Shown here one piece after another: positions 1-64,000 of a DNA stretch of 64,000 nt. Below the pieces are notes generated by a model, which saw nothing but the letters and a program-made list of their open reading frames with translations, was not told the origin of the DNA and ran no database searches. Origin of the DNA: Candidatus Amesbacteria bacterium (GTDB taxonomy: Bacteria > Patescibacteriota > Microgenomatia > CAZETR01 > Amesbacteraceae). A program made the position numbers and the translations under genes. The stretch lies in contig DAHXMV010000004.1 of the NCBI GenBank assembly GCA_027371535.1, positions 3,666 to 67,665 of the forward strand, given 5' to 3'. The first letter of the stretch is position 1. Each line of letters starts with the position of its first letter.

Positions 1-2
1 AA

Positions 3-137
3 ATTACCGGCACGGATGCTACCAGTCTGTCGAATCTGATTTCACCGCATAAAGTCGGGGATACAGTACAGGTGGAATACTGGCGCAGCGGTAATACCAA
101 GACGGTGGCGGTGACGCTATCGGAAGCCAGCCAGTAG
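3..137 (+). CDS. 3' end of a PDZ-domain protein, possibly the C-terminal PDZ of an HtrA/DegP-like serine protease (partial; start lies outside the window)
   Basis: Frame 3 reads ITGTDATSLSNLISPHKVGDTVQVEYWRSGNTKTVAVTLSEASQ then stop. This resembles the C-terminal PDZ strand pattern of HtrA-family proteases. Only 45 aa are visible. Confidence 0.35.
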   Translation: MTGTDATSLSNLISPHKVGDTVQVEYWRSGNTKTVAVTLSEASQ

Positions 138-169
138 CCGGGAAGCTATTAATTTGGTAAAATAAGGAT

Positions 170-499
170 ATGAGAGCTAAAATTCATCCCCAGTATTTTG
201 ATGCTGTCGTGACGTGCGCCTGCGGTAACACATTTACGGTAGGGTCAACCAAATCCAAGATTGATGTGGAAATCTGCTCCAAATGCCATCCGTTTTTTAC
301 GGGTGAAATGAAATTTGTGGATACAATGGGGCGGGTGGAGAGGTTTAAGCAAAAAATGGCAACGGCTCCTTTGGGTACGGCAGCCATGTCCAAGAAGGCC
401 AGGAAACAGCTGAAGAAACAACAGGAAGAGGAAGCTGAAGCCAATAAACCAAAAAATCTTAAAGAGATGTTCGACCGGGTGAGAAATCAGGTAAGTTAA
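170..499 (+). CDS. rpmE: 50S ribosomal protein L31 with a Lys/Glu-rich C-terminal extension
   Basis: [29 protein letters not shown]...[10 protein letters not shown] matches the L31 zinc-ribbon motif (CxxC...CxxC and HPFFTG). About 40 extra charged residues follow. Confidence 0.9.
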
Positions 500-502
500 G
501 AT

Positions 503-1438
503 ATGCCGGATGAGGCTAAAAAATATTTGGAAGAAGAGTTGGCCGTATTGGACAAAAAAATTACGGAAGCCGGAAATTTGCAGACTGATCCTGATTTTTT
601 TGAAATGGCCAGGAGTGAAATTGCAGAATTGGAAAATCAAAAAGCGGAGATCCTGTCGGCATTGAACGGGCGGACATCTTCACGTGATCTTTCAGAAGTA
701 CAAATTGATAATTTTAATAAAATAATCATAGAGGCCAGACCGGGTGTGGGGGGGGATGAAGCCAAGATTTGGGCTGATGATCTGGTAAGAATGTATTCCA
801 GGTACGCCACAAACAAGGGTTGGAAGATCGAGGTGATAGATGACGGGGTGATAAAAATATCCGGTAAAGAGGTATTTGAAAAACTCAGGCGGGAGACCGG
901 AGTACACAGAGTGCAGCGGGTTCCGGTAACGGAAGCATCAGGGAGAATACACACATCGACAGCTTCGATTGTGGTGCTACCTGAAGTTCCGGAAAATCAA
1001 ATTATCATCAGGGAGGACGATTTATTATGGGAGTTTACGCGGGGAGGGGGACACGGAGGGCAGAATGTGAATAAAGTGGCCACGGCGGTCAGATTAACCC
1101 ATAAACCGACCGGGATTGTGGTCCAGTCCAGGCAGGAAAGATTTCAGGAACAAAACCGGAAAATAGCCCTGTCGTTATTAAGGTCGCAGTTATGGGAGAT
1201 TGAAGAGGAGAAAAAATCAGCCAGCCTCAAGGATCAGCGGGCAAAGATTGGCCGGAGTATGCGGGCGGAAAAGATCAGAACTTATAATTACCCTCAAAAC
1301 CGGGTGACTGACCACCGGATTAGCAAGAGCTGGTATAAATTGGAAAGAATTATGGAAGGGGATTTAGATGAAGTGGTGGCGGCGATGGCGGGATTCGGCA
1401 TAGATCACGCCGATGGTGACAACCAGACTACCGAATAA
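503..1438 (+). CDS. prfA: Peptide chain release factor 1 (N-terminally short form)
   Basis: Universal GGQ motif (RGGGHGGQNVNKVATAVRLTHKPTGIVV). The PVT tripeptide sits at the RF1 PxT position. Only 3 nt separate it from rpmE. Confidence 0.9.
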   Translation: MPDEAKKYLEEELAVLDKKITEAGNLQTDPDFFEMARSEIAELENQKAEILSALNGRTSSRDLSEVQIDNFNKIIIEARPGVGGDEAKIWADDLVRMYSRYATNKGWKIEVIDDGVIKISGKEVFEKLRRETGVHRVQRVPVTEASGRIHTSTASIVVLPEVPENQIIIREDDLLWEFTRGGGHGGQNVNKVATAVRLTHKPTGIVVQSRQERFQEQNRKIALSLLRSQLWEIEEEKKSASLKDQRAKIGRSMRAEKIRTYNYPQNRVTDHRISKSWYKLERIMEGDLDEVVAAMAGFGIDHADGDNQTTE

Positions 1439-2296
1439 AAACATCAAACTGATATGTTCGTGCAGCCAGAAATATGCCAACGGCAGAGTAAAAACCGGAG
1501 GAAGATACAGGAAAATGTTGGCTTCGGCGACGGTGACGGTTTTCTGCGCTTCCTGGTAGGCCCAATACGCCAGGGCTCCCGAAAACAGAGCCATATACAG
1601 TACACCCAAATGGGCAGATATGGGGGCGGATATCAATATGGACTGGATTTTTGACGGAGGGTAGGTAAAGAAAGTGATCACGGACATGGAGACCAAACCG
1701 GTAAAAAACATGGTCACAGTAAGTAAAAGGGGAGACATTTTATGTTTTAGTTCACGTTTGGTGATCAGGGCATAAATTACCCAGGCAATTGTCCCTGATA
1801 ATATCAGGAGGTTTCCGGTTATAGATCCGGAGAACAGTCTGTGCCCTTCGAACATCGGCTGGACAACGATGATTAATGAACCAATAAAGGCGATTATATG
1901 ACCGATTTTCTCGCGGGGAGGGATAAATTCACGCAGGATGTAATGGCTTGCCAGAGCAGCCAAAATTGGTGAGGTGGCGTTAATAACCGAAGCGTCAAGC
2001 GAGGTGGTGAGCTCCAGACCCCAGAACAGTAGCCCAAGCTGGACAGTGGATCCGACAAAACCACAGGCGATGAGAATCAACCAGTCACGCGGTTTCAATT
2101 CACCCATACTTTGCCAGGAATCAGGCTCGGTGATCAAAAGGTAGGGAATCATTACCGCAGAAATCATCAGGAAACGGTAGGTGAGAAATAATGTAGTCGG
2201 AAAATACCCAAGAGTGTATTTAATTACAGGCGGGGCGATGCCCCAGAAGACAGCCACCAGAATCAACAGAAGATAGGTTTTATAGCGGGCAGGCAT
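1364..2296 (-). CDS. EamA/DMT-family membrane transporter (10 predicted TM helices)
   Basis: Two repeated hydrophobic halves with EamA-like G-rich helices (VFWGIAPPVIKYTL, LGVLYMALFSGALAYWAY). The 3' end overlaps the prfA 3' end by about 75 nt convergently. Confidence 0.55.
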   Translation of the reverse strand: MPARYKTYLLLILVAVFWGIAPPVIKYTLGYFPTTLFLTYRFLMISAVMIPYLLITEPDSWQSMGELKPRDWLILIACGFVGSTVQLGLLFWGLELTTSLDASVINATSPILAALASHYILREFIPPREKIGHIIAFIGSLIIVVQPMFEGHRLFSGSITGNLLILSGTIAWVIYALITKRELKHKMSPLLLTVTMFFTGLVSMSVITFFTYPPSKIQSILISAPISAHLGVLYMALFSGALAYWAYQEAQKTVTVAEANIFLYLPPVFTLPLAYFWLHEHISLMFLFGSLVVTIGVIYAESRHRRHHFI

Positions 2297-2311
2297 CAGT
2301 CAATTATCAAT

Positions 2312-3520
2312 TTACAATTTACAATTATCAATGACCTGATCCGGAGTTATTTGTTTTTGTTCCCCGGTTTGCATGTTTTTCAGAGTAATGAGATTTTTTT
2401 CGGCTTCTTCAGGCCCGATAATAATTACAAAAGGGATGCCTTTTTTGGAGGCAAATTTTAATTGTTTGTCGAGTTTGACAGCCGGATCGGGATAAACCTC
2501 TACGGACAGCCCAAGTTTACGTAGAGTAAGAGTAAGGGTAAGAGTAAGAGACAAAAGATTAGGGGAAAACACAGTGATCAGGATTTGAGTTCGGGGAGAA
2601 TAAGCCGGAACAAGATTTTGGGTCTGGGCAGCCTCCAAAGTCCGGTCGACACCGACGGCGATGCCGGTTCCCGGAAAAGGGCGGCCGATTAATCCGGTGA
2701 AGATGCCGTCATAGCGTTCACCTCCGGCTACGGAACCGGACGGATATTCCGGAATAATAATTTCCCAAATCGGGCCCTGGGAATAAGAAAAGGATCTGGC
2801 CAGGGTGGGCTGGAATTGGTAAGCAGTTTTGGCAATACCGCAGTTATTTAAATAATTAAAGATGGTATTTATTTCATCATTCGGTTTTAAATTATTAACG
2901 TACTCCAAATATTTTTTGGCATCTTCCCCGGAAATATTTTTGGCTGCCATGTCGGCAATTACTCCCGATTCGCCGATTTTGGCTAATTTGTCGATAGCCA
3001 CAATAGCCGGATACGGAAGATCTTTTAACAGTTCCCGGCTGTTAAGCAGGACTTTGGCGGTTTTAAAGCCCAGCTGTTTATATATATCCAGTGTCAGGGC
3101 GATAATTTCTGCATCGGCATTTCGTGATTCGACGCCGAAGATGTCAAAATCGATCTGGGTGAATTCCCGGAACCGGCCGGCCTGGGGCTTTTCGGCCCGG
3201 AAGTTATTCTGGATCTGGTACCGGCGCCAGGGAAAAACCAAAGTGTTAAGGTTTTGGGCTACCACCCGGCAAGTAGGCAAAGTCTGGTCATAGCGGAGCA
3301 TAACTTCCCGGCTGCCGAAATCGGTGAATTTATAAAATAATTTTTCATCTTCACCGACTTCACCGGTAAAAAGTTCGACCGGTTCCAGGGTCGGGGTTTC
3401 CAGAGGTTCGTAACCCCAGGATTCCAGAATAGGGATAATTTTGTTTTTCAGCCATGTCCGGGCCGCCGCGTCAGCGGGTAAAAAATCACGAAAACCTTTT
3501 AAAGGCTGAATTTGGTTCAT
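2312..3520 (-). CDS. hisS: Histidine--tRNA ligase
   Basis: Class II aaRS motifs and HisRS-specific N-terminus (MNQIQPLKGFRDFLP...). A C-terminal anticodon-binding domain is present. It contains an in-frame (LT)n hexanucleotide-repeat insertion at 2519-2552. Confidence 0.9.
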   Translation of the reverse strand: MNQIQPLKGFRDFLPADAAARTWLKNKIIPILESWGYEPLETPTLEPVELFTGEVGEDEKLFYKFTDFGSREVMLRYDQTLPTCRVVAQNLNTLVFPWRRYQIQNNFRAEKPQAGRFREFTQIDFDIFGVESRNADAEIIALTLDIYKQLGFKTAKVLLNSRELLKDLPYPAIVAIDKLAKIGESGVIADMAAKNISGEDAKKYLEYVNNLKPNDEINTIFNYLNNCGIAKTAYQFQPTLARSFSYSQGPIWEIIIPEYPSGSVAGGERYDGIFTGLIGRPFPGTGIAVGVDRTLEAAQTQNLVPAYSPRTQILITVFSPNLLSLTLTLTLTLRKLGLSVEVYPDPAVKLDKQLKFASKKGIPFVIIIGPEEAEKNLITLKNMQTGEQKQITPDQVIDNCKL

Positions 3521-3535
3521 ATTTTTAGTTTAGCA

Positions 3536-4063
3536 TTATTTAATTAATATGACACGATTGGGATTTTCAGGATCTTTAAAATCTAAATCGGGAGAAATAA
3601 TCGGTTGCATTAATAATTGTTTTAAAGCGATGGATAACATAGGTGAAGTTTTAAGCGTACGCATAAGCAGGGGTTTGTCTGTAGAAGCTAATTTATTTGT
3701 TAGCCGGCTGCCAATTCTGTTATTCTGGAAATCAGGGTCGACACCAACTTCTGATATGTAAAAACTTAGAGTTTCGTCCTGACGGAAATTTCTAAGTAAA
3801 ATTTTACCTTCTTTGGTATCGTATTTGGTTTCAACAAATTTTTCCCAATCAAGTTGATACCCCCAACCAAAACCAATAGGAATATTCTCTGAAATTGCCA
3901 AATATGCGACAGCTATTTTTTTGGAGAGTTCCATTGAAATATATTTCATAGCTTTTTTCTCACCTAAAGGCGGATCAAACCATGGTGAGCCTGTAAAAAC
4001 CCGGTCATATAAACCGGCAACTGATTTCAGATAGTTTTGGGAAAACTCAATAATTTCTATCAT
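3536..4063 (-). CDS. GNAT-family N-acetyltransferase (start trimmed to the first Met outside the tRNA)
   Basis: ISEVGVDPDFQNNRIGSRL resembles GNAT motif A (Q/RxxGxG/A). The 189-aa ORF runs into tRNA-His, so the start was moved to the Met at 4063. Confidence 0.45.
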   Translation of the reverse strand: MIEIIEFSQNYLKSVAGLYDRVFTGSPWFDPPLGEKKAMKYISMELSKKIAVAYLAISENIPIGFGWGYQLDWEKFVETKYDTKEGKILLRNFRQDETLSFYISEVGVDPDFQNNRIGSRLTNKLASTDKPLLMRTLKTSPMLSIALKQLLMQPIISPDLDFKDPENPNRVILIK

Positions 4064-4064
4064 A

Positions 4065-4138
4065 GGGGCGGGTGGAGGGATTCGGACCCTCGATAGTCCG
4101 CTCACAACGGACTGTGTTGCCTTTACACTACACCTGCC
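4065..4138 (-). tRNA. tRNA-His (anticodon GTG), with encoded G-1
   Basis: Manual fold of the reverse complement: G-1, acceptor GCAGGTG/CACCCGC (one A.C mismatch at 3:70), D-stem GTGT/ACAC, anticodon stem GTCCG/CGGAC with loop TTGTGAG, T-arm GAGGG-TCCGAAT-CCCTC, discriminator C73. The 3' tail is CCT, so CCA is not encoded. Confidence 0.75.
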
Positions 4139-4141
4139 ATT

Positions 4142-4363
4142 TTATTTACCGGGTTCCCCCGGATAAGGTATTGAGGTAGACTTTTGGGAAAGATCCTCAT
4201 CACGATCAGATATTAATAAAGTCGGGTCGGACTTGATTATTCCGGCGATCCAATCGTCAACTAGTTGATCTGGTGTACGGGGATCGTAAACAAAATTGGG
4301 CGGTTTGATCCTGGACCAATCAATTTTTAACCCTTTAGGAATTTCATTAATCATGTTTTTCAC
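4142..4363 (-). CDS. Hypothetical small acidic protein (73 aa)
   Basis: ORF only; no recognisable motif. Confidence 0.3.
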   Translation of the reverse strand: MKNMINEIPKGLKIDWSRIKPPNFVYDPRTPDQLVDDWIAGIIKSDPTLLISDRDEDLSQKSTSIPYPGEPGK

Positions 4364-4380
4364 CTCCTTTGAGGTAAATT

Positions 4381-4419
4381 AAATAAAAAAGCCTCCGTCC
4401 ACCAAAGGCACAAGAGGCT
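4381..4419 (-). terminator. Rho-independent terminator (second of a tandem pair) downstream of the 4617-5291 gene
   Basis: On the minus strand: AGCCTC...GAGGC hairpin followed by TTTTTTATTT. Confidence 0.55.
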
Positions 4420-4425
4420 AAACCA

Positions 4426-4452
4426 CAAAAAAAGCTGTGTCCAACACAGCCA
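4426..4452 (-). terminator. Rho-independent terminator (first of a tandem pair)
   Basis: Perfect hairpin GCTGTGT-TGGA-ACACAGC followed by TTTTTTT on the minus strand. Confidence 0.65.
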
Positions 4453-4616
4453 AATTTTATTTTTGTCTGGCTCGTTCCTATTGGAGGATGAATTCAGATG
4501 GAGGATTTTTACAGTTCTCCTTCTGTCTGATATTTGGTCAGCAGCTTTGGGATCGTGACTCCCATGCAAACGCTTTCACGAATTATTGTTAAGATACACC
4601 TATTAACCTATAGTTG

Positions 4617-5291
4617 TCAAGGGGTAGGGGTAGCCGGCGGGGTAGGATAAATGTACAGGTCGGTAATTGACGGTACAGCCGCTGGTTTGGCGATAATAAC
4701 TACCAGACTGCCGATTTTGACGTCCGTGCTTTTGAGTGTAGCCGGTTTGCCGTTTTTAGTGGTAGTTACAGTGGTATCTGAAAACAACCGGCCGGTAAAA
4801 TTGTCTCCGGTTGAAGTGGTGAGTTTGATGGTATTGCCAATTGATGTCACCATTCCCCAGACAGCCTGTCTTTTTTCCGCCGGAGGTGAAGCAATGACCA
4901 GCAGGCGTTTGGCAGTCATATTTCCTGAACCGTCGACGTCTCCCATCACCAGAATATAATCGCCTGTTTTCAGGTCGGCAGGGGTGCCGTCGCTATTGTC
5001 TTTCAGCTTGATGGCCGTATCGGTGGTAACCAGGGCAGACCTGTTTTGACCTGCATAATTGACCAAATTTACGGTAGCTTCGGTTTTGGAAGAAATACTG
5101 CCGACAAAAGCTTTTTTAGAAATATCCTGTTTAATCTGAGCCAGCTCCTCGCTGACTTTCTGTTTTACTGAATTTCTCAACTGATCAGCACTATCGGAAG
5201 CTGTCTGTGCGAATGCGGGGACGGAATGTAAAATGTAAAATGTAAAAAGTAAAATTAGAACAGGATAAATTTTAAATTTTAAATTATGCAT
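4617..5291 (-). CDS. Secreted/surface protein of unknown function with a signal peptide and a Thr/Pro-rich C-terminus
   Basis: N-terminal hydrophobic signal peptide (KIYPVLILLFTFYILHSVPAFA) and a C-terminal PTPPATPTP linker-like tail. No catalytic motif is visible. Confidence 0.45.
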   Translation of the reverse strand: MHNLKFKIYPVLILLFTFYILHSVPAFAQTASDSADQLRNSVKQKVSEELAQIKQDISKKAFVGSISSKTEATVNLVNYAGQNRSALVTTDTAIKLKDNSDGTPADLKTGDYILVMGDVDGSGNMTAKRLLVIASPPAEKRQAVWGMVTSIGNTIKLTTSTGDNFTGRLFSDTTVTTTKNGKPATLKSTDVKIGSLVVIIAKPAAVPSITDLYIYPTPPATPTP

Positions 5292-5292
5292 T

Positions 5293-5739
5293 TTAAATTT
5301 TACTGGTGGTATAAGTTACCAGGAGTTTAGCGACTCCGGAATGGCCGTTTTGATCAAAAGCCGTAGCTGTAATCCGGTTATAGCCCCCGTCAAGTTTGAT
5401 GTCAGCGGAGAAGGCCCCGGTGGTATCAGCTGTAAGAATGTTTTCTCCGGTATCGTAGGTGAGGGCCACGACGGCGTTAGGAACGGTTTTGCCGGTGACG
5501 GTGAGCGAGTCTGATGAAAATAGCGATTCATCGTCCGGCGAAGTGAATGAAATGGCCAACTGCGGCGGGGGAGTAGGGGAAACCTGAGCAGACGGAGAAG
5601 GGGAGACTTTTGCGGCAGATATTGCCGGTTTGCCCAAGGGGTGGTTTTTCAGACTGTTGTTGGCGGTCCAGATCCCGAACGTGATGATCAGACCCAATAT
5701 AAAACCCACTGAAACGGCCAGAAATACTTCTTTATTCAT
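5293..5739 (-). CDS. Membrane-anchored protein with a Pro/Ser-rich linker and a bacterial Ig-like/beta-sandwich domain
   Basis: N-terminal TM helix, an SPSPSAQVSPTPPPQ linker, then a beta-rich domain (TVTGKTVPNAVVALTY...ITATAFDQNGHSG) typical of Big-like domains. Confidence 0.4.
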   Translation of the reverse strand: MNKEVFLAVSVGFILGLIITFGIWTANNSLKNHPLGKPAISAAKVSPSPSAQVSPTPPPQLAISFTSPDDESLFSSDSLTVTGKTVPNAVVALTYDTGENILTADTTGAFSADIKLDGGYNRITATAFDQNGHSGVAKLLVTYTTSKI

Positions 5740-5814
5740 AGCTGTCTTGGAAGAGATTAATCAACAACCGTCTGATTGTCAAGTCACCCTTTGGGTGTGC
5801 TACAATGCTAAATT

Positions 5815-6453
5815 ATGGAAATCACATATTTAGGACATGCCAGTTTTAAAATAAAAGGCAAACAGAAAACGGTGGTTACCGATCCGTACGGTGAACAGGT
5901 GGGTAAATATCCAAAAGATGTTGAGGCGGATATTGTGACTGTTTCCCATGGGCATTTTGACCACAATGCGGTTGACAGGGTCAAGGGAACGCCGTTTGTA
6001 ATTAACGGGTCCGGAGAGTACGAAGTCGGAGGTATTTCCGTAATCGGTATGCCGACATATCACGATGACCAGCAAGGGGCCCAGAGAGGCCAAAATACGG
6101 TGTTTATTATTGAAATTGACGGCCTCAGGGTGGCCCACCTGGGGGACCTGGGCCATAAATTTTCAGATGCACAACTGGAAGACATGGGACCGATAGATGT
6201 ACTTATGCTGCCCGTCGGCGGTTTTTATACCATAGATGCCAAAACAGCAAAAGAAGTGACCGGCCAGGTTGATCCGTGGGTGGTGATTCCCATGCATTAT
6301 GTGATGGCAGGTATGGGTGTGGATAAGATCGCCCCGCTGGATCAGTTCCTTTCCGAAATGGGCAAGACGGGAATAGTACCCGTACCCAAATATTCGGTAT
6401 CCGTAGACAAATTACCGGAAGAATTGCAGGTAGTGGTACTTGAAAAAAAGTAG
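5815..6453 (+). CDS. MBL-fold metal-dependent hydrolase (UPF0173-like)
   Basis: The SHGHFDHN metallo-beta-lactamase His motif and the N-terminus MEITYLGHASFKIKG are characteristic of the UPF0173 family. Confidence 0.7.
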   Translation: MEITYLGHASFKIKGKQKTVVTDPYGEQVGKYPKDVEADIVTVSHGHFDHNAVDRVKGTPFVINGSGEYEVGGISVIGMPTYHDDQQGAQRGQNTVFIIEIDGLRVAHLGDLGHKFSDAQLEDMGPIDVLMLPVGGFYTIDAKTAKEVTGQVDPWVVIPMHYVMAGMGVDKIAPLDQFLSEMGKTGIVPVPKYSVSVDKLPEELQVVVLEKK

Positions 6454-6480
6454 GAGTCAGTGTAAGAGTAACTCACATAT

Positions 6481-7800
6481 ATGGCAGAGTTGAAAGTCCC
6501 TCCGCATTCGCAAACGGCCGAACAATCGGTGATCGGGGCACTGCTTTTGGACAGGGATGCAGTGATTGCGGTAGTAGAGTTTCTCAAACCGGAACATTTT
6601 TATGAGGAGAGACATCAGAAAATTTTTGAGATAGTACTTGATCTCTACCAGGAGAGAGAACCGGTGGATATTGTAACGGTCACCGAGAAGCTTAAGAAAA
6701 GCAAGGATTTAAAGATCATAGGCGGGGCGGAATATCTGAGCAGCCTGGTGAATATGGTGCCGACTTCGGCGCACGCAGAACATTATGGACGCCTGGTGCG
6801 GGATGACTACACTAAAAGACAGTTGATTTCGGCAGCAGCCAAAATCTCAGACATGTCATTTGATGATTCCGGGGATGTGAGAAACATTCTGGATAATGCC
6901 GAATCCACGGTATTTGCCTTGGCACAGCAGCACTTAAAGCAGGTATTTACCCCGGTGAAAAACATTCTGGTCGAATCATTCGACAGACTGGATGAATTGC
7001 ATAAAAGTGCGGGGAGCTTAAGGGGGGTGCCCACCGGTTATACGGATCTGGATGAAACTCTGGCCGGAATGCAGGACTCAAACCTGCTGATACTGGCAGC
7101 CAGACCGGGAGTGGGAAAAACAGCATTAGCCCTGAATATTGCCCAAAACGCGTCTTTTAAAAGCCGTCTGCCTGTCGGGTTTTTCTCGCTGGAAATGAGT
7201 AAGGAGGAATTGATGGACCGGCTGCTGGTGTCCCAGGCGGAGATTGACGCCTGGAAAATGAAAACCGGCAGGCTGGATGAAGAAGAATTTACCAAATTAT
7301 CAGATGCGATGGGGGAGCTATATGAAACGCCGCTTTTTATTGATGATACCCCGGGGATGTCAATTCTGGAAATGCGGACCAAAGCCCGGAGACTGCAGGC
7401 AGAACACGGATTAAAACTGATAATTGTGGATTATCTGCAGCTCGCCCGTCCGACAAGGAATCTGGATAACCGGGTACAGGAGGTGTCGGAGATTTCCCAG
7501 GGTTTGAAAAATCTGGCCCGGGAACTGAAAATACCGGTACTGGCTTTGTCCCAGTTGTCCCGGCAGGTGGAAGCCAGAGGAATTAAAAGGCCGCAACTGG
7601 CAGACTTAAGGGAATCGGGAGCGATTGAACAGGATGCCGATGTGGTGATGTTTTTATGGCGGGAAAATGATGAAGATCTGGAGAACATGAGTCTGGATAT
7701 AGCCAAACACAGGAACGGACCATTAAAGTCCATTAAACTCCGTTTCAGGGGGGACAGAATCAAGTTCTACTCGGTAGAAGGCAAACGGAAAGAGAAGTAG
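6481..7800 (+). CDS. dnaB: Replicative DNA helicase DnaB (no intein)
   Basis: N-terminal DnaB domain (PPHSQTAEQSVIGALLLD), Walker A ARPGVGKTALALNIA, and an H4 motif region. The 439-aa length is standard. Confidence 0.92.
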   Translation: MAELKVPPHSQTAEQSVIGALLLDRDAVIAVVEFLKPEHFYEERHQKIFEIVLDLYQEREPVDIVTVTEKLKKSKDLKIIGGAEYLSSLVNMVPTSAHAEHYGRLVRDDYTKRQLISAAAKISDMSFDDSGDVRNILDNAESTVFALAQQHLKQVFTPVKNILVESFDRLDELHKSAGSLRGVPTGYTDLDETLAGMQDSNLLILAARPGVGKTALALNIAQNASFKSRLPVGFFSLEMSKEELMDRLLVSQAEIDAWKMKTGRLDEEEFTKLSDAMGELYETPLFIDDTPGMSILEMRTKARRLQAEHGLKLIIVDYLQLARPTRNLDNRVQEVSEISQGLKNLARELKIPVLALSQLSRQVEARGIKRPQLADLRESGAIEQDADVVMFLWRENDEDLENMSLDIAKHRNGPLKSIKLRFRGDRIKFYSVEGKRKEK

Positions 7801-7801
7801 A

Positions 7802-7960
7802 TCAGCGGTACCAGTAGCCGGTAGCTACAAAGACAAATACGGCCAGGCAAAGGACAAAAACCAGCAGGAAAACGATCTCCAGAAAAATCCTGGCTGTTTC
7901 GGCTTTGACCTGAACCGGACGTTTAGACGGCAGTTTTTTGGCGGGCAGCTTTTTGGCCAT
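7802..7960 (-). CDS. Small (52 aa) single-pass membrane protein with a Lys-rich N-terminus
   Basis: Manual translation: MAKKLPAKKLPSKRPVQVKAETARIFLEIVFLLVFVLCLAVFVFVATGYWYR. It lies just past dnaB and falls below the ORF-track size cutoff. Confidence 0.25.
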   Translation of the reverse strand: MAKKLPAKKLPSKRPVQVKAETARIFLEIVFLLVFVLCLAVFVFVATGYWYR

Positions 7961-7963
7961 AAA

Positions 7964-8128
7964 TTATTTAACTTCCTGGACGACCAGGTGACCGGAACTG
8001 GCCCCGGCAGCTAACTGCTGCCTTTCCTGAACCAGTAGGACGGAGAATGCCATAATAAAGAGGGTGACTAAAATAATAAACAAACCCAGGAGACGGTATT
8101 TAACAATAGTTTTTTTCTGATTGGCCAC
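7964..8128 (-). CDS. Small (about 54 aa) membrane protein with a GTG start, upstream of and tandem with the previous small ORF
   Basis: Manual translation: VANQKKTIVKYRLLGLFIILVTLFIMAFSVLLVQERQQLAAGASSGHLVVQEVK. Its stop lies 4 nt before the next ATG. Confidence 0.2.
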   Translation of the reverse strand: MANQKKTIVKYRLLGLFIILVTLFIMAFSVLLVQERQQLAAGASSGHLVVQEVK

Positions 8129-8199
8129 TAATCCAGTATGAAACTCTTATATCATTCTTGTCAAGAGTTTTATTGTCTTAAATATATCTGTGGTCATAA

Positions 8200-8532
8200 T
8201 TAACCAATCATAAAATGTGAACCGATGTCATGAATAGCAATTGCCATAATGACAAGTAATACACAAATAAAGGTTAAGAACGTTGTTAGTAGTAAAAAAG
8301 CTTTGAAATGTTTGTTGTTTCTTTGTCGAGTAAAAAGATAAATATAAAAAGTACTTAAAAAAATGACAGGACCCGATATTGAAGCTGAAATTCGGTAAAT
8401 ATTTGCACTACCGTTATTCATTATTCCGTTGACATCTATATAACCCCAGTAGAAAAGACTAAAACCGAATAATTGGTATACAGGTATCCAGAAAGGAAAA
8501 GCCTGTTTTTTAGTCGGGGATATAATCGGCAT
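8200..8532 (-). CDS. Hypothetical AT-rich small membrane protein (3 TM), immediately adjacent to the tRNA-Leu 3' end
   Basis: About 28% GC against about 47% locally. Hydrophobic segments are present; no motif was recognised. Confidence 0.35.
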   Translation of the reverse strand: MPIISPTKKQAFPFWIPVYQLFGFSLFYWGYIDVNGIMNNGSANIYRISASISGPVIFLSTFYIYLFTRQRNNKHFKAFLLLTTFLTFICVLLVIMAIAIHDIGSHFMIG

Positions 8533-8541
8533 ATTTATTAT

Positions 8542-8626
8542 TAAAATGTGCCCAGGGTGGGAGTCGGACCCACACGAGCTTTTGGCTCATTAGTTTTTGA
8601 GACTAACGCGTATACCATTCCGCCAC
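8542..8626 (-). tRNA. tRNA-Leu (anticodon CAA), type II with a long variable arm
   Basis: Manual fold of the reverse complement: acceptor GCCCAGG/CCTGGGC, anticodon stem TTAGT/ACTAA with loop CTCAAAA, variable arm TGAGCCAAAAGCTCG, T-arm GTGGG-TCCGACT-CCCAC, discriminator A. Confidence 0.75.
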
Positions 8627-8658
8627 CTGGGCAAACTTGAAAACAATTATCCCACAGT

Positions 8659-9369
8659 GTGATGGTTCGTGTAAAATGGGGAGTTATGTGGCCGGCGATT
8701 GTACATTTGGGGAAATTCCAGATCACCTGGTGGTGGTTGTATGTGTTGACGGCGTTGGTCAGTAGCAGTTTTTTAATCTGGCGACGGCTGAGGGAAGATT
8801 ATCCGGATGAGGAAATATTTACTTTTAACGTGTTTGTGCTGGCTGCCGGAATAGCCGGTGCCCTGGCTGCCGGCTGGCTGGAACGTGGATATTTCGGGGC
8901 TTTTTCCGGATGGGGAATGTTTGTTACCGGTACAGCCGCCATTTGGCAATGGTGCAAAAGAAAGAAGTGGGATTTTTGGGATTTATCTGATTATCTGGCG
9001 GTATTGTCCATGTGGCTATGGTTACTCGGCAGCCTGGCTCTGGGGCCGGAACGGAAATTGGATATGGGGTTTGCGGCCGGGGGAATTATTATCCTGTCGG
9101 GGGTGAAAAATAATTATCGGAAGTTCAGATGGTACAAATCTGGTAAAGTGGGTTTGACAGGGTTAATCGGAGTGTTGTATTTTTGTGCGGCTGAAATTTC
9201 TGTTGCAATGCTGTCGCCAATCAAGGTATACTGGGGAGGATTGACGGCTGGCCAATGGATTTCGTCCTGGACTGCGGCTTTTACCCTGGTGGGAATATAC
9301 ATCAGGGCCGGCAGAAAACCCAGGGAGGAGTGGTGGTGGCCGGTTAAAAATAAAATATATGGCAGCTAA
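8659..9369 (+). CDS. Polytopic membrane protein, possibly a short Lgt-like (prolipoprotein diacylglyceryl transferase-like) protein
   Basis: N-terminal LGKFQITWWWLYVLTALVSSSFLIWRR resembles the Lgt Y-G-L-M-Y-L...RR helix. The canonical Lgt GNFIN signature was not found, so the call is tentative. Confidence 0.3.
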   Translation: MMVRVKWGVMWPAIVHLGKFQITWWWLYVLTALVSSSFLIWRRLREDYPDEEIFTFNVFVLAAGIAGALAAGWLERGYFGAFSGWGMFVTGTAAIWQWCKRKKWDFWDLSDYLAVLSMWLWLLGSLALGPERKLDMGFAAGGIIILSGVKNNYRKFRWYKSGKVGLTGLIGVLYFCAAEISVAMLSPIKVYWGGLTAGQWISSWTAAFTLVGIYIRAGRKPREEWWWPVKNKIYGS

Positions 9370-9742
9370 AAAACACCCGATTATTGCGTATCCGGAAGAA
9401 GTCCTGCGTCCGGTCAGGGATTACCTGTCCGGCCGGTTATTTGGCCTGGAAAGGAGAAAAAAAGAGCTGGTTAAGTCGGATCCTTATGAAGATAAGGCCA
9501 GACTGGATGACAATGCGGCAATGGATGCGGATGCGGCTGAAACTACGGGACATATGGAGGTATCAGCTGTTAAACAGGCGATGGACCGGAGCATAATTCA
9601 GGTCCGGAAAGCTCTGTCGAGGATAAAATTCGGTAAGTATGGAGTGTGTGAAAAATGCGGCAAGATGATAGATACGGACAGACTGATGATTATGCCGGAA
9701 ACGACAATCTGTGTTGACTGTGAAAGAAGAAGGGAAAAATAA
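9359..9742 (+). CDS. DksA/TraR-family C4 zinc-finger protein
   Basis: C-terminal CEKCGKMIDTDRLMIMPETTICVDCE (CxxC-17-CxxC) preceded by a coiled-coil region, as in the DksA/TraR fold. Confidence 0.7.
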   Translation: MAAKKHPIIAYPEEVLRPVRDYLSGRLFGLERRKKELVKSDPYEDKARLDDNAAMDADAAETTGHMEVSAVKQAMDRSIIQVRKALSRIKFGKYGVCEKCGKMIDTDRLMIMPETTICVDCERRREK

Positions 9743-9758
9743 CCAGGAGTTATGGGTT

Positions 9759-10469
9759 ATGAGTTGGGAGCCTAAAATAATATTTGAGGATGAGAGCCTG
9801 TGTGTGATTAATAAACCGGCAGGGATGGTGGCGAATAACTCTCAAACCAGCATAGAAGAAACCGTACAGGATTGGTTTGAGAAAAATTACAAGATACAAA
9901 ATCCAAGATACAAAGATACGGAGTTCGGGCAGAAGGGAGGAGTGGTGCACCGGCTGGATAAGGAAACCAGCGGGGTAATGATTCTGGCAAAGACGGAAGC
10001 CGCATACGGGCAACTGAAAATCCAGTTTCTGGAAAGGAAAACGGTGAAGAAATACCTGGCGCTGGTACATGGAGTAATCAATCCGGAAAAGGGGATAATC
10101 AGCCTGCCGGTGGTCAGAAACCCCAAAGCCTGGGGAAAATTTACCGTCGGGTCAGATTTATCCAGGACGGCAATTACGGAATGGAATTTATTAAAGAAAT
10201 TTCCGGAGTTGGCATTTTTGGAGGTACAACCTCTGACGGGCAGGACGCATCAGATCAGGGTCCATATGAAATATCTCGGCTATCCGATAGTTTCCGATCC
10301 GTTGTATGCCGGACGGAAACAATATCAGAGCGACCTGAAATGGTGCCCGAGATTATTTTTACATGCGAATACAATTACCCTGGCACATCCGGTGACAGGT
10401 GCGGTGATGACCTGGACCGGGGAACTACCCGACGATTTACAACAAGTGCTGGCAAAACTGGTAAACTGA
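9759..10469 (+). CDS. RluA-family pseudouridine synthase (no S4 domain)
   Basis: Catalytic HRLDKETSGVMILAKT motif (Asp in HRLD). The start is set at the Met (MSWEPKI) after the DksA stop; the longer ORF from 9711 overlaps DksA. Confidence 0.8.
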   Translation: MSWEPKIIFEDESLCVINKPAGMVANNSQTSIEETVQDWFEKNYKIQNPRYKDTEFGQKGGVVHRLDKETSGVMILAKTEAAYGQLKIQFLERKTVKKYLALVHGVINPEKGIISLPVVRNPKAWGKFTVGSDLSRTAITEWNLLKKFPELAFLEVQPLTGRTHQIRVHMKYLGYPIVSDPLYAGRKQYQSDLKWCPRLFLHANTITLAHPVTGAVMTWTGELPDDLQQVLAKLVN

Positions 10470-10477
10470 ATAAAAGT

Positions 10478-12160
10478 ATGCCGGATGCGTTTACTTCGAT
10501 GGCGGTGATTTTGGGTTTGGCGGCTGCCGGCGGGGTTTTGGCCAGGGCCGTCAGGCAGCCGCCCCTGGTGGGGTATATTCTGGCGGGAGTTTTGCTCACG
10601 TTTTTCGGAGGGAGTATGGGTCAGGGCCAGATTAAAGGGTTACTGGAAACAATGAGCCGGTTGGGAGTCACACTGTTATTATTTTTGGCGGGGCTGGAAC
10701 TGCCTTTGGAAGAACTGAAAAGAATGGGCCGGGTGTCGCTGGTCACGGGTCTCGGACAAATAGCCATTACATCCGTGCTGGGTTTTGGTTTAGCAAGACT
10801 TTTAGGTTTCGGCAGCGTGTCGGCGGTATATATCGGTCTGGCGATGACTTTCGGCAGTACGATACTGGTGGTGAAGCTATTGTCGGAAAAAGGGGAGTTG
10901 CAGAGCCTGCATGGGAAAATTGCGGTGGGATATCTGTTAGTCCAGGATTTTGTAGCCATAGGGTTACTGGTGATTCTGGCCGGATACAACAGCGGTAAAT
11001 TGGATTTACCCGGTTTAGTACTTGTTTTGACCAAAGGGATATTGATGGTGACAACGGCATTATGGGTATCGGAAAAATTCATGGGCCGGATTATGAATTA
11101 CCTGGCCAAGTCGACGGAATTGTTATTTATTTCTTCCATAGGCTGGTGTCTCGTTGTGGCGGCGGTAGTAGCATCACCTTTATTGGGGTTTTCGGTGGAA
11201 ATCGGCGGGTTTCTGGCCGGTCTGGCCCTGGCCAATGCGGCAGAACAATCCCAGATAATATCCAGAGTCAGGCCCCTGAGAGATTTTTTTCTGACCTGGT
11301 TTTTTGTGGCTTTGGGGTCAAATCTGGGCTGGACGGGATGGGAAAAGATCCTGTTTCCGGGGCTGGTAATGACGATTTACGTATTTATCGGCGGACCGGT
11401 AATTGTAATGGCGATTTTGGGGCTGTTAGGTTACAAGAAACGGACCTATTTTATGGCCAGTCTGGCGGTGGCCCAGGTATCAGAGTTTTCCCTGATTCTG
11501 GTGACCAATGCGGTGAATAACGGCCAGGTAGGCCCGGAAATACAGACTCTGGTGACGGCTGTCGGGGTGGTAACCATGACCCTGTCCACTTATCTGATCT
11601 GGCATGCCGATAGCGTGTATAGGAAATTGTCCGGGGTTGTGGGGATATTTGAGAGAAAGGATGCCAAAGAAGATGCTGGGTTTAACCAAATGAAAGAACA
11701 TGTGGTGCTTTTCGGACATAACCGGGTAGGCAGCCGGATCCGGCCGGTGCTGGAAAAAACCGGCTGGGAAGTGGTGGTAGTAGATTTTAATCCGGAAATT
11801 GTTGAAAGTCTCAAAAATTCCGGTGTCAGGGTAATTTATGGAGACATGTCAGATCAGGAATTATACGAAAAGCTGGCTCTTAACGAGGCCAGCCTGATAA
11901 TTTCAACGGTTCCGGATATTACGGAAAATCTGTATTTATTAAAAAGTCTGGGGAAAAGGAAAAGTCAGATGCTGATTTTATCGGCGTCAGATATATCCGA
12001 AGCCCACAGGCTTTATAAGGCAGGGGCTGATTATGTCCTGGTTCCGCATAGTGTGGGCGGGGAATTTTTGGCCCAGACGTTTTTGCATCATAGCCATGGG
12101 CGGGAAGCAAGTGCCAGGCTGGAAAATCTCAGAGACTATTTAAGTAAAGTGACATTATAA
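10478..12160 (+). CDS. CPA2-family (Kef-type) monovalent cation/H+ antiporter with a C-terminal RCK/TrkA-N domain
   Basis: Twelve-TM Na_H exchanger-type core, then a Rossmann GHNRVGSRIRPVLEKTGWEVVVVDFNPE motif (GxGxxG, KTN NAD-binding). The start was moved to the Met at 10478; the upstream 99 codons of the ORF overlap RluA out of frame. Confidence 0.8.
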   Translation: MPDAFTSMAVILGLAAAGGVLARAVRQPPLVGYILAGVLLTFFGGSMGQGQIKGLLETMSRLGVTLLLFLAGLELPLEELKRMGRVSLVTGLGQIAITSVLGFGLARLLGFGSVSAVYIGLAMTFGSTILVVKLLSEKGELQSLHGKIAVGYLLVQDFVAIGLLVILAGYNSGKLDLPGLVLVLTKGILMVTTALWVSEKFMGRIMNYLAKSTELLFISSIGWCLVVAAVVASPLLGFSVEIGGFLAGLALANAAEQSQIISRVRPLRDFFLTWFFVALGSNLGWTGWEKILFPGLVMTIYVFIGGPVIVMAILGLLGYKKRTYFMASLAVAQVSEFSLILVTNAVNNGQVGPEIQTLVTAVGVVTMTLSTYLIWHADSVYRKLSGVVGIFERKDAKEDAGFNQMKEHVVLFGHNRVGSRIRPVLEKTGWEVVVVDFNPEIVESLKNSGVRVIYGDMSDQELYEKLALNEASLIISTVPDITENLYLLKSLGKRKSQMLILSASDISEAHRLYKAGADYVLVPHSVGGEFLAQTFLHHSHGREASARLENLRDYLSKVTL

Positions 12161-12168
12161 TTCAACCG

Positions 12169-12999
12169 ATGAGAAAATTTTTGGGTTGGGTGGTTCTTGT
12201 CGGCGTTTTGGTAGCCGGGGCAATACTGGCAGGCCAGGTAGCCAACGCCTGGAACAACAGACACTGGGACGGACGGAACAGGTTTACCCTCATTTCCATG
12301 AATAAAAAAGATCAGACAGCCGAGCTTTACAGTATAGATCCGGAATCAGGACAGGCTATTCATCTGGTATTGCCGTCGGAAATGGAAGTGGACACCATCG
12401 GCGGCAGGGGAGTATGGAAGATCAGTGCAGTAGTGTCCCTGGCAGATAAATACGGACCGGTTTGGGCAGCTGATTCCATTGCCAATTTCCTGGATATTCC
12501 TTATACGGCAGTGAAAGAAAAGATCGATGTTTGGGATAAACTATCCTGGTGGAATCTGAGCCGGGGGGTAGATTTTCAGGACATCAGTTTAAAAAATACC
12601 GATCTGGTAAGGAAAATTGAGACACCGGACGGAGAGACAGTATTGGGGTTGACCAGCTGGTGGCAGAATAAAGCCGGTGATTTGTTTTATTCATCAAATT
12701 TAGCCAAGGAGGAGCTGAATGTGGAAGTATATAACACCACCAACGTGACCGGGTTGGCATCCAGAGTAGCCCAGCTTTTGGAAAATGCGGGGGTAAAAGT
12801 TACCATCACCGGAGAAGCTGGCGAAATAGCCGGCAGATGTCAGGTGGCCAGCTCACATCAGATGGTGTCAGATCCCGGGGTTGAATGGATTACCCGGTTT
12901 ATGTCATGCAGTCGGATAGAAAAAAATGATCTGGATACAAAACAGGTGCAGATATATTTAGGTAATGATTATGTCAGCTGGCTGAAGGGAGCGTTCTAG
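12169..12999 (+). CDS. Membrane-anchored protein with a LytR_C (LytR/CpsA/Psr C-terminal) domain
   Basis: N-terminal TM helix. C-terminal VEVYNTTNVTGLASRVAQLLENAGVKV matches the LytR_C consensus (V.V.NGtg..GlA......L...G..v). Confidence 0.45.
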   Translation: MRKFLGWVVLVGVLVAGAILAGQVANAWNNRHWDGRNRFTLISMNKKDQTAELYSIDPESGQAIHLVLPSEMEVDTIGGRGVWKISAVVSLADKYGPVWAADSIANFLDIPYTAVKEKIDVWDKLSWWNLSRGVDFQDISLKNTDLVRKIETPDGETVLGLTSWWQNKAGDLFYSSNLAKEELNVEVYNTTNVTGLASRVAQLLENAGVKVTITGEAGEIAGRCQVASSHQMVSDPGVEWITRFMSCSRIEKNDLDTKQVQIYLGNDYVSWLKGAF

Positions 13000-13006
13000 C
13001 AGGCAA

Positions 13007-13813
13007 TCAATTGTCGCTGTCAGAGTCGATTGCTGCCCGGACAGCGTCTTCGTTTTCCAGGTTTTCCAGTTCTTTTTCAGGATTAGGGATAACTTCATTA
13101 TCTTCTTCGGGAGTAGATATATCAGGCTTATCCAAATCATGGTAGACCAGTTCCGGAGGGGTAAAAGCGGCATAATTAAGTTTTTCGGTAGAAGGAAACG
13201 AGGGGATGTTTCTGTATTTGGGGACCCGTCTGACTTCCTTGATAAAGATTTTCAGACTTTGTTTATCCTGTGACTTACTGAGAAAGTCGACGGATTTCAG
13301 CCAAGCTTGGTAGATATTACCGGCTTTGATAAACGGGCGCAGCCGGGAAGCCAGATCATCAGGCAGGCGGCCTAAATATTCCTGGGCCCGGTTTACAATT
13401 GAGACACAGTGTTCTCTGGCTACCAGAAAGACTTCATCTCCGGGCTGGAGGCGGCTTAAGATTTTATTGTCTCCCAAACGGGTCAGACTGACAGTTTTGG
13501 TGGTACCCGGTTCCTCCAAAAATGCCGAGGAAAAATCAGGCGGCGGTGCGGTTCCGGTATTTCGATCTGCCCGGTAGCTTTTGACAGATTCCAGCCCCTT
13601 AATGGCTATAGTATTATATTTGTCTATTTTAAGGACTTTTTTGTACATCAATTCGGATTTGGTCTTGAGTCCTGATTGGAGGTAGGCTTTGGCCAGGCGG
13701 TTTAAGGCTTCCGTATCCAACGGGCGATTTTTGAGAATCCGGAGGTTTAAATTAATGGCTTCTTTCCAGTTGTGGTTTAAGGAAGCCTGAATGGCAAGGT
13801 TTACAGGATCCAT
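13007..13813 (-). CDS. TPR-repeat protein with an acidic C-terminus; unknown function
   Basis: The N-terminal 100 aa contain TPR-like helical repeats (WKEAINLNLRILKNRPLDTEALNRLAKAYLQSG...). The DSDSDN tail is acidic. Confidence 0.35.
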   Translation of the reverse strand: MDPVNLAIQASLNHNWKEAINLNLRILKNRPLDTEALNRLAKAYLQSGLKTKSELMYKKVLKIDKYNTIAIKGLESVKSYRADRNTGTAPPPDFSSAFLEEPGTTKTVSLTRLGDNKILSRLQPGDEVFLVAREHCVSIVNRAQEYLGRLPDDLASRLRPFIKAGNIYQAWLKSVDFLSKSQDKQSLKIFIKEVRRVPKYRNIPSFPSTEKLNYAAFTPPELVYHDLDKPDISTPEEDNEVIPNPEKELENLENEDAVRAAIDSDSDN

Positions 13814-13897
13814 AACTATACTCCAGCAAAGTATATATGGCGTTTAGGAAAATGCAACAGCAAAATGAACCGGGCTTGGTGGTAAAATCAGGATGTC

Positions 13898-14626
13898 ATG
13901 TCAGGGCATTCCAAATGGGCGACTACACACCGGCAGAAAGAGGCAAAAGATGCCAAGCGGGGGGCAATATTTACCAAATTAGCAGCCCAGATTGCAGTAG
14001 CTGTCAGAGAGGGCGGGGGGGTCGGCGATCCGGATAAGAATTTCCGGTTAAGGCTGGTAATGGATAAAGCCAGGGAATTCAATATGCCCAAGGACAATAT
14101 CTCCCGGGCTATTGAAAAGGGGATGGGGACCGCGGGAGGGGAAGCTTTGGTAAATGTGACATATGAAGGTTTTGTTCCCGGCGGAGCAGCAGTGATGATC
14201 GAAACTGTGACAGATAATAAAGCCAGGACGGTTCAGCTGGTCCGGAACGTGATGGAAAACGGAGGCGGAACATTGGGAGGCAGCGGAGCTGTCAGCTATC
14301 TGTTTATACCTTTGGGGGAGCTGGTAATGGATACTGAAGGGAAAAATGCCGAACAGGCAGAACTGGATGCCATTGATGCCGGAGTCAATGATTTTGAAGC
14401 TGACGGACTGAAGCTCATTCTTTACTGCGACCGCGATAAAATCTTTTTACTGAAAGAGGCGATGGAAAAAAAAGGTTACCGGGTAGAGTCGGCAGAATTG
14501 GTGATGAAACCAGAGGTTTTAGTGGAAGTTACCGACCCGGATGTCCGGGGAAAAGTGGAAAATCTACTCGAGAAAATAGAAGAACTGGATGATGTGTCCA
14601 AAGTCTGGACAAATTACGCCGGATAA
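13898..14626 (+). CDS. yebC: YebC/PmpR-family probable transcriptional regulator
   Basis: MSGHSKWATTHRQKEAKDAKRGAIFTKL is the diagnostic YebC N-terminus (GHSKW). Full-length at 242 aa. Confidence 0.9.
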   Translation: MSGHSKWATTHRQKEAKDAKRGAIFTKLAAQIAVAVREGGGVGDPDKNFRLRLVMDKAREFNMPKDNISRAIEKGMGTAGGEALVNVTYEGFVPGGAAVMIETVTDNKARTVQLVRNVMENGGGTLGGSGAVSYLFIPLGELVMDTEGKNAEQAELDAIDAGVNDFEADGLKLILYCDRDKIFLLKEAMEKKGYRVESAELVMKPEVLVEVTDPDVRGKVENLLEKIEELDDVSKVWTNYAG

Positions 14627-14637
14627 CAATTGAAACT

Positions 14638-15408
14638 ATGAGGAAACGGCAGAAATTAGTACTCACGGCTTTTACCCTGGCGGTTTTGTTGTTGGTAATC
14701 CAGTCGGTTAACCTGGACATCAGATATCTGTTAATCGGGGTGCTGGCGGTTTTCAGCTGGTTATTGTCCGCATGGGCTCTGAAAGAAGGATTGGTAGGGA
14801 TTGAATGGCTGACGGTGACCCTGCCGTCGGCGTTATTCACTGCCAGTGTGGGATTATTTTATATTCTGCTGCCGCAATCTGTCTGGGCCAGAGGCTTAAT
14901 AGCAGTAATTTTTGGGATAGGGCAGTACGCCCTGTTGCTATCGGCGAATATATTCTCGGTGGCGGCTATTCGGACTATCGCCCTTTTTCGGGCGGCTTCA
15001 GCAGTAGGTTTTGTGATGACTCTGGTAACGGGTTTTTTCCTTTTTGATACCATTCTGTCTTTCAGGTTTGAGTTTTATGTTATCGGCCTGTTAGTCATGC
15101 TGACCAGTTTCTGCCTGACTTTGCCTGCCTTGTGGTCGGTAGAGCTATTACCCAAATTAAACGCCCGTACAATGGTCTTTTCCGTATTTCTGGCTTTTTC
15201 GATGGGGATGTTTTCGGTAGCGGTGAGTTTTTGGCCGATTAGTACCTCGGTGGCGTCGCTTTTTTTATCAACCATGCTGTATGTGGTGCTGGGTTTGTCC
15301 CAACATCATTTTTCGGAAAGATTATTTAACCGGACGGTGTGGGAATATGTGGTAGTGGGCCTGGTAGTCACTGCCACCATGTTGCTGACAGTGGGGTGGG
15401 GAGTGTAA
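14638..15408 (+). CDS. Polytopic membrane protein (about 8 TM), unknown function
   Basis: Hydropathy only. Confidence 0.4.
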   Translation: MRKRQKLVLTAFTLAVLLLVIQSVNLDIRYLLIGVLAVFSWLLSAWALKEGLVGIEWLTVTLPSALFTASVGLFYILLPQSVWARGLIAVIFGIGQYALLLSANIFSVAAIRTIALFRAASAVGFVMTLVTGFFLFDTILSFRFEFYVIGLLVMLTSFCLTLPALWSVELLPKLNARTMVFSVFLAFSMGMFSVAVSFWPISTSVASLFLSTMLYVVLGLSQHHFSERLFNRTVWEYVVVGLVVTATMLLTVGWGV

Positions 15409-15417
15409 AATATAGCT

Positions 15418-15708
15418 ATGTCTTTGGAGTCTGTTGAGTCGTTGTCCGATGAAAATACGGTCCGGAAGGTTAAAGGAGGATATTTGTTAGTCACCCCCAC
15501 CGGAATGGAAATCAAATTAGAGCGTAATCGGACTACTCCCGGAACCTGGGGCTGGTGGGAAAAAAACAGATGGGGGAGGAAGACTGCCTGGCATCAGGTT
15601 GATGTGCATGGAGTTTCAGAGAATACGACAACAAGCCAATCTCAAACAAGCCAACTGCCAAAGCTACCGGATTTGGACACTGATAATATGTGGTGGCTAA
15701 AAGATTAG
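15418..15708 (+). CDS. Hypothetical small Trp-rich protein
   Basis: ORF only. Its stop overlaps the first copy of an 11-bp direct repeat. Confidence 0.3.
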   Translation: MSLESVESLSDENTVRKVKGGYLLVTPTGMEIKLERNRTTPGTWGWWEKNRWGRKTAWHQVDVHGVSENTTTSQSQTSQLPKLPDLDTDNMWWLKD

Positions 15709-16103
15709 GGGATAGAGGAGAGATAGCCCTATAGTATTATTGGTTTTTTCACGAGGTTAGGGGATAGTTTTCACATTTTATCGCGATAAATCGGCATAAA
15801 TAGCTCCAGATGATATAGTTTGATGGTAAAATATTTACACACCGGAGTAGCTGCTGATGTGGATAAGTGTCAGACGGTTAGAAGGAGTGAAGTAAGAGTA
15901 GTCAGTTATTAGTTATCAGAGTAATTAATTAAAAGTTAATAGAAGTAAATAAATAAACTAATAAACTACTAAGATTATATATTAGTATTCTGATCCTCTC
16001 TTTGTTCCGATAGATGTAATTTACATATATAAATAACTGAGTATAATATCTCTAACACTCGGTTTCTCATGTTGAGAGAAGTCTGAGCATTACAGCCAGT
16101 TAG

Positions 16104-17084
16104 ATGTACAATCATTTTATGGATGATGATAAAACAACCAAGTTTAATCGAGCCTGGTTACCCTACTTTGATGACTTCCTCCTGTATATTAAGACCCAAA
16201 ATTATTCCGAAGAAACTTTGTATAATTATGAACGGGATTTAAGATATCTGATAAACTTTCTGGATGACGAAAAACTGCACTACAAAGCCCTAAATAAACA
16301 AGTTTTTAACCGTTTCAAGGCATGGTTAATCAGCCGGGACAGAAAACTGCCGATTACGGGGCTTACAGCGGGTCGCAGCCTTGAGCCAGGCTCAATAAAC
16401 AGGTGTTTATCGTCAATCCGTACCTATTTGAGGTACCTGATAGATATAGACCAAAAAGTTCCGGTTCCCCCCGATGCCATAAAAATGGTAAAGGCCCCAA
16501 TAAAACATAAACAAGTGGCGGAATTGGACGATCTGATCCGTCTGGTTGAATCACCGGAAAAATTTGAAAAAGATGTTTTGATCGGTTTGAGAAACCGGGT
16601 GATGCTGGAAGTATTAATTTCCACCGGGATGAGAATTTCGGAGCTGGTATCACTGAATAAAAACCAACTGGACGGGACCGGCCGGTTATTTATCAGGGGT
16701 AAAGGCAAAAAAGAAAGATTTGTGTATCTGACGGATCGGGCAACCAAGTGGCTGAATCTATATCTGTCCAAGCGGGACGATACAGCCCCGGCGATGTTTG
16801 TGCCATACAGGGGACTTAACGGGGGGAAAATAACCCGAAGGGTCTCCCCTAACTATTTACAGGCAAAAATCAAGATATACAGGGAAAAGTTAAAAATAAA
16901 TGTGCCGACTTCGGCACATTCCCTGCGGCACGGATTTGCCACATACCTGGCCGAATCGGGAGCCAATCCGGCGGCAATACAGGTACTTCTGGGCCATGAG
17001 TCGCTTGATACGACTACCAGATATGTACATGCTTCTGATAAGTTTGCCGAAGAAACGCATAGAAAATTCCACCCCGTAAAATAA
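16104..17084 (+). CDS. Tyrosine site-specific recombinase/integrase (XerC/XerD family)
   Basis: N-terminal core-binding domain (LLYIKTQNYSEETLYNYERDLRYL). Catalytic region HSLRHGFATYLAESGANPAAIQVLLGHESLDTTTRYVHA shows the R..H..R..Y motif. The gene is flanked by AT-rich non-coding stretches of about 400 bp (5') and about 230 bp (3'). Confidence 0.85.
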   Translation: MYNHFMDDDKTTKFNRAWLPYFDDFLLYIKTQNYSEETLYNYERDLRYLINFLDDEKLHYKALNKQVFNRFKAWLISRDRKLPITGLTAGRSLEPGSINRCLSSIRTYLRYLIDIDQKVPVPPDAIKMVKAPIKHKQVAELDDLIRLVESPEKFEKDVLIGLRNRVMLEVLISTGMRISELVSLNKNQLDGTGRLFIRGKGKKERFVYLTDRATKWLNLYLSKRDDTAPAMFVPYRGLNGGKITRRVSPNYLQAKIKIYREKLKINVPTSAHSLRHGFATYLAESGANPAAIQVLLGHESLDTTTRYVHASDKFAEETHRKFHPVK

Positions 17085-17316
17085 TCCGGACTCCCCTACC
17101 CTCTCCCCTGCCCGTGAAAAATATATGTGTGAAAAACACCGATAAATAGGCAAATTTAGCCCCTTAACTGATGAATAGGATTAGGCAAAAAATATTTTTA
17201 TTATTTAGGCATAAACACGGTAATAAATGTCTATGTGAAGACATTATATAATTTGACAGGAGTTTTATATTTAATACAAACTACAATTATATATATCTCT
17301 GTGTAACAAAATATAA

Positions 17317-18360
17317 ATGAAAGTGACAGTAATTTATAATCAGGGCAGTCTTTTTGAGACAAATTCCGAACAGCAGATCGCCGACAGGGATACATATCTG
17401 TCGGCAAAGCAGGTTTATGACTCGTTAGTCAGAAATGGCCATACAGCCGTATTATATGAAATGCGGCCGGATAATTATGAGATGATCAGTAAAATTAAAA
17501 CCGAGGTGATTTTTAATCTCTGTGAATGGTCCGGAAGAGATTACCCACTGGCTATCAAAGTGCTGGAAATACTTGAGACCATGAATATTCCGTTTACCGG
17601 CACCAATAAAGCATCCATGAAATGGAGCGCGGATAAGGTAGTGATGAAAGGATTATTTGAAAAATACAAAATTCCCACACCGGCATATGTGATATATAAA
17701 AAAAGCCCGGGGAACAGGCCGCTTAAAAAATCGGACAGTATCCCCTACCCCCTCCTGATCAAACCGGCGCTGGAACATTGCGGAATCGGTATTCATCAGA
17801 GTTCGATCGTCCCGAATTATCGGGAACTGAAAAAGAGAGTGGCCCGACTGCGGGATTTATACAAGCAGCCGATACTGGTTGAGGAATACATTGAGGGAAG
17901 GGAAATTCAGGTGACGGTAATAAATAACGGAGAGATAAAAATTTTACCTCCGGCTGAAATTATATTCAGCGATAAGCCCGGGATGAAGAAAATATTTTCA
18001 TTTGAGAGCAAGTGGCAAAATGAGCGGGAAGAATCCAATTATGAAAAAACCATTGTGGCAAAAATGGACCGGCGGCTGAAAATTAAGATGATGAATTTAT
18101 GCAAGAAAATATATACAGAACTGAATTGCGTGGCTTATATCAGAATAGATACCCGGGTAAGGGACGGCCAAATATTTGTTCTGGAAGTAAATGTGGATCC
18201 GGGATTGGATGCGGATCCGGAATACGGGATGTATGCATCCTGTATTGCCGAGGGCTGGAGTTTTGACGGGCTGGTAGAAGAAATAGTTAAAGCAGCTTTA
18301 TTACGGTTCGATAAGGAAAATATTATCAGAAGCACTTATGAAAATAGGAATATTGTATAA
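17317..18360 (+). CDS. ATP-grasp ligase, D-Ala-D-Ala-ligase (Ddl) superfamily, non-canonical paralog 1
   Basis: The C-terminal half matches the Ddl ATP-grasp core (LVEEYIEGREIQVTVINNG...AYIRIDTRVRDGQIFVLEVNVDPGLD, cf. Ddl EEFI.GrE..v.vl......RvDf...dg.pyllEvNt.PG). The N-terminus is unlike canonical Ddl. Confidence 0.7.
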   Translation: MKVTVIYNQGSLFETNSEQQIADRDTYLSAKQVYDSLVRNGHTAVLYEMRPDNYEMISKIKTEVIFNLCEWSGRDYPLAIKVLEILETMNIPFTGTNKASMKWSADKVVMKGLFEKYKIPTPAYVIYKKSPGNRPLKKSDSIPYPLLIKPALEHCGIGIHQSSIVPNYRELKKRVARLRDLYKQPILVEEYIEGREIQVTVINNGEIKILPPAEIIFSDKPGMKKIFSFESKWQNEREESNYEKTIVAKMDRRLKIKMMNLCKKIYTELNCVAYIRIDTRVRDGQIFVLEVNVDPGLDADPEYGMYASCIAEGWSFDGLVEEIVKAALLRFDKENIIRSTYENRNIV

Positions 18361-19387
18361 CTCGCCCTCAGAGGGAGGATTTTTAAAAGAGGATGTGAAG
18401 TATGCTCAGGATGCAATTATGACTGTTAAAAGAATCCAAAAGACATTAATAAAAGGTGGGCACGAGGTAAAACTGTTTAAAATTACCATGAATAATCTGG
18501 GAAAGGAACTCAGGGAAGTGAAGGCATTTGCCGATGTGGTTTTTAATCTGACCGAGGGTGTGGGTTTAACCCTGGTGCTGGAAGTAATCAAGAAACTGGA
18601 GGATTTAAAAATTCCTTTTGCCGGGGCTACGGCATATGGCCATAAACTGACATCGGATAAAACATTAGTAAAAAAAGAATTTGTCAAATACGGTATCCCG
18701 ACTCCGGGATGGAAAGTTTATAACCGGGATAATATCAATCAAAAATGGGAATACGGTTTTCCGGCGATAGTCAAAGCCAGCACGGAACACGGCAGTATGA
18801 GTATTCATCAGGATGCGGTGGCAAAAAATAAAAAAGAGTTGGATTTAAGAATTAATTATCTGCTGGAAAAATACCAAAATCTGCCAGTGCTGGTTGAAGA
18901 GTATATATACGGCAGAGAAATTAATTCCACGGTTATCGGAAGTTATTCATGGGTAAAAAGCCTGCCTTTATCGGAGGTAGTCTTTGAAGGATTTTATAAA
19001 AATAAAGATAAATGGCCAATTTATACTTATGAAGCCAAATACGACCACGGCAGGCCGGAATTCAGAGACGCTCCGGCAAGACTAGTTGACTGGCTGACGG
19101 AAAAAGAAATCAGGGAAATAAATGGGATGACTGAAAAGATCTGCAGGGTAACAGAGTGTTTTGATTATGCACGCATTGATATCAGATATGATATAAATAA
19201 AAGAGTTCCGTATTTTATAGATTTAAACAGTTACCCGTGCCTTTTGGACGATCCGATTGCCGATACGATTACCGTATCCAGACTGGCCATGGGCTGGAAT
19301 TATTTAAAAATCCTGGAAGAAATTGCAATTTCGGGAATAAAGAGATTTAATAATATCAGTTATAAAAAATATAAAAAAATAAAATGA
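18338..19387 (+). CDS. ATP-grasp ligase, Ddl superfamily, non-canonical paralog 2 (overlaps paralog 1 by 23 nt)
   Basis: Same architecture (LVEEYIYGREINSTVIGS...ARIDIRYDINKRVPYFIDLNSYP). The two are distinct paralogs in tandem. Confidence 0.7.
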   Translation: MKIGILYNSPSEGGFLKEDVKYAQDAIMTVKRIQKTLIKGGHEVKLFKITMNNLGKELREVKAFADVVFNLTEGVGLTLVLEVIKKLEDLKIPFAGATAYGHKLTSDKTLVKKEFVKYGIPTPGWKVYNRDNINQKWEYGFPAIVKASTEHGSMSIHQDAVAKNKKELDLRINYLLEKYQNLPVLVEEYIYGREINSTVIGSYSWVKSLPLSEVVFEGFYKNKDKWPIYTYEAKYDHGRPEFRDAPARLVDWLTEKEIREINGMTEKICRVTECFDYARIDIRYDINKRVPYFIDLNSYPCLLDDPIADTITVSRLAMGWNYLKILEEIAISGIKRFNNISYKKYKKIK

Positions 19388-19767
19388 TCAGACCAAACGG
19401 TAAAGACGACGAACAATTCGGACAGGAACTGATTTTAAATTTATACGACTGCGATTTGCAGAAGATTTCCGACGGCGACCATATTAAAAATTACATCGTC
19501 AAGTTGTGCGACGAGGTGATTTTTATGAAGCGGTACGGCGAGGCCCTTATCCCGCATTTCGGACATGACAACCCGGTCACTTCGGGTTATTCGCTGGTGC
19601 AATTAATAGAAACCAGCTGCGTATCGGCACATTTTTCGGAATATAAAAAATCAGTTTATATAAACATATTTTCATGCAAGTGGTTTGATCCCCAAAAAGC
19701 CGAAGAGTTTTCCAAAAAGTGGTTCGGGGCCAATAAAACGGAAACGCATCTGTTGCAAAGATTTTAA
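19384..19767 (+). CDS. Small pyruvoyl-dependent S-adenosylmethionine decarboxylase (SpeH/class 1b AdoMetDC)-like protein
   Basis: Alignable by eye to B. subtilis SpeH over the full length (GQELILNLYDCD vs GRHVISELWGCD; SGYSLVQLIETSCVSAHFSEY vs SGVVIISESHLTIHSFPEH; IFSCKWFDP vs VYTCGDLDP). The processing-site Ser appears replaced by Thr. There is a 4-nt overlap with the upstream ATP-grasp gene. Confidence 0.6.
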   Translation: MIRPNGKDDEQFGQELILNLYDCDLQKISDGDHIKNYIVKLCDEVIFMKRYGEALIPHFGHDNPVTSGYSLVQLIETSCVSAHFSEYKKSVYINIFSCKWFDPQKAEEFSKKWFGANKTETHLLQRF

Positions 19768-20360
19768 ACTTCCGGAAGAAAAAGTCTGGCTGAAGAAGTG
19801 GTGAATTTGGGCAAGTGGGCTGATTCTTTGGCAATCACCAGCATCAGACGATTGTAATATTTACGAGCCAGTCTGAAACCGCGTTTATGATGATTATTTT
19901 TTATCCTCCGGAAATCATAGTCGTACCAAATATCAATAAAATCAGTCCACTTGTAGGATTTTTTACCGCCCCAGGAGGAATCAAATAAAACTATCCGGCT
20001 GTTGCGATTGGAGTAAGATGCCACTGAAGAGTAATGGCCGCTTTCGCCTTCTTTATCATCGGTATCAATTTCCTGGTAATTAACCATAACTGCCCGGGGG
20101 CGGTCGGGAAACGATTTGAGACCGGACTGGAGATGCTTTAAAGTGGACCATTCAATCGCCAAAACCGGATAACCCAGACGGTTGATGGCTGAAATCAGAT
20201 TTTTGACCGAAGTTCCGTTTCGGGGAGTGGTCTTACACAGGCTGATCAGCCGGTCCAAAGGGATCCGCCGGCCAAGAATATCCAGGGCGGTTTTTAAGGC
20301 CGCAGGGCCGCAGGTGTAGCCATCCGGCTGGGGGTGGGTTTTGACTTTGGATCTGCTCAT
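19764..20360 (-). CDS. Papain-fold C39-like (Peptidase_C39_2/BtrH-like) cysteine peptidase or acyltransferase
   Basis: N-terminal PQPDGYTCGPAALKTALDILG is the Cys-containing motif of C39-like domains. A downstream GHYSSV supplies a candidate His. It is convergent with the SpeH-like gene and shares its stop region. Confidence 0.5.
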   Translation of the reverse strand: MSRSKVKTHPQPDGYTCGPAALKTALDILGRRIPLDRLISLCKTTPRNGTSVKNLISAINRLGYPVLAIEWSTLKHLQSGLKSFPDRPRAVMVNYQEIDTDDKEGESGHYSSVASYSNRNSRIVLFDSSWGGKKSYKWTDFIDIWYDYDFRRIKNNHHKRGFRLARKYYNRLMLVIAKESAHLPKFTTSSARLFLPEV

Positions 20361-20410
20361 GGAAATGTCATTTTACTGCAAAGTCAAACAGTTGGAAACA
20401 ATACCCGAAG

Positions 20411-21964
20411 TTATACCGAAGGGGTGATTTTTCGGTATAAAATTGTGTGGTTTTTCAGATCAGTCATTACAATTTTCCAGTTTTCAGGAGGAATCAGTTT
20501 GGAGTCCGGATACCGCACTAATAAAAAATCATAGAGATTGAAATTAAGCGGACCCGTAATTTGCGAAATGTGAACCAGATGAATATTATCGGGCAGGTAA
20601 AATAAATTGTTGACGCCGGCAATTAACAGAGTTTTTCCGGCAGGAATATTTTCAGCCAGATAATTGCCGGTATCATAATAATCTCCGAAAGAAAAATTCA
20701 AATGACTGATTAAAAATTCCTGGCGGGTCTGTTTACCTATTATCACCGGCAAATATTTGAAATTAGCGGCGGATCTGTAAATTATAGAAAAAAGTGACAA
20801 CAACAGAGTCAGAATAATAAGAGAATATTTTAATATCAGGGGCGAGCAGGCATTGATTATAAATACCGTTAATAAAGAAAAGGCAGGCAAGAAAGGTAAA
20901 AACAAACGGCCTTCTCCCTGGTGGGGGGTAATAAACCAGGCAATTAATGATAAGCCGCAATATAAAAATATCAGCCGCACTCCCCTACTCTTTTCCCGGA
21001 CTGATCTGAGAAAAAGCAATGGTGCGGAAATTATATACACCGGTGAAATCGGATCCGGCGCTTGTGTAAACAGAATCCAAAAATCCCGCAAATCAAATTT
21101 AATCAGTGTATTCAGATAAGGTTGCGAAAAGACGGGATAAAAAGGATTTCCGGTAGTCAGCCAGGAGAAAAGCCACCAGGGCAGCGGAACCAGCAGGCAA
21201 AAAAAAGTAAAACGAAAAAGTTCCGAAAGGGATTTTTTTCGAAAAAGTAACAGAATAAGAAATACCGGCAGACCGGTGAGGGAAAGAAATTTTACAGTTA
21301 TTGCCAGTCCTAACGTAATGCTTGCAGCCACGGGTTTATTATCGAATAACAATTTGAGAGCTAATATTTCAAAAAATGTCCTGGCGAGGTCTACATAGGC
21401 GGTGACAGATTCCCAACCAACTACCAAATTGGTGTAAAAAAGCACCAGCACTAACAGGGACATAAACCTTCCGAGAAATTTACGGCTTAATCCGTACAGA
21501 GGAATGAGAATCAAAAGGCCGAAACAGAAATGGATTAATTTGGCCCATATTTCATTTCCCAAAGATAAAGCAACGGCGTATAAGGGCTCAATTAATTTGG
21601 GCATCACGGAGTATTCAAAAACCGATCCGGGGATATATCTGATAGAGTGTTCTGCCAGCCAGATTTTTGGCAGGGTGAGATGGTACCACAAGGCGTCGAA
21701 ACCGATTTCCGGTCCCAGGGCACCAAGAATATTTATTACAGCCGCGGCCAAAAGCAGTATGACCAACAACCACTCCCTTTTTCGGAGTCTCATTTCAGGC
21801 AGGGAAATTTTATTGTGGAAATAGAAAACGACCAAAAATAACCAGGAAGCAGTCAATCCGATCAGATTTTTTGAGGTTAACCAGCCGAATACTCCCAGTC
21901 CGAATACGGTATAGGATAGAATGGCTAATAACAGGCTTAGAGCAAACATAAATGCTGTCTGCAA
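20411..21964 (-). CDS. GT-C fold membrane glycosyltransferase (ArnT/PMT-like, GT39/GT83-type), 13 or more TM
   Basis: The first extracytoplasmic loop, PEIGFDALWYHLTLPKIW, resembles the DE/DxxxY-type loop motif of the dolichyl/undecaprenyl-phosphate-sugar transferases. Hydropathy is consistent. Confidence 0.45.
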   Translation of the reverse strand: MQTAFMFALSLLLAILSYTVFGLGVFGWLTSKNLIGLTASWLFLVVFYFHNKISLPEMRLRKREWLLVILLLAAAVINILGALGPEIGFDALWYHLTLPKIWLAEHSIRYIPGSVFEYSVMPKLIEPLYAVALSLGNEIWAKLIHFCFGLLILIPLYGLSRKFLGRFMSLLVLVLFYTNLVVGWESVTAYVDLARTFFEILALKLLFDNKPVAASITLGLAITVKFLSLTGLPVFLILLLFRKKSLSELFRFTFFCLLVPLPWWLFSWLTTGNPFYPVFSQPYLNTLIKFDLRDFWILFTQAPDPISPVYIISAPLLFLRSVREKSRGVRLIFLYCGLSLIAWFITPHQGEGRLFLPFLPAFSLLTVFIINACSPLILKYSLIILTLLLSLFSIIYRSAANFKYLPVIIGKQTRQEFLISHLNFSFGDYYDTGNYLAENIPAGKTLLIAGVNNLFYLPDNIHLVHISQITGPLNFNLYDFLLVRYPDSKLIPPENWKIVMTDLKNHTILYRKITPSV

Positions 21965-22065
21965 AGCAGGGAATTAAAATACAGAAACAAAACCAGCAAA
22001 ACAAAAAACAAATATAAAAAAAAGAGAAATATCTTCACGAGGCTTATTTTACACTATCCAAAACT

Positions 22066-22812
22066 TCAGCGGGTTTCATAAGAGAGAGTAACAGTCGTTG
22101 TAATATCGGTGGAACCGGGTTCAATACCGGTGGGCGCTCCCCCGCCGCTTTTAACTGACAGATCGGCAGTCGCATACATGCGAACGGGGACGGGAGCGTT
22201 ACCCGATTCCTCGACATTGACTATCCTGCCCAACGTAATCCCCGCGGCCGAGGCCAGATTGGCCGCCTTGGATTTGGCGTCGTTGACAGCCTGAATCCGG
22301 GCCTGGTTTAAAAGTTCTTTCTGTTTTGTCTCGTCCACTGTCAATTGAATGCCGCTGACGGTATTGGCCCCATCGGCGGTGGCGGTATCGATGACCCGGT
22401 TAATATTGTCAAAATCTTTAACGGTAACCGTCAGACTGGCGGTAACCTGATACCCGGTGATCCGGTACGGAGTGGTCTGGTAATTGTATTGGGGAGAGAT
22501 GGAATAATTATTGGTTTGGATATATTTTGGCTCGACACCGAGGCTTTTTGCATCATCAGAAATTTTCTTAATTACCGAATTGGCCTGGTTCTGGGCGGAT
22601 TTAACTGTGGGCTGGGTAACGGAAATCCCCAGATTAATAATTGCCGTGTCGGGGACGACAGTCATTTTACCGGTACCGGTGACGGTAAAAAGTGAGTTTT
22701 TTTGGGTCACAATCGAGGATACCGACAGCGGAGGACTAAACCTGATGATTAAAATCAGTCCCACAGAAACCGCGGCCACAACCGAAACCATTTTCAATAG
22801 CCATGTAGACAT
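22066..22812 (-). CDS. SIMPL-domain (DUF541) periplasmic/secreted protein
   Basis: Signal anchor followed by the SIMPL pattern (GYQVTASLTVTVKDFDNINRVID...ELLNQARIQAVNDAKSKAANLASAAGITLGRIVNV). Confidence 0.6.
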   Translation of the reverse strand: MSTWLLKMVSVVAAVSVGLILIIRFSPPLSVSSIVTQKNSLFTVTGTGKMTVVPDTAIINLGISVTQPTVKSAQNQANSVIKKISDDAKSLGVEPKYIQTNNYSISPQYNYQTTPYRITGYQVTASLTVTVKDFDNINRVIDTATADGANTVSGIQLTVDETKQKELLNQARIQAVNDAKSKAANLASAAGITLGRIVNVEESGNAPVPVRMYATADLSVKSGGGAPTGIEPGSTDITTTVTLSYETR

Positions 22813-23079
22813 AAAATTATATTAACATAAAACCGATAAAAGAAGGCCGCTGATCGAAATGCCGGAAAATATCAGGGGCGGATTTTTGATCTTAATGCGG
22901 AAGCCGGAATTCCGGATTAACCGGCGGACGGTTTTGATATCGGTTTTTTTGTTGCGGTTAACTTCATAGGTAATCGCCGATAACTGTTCCCGGCGGCAGG
23001 TTTTTGACCGCAAACAATCCCGGTCCGCGATTCAGGGTTTTCCTGATTTGCCATGAGTCAGGATCTAAAAGAATTATTT

Positions 23080-25578
23080 TCAGGGTGTTTCTGTATCTTT
23101 TTCCAGGCAGGTGACAGCAGCCACAGTGTCGCTTTTGTGGGAAAAGCGCATCAGGATTACTCCTTGGGTGTCACGGCCGAGCTGGGGGATATTTCTGATC
23201 GGCAATTTAATTATCTGGGCACTTTTACTGGTCAAGACGATCTGGTCGACCAGTTCATCTATAGCGATACAGGAAACTATCTTGCCGGTTTTGGGAGTGA
23301 TTTGGGCCGGTTTTACACCCTGCCCGCCGCGTTTTTGCAGCGGCCAGGCATTTACGGAAGTCCGCTTGCCCAAACCATTTTCAGTGACAATTAAGACATC
23401 TTCGAAGGATTTACGCCGCCGGTCCCTGGGGGCTTCCTTTGTGGACGGAAAAACTTCCATACCGACAACATAGTCACCGGCTTTTAATTCGATACCCCGG
23501 ACACCCATGGTATCGCGGGCTGTCGGCCGGACATCTTCTTCTTTAAACCGGATCGATTTGCCGTCATGGGAGACTAAAAGGATATGATCGGAACCGGTGG
23601 TGGATTTGACCCATTCCAGGGAATCGCCGCTGTCGAGTTTGATGGAAATGATACCCGTGGTCCGGATATTTGCATAATCGGAAAGTTTGGTTTTTTTGAC
23701 GGTGCCGTTTTTGGTGGCCATCAAAAGGAATTTAATCTCGTCGCCTTTACCGAGGGCCAAGACGGTCTGCAATTTTTCATCCTGATTGATATTAATCAGG
23801 TTAACGACAGCCTGACCTTTGGCCTGACGGGAGCCTTCTGGCAGATCATAGACCTTTATCTTAAAGACCCGGCCGGTGGTGGTAAAAAACAACATATCAT
23901 CATGGGTATTGGCGGTAATCATGTGGGCAATATCGTCCTCTTCCTTGGTGGTCATACCGGTAACACCCTTGCCCCCCCGGTGCTGGGTTCTGAAAACCGC
24001 CGGATCCTGGCGCTTGATGTAGCCGGTGGAAGTAATGGTAATGACGGTGTCTTCTGAAGGAATAAGGTCTTCTTCACTGAGTTCCCCCAGGGCCAGTTTA
24101 TAGACTTTGGTCCGGCGGGGATCACCGTATTTATCTTTGATTTCAGCCAGTTCGGTCTTAATAAGCCCCAGGATTTTTTCGGGATGGGCCAATAAGTCTT
24201 CCAGAAATCCGATTAAGTCCAGGACTTCTTTGTATTCATCTTCTATTTTTTGTCTTTCCAGAGCGGCTAAACGCCTCAGCTGCATGTCCAGAATTGCCAC
24301 AGACTGAATTTCCGACAGACCGAACCGGGACATTAAATTGGTCTTGGCCTCGTCGGAATCGCGGGATTCGCGGATGGTTTTGATGACGGCATCCAGATGA
24401 TCAAGGGCGATCTTTAAGCCTTCCAGAATATGGGCCCGGGCTTTGGCAATTTTTAAATCGTACTGGGTTCTTCTAGTGACTACCAGCTGGCGGTGTTTGA
24501 TATATTCACCCAGGATCTGGGATAAACCCAGAGTCAGCGGAGTGCCGTCTACCAGGGCCACAAAATTGGCAGGAAACGTAGTCTGGAGAGCGGTATGCTT
24601 CCAGAGGTTGTTTAACAAGGCTTTGGGCTTGGCGTCGCGTTTTAACTCGATTACCATCCTGATACCATGGCGGTCAGACTCGTCTCTCAGGTCAGAGATG
24701 CCGTCGATCTTTTTTTCATGTACCAGATCGGCAATATGGGCTACTAATTCGGCTTTGTTTACCTGATACGGCAGTTCTGTGACTACAATCTGGGATTTAC
24801 CGGACTTGGTTTCTTCGATTTCGGCTTTGCCCCGGACGACGATGCGGCCGCGGCCGGTGGCGTAAACTTCGGCGATGGCTTTGGAGTCATAAATGGCCCC
24901 GGAGGTGGGAAAATCCGGACCTTTGATAAATTGCATCAATTCTTCAACCGAAGCCCCGGGGTGGTCAATCTGATATGTCACCGCGTCGACCACCTCGGAC
25001 AGATTATGGGGAGGGATTTTGGTGGCCATACCGACGGCGATACCTTCGGAACCCATTAAGAGGAGATTTGGCAGTTTGGCAGGCAGGAAGACGGGTTCGT
25101 TGTGGGAACCGTCAAAATTGGGGGCCATATCCACTGTTTCCTTTTCGATGTCGGTGAGCATTTCGTCGGAAATACGGGAAAGTTTGGTCTCGGTGTAACG
25201 CATGGCAGCGGGAGAGTCGCCGTCTATCGAGCCAAAATTTCCCTGGCCGTCAACCAACGGATACCGCATGGAAAAATCCTGGGCCAGGCGGACCAGGGCA
25301 TCGTAAACCGGCATATCGCCGTGAGGATGGTATTTGCCTAAAACTTCACCGACTACCGTGGCGGATTTTTTATGCTTTGAACTGAATTTCAGACCCATGT
25401 CCCACATGGCATACAAAATCCGGCGATGGACGGGTTTTAATCCGTCACGGGCGTCCGGCAGGGCTCTCTGGACGATGACGGACATGGCATAGTCCAGAAA
25501 ATTTTTCTGCATTTCCTGGGTGATTTCCACCTGAAGAATTTTACCTATTTCATTTGTATTTTCCTCAATATCAGCCAC
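23080..25578 (-). CDS. gyrA: DNA gyrase subunit A
   Basis: Active-site region AMRYTE (Tyr). N-terminus [26 protein letters not shown]-terminal beta-pinwheel repeats. 832 aa. Confidence 0.95.
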
Positions 25579-25858
25579 CTGTCAATATTACCCGTTTTTA
25601 GCTTCAAAAGCAAGAGAATAAGAGGGATAAATTTAAAGAATATTTACCCTAATTTTGCGGGAACAACGGATTTTATTGTTCGTCGAGGGCACCGGTTAAG
25701 GCATTCTACCAAATGCGGGTTCTCCCATTGGGATGGATTAGGGACTAATACGTGTAATTTATTAAAAGCCACCAGGCAGACTAAATCCATTTTATCTGTT
25801 AAGCTCCAGGAAACCGGAACCGGTTCACCCGAGCAATTACAAATTTCCATAAGGGATG

Positions 25859-27883
25859 TTATTTGCCGAAGAACTGGATGACCAGGGGAGCGATGAGCAG
25901 GGCGACAATCTGGACAATTTTCATCATGGGATTTAAAGCCGGACCGGAGGTATCTTTCAAAGGATCACCCACAGTATCTCCCACAACAGCGGCCTTGTGA
26001 GTGTCTGACCCTTTGCCGCCAAAATGGCCGTCTTCGACGTATTTCTTGGCGTTGTCCCAGGCACCGCCGGTATTGCACATAAAGAAAGCCAGAATCAAGC
26101 CGGAAGCAACCACACCGCCCAAAAATCCTCCCAGAGATTCGGCGCCAAAAACACTCATCACCAGAGGCATGCAAATTACTATAGCGGCAGGAATGACTAA
26201 TTCGCGCTGGGCCGCAGCAGTGACTATTTCAACGGCTTTGGAATAATCAGGCAGAGCCTTGCCTTCCATGATACCTTTAATAGTTTTGAACTGACGGCGG
26301 ACTTCCTCCACGACTTCAAAAGCGGCCCTTCCGACAGACCCGACCAAGCGGGAAGAAAAGAGATACGGCAGGGCACAACCAGCTAAAAGGCCGATAAATA
26401 CCTGGGGTTTGGCGATATCGATCCCGACCAAACCCGTCTTTTCAAAGTAGGTAGCAAAGAGCGATGAGGCGGCAACTGCGGCTGATCCGACGGCAAATCC
26501 CTTGGTCAGGGCTTTAGTCGTATTTCCGACGGCATCCAGGCTACCGGTAACAAAGGCAGCTTTGCCTTTTAACCCGGCCATTTCCACCATACCCTGGGCG
26601 TTATCGGAAATCGGACCGAAAGTATCCAGAGCCATAATAATTCCGGTAGTAGCCAACATACCCATACCGGCTAAAGAAATCCCGTAAAAACCAATTAATT
26701 TATAACCAATAAAGATTGTAGCAATAATGATCAGGGTGGAAATGAAGGTGGATTCCATGCCATAGGACAGACCGGAAATAATATTGGTGCCGGCGCCAGT
26801 TTGGGAAGCTTTGGAAATCGCCACGACCGGTTTTTCTCCGGGGCCGGTGTAGTATTTGGTGATATAAAGCAAAGCCAGCATGGATACTATTCCTGAAATA
26901 GCCGCAAAACCGGCCTTCGGTTCACCCAGCAGGAAAATTGCCAGCAGCATAAAGACCACCACTGCAGCCACTGCCGAGACAATAAAACCGCGCATCAGGG
27001 GCTTTATGGGATCTTCTTTATCCGAGCGGGCTTTTACGAAGAAAGTTCCCAGGATGGAAGCCAAAATACCGCCGGAGCGGGCCAAAAGCGGGAAAACCAC
27101 ACCTTTGAGGCCAAACATGGCACCGCCTAAAATCATGGCAGCCACAATGGTTAAGGCATAGGACTCGAAAACATCAGCCGCCATACCGGCACAATCACCG
27201 ACGTTATCACCGACATTGTCTGCAATAGTGGCGGGGTTTCGGGGATCATCCTCGGGGATTCCTTTTTCCACTTTACCAACCAGATCGGCTCCGACATCAG
27301 CGGCTTTGGTAAAAATGCCTCCGCCGACCCGCATAAAAAGAGCTAAAAGAGCGGCCCCGAAGCCATAACCTACTAAAACGGTGGTGGCTTCCCTGGCAAC
27401 CATAGCCGCACCCTGACTGATAAAGGCAAAATAGGCCCAGGCATATATCAGAGAAACTCCTAACAGACCCAACCCCACAACGAGCATTCCGTTGACGGTG
27501 CCAGCACCGAAAGCGACTCTTAAAGCCGGATTCAGCCCCCGGATAGCGTTGTTGGCGGTTCTGACGTTGGCTCTGACGGCGATCCACATACCAAAATAGC
27601 CAATCACGGCAGAGAAAACAGCTCCCAGCAGAAAAGTAACGGCAATGCCCAATCCGAGCGTTAAAGCAATTAATACTGACAGGACGCCCATAATCGGGAA
27701 GACGACGGAAAATTGTTTTTTAAGATAGGCCATGGCTCCATCACGAACGGCTTTGCCGATGGCCTGCAATTTGGGGGAACCTTCATCTTCCTTTAAAACT
27801 TTTTTAGCCAGAAAAACACCATAACCCAGGGCAATCAGAGCGGTTGCGGGGGCGGTAAAAAGAGCTATGAGTTGGATATCCAT
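25859..27883 (-). CDS. hppA: Membrane-bound proton-translocating pyrophosphatase (H+-PPase)
   Basis: [40 protein letters not shown] and the C-terminal [17 protein letters not shown] are diagnostic PPase motifs. 674 aa with about 16 TM. Confidence 0.92.
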
Positions 27884-27963
27884 GCTGGTTGTAAAAACAA
27901 AAACGCACTGTTGTGCGATAAGTTGATTTTACTTTAGATGTTTAGTAGATGTCAAGGGATCCG

Positions 27964-29679
27964 TCACGGATGGGTAATCTGTGTGACAGAAGAGGAGAAA
28001 GGTATTCCCAGCGTGCCGGCATAGTTGGAAATGATTCCGTTATTCGACCAGTCAGCTGTAGGAATCAGACTATTGAGAGAAGAGTTGGTTAAAAAAGGTC
28101 TGACGGAGAATGTGGTTGAATATGTCGAAGTCCGGCCAAGATTTCCATAAGCAGCCTGGGGGATAATTACTGAGCCGTGACTGACATAAATAGGGCGACG
28201 ATTAATGTCCCGCCAGAGGGAAGCCGTGCCGGTTTTAATTTCCAGGAAGCCACTGTAGGGAATGCCGTTGCTTTGGCGAACAAGTAATTCATAAGGTTGG
28301 CCCCAATGAATGGTGAGATTATCAGATCCGGTTCCTGCGGAGCCCGGGACTTTTAAACTGATGTATAGCGGAGATGTTTTGGGAATAAACGACTCTACTA
28401 CTTTGGCAGTCAGGTTTTTACTGTCGTTACCGGCTTCGCACTGGGGCGGAGTTCGGTCCCAGCATCTGGTTGGAGGATTCCACCACTGACGGATCATATT
28501 AAATAAACCCTGAGGGGAAAATGTCCAATCTTCAGTCAAAGACCACATTATCTGAGTTGCCCGGTTTTTCCAACCGCTTTCCACCTGTCGGAAAGTGACG
28601 AGGGAATTTGGCGGAGCGACTGAAGACGGGGCCAACATATCCACATGCCAGATATCAAAATTGGTATCGATTCCGTTTAAAGGATGTCCCAGGGCAGTGT
28701 TAATCATAGGTTGCGGAGTGGCAGATAAGTTGGCAGGAAGAATCCGATTATACGGATAGAGCTGGTAGAAATAGGACATATCACCGTCATTATGATTTGA
28801 ATCCCAGGATCCGGTGGCACCCGTGAAACCGCCGAGCAATGCCTGGTAAGACTGATCATACGGGAAACTATCAGAATACTGGACGTTTATAATACCGGAG
28901 GCGCCGGGGGGATAGAGGGTGTTGTAAAAGTCAAAGTTATAAATTTTTCCCGATACTGCTCTGACTTGCAGACCGTTTGGAGTAGAAGACTCGGTTATGC
29001 ACCAACGCAAAACTGACGGGGAACCGGTATTCCAATAGGCGGAGGAATTACTTTTAGTGTATCTCCAAACGTAACCTCCGGGAGGGCAAAATGAAGTATC
29101 AGTATCGGTTTCAACATCAATCCGGGAATAGCCCTTAAAGTTGCCATATGCATCCCTGTTTTCCAGAATAGAATAGGCACCCCGGGGTGGAAGGGGTAAT
29201 TGGGTGCCGGAAAAGGAAACATTCTTATAGACAACAGAACTGGCAGAAACGATTTGCAAATCAAAATTACTGTAATAGTCGGTTGTTTTTCCCCGAGGTT
29301 TGTAGCGGACCAGGTAGTAGGCCAAAGGTAAAGTATAAGATCCAGGGATAGTAATAGTCCCGTTTGAGACCAGGAAGTTACCCCATTGACCCTGGATATT
29401 TTTACAGGGATTTAGTACGGGGTCGAAATTTAAGGGGCACATGGTCAGGTCGTAATCAAGATATCCGTAATAGGGTACCCCGTCGACGGTTATTTTCAGG
29501 GTATATCCGTCATTCGGGCCAATCGATGTGGGAAGAATTTCAATAGCTGTATGGGCAGCAGCCCGGGTGGCAGTTTGGGGTGTAACCTGCTTAATAAAGA
29601 TGACAGATACTACAAGAATGGGCAGAAACACCAAAGTCAATATAAGTTGTTTGGGGAGGAGTCGCATTTTCCGAACCAC
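27964..29679 (-). CDS. Large secreted protein of unknown function (signal peptide; Tyr/Trp/Asn-rich beta-type composition)
   Basis: N-terminal signal peptide (LILTLVFLPILVVSVIFI). No recognisable catalytic motif. It lies between gyrB and hppA. Confidence 0.4.
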   Translation of the reverse strand: MVRKMRLLPKQLILTLVFLPILVVSVIFIKQVTPQTATRAAAHTAIEILPTSIGPNDGYTLKITVDGVPYYGYLDYDLTMCPLNFDPVLNPCKNIQGQWGNFLVSNGTITIPGSYTLPLAYYLVRYKPRGKTTDYYSNFDLQIVSASSVVYKNVSFSGTQLPLPPRGAYSILENRDAYGNFKGYSRIDVETDTDTSFCPPGGYVWRYTKSNSSAYWNTGSPSVLRWCITESSTPNGLQVRAVSGKIYNFDFYNTLYPPGASGIINVQYSDSFPYDQSYQALLGGFTGATGSWDSNHNDGDMSYFYQLYPYNRILPANLSATPQPMINTALGHPLNGIDTNFDIWHVDMLAPSSVAPPNSLVTFRQVESGWKNRATQIMWSLTEDWTFSPQGLFNMIRQWWNPPTRCWDRTPPQCEAGNDSKNLTAKVVESFIPKTSPLYISLKVPGSAGTGSDNLTIHWGQPYELLVRQSNGIPYSGFLEIKTGTASLWRDINRRPIYVSHGSVIIPQAAYGNLGRTSTYSTTFSVRPFLTNSSLNSLIPTADWSNNGIISNYAGTLGIPFSSSVTQITHP

Positions 29680-29764
29680 TGGGAGTAAGTATCAGATGCG
29701 CAAGTTCAGATGTCAAGAGTAGCGCTTTTGGTCCTTCGACAAAGCTTAAGACTGCGAGTGCGAC

Positions 29765-31738
<1,974 letters not shown>

Positions 31739-31884
31739 TCATTTAATAATGTTTACGATAATATGCGATATATAAGAACAGGCCGAAAATCTGTGGAAGG
31801 TTGTGTCGGTAGTGCGGAATTATTTTATGTAACCGGACGGCGGGTTATTTTGTCCGGAATGCCTGAGAGATTGCGGAAGCCACA

Positions 31885-32484
31885 TTAAAGTTTAATGACA
31901 AAATTATCCAGGGCGAGTTTTAAGCTGACATTGGCTTTTAAGTATTTGCGCGTTTTGGCCAGAAGCGGATAAATACCAGTGACATTGGGAAAATTTTGAA
32001 AGTCGCGGTGAATAATAATTTCCAGATAATCCAGGAATTCTAGAGCGGTTTCGCGGGTAAATTCCCGGCTGTCCAAAATTTCCAGCCTCTCCCCTTCTCC
32101 GGCAGCTGCCAGACGGGAAAATAATTTTTGGTAATCGGCCTGTTTTTGGTCATCCGCCTGAAGTTTGGAAACATTTTCGACGATTACCACCCGGGACAGA
32201 ATAGTCGGCAACAGGACTTCGGGTTTGGCAGTGACGAGGTAGATCAAAGAATTACCGGGCGGTTCTTCCAGGGTTTTTAAAAGAGCCTGCTGGGCAGGCA
32301 GAGTAAGTTTTTCCGCCTGGCAAATAACTACCACGTTTTGTTTTTCCCTGAGGGGTTTTCGGGACAGAAATGCAGCCACCCGCCGGATATCTTCGATACC
32401 AATAGAAATTTCCGGGGTGAGGTACAAAGTATCTATCCCCGGAGGATGTTTTTCGGGATTTTCGGGGACTAAAAAAGCATGCAT
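31885..32484 (-). CDS. holB: DNA polymerase III delta-prime (HolB)-like clamp-loader subunit, short form
   Basis: LTLPAQQALLKTLEEPPGNSLIYLVT (sensor-1/box VII-like) and LLPTILSRV (SRC-type motif). No intact Walker A, which is typical of delta-prime. Confidence 0.55.
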   Translation of the reverse strand: MHAFLVPENPEKHPPGIDTLYLTPEISIGIEDIRRVAAFLSRKPLREKQNVVVICQAEKLTLPAQQALLKTLEEPPGNSLIYLVTAKPEVLLPTILSRVVIVENVSKLQADDQKQADYQKLFSRLAAAGEGERLEILDSREFTRETALEFLDYLEIIIHRDFQNFPNVTGIYPLLAKTRKYLKANVSLKLALDNFVIKL

Positions 32485-32618
32485 ATCAATTGTATTTTAG
32501 CAGGGTAGGCTACATATCCCAATGATTATAATTTGCAGCTGCAAACCATTGGGATATATCCAATTATACAATTGCCTTCGCAATTGAATGTTAATTGGCT
32601 ATAATATTATTTATATAT

Positions 32619-34370
32619 ATGAATCCTGCCCAGGGAAACTTTAAAGGTGTCGGGGAAGTTGAAGCCAGTAATATTCTGGGGATTTTGGTAAAAGACGGCA
32701 AGCTGACAAGCGAAAATTACGAGAAAGCCAGAATGGCATATGTAAACAGCGGGGCTACGATGACTGACTGGCTGGTTTCACAACAGTTAGTCTCCCTGGA
32801 AGATATTATGAAGGCCAGGGCCAAGTATTACAACGTACCGTTTGTACATCTGTCCGAAGTGGCGATTTCCCCGATGGCTCTGGGATTTATCGACAAAGAT
32901 ATAGCAGAGAGACTGAATGCGCTGCCGTTTGATTACAACCAGTCATTAGGACAGCTGTCTGTAGCTATGGGAAATCCGGTAGATTTATCGGCGCTGGAAT
33001 TTTTGGAGAAGAAAACCGGGGTCAAAATAAAACCCTATGCAGCCATCCCCGATGAGGTCCAGACAAATATTGATATCCGGTATGAGCAGAGCCTGTCGAC
33101 TGAAGTAACGGCGGCGTTGAAAGAAGCTGGCGGGACGGTGCCGACAGAAGTTAAAACGATCAATATCCGCAGGGTGAATGAAGTGATTAAAGAAGCTCCG
33201 ATAGCTAAAATTGTGACCACGATTCTGGAGTTTGCCATGAAGTCCAGGGCTTCGGATGTGCACATTGAGCCATTGGAGGAGCGGACCAGAGTGCGGTACA
33301 GGATAGACGGAATTTTACACGAAAAGCTGGTACTGCCTAAAAAGATTCATGACGCGCTGATATCCAGGATAAAAATATTATCGGATATAAAAATCGACGA
33401 AAAAAGAATTCCCCAGGACGGCAGATTTAATTTTCAGACCGAAGATGACGAGGTGGACCTGCGGGTATCAACTTTGCCGACGGTGCACGGGGAAAAAATT
33501 GTAATGCGGCTTCTGAAGAAAAGCGGTTCAGTGCCCACAATGCAGCAATTGGGACTGCGCGGCAAGGCTTTGGCAAATCTGGAAGAAGCGATATTAAGAC
33601 CGCACGGAATTATTCTGGTAACCGGACCCACCGGTTCGGGGAAAACGACTACTCTGTATTCGGTACTGTCAAAAATAAATACCATCAAAGTGAATATCAT
33701 GACCCTGGAGGATCCGGTGGAGTATCAGATGGCCGGGGTCAACCAGGTACAGATAAATCCCCAGGCGGGGCTGACATTTGCCTCAGGTCTGAGATCATTT
33801 CTGAGGCAGGATCCGAATATCATTATGGTCGGCGAAGTCCGGGATGAAGAAACAGCCGAGCTGGCGATTCAGGCCTCACTTACCGGTCATTTGGTATTTT
33901 CCACCCTGCATACCAATTCGGCTTCCGGCGCCCTACCGCGGCTTTTGGATATGAAAGCCGAACCATACCTTTTAGCATCTTCCATAACGGCGATTGTGGC
34001 CCAAAGGGTAGCCAGAAACATCTGTACGGTTTGCAAAAAGGAATATGTTCCGGCACCTGAAGTAATTACCGATATGAAAAGTGTCCTGGGTAAATTGTGG
34101 GCCATTGACCCGGCTAAAAAACCGGTTTTATACAGAGGCACGGGGTGTGACCAGTGTGCGAATACCGGATTTAAAGGGAGGATAGGAATTTTTGAGGTCT
34201 TGCCCGTAAGCGAAAGAATTGGTAGGCTGATATTAGAACGGGCGTCTGCAGGCGACATCGAAAGAGCCGCAGTCGAAGACGGTATGATCACCATGAAACA
34301 GGACGGTTATTTAAAAGTAGTCGAGGGAATTACCTCGATTGATGAAGTGCTGAGAGTGGCACAGGAGTAG
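32619..34370 (+). CDS. pilB: Type IV pilus assembly ATPase PilB (GspE family)
   Basis: T2SE N-terminal domain, Walker A GPTGSGKTTTLYSVL, Asp and His boxes, and a C-terminal tetracysteine CTVC...CDQC. Confidence 0.9.
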   Translation: MNPAQGNFKGVGEVEASNILGILVKDGKLTSENYEKARMAYVNSGATMTDWLVSQQLVSLEDIMKARAKYYNVPFVHLSEVAISPMALGFIDKDIAERLNALPFDYNQSLGQLSVAMGNPVDLSALEFLEKKTGVKIKPYAAIPDEVQTNIDIRYEQSLSTEVTAALKEAGGTVPTEVKTINIRRVNEVIKEAPIAKIVTTILEFAMKSRASDVHIEPLEERTRVRYRIDGILHEKLVLPKKIHDALISRIKILSDIKIDEKRIPQDGRFNFQTEDDEVDLRVSTLPTVHGEKIVMRLLKKSGSVPTMQQLGLRGKALANLEEAILRPHGIILVTGPTGSGKTTTLYSVLSKINTIKVNIMTLEDPVEYQMAGVNQVQINPQAGLTFASGLRSFLRQDPNIIMVGEVRDEETAELAIQASLTGHLVFSTLHTNSASGALPRLLDMKAEPYLLASSITAIVAQRVARNICTVCKKEYVPAPEVITDMKSVLGKLWAIDPAKKPVLYRGTGCDQCANTGFKGRIGIFEVLPVSERIGRLILERASAGDIERAAVEDGMITMKQDGYLKVVEGITSIDEVLRVAQE

Positions 34371-34373
34371 AAC

Positions 34374-35432
34374 ATGACCATACAACAAATGCTGACATAT
34401 ATTATTGAACACCGGGGTTCGGACCTGCATCTGGTACCCGGTCACCCGCCGCTGATCAGGATTGACGGAATTCTGCTGCCGATTGCCGGCCAAAAAGTGC
34501 TCGGGGCGACGGAAGTGGAACAACTGATTTCCGGGGTGATGTCCGCGGAACAGAAACAGATGTTTATCGTGAACAAAGAACTGGATTTTTCGTTTTCATA
34601 CGGCGAGGATGCCAGGTACAGGGTGAATTCATATTTCCAGAAAGGGGTGATGGCAGCCAGCTTCAGGTTAATTTTATCGAAAATTCCGGAGATTGATGAG
34701 CTGGGTTTGCCGCGGATCTGCCATGAGTTTGCGACCCTGAGACAGGGTTTTGTGCTGGTAACCGGGCCGACCGGACAAGGGAAGTCCACCACTCTGGCCT
34801 CGGTACTGCAGGAGATTAATAACACCCGCCCGGTGCACATCATTACTATCGAAGACCCGATTGAATATATATATGCCCCATCCAAGGCAATAATCTCTCA
34901 AAGGGAGGTGCATAATGACACCCATTCGTGGGAACTGGCTCTGCGGTCTGTCCTGCGCGAAGATCCTGATGTAGTCCTGATAGGGGAAATGCGGGATTAT
35001 GAGACGATCGCGGCGGCTCTGACAATTGCGGAAACGGGCCATCTGGTGTTTGCCACCCTGCATACCAATTCAGCGGCGCAGACAATCGACCGTATCGTGG
35101 ACGTTTTTCCGGAAAATCAGCAGCCGCAGGTACGGATGCAGTTATCCGCCAATCTGGAAGCCGTGCTATCCCAGAGGTTATTGCCCAGAAAAAGCGGCGG
35201 CCGGGTGGTGGGCTATGAAATTATGGTAGGAACAGCCGCAGTCAGGACATCCATCAGGGAAGGCCGGACGCATATGATCGATAACATTATTCAGACTTCG
35301 GCAGAATACGGGATGAAGACCCTGGAATCAACCCTGGGGGAATTGGTCAATTCCGGAGTGATCGCCAGGGAAACGGCCGAGGCATATGCTACCCGTCCCG
35401 AGGATATCAAGCGTTACATAAAAGGAGCTTAA
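34374..35432 (+). CDS. pilT: Twitching-motility retraction ATPase PilT
   Basis: Walker A GPTGQGKSTTLASVL, IITIEDPIEY and GEMRD motifs. 352 aa. Confidence 0.9.
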   Translation: MTIQQMLTYIIEHRGSDLHLVPGHPPLIRIDGILLPIAGQKVLGATEVEQLISGVMSAEQKQMFIVNKELDFSFSYGEDARYRVNSYFQKGVMAASFRLILSKIPEIDELGLPRICHEFATLRQGFVLVTGPTGQGKSTTLASVLQEINNTRPVHIITIEDPIEYIYAPSKAIISQREVHNDTHSWELALRSVLREDPDVVLIGEMRDYETIAAALTIAETGHLVFATLHTNSAAQTIDRIVDVFPENQQPQVRMQLSANLEAVLSQRLLPRKSGGRVVGYEIMVGTAAVRTSIREGRTHMIDNIIQTSAEYGMKTLESTLGELVNSGVIARETAEAYATRPEDIKRYIKGA

Positions 35433-35433
35433 A

Positions 35434-36636
35434 GTGAGGATTAAATATTCGGCCAAGGATAACTCCGGCAGGAATATAAAGGGATTTGTGGAGGCGGCAA
35501 ATGTTCATGCAGCGGCGGGGATATTAAGGGAGCAAAAAATGCTGCCGATTGAAATGCAGGAAGTTAAAAAAGGCCTAAACCTATCCGTTTTTATGGATAA
35601 CCTAAAAGGGGTGTCTTCAAAAGAACTGACTAATTTTACGAGACAGCTGGCGACGATGATGACTGCCGGGTTGCCCCTGACCGACGCGTTAAACTTGCTA
35701 AAAGCCCAGTCACCACCCGTACTATCGGGAATTGTCGGAATGGTGCTGGTGGATGTGCAATCAGGAGTTGCTTTGTCTGCAGCGCTGGGAAAATTCCCGA
35801 AAGTATTTAACCGGATTTACGTTTCGCTGGTAAAAGCGGGTGAATCCGCAGGACTGATGGAAAAGATCCTGAACCGGCTGGCGGATACGGCAGAGAAAAA
35901 CCAGGAGTTTAAAGGCAAAATAATAGGCGCCATGATTTACCCGATAATTATTCTGGTGGGTATGGTGCTGGTGTTTATATTGATGATTGTATTAGTTGTA
36001 CCGCAAATGAAATCAATGTATGCGGATTTAAATTCCGAGCTGCCGTTTGCCACCAGAGCGTTGATAGCAATTTCAGATTTTTCTGTTAATAACGGGCCAT
36101 TAATAATTATCGCCCTGGTCGGAATATTTTTCGGGATCCGTTCATACGTCCAGACGGATAAAGGCAGGGAGAACGCAGCCAGGTTGAAATTTGCCTTTCC
36201 TTTAATAGGTTCATTGTTGCGCCAATCCGCAATGGCCGAATTTTCTCGGGTGATGTCACTATTATTATCCGCCGGAATTTCGATAGTCGAATCACTGAGA
36301 ATTTCTGCCGATTCAGCGGGAAATATAGTCATGGTAAATGACATCAAAAAAATTGCCAATCAGGTGGAAAAAGGTTTCCCGGTCTCAATTTGTTTTTCGG
36401 AGAGCGAGACGTTTCCGCCAATATTCGGGCAAATGGTAGCTGTCGGCGAGGAAACCGGAAAGATGGACGATGTAATGAATAAGCTGTCGTATTATTTTGA
36501 AACGGAATCAGACCAGAGGGTCAAAGGCTTGACAACCGCTATTGAACCGATAATACTAATTGTAATGGCAGTCGGAGTAGGACTTTTGATGTATGCAATT
36601 ATCATGCCGATGTACGGAGTTATGAATAAAGTTTAG
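35434..36636 (+). CDS. pilC: Type IV pilus inner-membrane platform protein PilC (GspF family)
   Basis: Two T2SSF repeats (LATMMTAGLPLTDAL... and LSLLLSAGISIVESL...). 400 aa. Confidence 0.85.
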   Translation: MRIKYSAKDNSGRNIKGFVEAANVHAAAGILREQKMLPIEMQEVKKGLNLSVFMDNLKGVSSKELTNFTRQLATMMTAGLPLTDALNLLKAQSPPVLSGIVGMVLVDVQSGVALSAALGKFPKVFNRIYVSLVKAGESAGLMEKILNRLADTAEKNQEFKGKIIGAMIYPIIILVGMVLVFILMIVLVVPQMKSMYADLNSELPFATRALIAISDFSVNNGPLIIIALVGIFFGIRSYVQTDKGRENAARLKFAFPLIGSLLRQSAMAEFSRVMSLLLSAGISIVESLRISADSAGNIVMVNDIKKIANQVEKGFPVSICFSESETFPPIFGQMVAVGEETGKMDDVMNKLSYYFETESDQRVKGLTTAIEPIILIVMAVGVGLLMYAIIMPMYGVMNKV

Positions 36637-36668
36637 TTTCCCTGGAAGGAGGTGAAATAACCGAAAAT

Positions 36669-37127
36669 ATGTTAAAAAGAGCATTCACATTAATAGAGCT
36701 TTTGGTAGTTATTGGTATACTGGCTGTCCTAATGGCCGGTGTTGTGGCGTTAATCGATCCGGTTGACAAAAACAGAGCGGCCAATGATGCCCAAATGCAA
36801 TCGTTGGTTGCCAACGCAGCCACGGCTGAAGAGTCATATGCGGCTACCCATAACGGTTGTTATGCGAGGACATGGGCGAACCTGAATACTGCAGGAGAAT
36901 TAAAAACCGCTACCCCAAATATTCCTTCTACAGGTGGTTATGTAGCTCCTACGTTTACCATAGGTGCAGTTGCAACCTGTACTAACGCAAACGAAACAGA
37001 TTCGATAAACGTTTGTGCTAATTTGAAGTCAAAGAGGTACACTGGCCCGGCTACCCCGAATTGGCATTATGATTCCATTTCCGGAAAGACATGTGCCACC
37101 GTAAATTGTACAGATGCGTGTCCGTGA
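36669..37127 (+). CDS. pilA: Type IV major pilin (PilA-like), class III signal peptide
   Basis: MLKRAFTLIELLVVIGILAVL. Glu at +5. A C-terminal Cys pair is present. Ala, not Gly, precedes the Phe. Confidence 0.8.
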   Translation: MLKRAFTLIELLVVIGILAVLMAGVVALIDPVDKNRAANDAQMQSLVANAATAEESYAATHNGCYARTWANLNTAGELKTATPNIPSTGGYVAPTFTIGAVATCTNANETDSINVCANLKSKRYTGPATPNWHYDSISGKTCATVNCTDACP

Positions 37128-37154
37128 TGGTTTGAAAGTACTTTCAGACACAAC

Positions 37155-37187
37155 AATCCCGCCCCAAACGGCGGGATTGTTTTTTTG
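37155..37187 (+). terminator. Rho-independent terminator after pilA
   Basis: AATCCCGCC-CCAAAC-GGCGGGATT hairpin followed by GTTTTTTT. Confidence 0.75.
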
Positions 37188-37211
37188 GTAGTATATTAAA
37201 AGAATTGATTT

Positions 37212-37952
37212 ATGAACGGGCTTATTTATGCAATTGTTTTTTGTTACGGAATAATCATGGGGAGTGCGGCCAATGCGCTGATTGACCGTTTGCCCAAAGG
37301 AAAATCCTGGTTTAAGGGCAGGTCGGAATGTGATAAATGCCATCACCAACTTAAATTTGGGGATCTGATTCCGGTGTTTTCCTACCTCTATTTGAAAGGG
37401 AAATGCGGGTATTGCCACTCACCTATTCCGGTAAGAAACCTGATAGTCGAGATAATAACGGGATTGGCATTCATTGTTATTCTTGGTCATTCATGGTCAT
37501 ACAGTAGTTTATTGTTAGCAGGGATTGCTTGGGTGACGGTGATAATTGCGTTCATGGATTGGGAGACGAAGCTGGTCAGCGAGGCGATGGTGGTGATATG
37601 GGGTGTGCTGGCACTTTTGGGTAATTGGGGAAATTTGGGCAATTTGGGAAATTGGGGCGGATTGTTAATCGGGGTGGGGGTGATTGGCGGAATATGGCTG
37701 GTGACAAGGGGACGGGCCATGGGCGAGGGAGATATAGAAATTGCCGCAGTCATGGGCTGGTGGCTGGGATGGGCAAATACCCCCGTGGCTTTGTGGCTGG
37801 CATTTGTACTGGGATCAGTGGTCGGAGTGTGGAAACTGGCGAAAAAGAAAAGTCATTTAAAAGACCAAATAGCATTCGGGCCGTTTTTGGTATTGGGCAG
37901 CTGGATAGCCTATTGGTGGGGGGAAAAGATCTGGGCTTTCATAGTAAAATAG
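37212..37952 (+). CDS. pilD: Prepilin peptidase PilD (A24 family), with an internal 9-nt tandem-repeat-encoded GNWGNLGNLGNWG loop
   Basis: N-terminal Zn-binding CDKCHH...CGYCH tetracysteine and two catalytic Asp regions (IAFMDWETK, GEGDIEIAAV). Confidence 0.85.
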   Translation: MNGLIYAIVFCYGIIMGSAANALIDRLPKGKSWFKGRSECDKCHHQLKFGDLIPVFSYLYLKGKCGYCHSPIPVRNLIVEIITGLAFIVILGHSWSYSSLLLAGIAWVTVIIAFMDWETKLVSEAMVVIWGVLALLGNWGNLGNLGNWGGLLIGVGVIGGIWLVTRGRAMGEGDIEIAAVMGWWLGWANTPVALWLAFVLGSVVGVWKLAKKKSHLKDQIAFGPFLVLGSWIAYWWGEKIWAFIVK

Positions 37953-37956
37953 AGGG

Positions 37957-38445
37957 GTGGAAAAGTTTTCCGTGTTGGCGTGGAGTAGAAAAGAAATATC
38001 GTTTGTGACGGCGATTATTACCCTGGTATTCGGATTATCATGGTATCAGATAATAATCGGAGAGATGAAGACCAGGGATTCACAGAGGATGCAGGATGTG
38101 GAGGCTATCAGCCGGGCGATCAGGACTTATTGGGATGATTATAAGGTCTATCCCGAGGAGGCTACAGGAGAGGGAAAAATGGTCCAATGCGGCGAAAAGG
38201 GCGGTCAGGTATGTGAATGGGGTAAAAGCACCATCAGGGATAAATATAATGTAGTGTATATGAATCTGGTGCCCGGCGATCCCCTGACGAGCAAAGGTTA
38301 CCATTACGTTTACATTCCGGATGCCGAAAGACAGCATTTCAGGATTTACATTGCCCTGGAATACGATGGCGATGCGAGGGTAAAACCTGATTTGACAATC
38401 CAGTGCGGAAACCGTGTACAATGTAATTGGTATGTACAGGAATGA
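37957..38445 (+). CDS. GspG-like pseudopilin-fold protein with a non-canonical N-terminus (GTG start)
   Basis: EAISRAIRTYWDDYKVYPE matches the GspG signature (I..A...Y..d.g.YP). There is a hydrophobic N-terminal helix but no G-F-T-L-I-E cleavage motif. Confidence 0.4.
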   Translation: MEKFSVLAWSRKEISFVTAIITLVFGLSWYQIIIGEMKTRDSQRMQDVEAISRAIRTYWDDYKVYPEEATGEGKMVQCGEKGGQVCEWGKSTIRDKYNVVYMNLVPGDPLTSKGYHYVYIPDAERQHFRIYIALEYDGDARVKPDLTIQCGNRVQCNWYVQE

Positions 38446-38836
38446 ACCTCAGGGATTTACTTTAATAGAATTAGTAATAACCATGGGTTTAATAGCAATT
38501 TTGTCGGCGGGGACGTTGTCTGTTTTGGGTCAGGGACCGCAAAAATATGCCAGAGATTCAAGACGAAAGGCTGACCTGCAGTCAATTGCTTCCGCTCTGG
38601 AATTATACAGGAACGACCATAGCGGTTATCCAATTGCCGGAAACTATCCCTCGGGAATTCAGGGGACTTATATGAATACCATTCCGAAAGATCCCAAAAA
38701 AAGTACATTGGACTATGCTTATACCCCCGGAAATTGCGGTCCGACATATTGTTCGACTTTCAGTATTTGTACTAATAGTTCACAACCCCCTGAATCTTAC
38801 GGAGAGCCGCTCCAGTACTGTGTTTATAACCCATGA
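38432..38836 (+). CDS. Type IV pilin/pseudopilin (GspG-like)
   Basis: Class III signal QGFTLIELVITMGLIAIL plus LELYRNDHSGYP. The start is ambiguous (38414 or 38432). Confidence 0.65.
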   Translation: MYRNEPQGFTLIELVITMGLIAILSAGTLSVLGQGPQKYARDSRRKADLQSIASALELYRNDHSGYPIAGNYPSGIQGTYMNTIPKDPKKSTLDYAYTPGNCGPTYCSTFSICTNSSQPPESYGEPLQYCVYNP

Positions 38837-39402
38837 AGAAAGCCTATACGTTATTGGAAATAGTCCTGGCAATAGGTTTAACGGTAGTCATGTCCGGATC
38901 TGCAATTGCAGCGTATGTTAAATACAACAGATCACAAATGGTCAATTCAGCATATCAGGAAATTATGAATGTTTTCAGGGAAGCCAGAACTAATGCCATG
39001 ACCGGTAAAATGGATTGTAACCAGTGCGATTGTGACGGCAGCGGAGCTCATCCGGCCTTTAACGGGTGGATGGTCTATATAGATTGTTCAAAAAAACACA
39101 CGAATGGCAATAATAATGTCGGGTATGAAATAGAAGGTGAATGCCAGGGACCGCCGGGGAGTCCGCCGATGTTTGGATACCGGTCAAAATATTTTTCCAA
39201 AATAGATATCCGGATTAATGATTTCGGCCCCGTTAATCTAGCCCAATGCAACGCCAACAACAATAACAATGTCCGGTACTTATCGGGTGGAACGGGGGTG
39301 TCTTTTGCTACCGGAACATCGCTGGTGATTAAGCTTAGATCCCAGTTTGACAATTCAATAATCAAAACAATTAATGTGGATTCATCAGGAGTAGTGCACT
39401 GA
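38833..39402 (+). CDS. Minor pilin/pseudopilin with a Cys-rich insert
   Basis: MKKAYTLLEIVLAIGLTVVM prepilin-like leader with A-Y instead of G-F. Also CNQCDCDGSG. Confidence 0.55.
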   Translation: MKKAYTLLEIVLAIGLTVVMSGSAIAAYVKYNRSQMVNSAYQEIMNVFREARTNAMTGKMDCNQCDCDGSGAHPAFNGWMVYIDCSKKHTNGNNNVGYEIEGECQGPPGSPPMFGYRSKYFSKIDIRINDFGPVNLAQCNANNNNNVRYLSGGTGVSFATGTSLVIKLRSQFDNSIIKTINVDSSGVVH

Positions 39403-39407
39403 TTAAT

Positions 39408-39878
39408 ATGGGGAAATCCGGCTTTAAAAAAGGTCAAATACTGTTAGAAACTTTAATTGCGTTTTCAATTGCCGTTGTGGTGCTAATAGCGGTGATGAAT
39501 CTGGCTACCAGATCTGTGAATAATTCCGGTGTATCAGACAGAACCAGTGAAGCCACGTCATATGCCGATCAGGGTATAAACTGGGTCAAAAGCCAGGTGG
39601 TGCTATCATGGTCGGACTTTAATGATTCATTTACATCGGGGAGCCACTATTGCCTGCAGACATTATCCAATTGGACACCATCGCCGACTCCGGCTGCGGG
39701 TTCCTGCGGTACGGGGCAAGAAATATCAGGAACACAATTTTTCAGGGAGGCAGTATTGTTTAAATTAACTGACTCAAACTTAAGGAATTATATTGAAGCT
39801 ACGGTAACAGTTACCTGGACTGAAGGCATGAACACAAAAACCGTATCCAGATACGGAGTGTATTACAACAATACATAG
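39408..39878 (+). CDS. Minor pilin/pseudopilin
   Basis: MGKSGFKKGQILLETLIAFSIAVVVL: Glu at +5 after G-Q. Confidence 0.5.
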   Translation: MGKSGFKKGQILLETLIAFSIAVVVLIAVMNLATRSVNNSGVSDRTSEATSYADQGINWVKSQVVLSWSDFNDSFTSGSHYCLQTLSNWTPSPTPAAGSCGTGQEISGTQFFREAVLFKLTDSNLRNYIEATVTVTWTEGMNTKTVSRYGVYYNNT

Positions 39879-39881
39879 GAG

Positions 39882-40388
39882 ATGATTAAAAAAGGTTTTT
39901 CACTGATCGAAATACTATTGGGGATATCGTTATTTATTATTATGTCCGCAACTGCCGGAGCAGTACTTGTGAATTCTCTTAGAAGCGCACGCAAAGCTTC
40001 GGCGACAACTCTGGCCAAAAATGAAGGGCAGTATGCCCTGAAAACTATACAGCAGGCAATTTTATTTGCGGCAGATGCGACGTGCGTTTCGGGGACAACG
40101 CTGAATTATCATGTGGAGAATGATCCTACAAACACTTTACACACTTATTCCCTTAACGGGGCGGCTATCCGGGCGGACGGAAATCCGATGACTTCGACCA
40201 GTGTGTCTATCGCCCAGGGATCATGCACCAATGTGTTCACCTGTTCGACAAACGGCAGTGGTTTTGTGACCACAGTGGAAATTTGCTTTGTAATTAACAA
40301 TGCCAACGGAATTGATGTTTCAGATACAGCTGGTATTTCGGGATTAAAGTTTGACACACTGGCGACGCTATTAAATACGAAAAATTAG
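39882..40388 (+). CDS. Minor pilin/pseudopilin
   Basis: MIKKGFSLIEILLGISLFII canonical prepilin leader. Confidence 0.6.
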   Translation: MIKKGFSLIEILLGISLFIIMSATAGAVLVNSLRSARKASATTLAKNEGQYALKTIQQAILFAADATCVSGTTLNYHVENDPTNTLHTYSLNGAAIRADGNPMTSTSVSIAQGSCTNVFTCSTNGSGFVTTVEICFVINNANGIDVSDTAGISGLKFDTLATLLNTKN

Positions 40389-40435
40389 GGTTGGAAATTG
40401 CATAAAGATGTGCGATAGTTATAATAAATAAAGAT

Positions 40436-41269
40436 ATGAAATCGGGGCAGGTGCTGATAATTACTTTGTTGGTTTTAAGCGTGGTGGCTACAGTCGCCAT
40501 GTCGATTGCTTCCAGAAGCGTGACGGAGGTGCAGGTATCGACGACACAGGATGAATCTTCCAGGGCGCTGGATGCGGCAGAAGTGGGACTGGAAAAATTT
40601 TTAAGTGTGACGGGAGTACCTTCAACCGGAATTTCTTCAACCAGTGTGAACAGTATTAATGCCAGCTATACAATTCCGGCACCAACGGGTTTGGGAAATT
40701 CATCTTCGTTTGATGTCCCCTACTCTCTGGATGAAGGCGATGTGGCGACGGTGGATTTACCGGCAAATCCCGGGACTTCAGTCAAAGTCTGTTGGAATGG
40801 CGGTACCGGAGCAACTTCGTCTAAAGTGGAAGTGGCATTTTTTTATCAGGATAGAGCGCATAAAGTATATGTAAAAAGAATGGGTTATGACCCTGTAGCA
40901 AGCGGCAATAATTTTATTACTTCAGGGGTAGTGACTTCATCAGCAACCTGCGGATCTACCAGTTATAGTTTTTCAAAAACAATACAACTGAATAACGATA
41001 ACCCGCCGGGGAGCGGGAATATGAATTTAGGTTTGCCAACAAATTCGACCATATTTATGCGGATCAGGATGTTGGGTAACAGTTCCACTGGTCCCCAAAA
41101 TGTGGGGGTGGCACTGAGCGGGGTAAATTTACCGCAGCAGGGAGGAATAGTTGAGGCGGTGGGAGTTGCCGGTTCGACATCACAAAGAGTCAGGGCGACA
41201 GTCAGTTACTATGATCTGCCGACAATGTTTGACAGTGCCATTTTTTCCGGAGGACAGATAGTTAAATGA
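40436..41269 (+). CDS. PilX-like minor pilin (PilX_N domain)
   Basis: MKSGQVLIITLLVLSVVATVAMSIASRS...ALDAAEVGLE resembles the PilX N-terminal domain. Confidence 0.5.
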   Translation: MKSGQVLIITLLVLSVVATVAMSIASRSVTEVQVSTTQDESSRALDAAEVGLEKFLSVTGVPSTGISSTSVNSINASYTIPAPTGLGNSSSFDVPYSLDEGDVATVDLPANPGTSVKVCWNGGTGATSSKVEVAFFYQDRAHKVYVKRMGYDPVASGNNFITSGVVTSSATCGSTSYSFSKTIQLNNDNPPGSGNMNLGLPTNSTIFMRIRMLGNSSTGPQNVGVALSGVNLPQQGGIVEAVGVAGSTSQRVRATVSYYDLPTMFDSAIFSGGQIVK

Positions 41270-41286
41270 ACTTTTCGATATAGATT

Positions 41287-42309
41287 ATGAGCAACCTGCC
41301 CAGAATCGGAATAGATATAGGGACGACATCCATCAAAATGGTGGAGCTTTTGCCGGCGGGGAGAGATAAATGGAGACTGTTGACTGCGGCATCGATGCCG
41401 TCGGTGGCCGGCGGGATATTGGCTAACCAAGCTAATCTGGCAGCATTTTCCCAAGTGATTATAAAAATGCGTAAAGAAGCGGGGATGAAAAGCCAAAGGG
41501 TGATTGCCGCACTGCCTGAGGAACAGGTATCTTCACATGTGGTAGAACTGCCACTCATGAGCGAGGACGAGGTAAAACAGGCCCTGCAATGGCAGGTAGA
41601 GCAGTATATTCCTATCCCGGCTGACCGGGCAGTTTGGAGTTCGCAGACGATCAGGAAAGACCCGGCTACCGGCGGAATGGAGGTATTACTGGTGGCCGCG
41701 GCAAAAAATCTGGTTAATGCCTATATTAACGTTTTGGAACAGGCGGGACTGGAAGTGGTGGCAATGGAGACGGAATTGATGGCCACAGCCAGAGCGGAGG
41801 TGCCGGCTGACTATCCCCTATCGCTTGTCGTAGACATCGGCTCAAAAAGCACGGACATGGGCGTGGTCCAAAAGGGCCAATTGGTTTTTGCCCGAACGGT
41901 GGCTACGGCCGGGGATGCTTTTACCCGGGCAATCCAGGCTGCTCTCGGTTTGGATGCAGCCCAGGCGGAACAATATAAAAACACTTACGGGTTTTCTGGG
42001 GATAAACTCAATGGGAAATTGGCTGAAGCCATGCGGCCGGTTTTGAATGTAATCGCCTCGGAAATTAAAAAAACGGTCGATTTTTATACTTCCAAACACT
42101 TAGGCGAAGGCCTGAACCTGGTGACAATTTCCGGAGGGGTTTCGGTTTTGCCCGATATGGTAGGAGTGTTGACGGGGATGCTCGGTTTGGAGGTATCTAT
42201 CGGCAACCCGTTTATGAAATTGGTAATGGATAAAAATCAGACTCAGGCTCTGGCCGGCAACGGGCCGATTTACGGTGTGGCGGTGGGCCTGGCAATGAGA
42301 GATATATGA
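41287..42309 (+). CDS. pilM: Type IV pilus assembly protein PilM (actin-like ATPase fold)
   Basis: IGIDIGTTSIKMVEL and two actin-fold phosphate motifs (VVDIGSKSTD). Confidence 0.8.
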   Translation: MSNLPRIGIDIGTTSIKMVELLPAGRDKWRLLTAASMPSVAGGILANQANLAAFSQVIIKMRKEAGMKSQRVIAALPEEQVSSHVVELPLMSEDEVKQALQWQVEQYIPIPADRAVWSSQTIRKDPATGGMEVLLVAAAKNLVNAYINVLEQAGLEVVAMETELMATARAEVPADYPLSLVVDIGSKSTDMGVVQKGQLVFARTVATAGDAFTRAIQAALGLDAAQAEQYKNTYGFSGDKLNGKLAEAMRPVLNVIASEIKKTVDFYTSKHLGEGLNLVTISGGVSVLPDMVGVLTGMLGLEVSIGNPFMKLVMDKNQTQALAGNGPIYGVAVGLAMRDI

Positions 42310-42824
42310 TAAATTTTGTCATCAAAGAGGACAAGAGCGGACAGATAATAGATCAGGTTAAACGGGTAGTCACGGTAATTACTTCCGTGGTACTGATAGT
42401 TTATATCGTGGTAGCAGCGGGAGTAATCGGCTGGATGGTATGGGAGAATTCCCGGGCGAAAAAAACCACTGTGGATACCAGTGATGTAATAAAACAGATT
42501 CAGGATTTATCGGCAAAAGAGATAGTAATAAGGAATTTAGCCGACCGGGCCAATCTGGTGGAAAGTTTTTTGGGCGAACGCGGTGATTCATCCCAGTCGG
42601 CATATTTGCTGGGTTCACCGGGAAACAAAATTGTGAGTTGGAATTATGTTTTGGGAGGAGCGGAAGTAGTGAGTGTAGCCGCCAGCCAACCGGCAGAGCT
42701 GAAAGTTTATATGGATTACCTGGGCGAAAAATACGTGCAGGTCAGAACTGAAAAAGTGGAGTGGACACCTGAGAATGGATGGAAAGGGATATTTGACGTA
42801 ACGAGAAAGAAAGGGGCCACATGA
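42306..42824 (+). CDS. PilN-like bitopic membrane protein
   Basis: Single TM after a short cytoplasmic N-terminus, in the pilM-pilN-pilO position, with a 4-nt overlap with pilM. Confidence 0.5.
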   Translation: MINFVIKEDKSGQIIDQVKRVVTVITSVVLIVYIVVAAGVIGWMVWENSRAKKTTVDTSDVIKQIQDLSAKEIVIRNLADRANLVESFLGERGDSSQSAYLLGSPGNKIVSWNYVLGGAEVVSVAASQPAELKVYMDYLGEKYVQVRTEKVEWTPENGWKGIFDVTRKKGAT

Positions 42825-43513
42825 ATACGGGTTTAAACAGGTTCAAAATATCGGACTGGGTGTGGATTTTTTATCCGCTGATAGTAGTGACATTTATTAT
42901 AGTCAGCGCCGGTTATTTGTTGGGTTCCGGGTCGACCAGTATTCAGGTATTGCTGAGTAAACAACAAAAAACGGATGACCAGCAAAACCAATTATCCAAA
43001 CTGAAACTAAAACTGGAAACTTTAAAAAGTGCGGATACTGATCAGGAGGGCCAAAAACTAACCCAGCTTTTAGTAGCCATGCCGCCGGCCAAAAGGGTAT
43101 GGTATTTATTAGAAGCTGTAAATAAATCAGCCAGCGATGCGGGAGTGCTGATCAATCAATTTAACGGTAATGTTGGCGATGTCAAAGAAGCTACTGCTTC
43201 AGCAACGGTATCGGGTCAGATAACTCCTACGGATCAGACACAAAAAACCATGAGTCTCAATGTGGAATTTGCCCAGATGGATTTTCCGAGTATGACTAAA
43301 ATAATTTCAGAGCTGGAAGGAGATTTACCACTGGTCAAAGTAAAAAAGGTTGATTTTACCTTATCCAAAACGACGATTGATTTGGAAGGCGGATGGGGAC
43401 AGTTGATAAAGCCATCATTGGATGCCACCCTGCCGTTACCAAATTATATCGTGATATCCCAACGGGCTTTACAGCATATTCAGGGGATGTCTGACCTGAC
43501 CACTCTGAATTAA
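42821..43513 (+). CDS. PilO-like bitopic membrane protein
   Basis: Single TM plus a coiled-coil (LSKLKLKLETLKSAD), with a 4-nt overlap with pilN. Confidence 0.5.
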   Translation: MNTGLNRFKISDWVWIFYPLIVVTFIIVSAGYLLGSGSTSIQVLLSKQQKTDDQQNQLSKLKLKLETLKSADTDQEGQKLTQLLVAMPPAKRVWYLLEAVNKSASDAGVLINQFNGNVGDVKEATASATVSGQITPTDQTQKTMSLNVEFAQMDFPSMTKIISELEGDLPLVKVKKVDFTLSKTTIDLEGGWGQLIKPSLDATLPLPNYIVISQRALQHIQGMSDLTTLN

Positions 43514-43514
43514 A

Positions 43515-43757
43515 TTAAGGGCTTTCGGGGGCCGGCGGAGTCAACAAAGTGAGATTCGGAGGAGGTAATTGATGAATGGCGCAGTAGGTTTTTAAAAGGG
43601 TGCGGACAGCGTTAATAACATTTCCCTGCTTCCCAATTACCCGGCCGACGTCGGCATCGGCAACCTTGAGACTGATATTTCCTGATTCGACGGTGATTTT
43701 TAAGGCGTCGGGTTCGGTCAAAAGCGGAGAAACGATAAATTTTAAAAAATCCTGCAT
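43515..43757 (-). CDS. KH-domain RNA-binding protein (YlqC/UPF0109 family)
   Basis: VGRVIGKQGNVINAVRTL is the KH GxxG loop. Its position after rpsP is conserved. Confidence 0.6.
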   Translation of the reverse strand: MQDFLKFIVSPLLTEPDALKITVESGNISLKVADADVGRVIGKQGNVINAVRTLLKTYCAIHQLPPPNLTLLTPPAPESP

Positions 43758-43761
43758 GGTA

Positions 43762-43983
43762 TCAGATTTTTAACAGGCGTTTAACTTTGGGGGTAGGCTG
43801 GGCGCCTTTTTTGATCCATTCACTGACCGCGTCCTGATCAAATGTCAGTTTGTTAGCCAACGGATGGTAATCACCCAGAATTACCAAATTGTCACTGGTG
43901 AGCTTGGAGTTTTCTTCCATTACCACTATCCGGTAATGCGGTTCATGTTTTTTACCTAAGGGAGAAAGTTTGATTTTCAACAT
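43762..43983 (-). CDS. rpsP: 30S ribosomal protein S16
   Basis: MLKIKLSPLGKKHEPHYRIVV matches the S16 N-terminus (R..G.K..P.YRIVV). Confidence 0.9.
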   Translation of the reverse strand: MLKIKLSPLGKKHEPHYRIVVMEENSKLTSDNLVILGDYHPLANKLTFDQDAVSEWIKKGAQPTPKVKRLLKI

Positions 43984-44011
43984 GAGATGATTTTACCATG
44001 AAACGGTTTTT

Positions 44012-44674
44012 TTAGGGAAAAAGAGCGGCTAAGGCAACTTTGGCAGCCTGAGTTTCGGCTTTTTGTTTGCTGGCTCCGGTGCCTGTCCCCCTGGACTGGC
44101 CGTTGATATCCACAGATATAGTGAATTGTTTGGCATGGTCGGGTCCGGAAGTTTCGGTGATGCGGTAGGTAGGCGTGCCCAAACCTTTGGCCTGGGAAAG
44201 CTCCTGCAACAAACTTTTGGGGTCTTTGGCTTTTATTTCTTCCGAGAGGAGAATACTATCCGGGAAGATCAGGTTCAGAAATCGGTAGCAGGCGGATATT
44301 CCGGAATCGATAAAAATGGCCCCCAGGACGGCTTCAAAGGTGTTAGCCAGCAAGCCCGAATTAGTCCGGCCGCCGGATTCTTCCTCTCCCCGGCTAAGTC
44401 TGAGCAGTTTGTCAAAACCCAGCTCGGCGGATTTTTGGGCAAGGGTAGCCGTTTGGACCAGATATGATCTGCGGCTGGTTAATTCACCTTCGGGGGAAAC
44501 AGGGAGTTTTCTAAACAGTCTGTCGGAGATGATCAATGACAGAACAGAATCCCCTAAAAATTCCAGTCTTTCGTTGTGGACAGTCCCGGGGTGTTCATTA
44601 CAAAATGAACGATGGGTCAGAGCTTCGGTTAAAAGCTCCTGAGATTTTAAAAAGTCAGACAGGTTCAGGTTCAT
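44012..44674 (-). CDS. rnc: Ribonuclease III
   Basis: Catalytic ERLEFLGDSVLSLIISDRLF signature plus a C-terminal dsRBD. Confidence 0.9.
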   Translation of the reverse strand: MNLNLSDFLKSQELLTEALTHRSFCNEHPGTVHNERLEFLGDSVLSLIISDRLFRKLPVSPEGELTSRRSYLVQTATLAQKSAELGFDKLLRLSRGEEESGGRTNSGLLANTFEAVLGAIFIDSGISACYRFLNLIFPDSILLSEEIKAKDPKSLLQELSQAKGLGTPTYRITETSGPDHAKQFTISVDINGQSRGTGTGASKQKAETQAAKVALAALFP

Positions 44675-44909
44675 GACTATCCGGCTCCAGACTGTTTAAA
44701 AGGTCGCCGACGGTTTTGATGTCGTTTATTTTATCCTCGGGTAATATAAAGTCCAGAGCGTCCTGCATTCTGGTAATCAGGTCGGCCAGCTGCTCCGGGG
44801 TGAGATTGAAATCCGGCAGGAATTCACTATCCGGCAGGATATCTTCCGGCCGGAGATGGTATTCATTGGCCAGAAACTGGATAACGGCCTTTTTGAGATT
44901 AGGATTCAT
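44655..44909 (-). CDS. Acyl-carrier-protein-like four-helix protein lacking the phosphopantetheinylation serine (DSL replaced by FNL)
   Basis: Alignable to ACP helices I to IV (SF...LPDFNLTPEQLADLI vs SF...LGADSLDTVELV; ILPEDKINDIKTVGD vs EIPDEEAEKITTVQ). It occupies the conserved acpP-rnc position. Confidence 0.45.
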   Translation of the reverse strand: MNPNLKKAVIQFLANEYHLRPEDILPDSEFLPDFNLTPEQLADLITRMQDALDFILPEDKINDIKTVGDLLNSLEPDSHEPEPV

Positions 44910-45267
44910 TTTGATCTATTTTTTGATCTTTAACTAATTTTCCCAAAGCCCCGTTAATAAAGCCAGGACTGTTGGCGCTGCCAAATTCCTTGGCCAATTC
45001 AATGGCTTCGTCAATAATAACCTTGTAGGGGGCGTTTTTGTCAATAGCAAGTTCGTAAACGGCCAAACGGAGAATGGCTAAATCGATGGGATTGAGCTTG
45101 TCCAGCGGCCATTCCGGGGCCGCATCGGAAATTAAGGGATCAATTTCAGACAATTTTTTCCAAATTGGCTTTACCATATTATCGGGTTTTTGCTGAAATT
45201 GGGCTGAAAACAGGTGCTGAACCAGGGTAACCCGGTTTTTGTGACGCGGATCGTAAGCAGTTTTCAT
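44899..45267 (-). CDS. nusB: Transcription antitermination factor NusB
   Basis: All-helical, about 120 aa; KNRVTLVQHLFSAQF...LAILRLAVYEL fits the NusB family. Confidence 0.8.
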   Translation of the reverse strand: MKTAYDPRHKNRVTLVQHLFSAQFQQKPDNMVKPIWKKLSEIDPLISDAAPEWPLDKLNPIDLAILRLAVYELAIDKNAPYKVIIDEAIELAKEFGSANSPGFINGALGKLVKDQKIDQNES

Positions 45268-45297
45268 AATAAAACCAGTATAACAAGTTAAAAAAAT

Positions 45298-45756
45298 ATG
45301 TTAACAGGCAAAGAAAGTATTATACGTCGATGTATCGATTCATGGTACACTGATATTATGACTCCACTTTCGAGGTGGAAAATGGAAAAAGATGACGAGG
45401 AAAAAATCTGGCTGGTGTTAGTAAATGAGCTGGTAAAAATCCAAGGTAACCAGGATATGGAAGCGCTTTTAAAAGTGATTTTGACAGATACAGAACAGCT
45501 GATAATAGGAAAAAGACTACTAGCATTGATAATGGTGAATCAGGAATTTACCGATGTGCAGATAGCCAAAAGACTTCACCTTACGCGGGAAACTGTTAAA
45601 AGATTAAAGCTGAGATTTAGACATGAGGATGATTTGCGGAAACCAGTTAAAGCTATCGTGAGGCAAATGGAACAATCGGATATTTTAAAATCTTTACTTA
45701 AGAAATTACTTAGTTATGCAATTCCCGCTTTGGGAGGGAGGGCGCCAAGGAATTGA
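45298..45756 (+). CDS. TrpR-like YerC/YecD-family DNA-binding protein
   Basis: LTDTEQLIIGKRLLALIMVNQEFTDVQIAKRLHLTRETVKR is the TrpR_YerC helix-turn-helix region. The true start may be the internal Met at 45358. Confidence 0.55.
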   Translation: MLTGKESIIRRCIDSWYTDIMTPLSRWKMEKDDEEKIWLVLVNELVKIQGNQDMEALLKVILTDTEQLIIGKRLLALIMVNQEFTDVQIAKRLHLTRETVKRLKLRFRHEDDLRKPVKAIVRQMEQSDILKSLLKKLLSYAIPALGGRAPRN

Positions 45757-45955
45757 CAATGTATTATGCGTCGATGTATCGACGCATAATTTTGTTTTAA
45801 GGAGTTTTGTCGGTTATGACCAAACCGTTTCTGAAATGCATAGGTATAGTCTGTCATGACCTTAAATTGATTGATAAAAGTTTGGGGCGTTTTTTGGGAT
45901 TTATAAAATAAATAAAATATTTCATTTATTAACTTGTGTAACTATAATAATCATA

Positions 45956-46390
45956 GTGAGGGGAAATAAGTCAAAAGGAATAAAAGTTTTTTGTATTGTT
46001 GGAGTGATAGTAGCATTATTCACATTGATGGTCTTTATAAAGACAAGAGATTTGAGAGAGTTAGAGAGTGTTGCGTCAAAAATCCAAGTGAAGACAGGAC
46101 AATTAATAAGCAGATCGAGTCAAAATTCAGGTAATGTGTTGGGGAAGCCAATATATGCGGATCTAAATTTGTATTATAAACCGCTTAATAATTACTCTAA
46201 AAGAGATTTATATAATGAGATAATATCGTTACTTGAAAAAAACAATTGTAAAAGAGATTCAATAAACATTGTGCCTGATTATTATAGCGGCTCTATGAGG
46301 GGCGATACAGACAGTTTCGCTTTAATAAGAGTAGGTGTATATATTTATCCGGATATTAATCTGGTAGGAATTAGATACACACATAGATAA
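45956..46390 (+). CDS. Hypothetical AT-rich membrane-anchored protein
   Basis: N-terminal TM only; low GC. Confidence 0.3.
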   Translation: MRGNKSKGIKVFCIVGVIVALFTLMVFIKTRDLRELESVASKIQVKTGQLISRSSQNSGNVLGKPIYADLNLYYKPLNNYSKRDLYNEIISLLEKNNCKRDSINIVPDYYSGSMRGDTDSFALIRVGVYIYPDINLVGIRYTHR

Positions 46391-46419
46391 CTGAATGTTG
46401 TGGAATTTAAAAAAGAAGG

Positions 46420-46593
46420 CTAGCGGGTGACTTTGAGACCTTTGTAAAAACCGCAGTAGTGGCAGGCAGAATGGGAGCGGGTGGGCTTGTGGCAATTCGG
46501 ACATTCTACCAGAGTCGGCAGTTTCAGACGAATGCTGGCCCGGCGTTTGCCCTGGCGCATGGTGCTATTTCGGCGTTTTTGTAAGGGAGTCAT
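46420..46593 (-). CDS. rpmF: 50S ribosomal protein L32
   Basis: Manual translation: MTPLQKRRNSTMRQGKRRASIRLKLPTLVECPNCHKPTRSHSACHYCGFYKG, with the L32 CxxC...CxxC zinc ribbon. Below the ORF-track cutoff. Confidence 0.8.
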   Translation of the reverse strand: MTPLQKRRNSTMRQGKRRASIRLKLPTLVECPNCHKPTRSHSACHYCGFYKGLKVTR

Positions 46594-46594
46594 A

Positions 46595-48583
46595 TCAGTT
46601 TGGTTCGATGATGTGTATTTTATCTTCTTTGATTAACTGACGCAACAAGGGATATTCCTGAAGTTTGGGCAGGGTTTTTTGAGCAACGGATCTGGCTTTT
46701 TCAATTAGGGAGAAGTCATCATAGGTGGCGACTTTAAAATCGGGGAAACCATGCTGGGCGGTGCCGTAAATTTCACCCGGACCACGGTATTTGAGATCGG
46801 CTTCCGCCAATTCCATGCCCGAATCCAGGTGTTCCAGGTTTTTTAAACGGGTTATGCCTGTTTCATCACTGGTGAAAAGCAGGCAGTAGGACTGGATCTG
46901 ACTGCGACCCACCCGACCACGCAATTGGTGCAACTGGGCCAGCCCGAAACGTTCAGCCCCCTCAATGATCATCAGAGCGGCTCCCGGAATGTCCAGCCCG
47001 ACTTCCACCACCGGAGTGGCAACCAGAATATCCAGTTTTTTGGACCGGAATTTATCCAGAACATCATTTTTTTCCGCAGCTTTTAATTTCCCGTGCAGAA
47101 GACCCAATTTAAGGCGGGGGAAAATTTCCTGCAGGTGGATAAATTCGGCTTTGGCGGCTTTGACGGAAGTCAGGGTGTCGCTATCCTCGATAAAAGGGCA
47201 GACCCAAAAAGCTTGAGAGGCGTATTTAACCATTTGATCATTTAACCATTTGTATGAGGATTCGCGTTTGTATTCCGGAACCACCCAGGTTTTGACGGGC
47301 AACCTGCCGGCGGGTTTGGCATCCAATACCGACAGGTCCAGATCTCCGTACATGGCGAGGGCAACCGTTCGGGGTATGGGGGTGGCGGTCATAGTCAGAG
47401 TGTGGGGGGTTTCCCCGATTTTGGCGGCCCGGGAGCGCTGCATGACACCGAAACGATGCTGTTCGTCGATGACAACCAAACCCACATCGGAAAAATTCAG
47501 ATTTTGGGACAGGAGGGCATGGGTACCGACAACAATTTTTAATTTTGTATTTTCAATTTTTAATTTTGAAGCGCCGGTGATCAGGCCGATGTCTACACCG
47601 TATGGCTTAAACATGGCGGAAAAGGTCTGAAAATGCTGCTCGGCTAAAATTTGGGTGGGAGCAAGAATTACCGTCCTGAAGCCGTTTAAGTGAGCAACGT
47701 ATGCCGCCACGGCGGCTACTACGGTTTTACCGCTGCCGACATCGCCTTCCAACAGACGGTTCATAGGCCGGCTGAGACTCAGATCCGACAATATTTCTTT
47801 CAATGACCGGTTTTGGGAGGCAGTAAGGGAAAAAGGCAAGTTGTTCATAAATTTCAGAATTTTTTCCTGATCGACAATAAAAGCGTGAGTCAGTCTGGTC
47901 CGCTCCCAGATATCTTTTCTGATAAGTGATGCCAATTGAAGCAGGAACAATTCGTCAAAAGCCAGACGGTTTCTGGCGACCCGGGCGGTTTCCAGATTTT
48001 GGGGGAAATGAACATCTTTCAGGGCTGCCAGCCAACCGGGCATATCAATATCCGGGGGAAGAATTTCGGCCGTGTCCATAACTGATAATAAGTGATGGAT
48101 TTTGGTGCGGAGCCATTTGGATGAGATTCCGGCGGTTTCCGGATAAATCGGGACAATCCTGCCCATATGCAATAATATGCCGGAAGGAATTTCAAAATCC
48201 GGAGAAACCAGGGCGGGTAGATTTTTGTAATAATCCACCTTGCCCCAAAGGGCAATTCCCTGGTTCTTGGCCAGGGATTTTACCAGGTAAGGCTGGTTAA
48301 ACCAGATAACATTGATGCTGCCCGTGCCGTCGGTGACCTGGCCAACCTGGATAAACTTTCCCCGGTGGGTAAATTCGTTTTTCAAGGAAGTGATTTTTCC
48401 GATGACGGTAGATGTTTCTCCGGGCTGAAGCCGGTCAACAGCTGAGGTAAATGTCCGGTCTTCATAACGAAAGGGTAAGTGGTACAGAAAGTCAAAAACG
48501 GTTTTAATACCCAGTTTTTCCAGTTTTTTACCCAATGCCCCTCCGATTCCCGGGAGAGTGGTTACCGGAGAAGAAAGATCCAT
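46595..48583 (-). CDS. recG: ATP-dependent DNA helicase RecG
   Basis: Wedge/OB N-terminal domain, Walker A GDVGSGKT, DEQHRFGV, TATPIPRT and QLRGRVGR motifs. Confidence 0.9.
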   Translation of the reverse strand: MDLSSPVTTLPGIGGALGKKLEKLGIKTVFDFLYHLPFRYEDRTFTSAVDRLQPGETSTVIGKITSLKNEFTHRGKFIQVGQVTDGTGSINVIWFNQPYLVKSLAKNQGIALWGKVDYYKNLPALVSPDFEIPSGILLHMGRIVPIYPETAGISSKWLRTKIHHLLSVMDTAEILPPDIDMPGWLAALKDVHFPQNLETARVARNRLAFDELFLLQLASLIRKDIWERTRLTHAFIVDQEKILKFMNNLPFSLTASQNRSLKEILSDLSLSRPMNRLLEGDVGSGKTVVAAVAAYVAHLNGFRTVILAPTQILAEQHFQTFSAMFKPYGVDIGLITGASKLKIENTKLKIVVGTHALLSQNLNFSDVGLVVIDEQHRFGVMQRSRAAKIGETPHTLTMTATPIPRTVALAMYGDLDLSVLDAKPAGRLPVKTWVVPEYKRESSYKWLNDQMVKYASQAFWVCPFIEDSDTLTSVKAAKAEFIHLQEIFPRLKLGLLHGKLKAAEKNDVLDKFRSKKLDILVATPVVEVGLDIPGAALMIIEGAERFGLAQLHQLRGRVGRSQIQSYCLLFTSDETGITRLKNLEHLDSGMELAEADLKYRGPGEIYGTAQHGFPDFKVATYDDFSLIEKARSVAQKTLPKLQEYPLLRQLIKEDKIHIIEPN

Positions 48584-48656
48584 TATTTTATAATATAGGA
48601 AATGTAGGGAAGGACTGTTCCCAACAAAAGAGCGAGAGAACTGATGACGATTAAAA

Positions 48657-51278
48657 TTGAAAACAAGCGGCGTTTTTTACGGGACAAGGCCATGTTATGA
48701 TCATTATATATCATTCATGTCCAAGTCATCCTGGTATGATGTGTGGCAGGAAAAACAAATGAGGTTAACCGGCCGAAAACCAAAAATCAGAGGGAAGTGG
48801 TGGGTTTACCTGGCCGCCACGGCTTTTTTCGGGATATTGGCCAGCTGGGTGGTATTGCTTTTGGTATTTGCGTATTTTGCCAAAGACTTACCCAGCCCGG
48901 ACAGCGTGGTAAGAACCTCCGGTTTTTCCAGTAAAATATTTGATCGCAACGGAAAACTGCTGTATGACGTGTTTAACGGTGAGAGGCAGACGCCGGTGAA
49001 GATAACGGAAGTACCTAAAACTCTGACTGAAGCGACAGTAGCCGTGGAAGATAAGAATTTCTACACCAATCGGGGAGTAGACACGCTGACCCCCTTAAGA
49101 ATTTTATATAATCTGGCATTCAAGGGGAGAATCATCGGCGGTTCGACCTTGACCCAGCAACTGGTAAAAAATGCCCTCCTGACTAATGAGAGAACTATAA
49201 CCAGGAAGATAAAAGAATTTATTCTGACGTTGCAGGTGGACAGCAAATACAGCAAGAACCAGATTCTGGAGATGTATCTGAATGAGGTGCCTTACGGCGG
49301 AACGGCCAAGGGGGTGGGAGAGGCAGCGGAACTGTATTTCGGAAAGAAGATATCGGAGGTGAACCTGGCAGAATCGGCGATTTTGGCGGGTTTACCCCAG
49401 TCCCCGACCGAATACTCGCCGTATACGGGAAAATTATATATTAACCGAGCCAAGGAGGTTCTGAGGCGGATGCGGGAAGACGGATATATCAGCAGCCAGC
49501 TGGAAAAAGACACTGATGCGAGTCTTTCCGGGGTACTCATTTCCACTTCTTCGGGGGAATTGCGGGCACCGCACTTTGTATTTTATGTCAAACAACAATT
49601 GGCAGCCAAATACGGGGAACAGGTCCTGGAACAGGGCGGCCTGAGAGTGACGACCACGCTGGATTTGGATTTACAAAATAAGGTTCAGCAGATTGTCAGC
49701 CAGGAAATAAATAAGGTAAAGATTTATAAAATTTCCAACGGAGCGGCGGTGGTGATGGATGTGAAAACCGGGCAGATACTGGCGATGGTAGGCAGTAAGG
49801 ATTGGAATGACCAGACGGACGGAAAATTTAACGTGGTGACCGCACTGAGACAACCGGGATCTTCGATTAAACCGGTCGTTTATCTGGAAGCGCTGAAAAA
49901 GGGCTACACTGCTTCGACAATGCTGATGGATGTCCAGACGTCTTTTCCCGGGGGTGATAAGCCGGAATACGTTCCTGTCGATTATGACGGCAAGTGGCGG
50001 GGTCCGGTACTCGTCCGTGATGCACTGGGCAACTCGTTGAATATCCCGGCGGTAAAAATGGTGGCCCTGGTCGGTGTCAAGGATATGCTGGCACAAGCCT
50101 ATGACATGGGCTTTAATTCGCTTAATCCGACACCGGACTTATTGAAACGGGTGGGATTATCCATAGCTCTGGGCGGCGGCGAAGTCAGTCTGTTGGACGA
50201 AGCCACGGCATACAGCGCTTTCGGAAACGGTGGTAATAAAGTGGATGCCGTATCTATTCTGAAAGTGACGGATGTCAACGGTAAAGTATTGGAAGAGTGG
50301 AAACCCAGCCAGGGCAGACAAGTAATGACTCCGTCGGAGGCATTTATAATTTCCGATATTCTGTCCGATAAGAATGCCCGGAAAATTACATTCGGGGTTA
50401 ACAGCATGTTTGAAATACCTAACCATACGGTAGCCGTCAAGACCGGAACTACAAATGACAAAAAAGATAACTGGACGATCGGCTGGACGCCCTCGTATAT
50501 TGCCGGGGTATGGGTGGGCAACAATGACGGTACACCGATGAAACAAGTGGCCTCCGGCGTGACCGGTGCCTCACCTATCTGGCGAAGGATAATTATGGAA
50601 GTTTTGAAAAATACTCCAGAAGAACCTTTTTATAAACCGGATGATATTTTACAGGTAAATGTGGATAAAATTTCCGGATACAGGGCACATGACGGTTTTG
50701 ATTCCAAACCGGAATATTTTATTAAAGGAACCGAACCCTGGGCGAATGATCCGACACATGTCATGCTGAAGCTCTGCAAGGGGCAGGATAAACTGGCAAA
50801 CCCTTCAGATGTGGCCAGCGGGAATTATGACATAAAAGAATACTTTATATTCAGGGAGGAGGATCCGTTTATTGCCGAAGACAAGACTAATAAATGGCAG
50901 GAAGGGATTCAAAACTGGCTGAATACGCAAGCAGATCCGAAGTATCATCCCCCGAAGGATAACTGCAACAGCAGCAGTCCAATCTGGCTGTCGATGGTCA
51001 GCCCAACCGATAAATCCAGAATTAACGGGAATGACGTGGATATCAAAGTAAATGTAACCAATACCAATCCGATTCAGAAGGTGGAGTTTTACATCGACGG
51101 TAGTCTGAAGTTTACATCTACAAATTCTCCTTATGAAGTTACCGTACCCAATGTCACTGATGGTTACCACCGAATTGATATCAAGGCATATGATGATCAC
51201 GGCAACGTCGGGTCGATGTACATCCAGGTATCCGTGAACCGGGATTATGCAGATCCGACACCTACCCCAGGGCCTTAA
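48657..51278 (+). CDS. Class A penicillin-binding protein (PBP1A-type, bifunctional GT51 glycosyltransferase/transpeptidase) with a C-terminal Ig-like extension
   Basis: GT51 EDKNFYTNRGVD and RKIKEF motifs. Transpeptidase SSIKP, SLN and KTGTT motifs. A C-terminal beta-sandwich is present (VEFYIDGSLKFTST...YHRIDIKAYDDHGNVG). The start is ambiguous among three in-frame Met. Confidence 0.85.
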   Translation: MKTSGVFYGTRPCYDHYISFMSKSSWYDVWQEKQMRLTGRKPKIRGKWWVYLAATAFFGILASWVVLLLVFAYFAKDLPSPDSVVRTSGFSSKIFDRNGKLLYDVFNGERQTPVKITEVPKTLTEATVAVEDKNFYTNRGVDTLTPLRILYNLAFKGRIIGGSTLTQQLVKNALLTNERTITRKIKEFILTLQVDSKYSKNQILEMYLNEVPYGGTAKGVGEAAELYFGKKISEVNLAESAILAGLPQSPTEYSPYTGKLYINRAKEVLRRMREDGYISSQLEKDTDASLSGVLISTSSGELRAPHFVFYVKQQLAAKYGEQVLEQGGLRVTTTLDLDLQNKVQQIVSQEINKVKIYKISNGAAVVMDVKTGQILAMVGSKDWNDQTDGKFNVVTALRQPGSSIKPVVYLEALKKGYTASTMLMDVQTSFPGGDKPEYVPVDYDGKWRGPVLVRDALGNSLNIPAVKMVALVGVKDMLAQAYDMGFNSLNPTPDLLKRVGLSIALGGGEVSLLDEATAYSAFGNGGNKVDAVSILKVTDVNGKVLEEWKPSQGRQVMTPSEAFIISDILSDKNARKITFGVNSMFEIPNHTVAVKTGTTNDKKDNWTIGWTPSYIAGVWVGNNDGTPMKQVASGVTGASPIWRRIIMEVLKNTPEEPFYKPDDILQVNVDKISGYRAHDGFDSKPEYFIKGTEPWANDPTHVMLKLCKGQDKLANPSDVASGNYDIKEYFIFREEDPFIAEDKTNKWQEGIQNWLNTQADPKYHPPKDNCNSSSPIWLSMVSPTDKSRINGNDVDIKVNVTNTNPIQKVEFYIDGSLKFTSTNSPYEVTVPNVTDGYHRIDIKAYDDHGNVGSMYIQVSVNRDYADPTPTPGP

Positions 51279-52609
51279 TTCAGGTTATGAGTTTCGTATA
51301 AAAGCGGCAGAGTGATTTCGGATACAGATGTATCGGATTTAATTTTTTCAGACAGTCCCTGTCTTTGAGGATTTTCACCGTGAGTTATGAATACCTGTCT
51401 GACACTGTGGATGTTTTTGAGCCAATTAATCAGCCGGGGCTGGTCGGCATGAGAACTCATAGATTCCAATTTGGTGATATGGGCGTGAACCGGCAGAATT
51501 TCTTTATAAATACTGACCTCGGAAACACCGTTTTCCAGCTCACGGCCCAACGTACCGGGCGCCTGAAAACCGACAATTAAAATTCTGGTTGCCGGGTCGG
51601 AAAGATAGTTTTTTAAGTGATGCAGAATCCGGCCCCCGCTCATCATACCGGAACCGGCGATGATTATTTTCGGGCCATGGCGGTCAAGGATTTTTTTGCT
51701 ATCTTCGGAGCCTTTTGTAAGGATCAGATTGGGGAAGTCAAAAGGGTGACGGTCTCCAGTCAGTTCCGGATTATATAAATTGGGATACGCTTTAAAAATA
51801 GCCGTGACCTGGATAGCCATGGGACTATCCAAATAAACCGGCATGTCAGGCGGAAGCTGCCGGTTTTGGGAAATATGGCTTAATAAATGGAGTATTTCCT
51901 GGGTACGTTCGATTGAAAATGCGGGAATGATCAAAACTCCGCCGGTGTTTCGGATCCGGCTTATTTCCCCGGTCAGCACATCCTGAACGTTTTCTTCGGG
52001 ATGAACGGAATTACCGTAGGTGGATTCGATCACCACCCAGTCAGCCGCGGAGATGCTTTCCGTGGGTTGAATCAGATCTTCGGGGGTATTGCCCAGATCG
52101 CCGGAAAAAACCAGTTTGCGGTCGGCGAATTGGATTTCAATACTGGCAGATCCCAAAATATGACCGGCGTTCTTGAAGTTTATCGCAAACTCTCCTATAG
52201 TCAGCGGCTGATCATAAGCAACTATTTGGGCCCGATCCAATAGCCGGTCTACGTCATCTTTGGTGAAAAGAGGCTGTTTATCAGTGTTTTCCTGAGCTAT
52301 GGCCGCCGCGTCAGCCAGCGAAACAGCGGTGATTTTTTGCGTGGGTTCGGTCATATAAATTTGGCCGCGGTAACCCTGAGGAAGCAATACGGGCAACCGG
52401 CCACAGTGATCCAAATGGGCGTGGGTAAGAATAACAGCTTTTATCCGACCCGGATCGAATGCCAGGGGAGCAAAATTTAATTTTTCTAATTCCTCAGAAC
52501 CCTGGAAAATGCCGTAATCAATCAGCAGTTCTCCCCCATCATTTCCGGTTAAAAGGTATCCCGAACCGGTTACTCCGCCGCTGGCACCTAAAAATTTAAT
52601 ACCGGCCAT
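51275..52609 (-). CDS. MBL-fold beta-CASP family hydrolase (RNA-metabolising metallo-beta-lactamase)
   Basis: VILTHAHLDHCGRLP (HxHxDH) plus downstream beta-CASP-type His/Asp motifs (SGDLGN..., HADQP, ITHGE). Confidence 0.7.
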   Translation of the reverse strand: MAGIKFLGASGGVTGSGYLLTGNDGGELLIDYGIFQGSEELEKLNFAPLAFDPGRIKAVILTHAHLDHCGRLPVLLPQGYRGQIYMTEPTQKITAVSLADAAAIAQENTDKQPLFTKDDVDRLLDRAQIVAYDQPLTIGEFAINFKNAGHILGSASIEIQFADRKLVFSGDLGNTPEDLIQPTESISAADWVVIESTYGNSVHPEENVQDVLTGEISRIRNTGGVLIIPAFSIERTQEILHLLSHISQNRQLPPDMPVYLDSPMAIQVTAIFKAYPNLYNPELTGDRHPFDFPNLILTKGSEDSKKILDRHGPKIIIAGSGMMSGGRILHHLKNYLSDPATRILIVGFQAPGTLGRELENGVSEVSIYKEILPVHAHITKLESMSSHADQPRLINWLKNIHSVRQVFITHGENPQRQGLSEKIKSDTSVSEITLPLLYETHNLN

Positions 52610-52693
52610 ATTTAAATACTATCATGACACAAAGGAGAGATTATGAGAAGGATCACAGTTTAGATGGCGATGTGAGAATAATATGGAAGACAT

Positions 52694-53146
52694 ATGGATG
52701 AAACCCAGGTAACCCCACCAACGCCTGAAAAAAAAGCGGCCGGACAGAAATCACTAATCTGGGGATTAGTGGTACTGATAGTTTTGGCGCTGGGGTATAT
52801 GTTATTTAAACCGGGGAAAAATACAGAGGGGGTGTTGCCAAACCAAGCCGGAGCAAATAATACCGCGAATACCCAGCAGGAAAATATTACAGGGACAGAG
52901 TTCAGTTTTTCACCGTCAACGTTTACGGTAAAAAAAGGCCGGCCGGTAAATATAGTGTTTAGAAATGACGGCAAATACCCTCATAACCTGACCATCGGCA
53001 GCCTGAATGTGGCGACCAAGACGATTGATCCGGGGAGCCGGGATACGGTAACTTTTACGCCTCAAAATTCAGGACAATTTCAATTTTCGTGTACCGTACC
53101 GGGACATGCAGACAGGGGCATGGTGGGGATGATGACGGTGGAATAA
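52694..53146 (+). CDS. Cupredoxin (type 1 blue-copper, plastocyanin/azurin-like) with an N-terminal membrane anchor
   Basis: Type 1 Cu ligand set: His in GKYPHNL, then Cys-x2-His-x4-Met in FSCTVPGHADRGMVGMM. Confidence 0.65.
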   Translation: MDETQVTPPTPEKKAAGQKSLIWGLVVLIVLALGYMLFKPGKNTEGVLPNQAGANNTANTQQENITGTEFSFSPSTFTVKKGRPVNIVFRNDGKYPHNLTIGSLNVATKTIDPGSRDTVTFTPQNSGQFQFSCTVPGHADRGMVGMMTVE

Positions 53147-53160
53147 TCAGCACTGAAAAA

Positions 53161-54987
53161 TTATAATGCTTTGGTAAGCTTTTCCCTGATGGGAGCAATA
53201 TCCACAGAACTCAGTTGTTTTATATCGGAATGATAAGTAATTTTTAGTGTCAGTTTGGTATCAAATTTGTCTTTAAGTTCAATGTTTTTTATTAAGGGAC
53301 TCAGGGAATATAATTTTTTTATAGTTTGGGCATAGTTTCCGGTATAAGGCAGATTGACGTCTTCAAAAATCGGAGTGAACTTGGATATCGGGGTGAAAGG
53401 GTGAAGGTCGGTGGCGAAATCTAGCAGTTCGGAAAGGGCAATTTCCCAATAGAAAATTCCGGAGTCGGAAATAATTCGGGGCGTCAGATTGAGAACACCG
53501 ATATCCTTTAACAGACTTTCAATCCGGCCTTTGAATTTATAATAATCAATGTCAGTGGTAGTGACTATCAGCCGGGATTGCTCAACCGGAAGATTATGTT
53601 TTCGGGGCAAATAAACATTGGCAATTTCGTAAAAATTCAGGGTGTCTGCCTTGCCCAGGTTTTGGCTGATTACCTGCCGGTGTGACGGAAATAAAGATGT
53701 CCGCAGGTATACCCATTCCGATGTCAGGGGGTTTTTTAATTTCAAACCGTCATCTCTGGCAACCAGAGAGTAGGTGTAGATTTCAGTAAAATTAAAATAT
53801 TTGAGAGCTGTCCTGATGCGATTTTCCCAGTAAAAAGCGGAATTGTGATCCGGCGGCGGCAGGGGTCCGGACATCAGGACCGGTTGGATATTATGATAGC
53901 CATATATTCTGGCAACTTCTTCTACGACGTCCTCGGGAAGACGGATATCCGCTTGGCGCCAGGGGGGAGGGATTACAGTCAGAATGTCACCGGTAACCGA
54001 AACCTGAAAATCCAGGCGGGTTAAAATATCCAGCACCTGTTTTTGACCGACTTCCTGGCCAATAAGGCGGGAGATCAACCCCAGCGGCAGGGTCACCGGT
54101 TCGGATTTTTGAGGATGCGGATACAGGTCGATCAGGCGGCTGATTTTTACCCCGGGATATATTTGGGTAATCAGATCCAACATTCTGGACATAGCCAATA
54201 GCGATGTGGCGGGATTAATATCTTTTTCCAGTAAAGTGGCGGCCTGGGTTCTGATGGCATGAGTCATGGAAGCAAACCGAACCCGGGCGTGGTCAACGTC
54301 GTCGACAAATAGAAGTGCGGAAGTGGTGTTTTCCACAACCACGCTATTGGCGGTGCCCATGACGGACGGGAGATCAATGATATTTCCGGTGCCATCGTCG
54401 ATGACTACTTCACCGCCTGCCAGAACATAGGTTTTGTTATCCAAAGTGGTGATTTGTTCGCCTTTTAACGCTTCACGGATTAACATTTGATGGGTCGTCA
54501 GCCTGTCGAAGTCAAAGACGTGACAGGGATGACCGGTCTCCCACATGACATAATTGGTGATATCCACGAGATTATTCAGAGGACGCTGACCAACGGCATT
54601 TAACCTGTCCTGAAGCCATTTCGGAGATGGTTCAACTTTAATACCCTCCAATTTGAGAGCCAGTATTCTCTGACACAACCGGGAATTGTTATCAATTGTG
54701 AAACCGGGAATGGTGCCAGATTTAATTGATCCGGGTAACAAGGGTTTTAACCGGGCAGTAAAACCAAACTGAGGCAGGATGGCGGCCGCTTCCCGGGCAA
54801 TCCCGTAGACGGACATGCAGTCAACCCGGTTAGTGGTGACTTCGATATCATAAACTACGTCACCCGCGGTTTTAACAGTTCTTTCAACAGAAGGGCCGCA
54901 AAGGGAAAGACCTTTTTGGATATCTTTGGGTGAGGCATCGGTAATCAGATATTCTCTGAGCCAGGAATCGGGAATTAAAATATTCAT
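53161..54987 (-). CDS. pheT: Phenylalanine--tRNA ligase beta subunit (shortened form)
   Basis: N-terminus MNILIPDSWLREYL, B3/4 and B5 regions, and its operon position after pheS. 608 aa against about 800 typical. Confidence 0.85.
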   Translation of the reverse strand: MNILIPDSWLREYLITDASPKDIQKGLSLCGPSVERTVKTAGDVVYDIEVTTNRVDCMSVYGIAREAAAILPQFGFTARLKPLLPGSIKSGTIPGFTIDNNSRLCQRILALKLEGIKVEPSPKWLQDRLNAVGQRPLNNLVDITNYVMWETGHPCHVFDFDRLTTHQMLIREALKGEQITTLDNKTYVLAGGEVVIDDGTGNIIDLPSVMGTANSVVVENTTSALLFVDDVDHARVRFASMTHAIRTQAATLLEKDINPATSLLAMSRMLDLITQIYPGVKISRLIDLYPHPQKSEPVTLPLGLISRLIGQEVGQKQVLDILTRLDFQVSVTGDILTVIPPPWRQADIRLPEDVVEEVARIYGYHNIQPVLMSGPLPPPDHNSAFYWENRIRTALKYFNFTEIYTYSLVARDDGLKLKNPLTSEWVYLRTSLFPSHRQVISQNLGKADTLNFYEIANVYLPRKHNLPVEQSRLIVTTTDIDYYKFKGRIESLLKDIGVLNLTPRIISDSGIFYWEIALSELLDFATDLHPFTPISKFTPIFEDVNLPYTGNYAQTIKKLYSLSPLIKNIELKDKFDTKLTLKITYHSDIKQLSSVDIAPIREKLTKAL

Positions 54988-54988
54988 T

Positions 54989-56062
54989 TTAAAATTGATT
55001 TAAGAATCTGATATCGTTGTCATATAACAGGCGAATGTCGTCGATCCGGGTGCCGGATTTCATCATATAGCAGCGTTCCACTCCCCAGCCGAAAGCAAAA
55101 CCGGTATACTTTCGGGGATCGATTTTTCCGGCTTTTAAAACGTTGGGGTGGACCATGCCCGAACCGCCCAGTTCCAGCCAGCCTTCCTTGCACAATTTAC
55201 AGCCCTTGCCATTACAAATCCCGCAGCTGATATCAACTTCAAATGAGGGTTCGGTAAACTGAAAGTGATAAGGCCTTAACCGCGAGGTGCGGTTTTCGCC
55301 AAAAAAGGTTTTGACGAAATATTCAATAGTTCCGCGGAGATTGGCAATGGAAATGCCTTCATCAATGACCAAACCTTCGAACTGGTGAAACATGGCGGTA
55401 TGAGACACGTCCGACTGGCGGCGGTAACATTTGGCGATATTGATCATTCTGACCGGAGGTTTGCCTACCCGCAGCATTTCCCGGACCTGACCGTTGGAAG
55501 TGTGGGGGGTAAGGACGATTTTGCCCATTTCGGGATCCGGGTCAGCTTCGACAAAGAAAGTCTCCCAGTCATCCCGGGCAGGGTGATTTTCAGGAAAATT
55601 AAGGGCTCCGAAGGCAAAATAATCCCATTCGACTTCCGGATAGCGGACCCGGGTAAAACCGATTTTTTCAAAGGCGGTACTGATTTCATTGATAGCGTAA
55701 GTAACCGGGTGAAGGTGGCCAATGGGGACCGGAGTCCCGGGAAGGGTGGAGTCATATTCAATTTTTAATTTTAAATTTTGAATTTTTGAACCCGAGGTTT
55801 CAAGGGCAATAGAAATGGCGGACTTAACGTCATTAAAAAGCAGGCCGATTTCGGCTTTTTCTTCCGGTTTTAAGCTTTTGAAGGTTTTGGCGATTTCGTT
55901 AAGGTCTCCGTTTTTGCCCAAATATTGGATCCGGATTCTTTCCAGATCTTCCGGACCGGTGGCACTGAGGATCTGGGCCAGGGCTTCATTTTTTATATTT
56001 TGCAGTTTTTCCTGCATAGGATGATTATAAAATAAAAACTCCCCTTTCGGGGAGATCTCCAA
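54989..56062 (-). CDS. pheS: Phenylalanine--tRNA ligase alpha subunit
   Basis: Class II motifs 2 and 3 (FRPSYFPFTEPS-like FQFTEPSFEVD; GFAFGWGVERC). Confidence 0.9.
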   Translation of the reverse strand: MEISPKGEFLFYNHPMQEKLQNIKNEALAQILSATGPEDLERIRIQYLGKNGDLNEIAKTFKSLKPEEKAEIGLLFNDVKSAISIALETSGSKIQNLKLKIEYDSTLPGTPVPIGHLHPVTYAINEISTAFEKIGFTRVRYPEVEWDYFAFGALNFPENHPARDDWETFFVEADPDPEMGKIVLTPHTSNGQVREMLRVGKPPVRMINIAKCYRRQSDVSHTAMFHQFEGLVIDEGISIANLRGTIEYFVKTFFGENRTSRLRPYHFQFTEPSFEVDISCGICNGKGCKLCKEGWLELGGSGMVHPNVLKAGKIDPRKYTGFAFGWGVERCYMMKSGTRIDDIRLLYDNDIRFLNQF

Positions 56063-56080
56063 AAAATTGGCTTTACTCCC

Positions 56081-56431
56081 CTACTTTGGGATTGTAAAAC
56101 CGGCGGATTTAACGATTCCGGCAAATACCTTGGGTTCTTTAGTAACCAGTTCGGACAGAATTTTCCGGTCCAGCCGGATTCCGGATTTTTTAAGGGCAGA
56201 AACAAACACAGAATATTTGATACCCATTTCTGCCAGGGCACCATTTATTCTGACGATCCATAAGGCTCTGAGATCGCGTTTTTTAAGTTTCCGGCCGGCA
56301 AACGCATACTGGCCGGCATGCATAACCGCTTCCCGGGCAACTTTATACAACCGGTGTTTTGTCATCCGGTAACCCTTGGCGTAATTCAGAATTTTATTGT
56401 GGCGCTGGCGGCGGGGAGACTTGACTCGCAT
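56081..56431 (-). CDS. rplT: 50S ribosomal protein L20
   Basis: MRVKSPRRQRHNKILNYAKGYR matches the L20 N-terminus. Confidence 0.92.
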   Translation of the reverse strand: MRVKSPRRQRHNKILNYAKGYRMTKHRLYKVAREAVMHAGQYAFAGRKLKKRDLRALWIVRINGALAEMGIKYSVFVSALKKSGIRLDRKILSELVTKEPKVFAGIVKSAGFTIPK

Positions 56432-56474
56432 ACTTTAGAGAAATTTAAAATTTATAATTTAAAATTTAATAACT

Positions 56475-56672
56475 TCAGGCGCGGGCAACGAGGCGTTTGA
56501 CGCGTCGGGCCATTTTACCAGAAACCAAGCGGTTTTTCTTGTAAGACCGCAGTTGGGATTTGGATTTATTTCTTCTTAAATGACGGCTGAAAGCCACCCG
56601 ACGCAGAACCTTGCCGGTTTTGGAAATTCTGAAGCGGCGGAAGGCTGATTTATTGGTTTTTTGCTTGGCCAT
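56475..56672 (-). CDS. rpmI: 50S ribosomal protein L35
   Basis: MAKQKTNKSAFRRFRISKTGKVLRR; 65 aa, basic. Confidence 0.9.
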   Translation of the reverse strand: MAKQKTNKSAFRRFRISKTGKVLRRVAFSRHLRRNKSKSQLRSYKKNRLVSGKMARRVKRLVARA

Positions 56673-56696
56673 CCGGTCAATTATACAATACCCGGA

Positions 56697-57215
56697 TCAT
56701 TTTTTCTTTGCGGGGGTCAGAGTGGCCATATACTGGCGGCCGACCCATTTGGCGGGCTGATCTACGGTAGACAAATCAACAAGCGCCGTGAAAGCTTTAT
56801 TCATCATAATGTCCCCGAATTCCTTTTTAGTCAGCTGGCGGCCAACAAATTTGACGGAAATACGGATTTTATTGCCGTCTGATAAAAATTCCTTGCCGCG
56901 GTTCAGTTTGGTCTGGAAGTCGTTTTCAGCCATAAAGGGGGTAAGCCGGATTTCTTTGAGCTCTACTTTTTTGGCAGCTGCCCGCTGGACCCGTTCTTTT
57001 TTGGAGAGCTGATAAAGGAATTTTTTAAAATCGATGAGTTTGACCACCGGCGGGACCGCCATGGGGGCTATTTCCACTGCATCAACGCCATCCGTGGCCG
57101 CCTGGGAAAGGGCTTCAGACAGGCTGACGATGCCGATCTGTGTACCATCCTCCCTTAAAAGCCTCACTTCCCTGGCGTGAATCTGATGATTGATCCTGTA
57201 GTTTAGTTCGCTCAC
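56697..57215 (-). CDS. infC: Translation initiation factor IF-3
   Basis: INHQIHAREVRLLREDGTQIGIVS N-domain plus C-domain, in the operon position thrS-infC-rpmI-rplT. Confidence 0.9.
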   Translation of the reverse strand: MSELNYRINHQIHAREVRLLREDGTQIGIVSLSEALSQAATDGVDAVEIAPMAVPPVVKLIDFKKFLYQLSKKERVQRAAAKKVELKEIRLTPFMAENDFQTKLNRGKEFLSDGNKIRISVKFVGRQLTKKEFGDIMMNKAFTALVDLSTVDQPAKWVGRQYMATLTPAKKK

Positions 57216-57295
57216 TTAACTTGTAAATTATAACATATGTATAACTCTCCCCTAACCCCTCCCTTAAATTAAGGGAGGGGGATAAAAGGGGTGAG

Positions 57296-59041
57296 TTAAA
57301 TAATCTTATCCTTTATTTCCTTTTGGATATTATCAATAAAAGTTTCTATCGGGAAAGGGCCATCCGGCTTGCCTGATCTGGCACGTTCGGTGACGGTTTG
57401 GGAAGCAACTTCTTTGTCACCGACTACTAGCATATAGGAGACTTTTTCCAATTGGGCGTCGCGGATACGGCCTGTCAGTGGTTCATTTCGGGAATCCAAT
57501 TCCGCCCGGATTCCGGCAGCCAACAATTTTTGATAAATATCTTTAGCGTATTCAAGGTGTTTTTCGGTTATCGGCAGGACTTTTACCTGGACCGGCGTCA
57601 GCCAGGTGGGAAAATTTCCGGCAAAATGTTCGAGGAGAACGCCTACAAACCGTTCACTTGAACCCAGGGGGGCCCGGTGCTGAACTACTACATATTTTTC
57701 AGATCCGTCTCTGTCGATATATTTGAGATCAAAGCGGCGGGGCATAAACAGGTCTATCTGGTTGGTGGATATACCATATTCGGTACCGATGGCGGATTTG
57801 ATTTTAAAGTCCATTTTCGGGCCGTAATGAGCGGCGCCTTCATTCTGAACGATATATTTGACTCCCGATTTATCCAATGCCTGACGGGACATGGCTTCGG
57901 CTTTTTGCCATAGCTCTTCCTCGCCGTGATATTTATCCATTTTGGCCGGATCTCTGAGACATAGGGCAATGTAATAATCTTTTAAACCCAATGTGTCGTA
58001 ATAATATTTGTGCAGGTTAATAATCTCTACAAATACGTCTACCGACTGCTCCTCGGTGCAGTACACATGGGCGTCATTTTGGACAAATACCCGGGGTCTT
58101 AAAATACCATTTAAAGCTCCGGCATTTTCGTACCTGGCCACCGTACCGTATTCGGCCAATTTAACGGGTAATTCACGATAACTTCTGGTTTTATGTTTGA
58201 AGATCATATGATGGAAGGGGCAATTCATAGGCTTGATATAGTAGGTATCCTCCTGATCATCTCCGGGGACGGTGACTTTGTACATTTCGTCTTCAAAATA
58301 GGGGACATGGGCAGACTTGATGAACAGCTCCCTTTTGGTAATAAAAGGTGTGCTGACGCGCTGATAACCCCATTTATTTTCCGTTTCCCGGCCCCATTTT
58401 TCCAGCTCGTCTTTGATGATTGTGCCTTTGGGAAGCCATAAAGGCAGACCGGGTCCGACTTCTTCGGCAAAAGTAAATATTTCCAGATCCTTACCGAGTT
58501 TTCTGTGATCGCGTTTTTTAACTTCCTCCAGCTGATTTAAATAATCAGTCAAACCTTTGGCTGTCGGCCAGCAGGTTCCATAAATACGAGTAAGCATTTT
58601 GTTTTTTTCAGATCCGCGCCAGTAAGCCCCGGCGACGGAGAGCAACTTAAAATGTTTGAGGTCGGATTTGGGATGGGGGGTGTGGCCTCCGCGACAAAGA
58701 TCTGTAAAATCTCCCGATTTATAAAAAGTGAGCACTTCTCCCCTATTCGTGATTTCATTAATCAGTTCCAATTTATAAGGATCATGGGCAAATTGTTTTT
58801 TAGCCTCATCGGAATTAATTTCAATTTTTTCAAAACCGGTCCAGGTTTTGGATATGTCATGCATTTTTGCCTCCAAGCCTGGGAAATCGGCTTCGGAAAT
58901 TTTGGTGTCGCCAAAATCAAAATCATAATAAAAACCGTTTTCGATAGCCGGGCCGAGAGTCGGCATGGCCTGAGGCCATAAAGAAGTGACAGCAGCTGCC
59001 AGTAAATGCGAGCAGGAATGATTTAGATTTTCGAGATTCAT
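57296..59041 (-). CDS. thrS: Threonine--tRNA ligase (lacks the N-terminal TGS domain)
   Basis: Editing-domain HSCSHLLA, class II catalytic core (FRPRVFVQNDAHVY-like motifs) and a C-terminal anticodon-binding domain. 581 aa. Confidence 0.92.
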   Translation of the reverse strand: MNLENLNHSCSHLLAAAVTSLWPQAMPTLGPAIENGFYYDFDFGDTKISEADFPGLEAKMHDISKTWTGFEKIEINSDEAKKQFAHDPYKLELINEITNRGEVLTFYKSGDFTDLCRGGHTPHPKSDLKHFKLLSVAGAYWRGSEKNKMLTRIYGTCWPTAKGLTDYLNQLEEVKKRDHRKLGKDLEIFTFAEEVGPGLPLWLPKGTIIKDELEKWGRETENKWGYQRVSTPFITKRELFIKSAHVPYFEDEMYKVTVPGDDQEDTYYIKPMNCPFHHMIFKHKTRSYRELPVKLAEYGTVARYENAGALNGILRPRVFVQNDAHVYCTEEQSVDVFVEIINLHKYYYDTLGLKDYYIALCLRDPAKMDKYHGEEELWQKAEAMSRQALDKSGVKYIVQNEGAAHYGPKMDFKIKSAIGTEYGISTNQIDLFMPRRFDLKYIDRDGSEKYVVVQHRAPLGSSERFVGVLLEHFAGNFPTWLTPVQVKVLPITEKHLEYAKDIYQKLLAAGIRAELDSRNEPLTGRIRDAQLEKVSYMLVVGDKEVASQTVTERARSGKPDGPFPIETFIDNIQKEIKDKII

Positions 59042-59160
59042 AATAAAAAACCACCTCTTTTGTCAGACCCGGGGTTCCATCTGACTACTATGGTGGCTTA
59101 ATTTTTTATTTAACCTCGGCAGGTGGTGAATCTGCCTGATAACGTTAAATATCCATTAAG

Positions 59161-60240
59161 CTAAATTTTAATACTAAAGAGAAACTTTTCAAGTACCCGG
59201 TAAAATTGGCCCAGACTTTTCAGGTCGACCCATTCGTAATCCCCATGCAAACCTTCACCGGCAGGTCCAATATCTAAAGCGGTACAACCGGCTGCGGAAT
59301 AATGACGGGCGTCGGAAGCCCCGTGGAATTTAACATAATCGGCTTTATTACCCGTAACCAATGTGACAGTTTCAGAAAGTAATTTAACCAATGGGTGATT
59401 TTTGTCTGCGTGGTTATAAGGCTCATCTTCAATGATTTCAATTACGGTATCAGAATAAATGAGATGCGATTTGATTTTAGCAATGATGTTTTTTGATAAA
59501 TCTGTGGAGATATGGCGAATATCCATCGTAACACCGGCGGTATCGGGTACCTGGTTGACGGTGTTTCCGCCCACGATAACGCCAAAATTGCAGGTGGTCT
59601 TCCAGGCCTCTTTTAGGGGGACAGGAAAGAGTTTTTTGATTGCTGTTATTTCTTCGGATAGTTTGGTGATGGCGTTGACGCCGTTCCAGAGAAATGCACC
59701 ATGTGCTTTTTTGCCGTGGGCCGTCAGTTTAATCCATAAAACACCCTTGGTATCACAACACAGACCCAAATCGGAAAATTCACCACAAAGATAAAAATCG
59801 GTCAGAATACCTTGGCTAATCTGATATTTGGTGCCGAAGTGGCCACCGATTTCCTCATCGGTCACCAGTTGGAGGGCCAGCGGGTAATTTACCCCGGGGG
59901 CCGCATTTTTAAAAGCGATAATTTCCGCCGCCCCGGCAGCTTTCATATCAATGGCTCCCCTACCGGTTAATTTTTTGTCTTTAACTTTGGCAGAATATTG
60001 TTCCGGTCTTCCGGGGACGACATCCAGATGGGCATTTAATATGACTTTGAACCTGCCATTTTCCGGCCACCGGTTATAAATCAAAAGACTTGGGCAGTCA
60101 TGATTGATGAATTTTTTGAATTTAAATCCGGGAAGTGTTTTCAGAGCCGTATCCAAAACTTCATGCAATTTTTCCGGGGATTCCCTGGTGGATGGCACTG
60201 AAATTAAATCAGAAGCCAAAGATACTATGCTATCTAGCAT
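59161..60240 (-). CDS. M20-family metallopeptidase/deacylase (ArgE/DapE-like)
   Basis: Metal-binding HLDVVPG and D..GAID (GRGAIDMK), plus a C-terminal GASDARHY and dimerisation-domain pattern. Confidence 0.65.
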   Translation of the reverse strand: MLDSIVSLASDLISVPSTRESPEKLHEVLDTALKTLPGFKFKKFINHDCPSLLIYNRWPENGRFKVILNAHLDVVPGRPEQYSAKVKDKKLTGRGAIDMKAAGAAEIIAFKNAAPGVNYPLALQLVTDEEIGGHFGTKYQISQGILTDFYLCGEFSDLGLCCDTKGVLWIKLTAHGKKAHGAFLWNGVNAITKLSEEITAIKKLFPVPLKEAWKTTCNFGVIVGGNTVNQVPDTAGVTMDIRHISTDLSKNIIAKIKSHLIYSDTVIEIIEDEPYNHADKNHPLVKLLSETVTLVTGNKADYVKFHGASDARHYSAAGCTALDIGPAGEGLHGDYEWVDLKSLGQFYRVLEKFLFSIKI

Positions 60241-61319
60241 AAATCTAAAATATGCGATGTAATATCCCTGATTTTATCACTTACTGCCGGATCAAGATGA
60301 ATATGATGCAAGCTTTCGTCATAGTGGTTGAATGTCAGACGAAAACCAACCTGCCATTTGGCCGGCGAGCTATGGGTGTTTTTCCAGGGACGGATCATGG
60401 CGGGTGAGAAGTCTGAGTTAATCAGATCACTGACAGTTTCCAAATCATCGGCATTACAATAAGCGGTGATAATTTGTAAACCGATTTCGGAGGATATTTT
60501 TGAAATCCGGGCAAGCTGATTCGGTTTGGTAATAAAACCCGAGGCATCGGGTTTAATCATAATAATTTCCCCGTTTTCAACAGATACCTGCTCAATATCC
60601 TCAGTTATTGAGGCATGTTTTAGCTGAATTAGTTCCAAATTAAGAGCTATTCTTTGTTTTACTTCTTTGGCAGAAGTCAAATATGCCCTGACAGAATCGC
60701 AATTTTTGGGAGCGGGATTTAATGATTCAGCCAGGTTCTTTGCCAAAGTCCTGACTGTCTCTTTGGGCCACTGCGTTAGTGCGGAATACAAATCATTTTG
60801 GGTAAGATTCAGACTGGTCATATGGACCATAGTTTCCCGACCGGGACCCAAATCATCGTTTCCGTAAATATGGTTGTATACCACATGTTTACCGGTTTCA
60901 AGGCTGATGGGTATTAATCCTGCATACAAAGCCGCTCTTTGCATGCCAATCTGGTCTCCCCGGACATCTGCCCAGGGGATACGCTGTCTGTCAGAAGCTA
61001 TTTGAAAGAGTTCAGCTGAAAGGTGCTTGGCAAAGCCGTTTTTTCTGGCGCAGGGATTGACCAAGACCCGTTTTATTTCACTCATGGGTTCTTCGGAATA
61101 TCCCAAGACGGCCGTAGCTAAAATTCCCAAATCCCGGGAATCTACGACCAGACGGATCTCACCATTTAATATGGCATCGGCGACACTTTCGGGATTGTAA
61201 ACCGATTCGAACGGGTATCCGGGGATTCCGATTTTGGCCAGGGCGGCCAGTTGGAAGGCGTCGTTCGGTAAGGCCGGTCTGATTTGATGATTTGGGTTTT
61301 CAAGAGACATAGTTGTCAC
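60234..61319 (-). CDS. GNAT N-acyltransferase domain fused to an uncharacterised C-terminal domain
   Basis: N-terminal 150 aa with GNAT motif A-like RVLVNPCARKNGFAKHL. The C-terminal roughly 200 aa are unrecognised. There is a 7-nt overlap with the downstream M20 gene. Confidence 0.4.
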   Translation of the reverse strand: MTTMSLENPNHQIRPALPNDAFQLAALAKIGIPGYPFESVYNPESVADAILNGEIRLVVDSRDLGILATAVLGYSEEPMSEIKRVLVNPCARKNGFAKHLSAELFQIASDRQRIPWADVRGDQIGMQRAALYAGLIPISLETGKHVVYNHIYGNDDLGPGRETMVHMTSLNLTQNDLYSALTQWPKETVRTLAKNLAESLNPAPKNCDSVRAYLTSAKEVKQRIALNLELIQLKHASITEDIEQVSVENGEIIMIKPDASGFITKPNQLARISKISSEIGLQIITAYCNADDLETVSDLINSDFSPAMIRPWKNTHSSPAKWQVGFRLTFNHYDESLHHIHLDPAVSDKIRDITSHILDLC

Positions 61320-61320
61320 T

Positions 61321-61347
61321 AAAAAACCCCGCTTAACGGGGTTTTGG
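61321..61347. terminator. Bidirectional rho-independent terminator
   Basis: AAAAAA-CCCCGC-TTAA-CGGGGTTTT: A-run and T-run on either side of a GC hairpin. Confidence 0.6.
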
Positions 61348-61467
61348 TTATAAGTAATTGAATGGTTTTTGTTAATTACAACCCAAAACCCCCGGACGGG
61401 GTAAAAAAGAAAGCAAAATAGCCTCTTTGGGTTGCTGACATGATGTAATTATAACACTAACTTAGGG

Positions 61468-61539
61468 TGGGCACTAAGGGTTTCGCACCCCTGACCTTCT
61501 CAATGTCAATGAGACGCTCTACTCCTGAGCTAAGTGCCC
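61468..61539 (-). tRNA. tRNA-Val (anticodon GAC)
   Basis: Manual fold of the reverse complement: acceptor GGGCACT/AGTGCCC, D-arm GCTC-AGGAGTA-GAGC, anticodon stem TCTCA/TGAGA with loop TTGACAT, T-arm AGGGG-TGCGAAA-CCCTT (one G.U), discriminator A. The T-loop is unusual (G at position 55). Confidence 0.6.
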
Positions 61540-61582
61540 TCCTACACTTTAGCTCATTTTACAATAAATCCGGCTATTTAAA

Positions 61583-61738
61583 ACCAGGCATGAGGGCCTA
61601 AACGCTCCTTCAACCATTGATCTAATTCCTTGGTTGTAGCCTGTTCAGTTGCGGGTTTTCGAACAGAATTTGAGTCAGTCTTTTTCTTGTCAGGTTGGGA
61701 ACCGTTTTTGGCAGGATCATTTTCTTTAACCATTATTT
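61583..61738 (-). CDS. Hypothetical small (51 aa) Lys-rich protein with a good RBS
   Basis: Manual translation: MVKENDPAKNGSQPDKKKTDSNSVRKPATEQATTKELDQWLKERLGPHAWF. AAGGTG sits 8 nt upstream. The ORF is flanked by terminators. Confidence 0.3.
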
Positions 61739-61754
61739 TTCACCTTCTTTCAAT

Positions 61755-61797
61755 TAAAAAAACCTCCTATTTACGGAGGTTTTGATTTATTTTTTTG
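61755..61797. terminator. Bidirectional rho-independent terminator
   Basis: AAAAAAA-CCTCC-TATTTAC-GGAGG-TTTTGATTTATTTTTTT. Confidence 0.6.
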
Positions 61798-61903
61798 GGC
61801 CTATGGTGTTAACCTCCCGAATCAGGCCCGCCCTTAATTATCAGGGTCAAACCGTTGATCAGGAGAACCGGATTTTTCATAGTTTGGGAGAATTATAGGT
61901 AAT

Positions 61904-63259
61904 CTATTTGGCGGATGTCAAGGCCGGCAAACGGCTGTAGATTTTGGTCATGGCGGCAATTCCCCCGGTAAAATTTTCCAGGGAAAAATGCTCGTTTGGG
62001 GCATGGACATTATCATCCGGTAAGCCAAAGCCGATTAAGACACAGGGAATATGATAATATCCGGCTATAGCAGGGATAAAACCGATAGAGCCACCCTGCC
62101 CGGTAAAGACTGCGTGGTGACCGAAAGTATCTGTCAGGATGTCCTTGGCCAGCGAATACACCGGATGAGCGGAGTCGGCTTTGTAGGGCATGGCCACAGC
62201 CGTCCGGGAGACGGAACAGACAGTGTTTTTGGGAATAAGTTTCTGGACAAAGTCTACAAATGACCGGTAAATTTTCCGGGGATCCTGGGATGGTACCAAC
62301 CGCAGACTGATTTTAGCCGAAGCCGTATTGGGAATTATAGTTTTAGTCCCCGGACCGGTATAACCCGAATCCAAACCGGTGATGTCCAAAGTCGGTTCGG
62401 ACCAGCGGCGGCGATTTAGGGAAATTCCGGGTTCTCCTCCTCCAAGATAATAAAAATGACCTTCCTTCAGAATCTCGGAGGCCTTAGGCTCCAGATGGCG
62501 AAAATCGGATAATTCTTTCGGTGACAGGGGGACAATATCCTCATAAAATCGGGGGATTTGGATTCTGCCACGGCCGTTTCTCAGTTTATTCAGAATATGG
62601 GTGAGAATAAATGCCGGATTCGGGGCCAAACCTCCGAATTGGCCGGAATGGAGATCATGGGAACCGGTTTGAACGGTGATTTCAAAATCCACACAGCCCC
62701 GCATGGTAATGTCTATGGAAGGTTCCCCGGGCGCTACCATTTCAGTATCTGACAAAAATACGTAATCAGCTGCAAATAAATCCGGATACTGAGTTATCAG
62801 TTTTTCCACACTGAGACTGCCGATTTCCTCCTCGCCTTCGATAATAAATTTAAAATTGACCGGTAAATTATCAAGACCATACTTCGCTATCAGATCTTTG
62901 ACCGTCAAAATATGAATTAACAGCTGGCCTTTATTGTCTGCGGCTCCGCGGGCATAGATACGCTCCTTTCTGATATCAGGCTCAAAGGGGGGGGTGGTCC
63001 AGGAACTGGGGGCCCCGGGGGGCTGGACGTCATAATGACCATAAACCAGGATTGTGGGTTTTGAGGGATCAGAGAATAGTGAAGCATAGACGGCGGGATG
63101 AACTTCTGAGGGGAGAACTTTTGATGTAAAACCCATGGAGTTAAAAAGATTTACCAGAAATTCACGGGCGGCAGCCATATCCGGCAAATGCTCCGGCTGG
63201 GAGGAGACGGAAGGAATCTTTAAAAAATCAGTGAGAAGATCCAAGGGGGGGCTCGTCAT
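61904..63259 (-). CDS. M20-family dipeptidase (PepV/DapE-like)
   Basis: VYGHYDVQPPG and ARGAADNKGQLL (the metal-binding D of the M20 D..GAxDxK motif). 451 aa with an inserted lid domain. Confidence 0.7.
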   Translation of the reverse strand: MTSPPLDLLTDFLKIPSVSSQPEHLPDMAAAREFLVNLFNSMGFTSKVLPSEVHPAVYASLFSDPSKPTILVYGHYDVQPPGAPSSWTTPPFEPDIRKERIYARGAADNKGQLLIHILTVKDLIAKYGLDNLPVNFKFIIEGEEEIGSLSVEKLITQYPDLFAADYVFLSDTEMVAPGEPSIDITMRGCVDFEITVQTGSHDLHSGQFGGLAPNPAFILTHILNKLRNGRGRIQIPRFYEDIVPLSPKELSDFRHLEPKASEILKEGHFYYLGGGEPGISLNRRRWSEPTLDITGLDSGYTGPGTKTIIPNTASAKISLRLVPSQDPRKIYRSFVDFVQKLIPKNTVCSVSRTAVAMPYKADSAHPVYSLAKDILTDTFGHHAVFTGQGGSIGFIPAIAGYYHIPCVLIGFGLPDDNVHAPNEHFSLENFTGGIAAMTKIYSRLPALTSAK

Positions 63260-63570
63260 TGGGGCCTCCTATGGTACCGGAATTTAAAATGGTATTTGAC
63301 ATATTGGGTTATTATATCTTAAATTTGGATTGAATGGCCAGGACTGAACCGGAAAACATATATGATTTTGTACCCCGGGAAGTTGTAGAAAGTATCAGGA
63401 AGAGCAATCCCAATCTGAATATTTTGGCTTTTATTACCCATAAGTGACGGGAAGAGACTAATACCGCCGGGACACCCGAGGGAGACTGGATAATAGCGGA
63501 AGATTTGGTTTCTGCAGTCAAAGTGGCTGAAAGCAAAATTGAATTAACTGAATACAAGAGAAGAAAAAAA

Positions 63571-64000
63571 TTAGCCCGTTGAGGTGACCATGTAGCGCTC
63601 TGAGGAAAGCATGTATTTGGTACCGGATTTACCGACCTGATTCCAATAATAGCCTTTTTTGCCGGCGCGATTATTGGCCGCTGCCAGCCAGTTTTTGGAA
63701 GACTCGGCTTTCTGGCGGAGAGCGGTAATCAAGGATTTCAAGTGGGCATAGAAATTTTTGTGATAGATGCCTGGATTTACCGGAGCCTGAATAGCAGCCA
63801 CCTGGACTTCCTGGGCAAAATCGCCCATGGATTTGGCCAGCTGGCGGATTTCAGTCAATATCGACTGGATCTGCTGCTTTGAGGCGGTTTCAGCCTGTAA
63901 AAGGCGCTGATGTTCCTGCTCCCACTGGCGGTGCAGCTTCAGGGAAAATTCCCTTTCCGCTTCCTCATATCCCTTTTCTTCAGCGGCCTGCATATCGTCC
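63571..64000 (-). CDS. Hypothetical protein, 5' end outside the window (helical, Gln/Glu-rich)
   Basis: The ORF runs off the window edge. No recognisable motif. Confidence 0.25.
   Translation of the reverse strand, partial: DDMQAAEEKGYEEAEREFSLKLHRQWEQEHQRLLQAETASKQQIQSILTEIRQLAKSMGDFAQEVQVAAIQAPVNPGIYHKNFYAHLKSLITALRQKAESSKNWLAAANNRAGKKGYYWNQVGKSGTKYMLSSERYMVTSTG

Follow-up and report, generated by a model that had tools for sequence, protein, structure and literature searches.

We consider it probable that the two palindromes bracketing a TrpR/HisR-like regulator gene in the window (the whole 64-kb stretch of DNA that was analyzed) are both DNA operators of the repressor encoded between them. 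One copy of the repeat lies on the promoter of the gene and the other just 3' of its stop codon (Table 1). The upstream copy is most likely the autorepression operator, which is well supported by its position, its conservation, and the precedent of the family. We infer the binding of the protein to both sites, the sign of the regulation, and the mode in which the 3' site acts. The same layout was recovered in most of the homologous loci. We see in the bracket a TrpR/HisR-family autorepressor that would combine a leaderless promoter with a second, conserved operator beside its stop codon.

Table 1. Features of the regulator locus, with positions counted from the first nucleotide of the window.
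Feature	Position	Strand	Remarks
Upstream repeat copy (proposed autoregulatory operator O-up)	45314-45343	+	30 nt; core ATACGTCGATGTATCGATTCAT at 45322-45343
Extended -10-like element TGgTACACT	45343-45351	+	Right edge of upstream palindrome; ends 6 nt before ATG
TrpR/HisR(YerC)-like repressor gene	45358-45756	+	132 aa plus stop; ATG start; protein begins MTPLSRWK
TTGACA overlapping stop codon	45753-45758	+	Left edge of downstream copy; significance doubtful
Downstream repeat copy (proposed auxiliary operator O-down)	45758-45790	+	Core ATGCGTCGATGTATCGACGCAT at 45766-45787
T-tract TTTGTTTT	45791-45798	+	Directly after downstream palindrome; intrinsic-terminator form

The two copies stand in direct orientation with a spacing of 444 bp and share an exact core of 14 nt; over 30 nt (AAAGTATTATACGTCGATGTATCGATTCAT at 45314-45343 and AATGTATTATGCGTCGATGTATCGACGCAT at 45758-45787), 26 of 30 positions are identical. 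A previous sequence-only reading had already described two palindrome copies on either side of the gene, and both sequences that it quoted are present exactly, the upstream one about 9 nt to the right of where it had been placed. The upstream copy contains two TCGA blocks 8 bp apart (GTATTA-TACG-TCGA-TGTA-TCGA-TTCA-TGGTAC), and its palindrome is imperfect, with a right arm that reads TCGATTCAT instead of TCGACGCAT (4 of 12 positions differ). The downstream copy (GTATTA-TGCG-TCGA-TGTA-TCGA-CGCA-TAAT) is indeed a perfect palindrome, as had been claimed, although its arms are not 10 bp long: in the quoted string, arms of 9 nt surround TGTA, and the symmetry extends to 13-nt arms around a 2-nt center (45763-45790), starting 6 nt past the stop codon.

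Chance can be excluded as the origin of this pair. For the 14-mer CGTCGATGTATCGA, allowing two mismatches at most, 0.24 occurrences are expected in the window, and the search returned just the two sites (a third match arises from reading the palindrome on the opposite strand), a count that none of 100 shuffles reached. The upstream and downstream sequences align with a score of 20; the 99th percentile of the null is 12. Neither a third copy of the repeat nor further CGTCGA-N4-TCGACG-like sites beyond chance were found in the 64-kb window, and therefore no regulon can be defined from it. The sequence-only reading had proposed a search for additional sites and had taken their lack as an argument against an operator, which is too strict, as the pair is clearly under selection even though no further site was found in the 64 kb.

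The longest open reading frame of the regulator opens at 45298, upstream of the start codon that we assigned (ATG at 45358). We preferred this start, which gives a protein of 132 aa, because the alignment with homologs begins at residue 10 of the homologs and residue 2 of the shorter version and because the N-terminal motif (MTPLSRWK or MPHVSRxKL) is kept across homologs. The window protein alone scores 19.5 bits against PF01371 (E = 0.0011; the gathering score is 27 bits), and a word-indexed protein search with it matched only itself. PF01371 is matched at an E value of 0.01 or less by 33 of the 36 family members (best, 1.9e-10), and a precomputed match to it is found on most homologs. A profile of the family matched the PDB sequences 3FRW (5.7e-7), 3KOR (3.7e-6), and 3G1C (1.7e-5), and marginally E. 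coli TrpR (E = 0.5). The AF2 model of the window protein is all-helical (pLDDT, 87.8; pTM, 0.75), and the top 34 PDB matches that Foldseek returned for it are all chains of TrpR, 3KOR, 3FRW, or 3G1C, with probabilities of 0.98 to 1.00 and TM-scores (target) of 0.70 to 0.77. The model thus predicts a TrpR-like fold with the helix-turn-helix (HTH) in the equivalent helices. Together, the structural matches, the family profile, and the PF01371 matches bear out the earlier identification of a TrpR/YerC-like gene; among proteins of TrpR fold, the product is placed closest to HisR (YerC), in a distinct, longer subfamily with N- and C-terminal motifs of its own. The window protein has a C-terminal extension of about 35 aa.

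Relatives are named "YerC" or "Trp family regulator" in their sources and come from Levybacteria, Saccharimonadales, and "Patescibacteria group." A scan of the GTDB species representatives confirmed 239 relatives, including members of the Microgenomates, Parcubacteria, and Saccharibacteria lineages; single genomes carry as many as three paralogs. When the GTDB representatives were scanned with clade-specific patterns, no relative was found, and therefore neither the source genome of the window nor its near clade is among them. An incomplete search of the literature gave nothing on the bracket layout, on this subfamily, or on TrpR-like proteins of Patescibacteria/CPR.

Loci from JGI metagenomes, GTDB genomes, and single look-ups were analyzed together with the window. 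For each locus, the 100 nt before the start codon were aligned with the 150 nt that follow the stop codon, and random windows of the same loci served as the null (mean score, 7.6; 99th percentile, 12, used as the threshold). Upstream and downstream sequences matched above the 99th percentile in 76 of 89 homologous loci, with a median score of 20 for cognate pairs versus 8 for non-cognate ones. Three more loci, in which the second copy overlaps the 3' end or last codons of the gene or lies just beyond a truncated ORF, bring the bracket to 79 of 89 loci, counts that overstate the number of independent events because the loci are phylogenetically related. One locus below the threshold has its second copy 634 nt away, and about eight loci (~9%) have the upstream palindrome only, so some lineages can do without the 3' copy.

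The matched segments are palindromes of 22 to 42 bp (median arm, 13 nt), perfect in 44 of 76 upstream copies and in 38 of 76 downstream copies. Most often, the upstream copy ends 0 to 20 nt before the ATG and the downstream copy starts 0 to 50 nt after the stop codon, and the latter stays at the 3' end of the regulator whatever gene follows. The sequence of the palindrome is wholly different between lineages (e.g., TGTATAATAAGTTAGTATATTATACA, TGCATCATATATCGATATATGATGCA, TATCATATATTAATATATGATA, ACTTCAATACAGCGCTGTATTGAAGT, and AAACTATACGATATATCGTATAGTTT), many being almost pure A/T. Paralogs in one genome carry different palindromes in five of six pairs, and the copies within each locus match.

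The genes around the regulator are nusB, rnc, rpmF, and recG. The order of rnc, an 84-aa ORF, and nusB on one side and rpmF-recG on the other is kept in three relatives (L002 to L004) and in the P0003 locus, and the relatives sharing nusB, the regulator, and rpmF-recG in this order have NusB identities of 65 to 74%. The locus is a stable chromosomal resident, and with this conserved gene order we rejected recent mobility as the origin of the downstream copy.

The promoter of the window gene is predicted by its likeness to the consensus. The extended -10 element at the edge of the upstream palindrome is common to the window and four close relatives (L001 to L004) as TGrTACAsT. Among 92 distinct upstream regions, a -10-like hexamer ends 6 nt before the start codon in 30 loci and 7 nt before it in 17, every other distance being found in 0 to 16 loci, and many loci read TTGACA-18-TATGAT-6-ATG. 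Shine-Dalgarno (SD)-like motifs are present in only 5 of these 92 loci; in the window genome, SD sites precede 8 of 39 long ORFs and several genes have a -10 element directly before the ATG. Because of this -10 placement and the scarcity of SD sites, both in the family and in the window genome, the transcripts are probably leaderless, that of the regulator having its predicted start at 45358 or next to it. The upstream palindrome takes up the stretch from the -35 element to the transcription start site (TSS), so it would not be part of the gene's own mRNA; this stretch is the classical position of a repressor operator.

In the clade of the window, the upstream block is kept in L001 to L004 despite protein identities of only 41 to 54%, with ATG.ATCGA..CATG.TACA.T as the invariant columns. 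The suggestion of an autoregulatory operator at the upstream copy is very probably right given this conservation, the overlap with the promoter, and a -10 element that ends 6 nt before the start. TCGA blocks spaced by 8 bp occur once (L002 and L004 upstream), twice (the window, L003, and L002 downstream), or three times (L001).

In the mechanism that we propose, the upstream operator (45314-45349) overlaps the extended -10 promoter of a leaderless transcript, and because of this overlap the bound repressor would exclude RNA polymerase, resulting in negative autoregulation. The operator of the clade would be built of 8-bp units (xGCx-TCGA), one to three in close relatives, which fit the tandem binding of dimers at 8-bp spacing, as in E. 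coli TrpR. By analogy with the latter, the window protein may bind as tandem dimers; a single dimer in contact with the outer arms only would be hard to reconcile with sites that vary by whole 8-bp units. The same protein would bind the downstream operator, which would act with the upstream site in one of two ways. Binding could be cooperative through a DNA loop of ~440 bp that encloses the gene, or the 3' site could be a roadblock to read-through, both from the neighbors into the gene and from the gene into them, an option that would explain why both sites hug the gene boundaries. In the window only, the palindrome and its T-tract probably also serve as an intrinsic terminator.

Two operators of the same protein several hundred base pairs apart are a familiar arrangement: lac O1 and O2 are 401 bp apart, and OL and OR of phage lambda flank cI. 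The brackets described here share with both systems the two cognate copies at such a distance, one of them on the promoter, and with lambda the position of the operator clusters around the repressor gene itself. The center-to-center distance has a median of 453 bp across loci. Helical phasing of this distance at 10 to 11 bp gave no signal (best R, 0.16; P = 0.73), so there is no positive support for looping. Loops of ~450 bp need little phasing, and for this reason its absence does not exclude looping. The missing phasing signal is one difference from lac and lambda; others are that the second site hugs the stop codon and that the arrangement belongs to a whole protein family and not to one operon.

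The way in which the two copies diverge brings in another possibility. We compared the four half-sites of each locus in 57 loci and counted the 2:2 splits, of which 33 were same-side, 27 within-copy, and 2 cross. A same-side split is an asymmetry common to both copies, as in direct repeats with polarity, and in a within-copy split each palindrome is symmetric in itself but unlike its partner. A plain double-stranded DNA operator would not be expected to give this excess of within-copy splits at its neutral positions. It may come from hairpin or cruciform pairing, from symmetric tuning of the affinity, or from quasi-palindrome correction by template switching, a known mutational process. A bolder reading, which we regard as unlikely, takes the bracket as a self-insulating regulatory unit across Patescibacteria, in which the repressor would gate all transcription into and out of its gene from the operators at both boundaries. 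In this reading, the protein may recognize the sites as extruded cruciforms or hairpins, and this would account for copies that stay perfectly symmetric as they drift apart from their partners. The 3' site would then be a protein-dependent roadblock or terminator, and if this were true, the level of repressor would also set the read-through into the neighboring genes.

The form of an intrinsic terminator that the downstream copy takes in the window had been missed in the sequence-only reading. The palindrome and the TTTGTTTT that follows it make a 12-pair stem (5 G-C pairs) with a 4-nt loop, starting 6 nt after the TGA, and are the only terminator-like match in the 1.9 kb scanned (44800-46700); the RNA hairpin has a dG of -18.6 kcal/mol (z = -5.3). 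Because of this combination of palindrome and T-tract, we predict that the copy is probably also the intrinsic terminator of the gene, and thus probably both operator and terminator. The same data could be read as a terminator only, in which case the likeness to the promoter site would be incidental or left over from a local duplication. Canonical terminators of a hairpin and a T-run occur elsewhere in the genome (e.g., 37152-37181), and some loci without the second copy have an ordinary GC-rich hairpin in its place (e.g., L069). We nevertheless find this improbable, as the copies match in the great majority of loci (79 of 89) although the palindrome is completely different from one lineage to another. 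Only 7 of 76 downstream copies are followed by a T-run (at least 5 T in 8 nt), the one in the window being unique among its close relatives, and many of the stems are nearly pure A/T, for which reasons a terminator was rejected as a general explanation of the downstream copy. Besides, mismatches in the palindromes on the sense strand are G.T about as often as A.C (16 and 16 upstream, 17 and 16 downstream), which gives no sign of selection on an RNA stem.

The second site had previously been assigned to the control of a divergent or downstream gene. In its full form, this explanation has the downstream site serve as operator for the gene that follows (the ORF at 45956 or a 31-codon ORF at 45816) and the upstream site also control the divergent nusB. 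The ORFs that follow in the window are co-directional with the regulator, TTGACA adjoins the downstream copy, the left arm of the upstream copy reads TATAAT on the minus strand, facing nusB, and in a few loci (e.g., L011 and L088, where SDR-type genes are nearby) third copies are located ~100 nt upstream of neighboring genes. We give it little credence, however, as the assignment does not hold in the family. The downstream neighbor is convergent in 27 of 68 loci; in the syntenic L002, the palindrome is found within the 58 nt that separate the stop codon of the regulator from that of the convergent rpmF-recG. TTGAC adjoins the left edge of the upstream palindrome in 19 of 76 loci and that of the downstream one in only 3 of 76, and in the window the -10-like hexamer nearest to the downstream TTGACA (CATAAT at 45784-45789) is 25 nt apart from it. 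The syntenic loci lack the 144-aa ORF, which has a TATAAT of its own, 7 nt ahead of the start. Neither an operator of the next gene nor a second promoter can thus be taken as the general rule for the downstream copy.

That the palindromes act as RNA hairpins at either end of the mRNA, affecting stability or translation or pairing with each other and possibly bound by the protein, seems very improbable to us. Both copies can fold, the upstream one better on the sense than on the antisense strand (-9.3 versus -4.6 kcal/mol, through G-U pairs), and the preference for within-copy over cross splits would fit conserved stems. TrpR-family proteins are, however, binders of double-stranded DNA (PMC9413887), and the upstream copy, lying between the -35 element and the TSS, would not be transcribed from the gene's own promoter. 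Its RNA fold is no better than that of shuffled sequence (z = -1.07), the search of Rfam gave no family match and only a chance-level match to a miRNA hairpin, and the excess of G.T over A.C is missing in both copies.

Hardly credible, too, is a present or past mobile or recombining cassette with the palindromes as terminal repeats (like RAYT/REP, the ends of IS200/IS605, or integron attC), since against the matching flanks, the several paralogs per genome, the weak HTH_23, HTH_28, HTH_29, and IS630 N-terminal matches, the GC content of the gene (37 to 39% versus a window mean of 46%), and the frequency of long perfect palindromes stand the conserved synteny described above, the presence of two copies only in 64 kb, a 132-aa, all-helical protein of TrpR fold without a catalytic domain, and the different palindromes of paralogs, which leave no common recombinase site. 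RAYT genes encode an HUH nuclease and are single-copy genes flanked by matching REP/REPIN palindromes, which their product is thought to recognize, with REP copies dispersed in tens to hundreds. The likeness lies in the single-copy gene with matching palindromes on both sides; here, in contrast, the 64 kb contain just two copies, the product is an HTH protein of TrpR fold, and synteny is conserved.

The preferred reading, two operators of the encoded repressor, has its precedents in the same family. The trpR gene and about half of the hisR genes are autoregulated through palindromic operators (PMC9413887). The TrpR operator (motif TGTAcTnGTnnACnAgTACA) consists of half-sites with an 8-bp spacer (PMC9413887), and the title of PDB entry 1TRR speaks of "tandem binding" of TrpR. 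The window protein resembles E. coli TrpR in its fold, the best Foldseek matches including 6FAL, 1ZT9, 1TRO, and 1TRR, in having a palindromic operator over its own promoter, and in the outer TGTA...TACA-like arms of this operator. The 8-bp half-site spacer and the tandem dimers of TrpR have their counterpart in the variation by whole 8-bp units in the window clade. In E. coli, unlike in the window family, trpR is not followed by a second copy (score of 6.5, at background level). The window protein also differs in its MPHVSR/MTPLSRW N terminus, its C-terminal extension, and its length, and the palindromes of the family (22 to 42 bp) in theirs, compared with 20 bp in TrpR.

The closest characterized relative by profile is HisR, the YerC of Bacillus subtilis. 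The motif of YerC-family proteins had been described as poorly characterized in the sequence-only reading, which is not the case, as YerC is HisR and has a defined 20-bp palindromic motif (cacTTTAnnnnnnTAAAgtg or TGTAnTArnnnnyTnTTACA), with his and histidine-transport genes as targets (PMC9413887). HisR operators are palindromes that differ between lineages, and in this respect, as in the presence of a site upstream of the regulator gene, found in about half of hisR genes (PMC9413887), they resemble the brackets. The differences are the sites themselves (ATrCGTCGATGTATCGAykCAT in the window, where we found no HisR motif and no his or transport genes) and the protein, which has 132 aa, whereas HisR is shorter than 100 to 110 aa (PMC9413887). 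In addition, five Firmicutes yerC/hisR loci lack the second copy: their upstream and downstream sequences do not match (scores of 6.5 to 9, threshold 12), and ordinary terminators follow the genes.

With this survey, a widespread family has a predicted cognate site for nearly every member. Patescibacteria have tiny genomes and few transcription factors, and to our knowledge almost none of their regulation is known experimentally. The data also point to leaderless, consensus-type sigma-70 promoters in the Patescibacteria that carry the family. The second operator at the stop codon, absent from the characterized TrpR and HisR genes, raises the question of why a repressor would enclose its own gene. 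The set amounts to about 100 matched repressor-operator pairs, including paralogs of one genome with different palindromes, and could be used to approach the recognition code of the TrpR fold or to build synthetic circuits. In an association that is confounded by phylogeny, variants of the recognition helix track the center of the palindrome, TR-E-TV, for example, being found with ATCGAT, TR-I-TV with AAGTTAGT, and T[QE]-A-TV with ATTAAT.

Where the two palindromes that bracket the regulator gene differ from each other, the change is often symmetric within one copy (27 cases, against 2 "cross" cases, in 57 homologous loci), and each palindrome keeps perfect self-complementarity despite having diverged from its partner. 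Cruciform or hairpin pairing and template-switch correction are candidate explanations for this within-copy symmetry. A third exact or near-exact copy lies within 3 kb in 7 or 8 of the 76 loci carrying the matching pair; in two of them, L011 and L088, an ORF resembling short-chain dehydrogenases begins ca. 100 nt downstream of this copy and is a possible member of the regulon.

In its left arm, the upstream palindrome contains a minus-strand TATAAT that points toward the divergent nusB operon, so the putative upstream operator could, judging from its sequence, also act on nusB-rnc transcription. An automated scan instead proposed another site, TTAACA-16-TATACT, at 45304-45277. Throughout the window, only 8 of the 39 long ORFs have a Shine-Dalgarno (SD)-like motif and several have a -10-like hexamer 4 to 8 nt upstream of the ATG (e.g., 12169, 40436, and 22812), which together suggests that leaderless mRNAs are widespread in this genome.

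Two ORFs were found 3' of the regulator gene. The 31-codon ORF directly follows the downstream palindrome and its T-tract and is preceded by AAGGAG (45801-45806), an SD-like site of a strength that few others reach in this SD-poor genome. The 144-aa ORF, with a hydrophobic N-terminus, starts at a GTG, and a TATAAT (45943-45948) ends 7 nt upstream of it. Its GC content is 30%, versus 46% for the window, it had no match in a Pfam and NCBIfam search, and it is missing from the syntenic locus L002, where the convergent rpmF-recG directly follows the regulator gene. This ORF is probably a lineage-specific insertion.

Features of the window and third palindrome copies in homologous loci (locus positions for the latter)
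Feature	Position	Strand	Remark
Left arm of upstream palindrome	45318-45324	minus	read as CGTATAATAC; TATAAT perfect
31-codon ORF	45816-45911	+	MTKPFLKCIGIVCHDLKLIDKSLGRFLGFIK
144-aa ORF	45956-46390	+	
Long perfect hairpin	16899-16920		
Long perfect hairpin	37152-37181		followed by TTTTT
Long perfect hairpin	57256-57280		
Long perfect hairpin	61323-61345		flanked by A-runs and T-runs
Long perfect hairpin	61759-61783		flanked by A-runs and T-runs
Third copy, L011	451-468		
Third copy, L088	3952-3969		
Third copy, L030	2806		
Third copy, L056	3945		
Third copy, L075	2321		
Third copy, L085	5734		

The regulator family, as aligned in A1 and A4, has an invariant N-terminal MPHVSRxKL / MTPLSRWK and, near the C-terminus, the conserved motif Y-x-x-x-A-A-G-G-R-[VI]-x-P (about residues 95-132 of the window protein, a region modeled at low confidence, with a pLDDT of 57-60). 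Neither TrpR nor HisR has these motifs, which could serve as arms that contact DNA or in oligomerization. Many contigs with the Patescibacteria-type regulator gene (L019-L024, L031, L033, and other genome-contig loci) bear the title "uncultured Gammaproteobacteria bacterium" or "Lysobacterales"; these MAGs were probably given a placeholder taxonomy or an incorrect one.

Among the remaining long perfect hairpins of the window, the two with flanking A- and T-runs look like bidirectional terminators.
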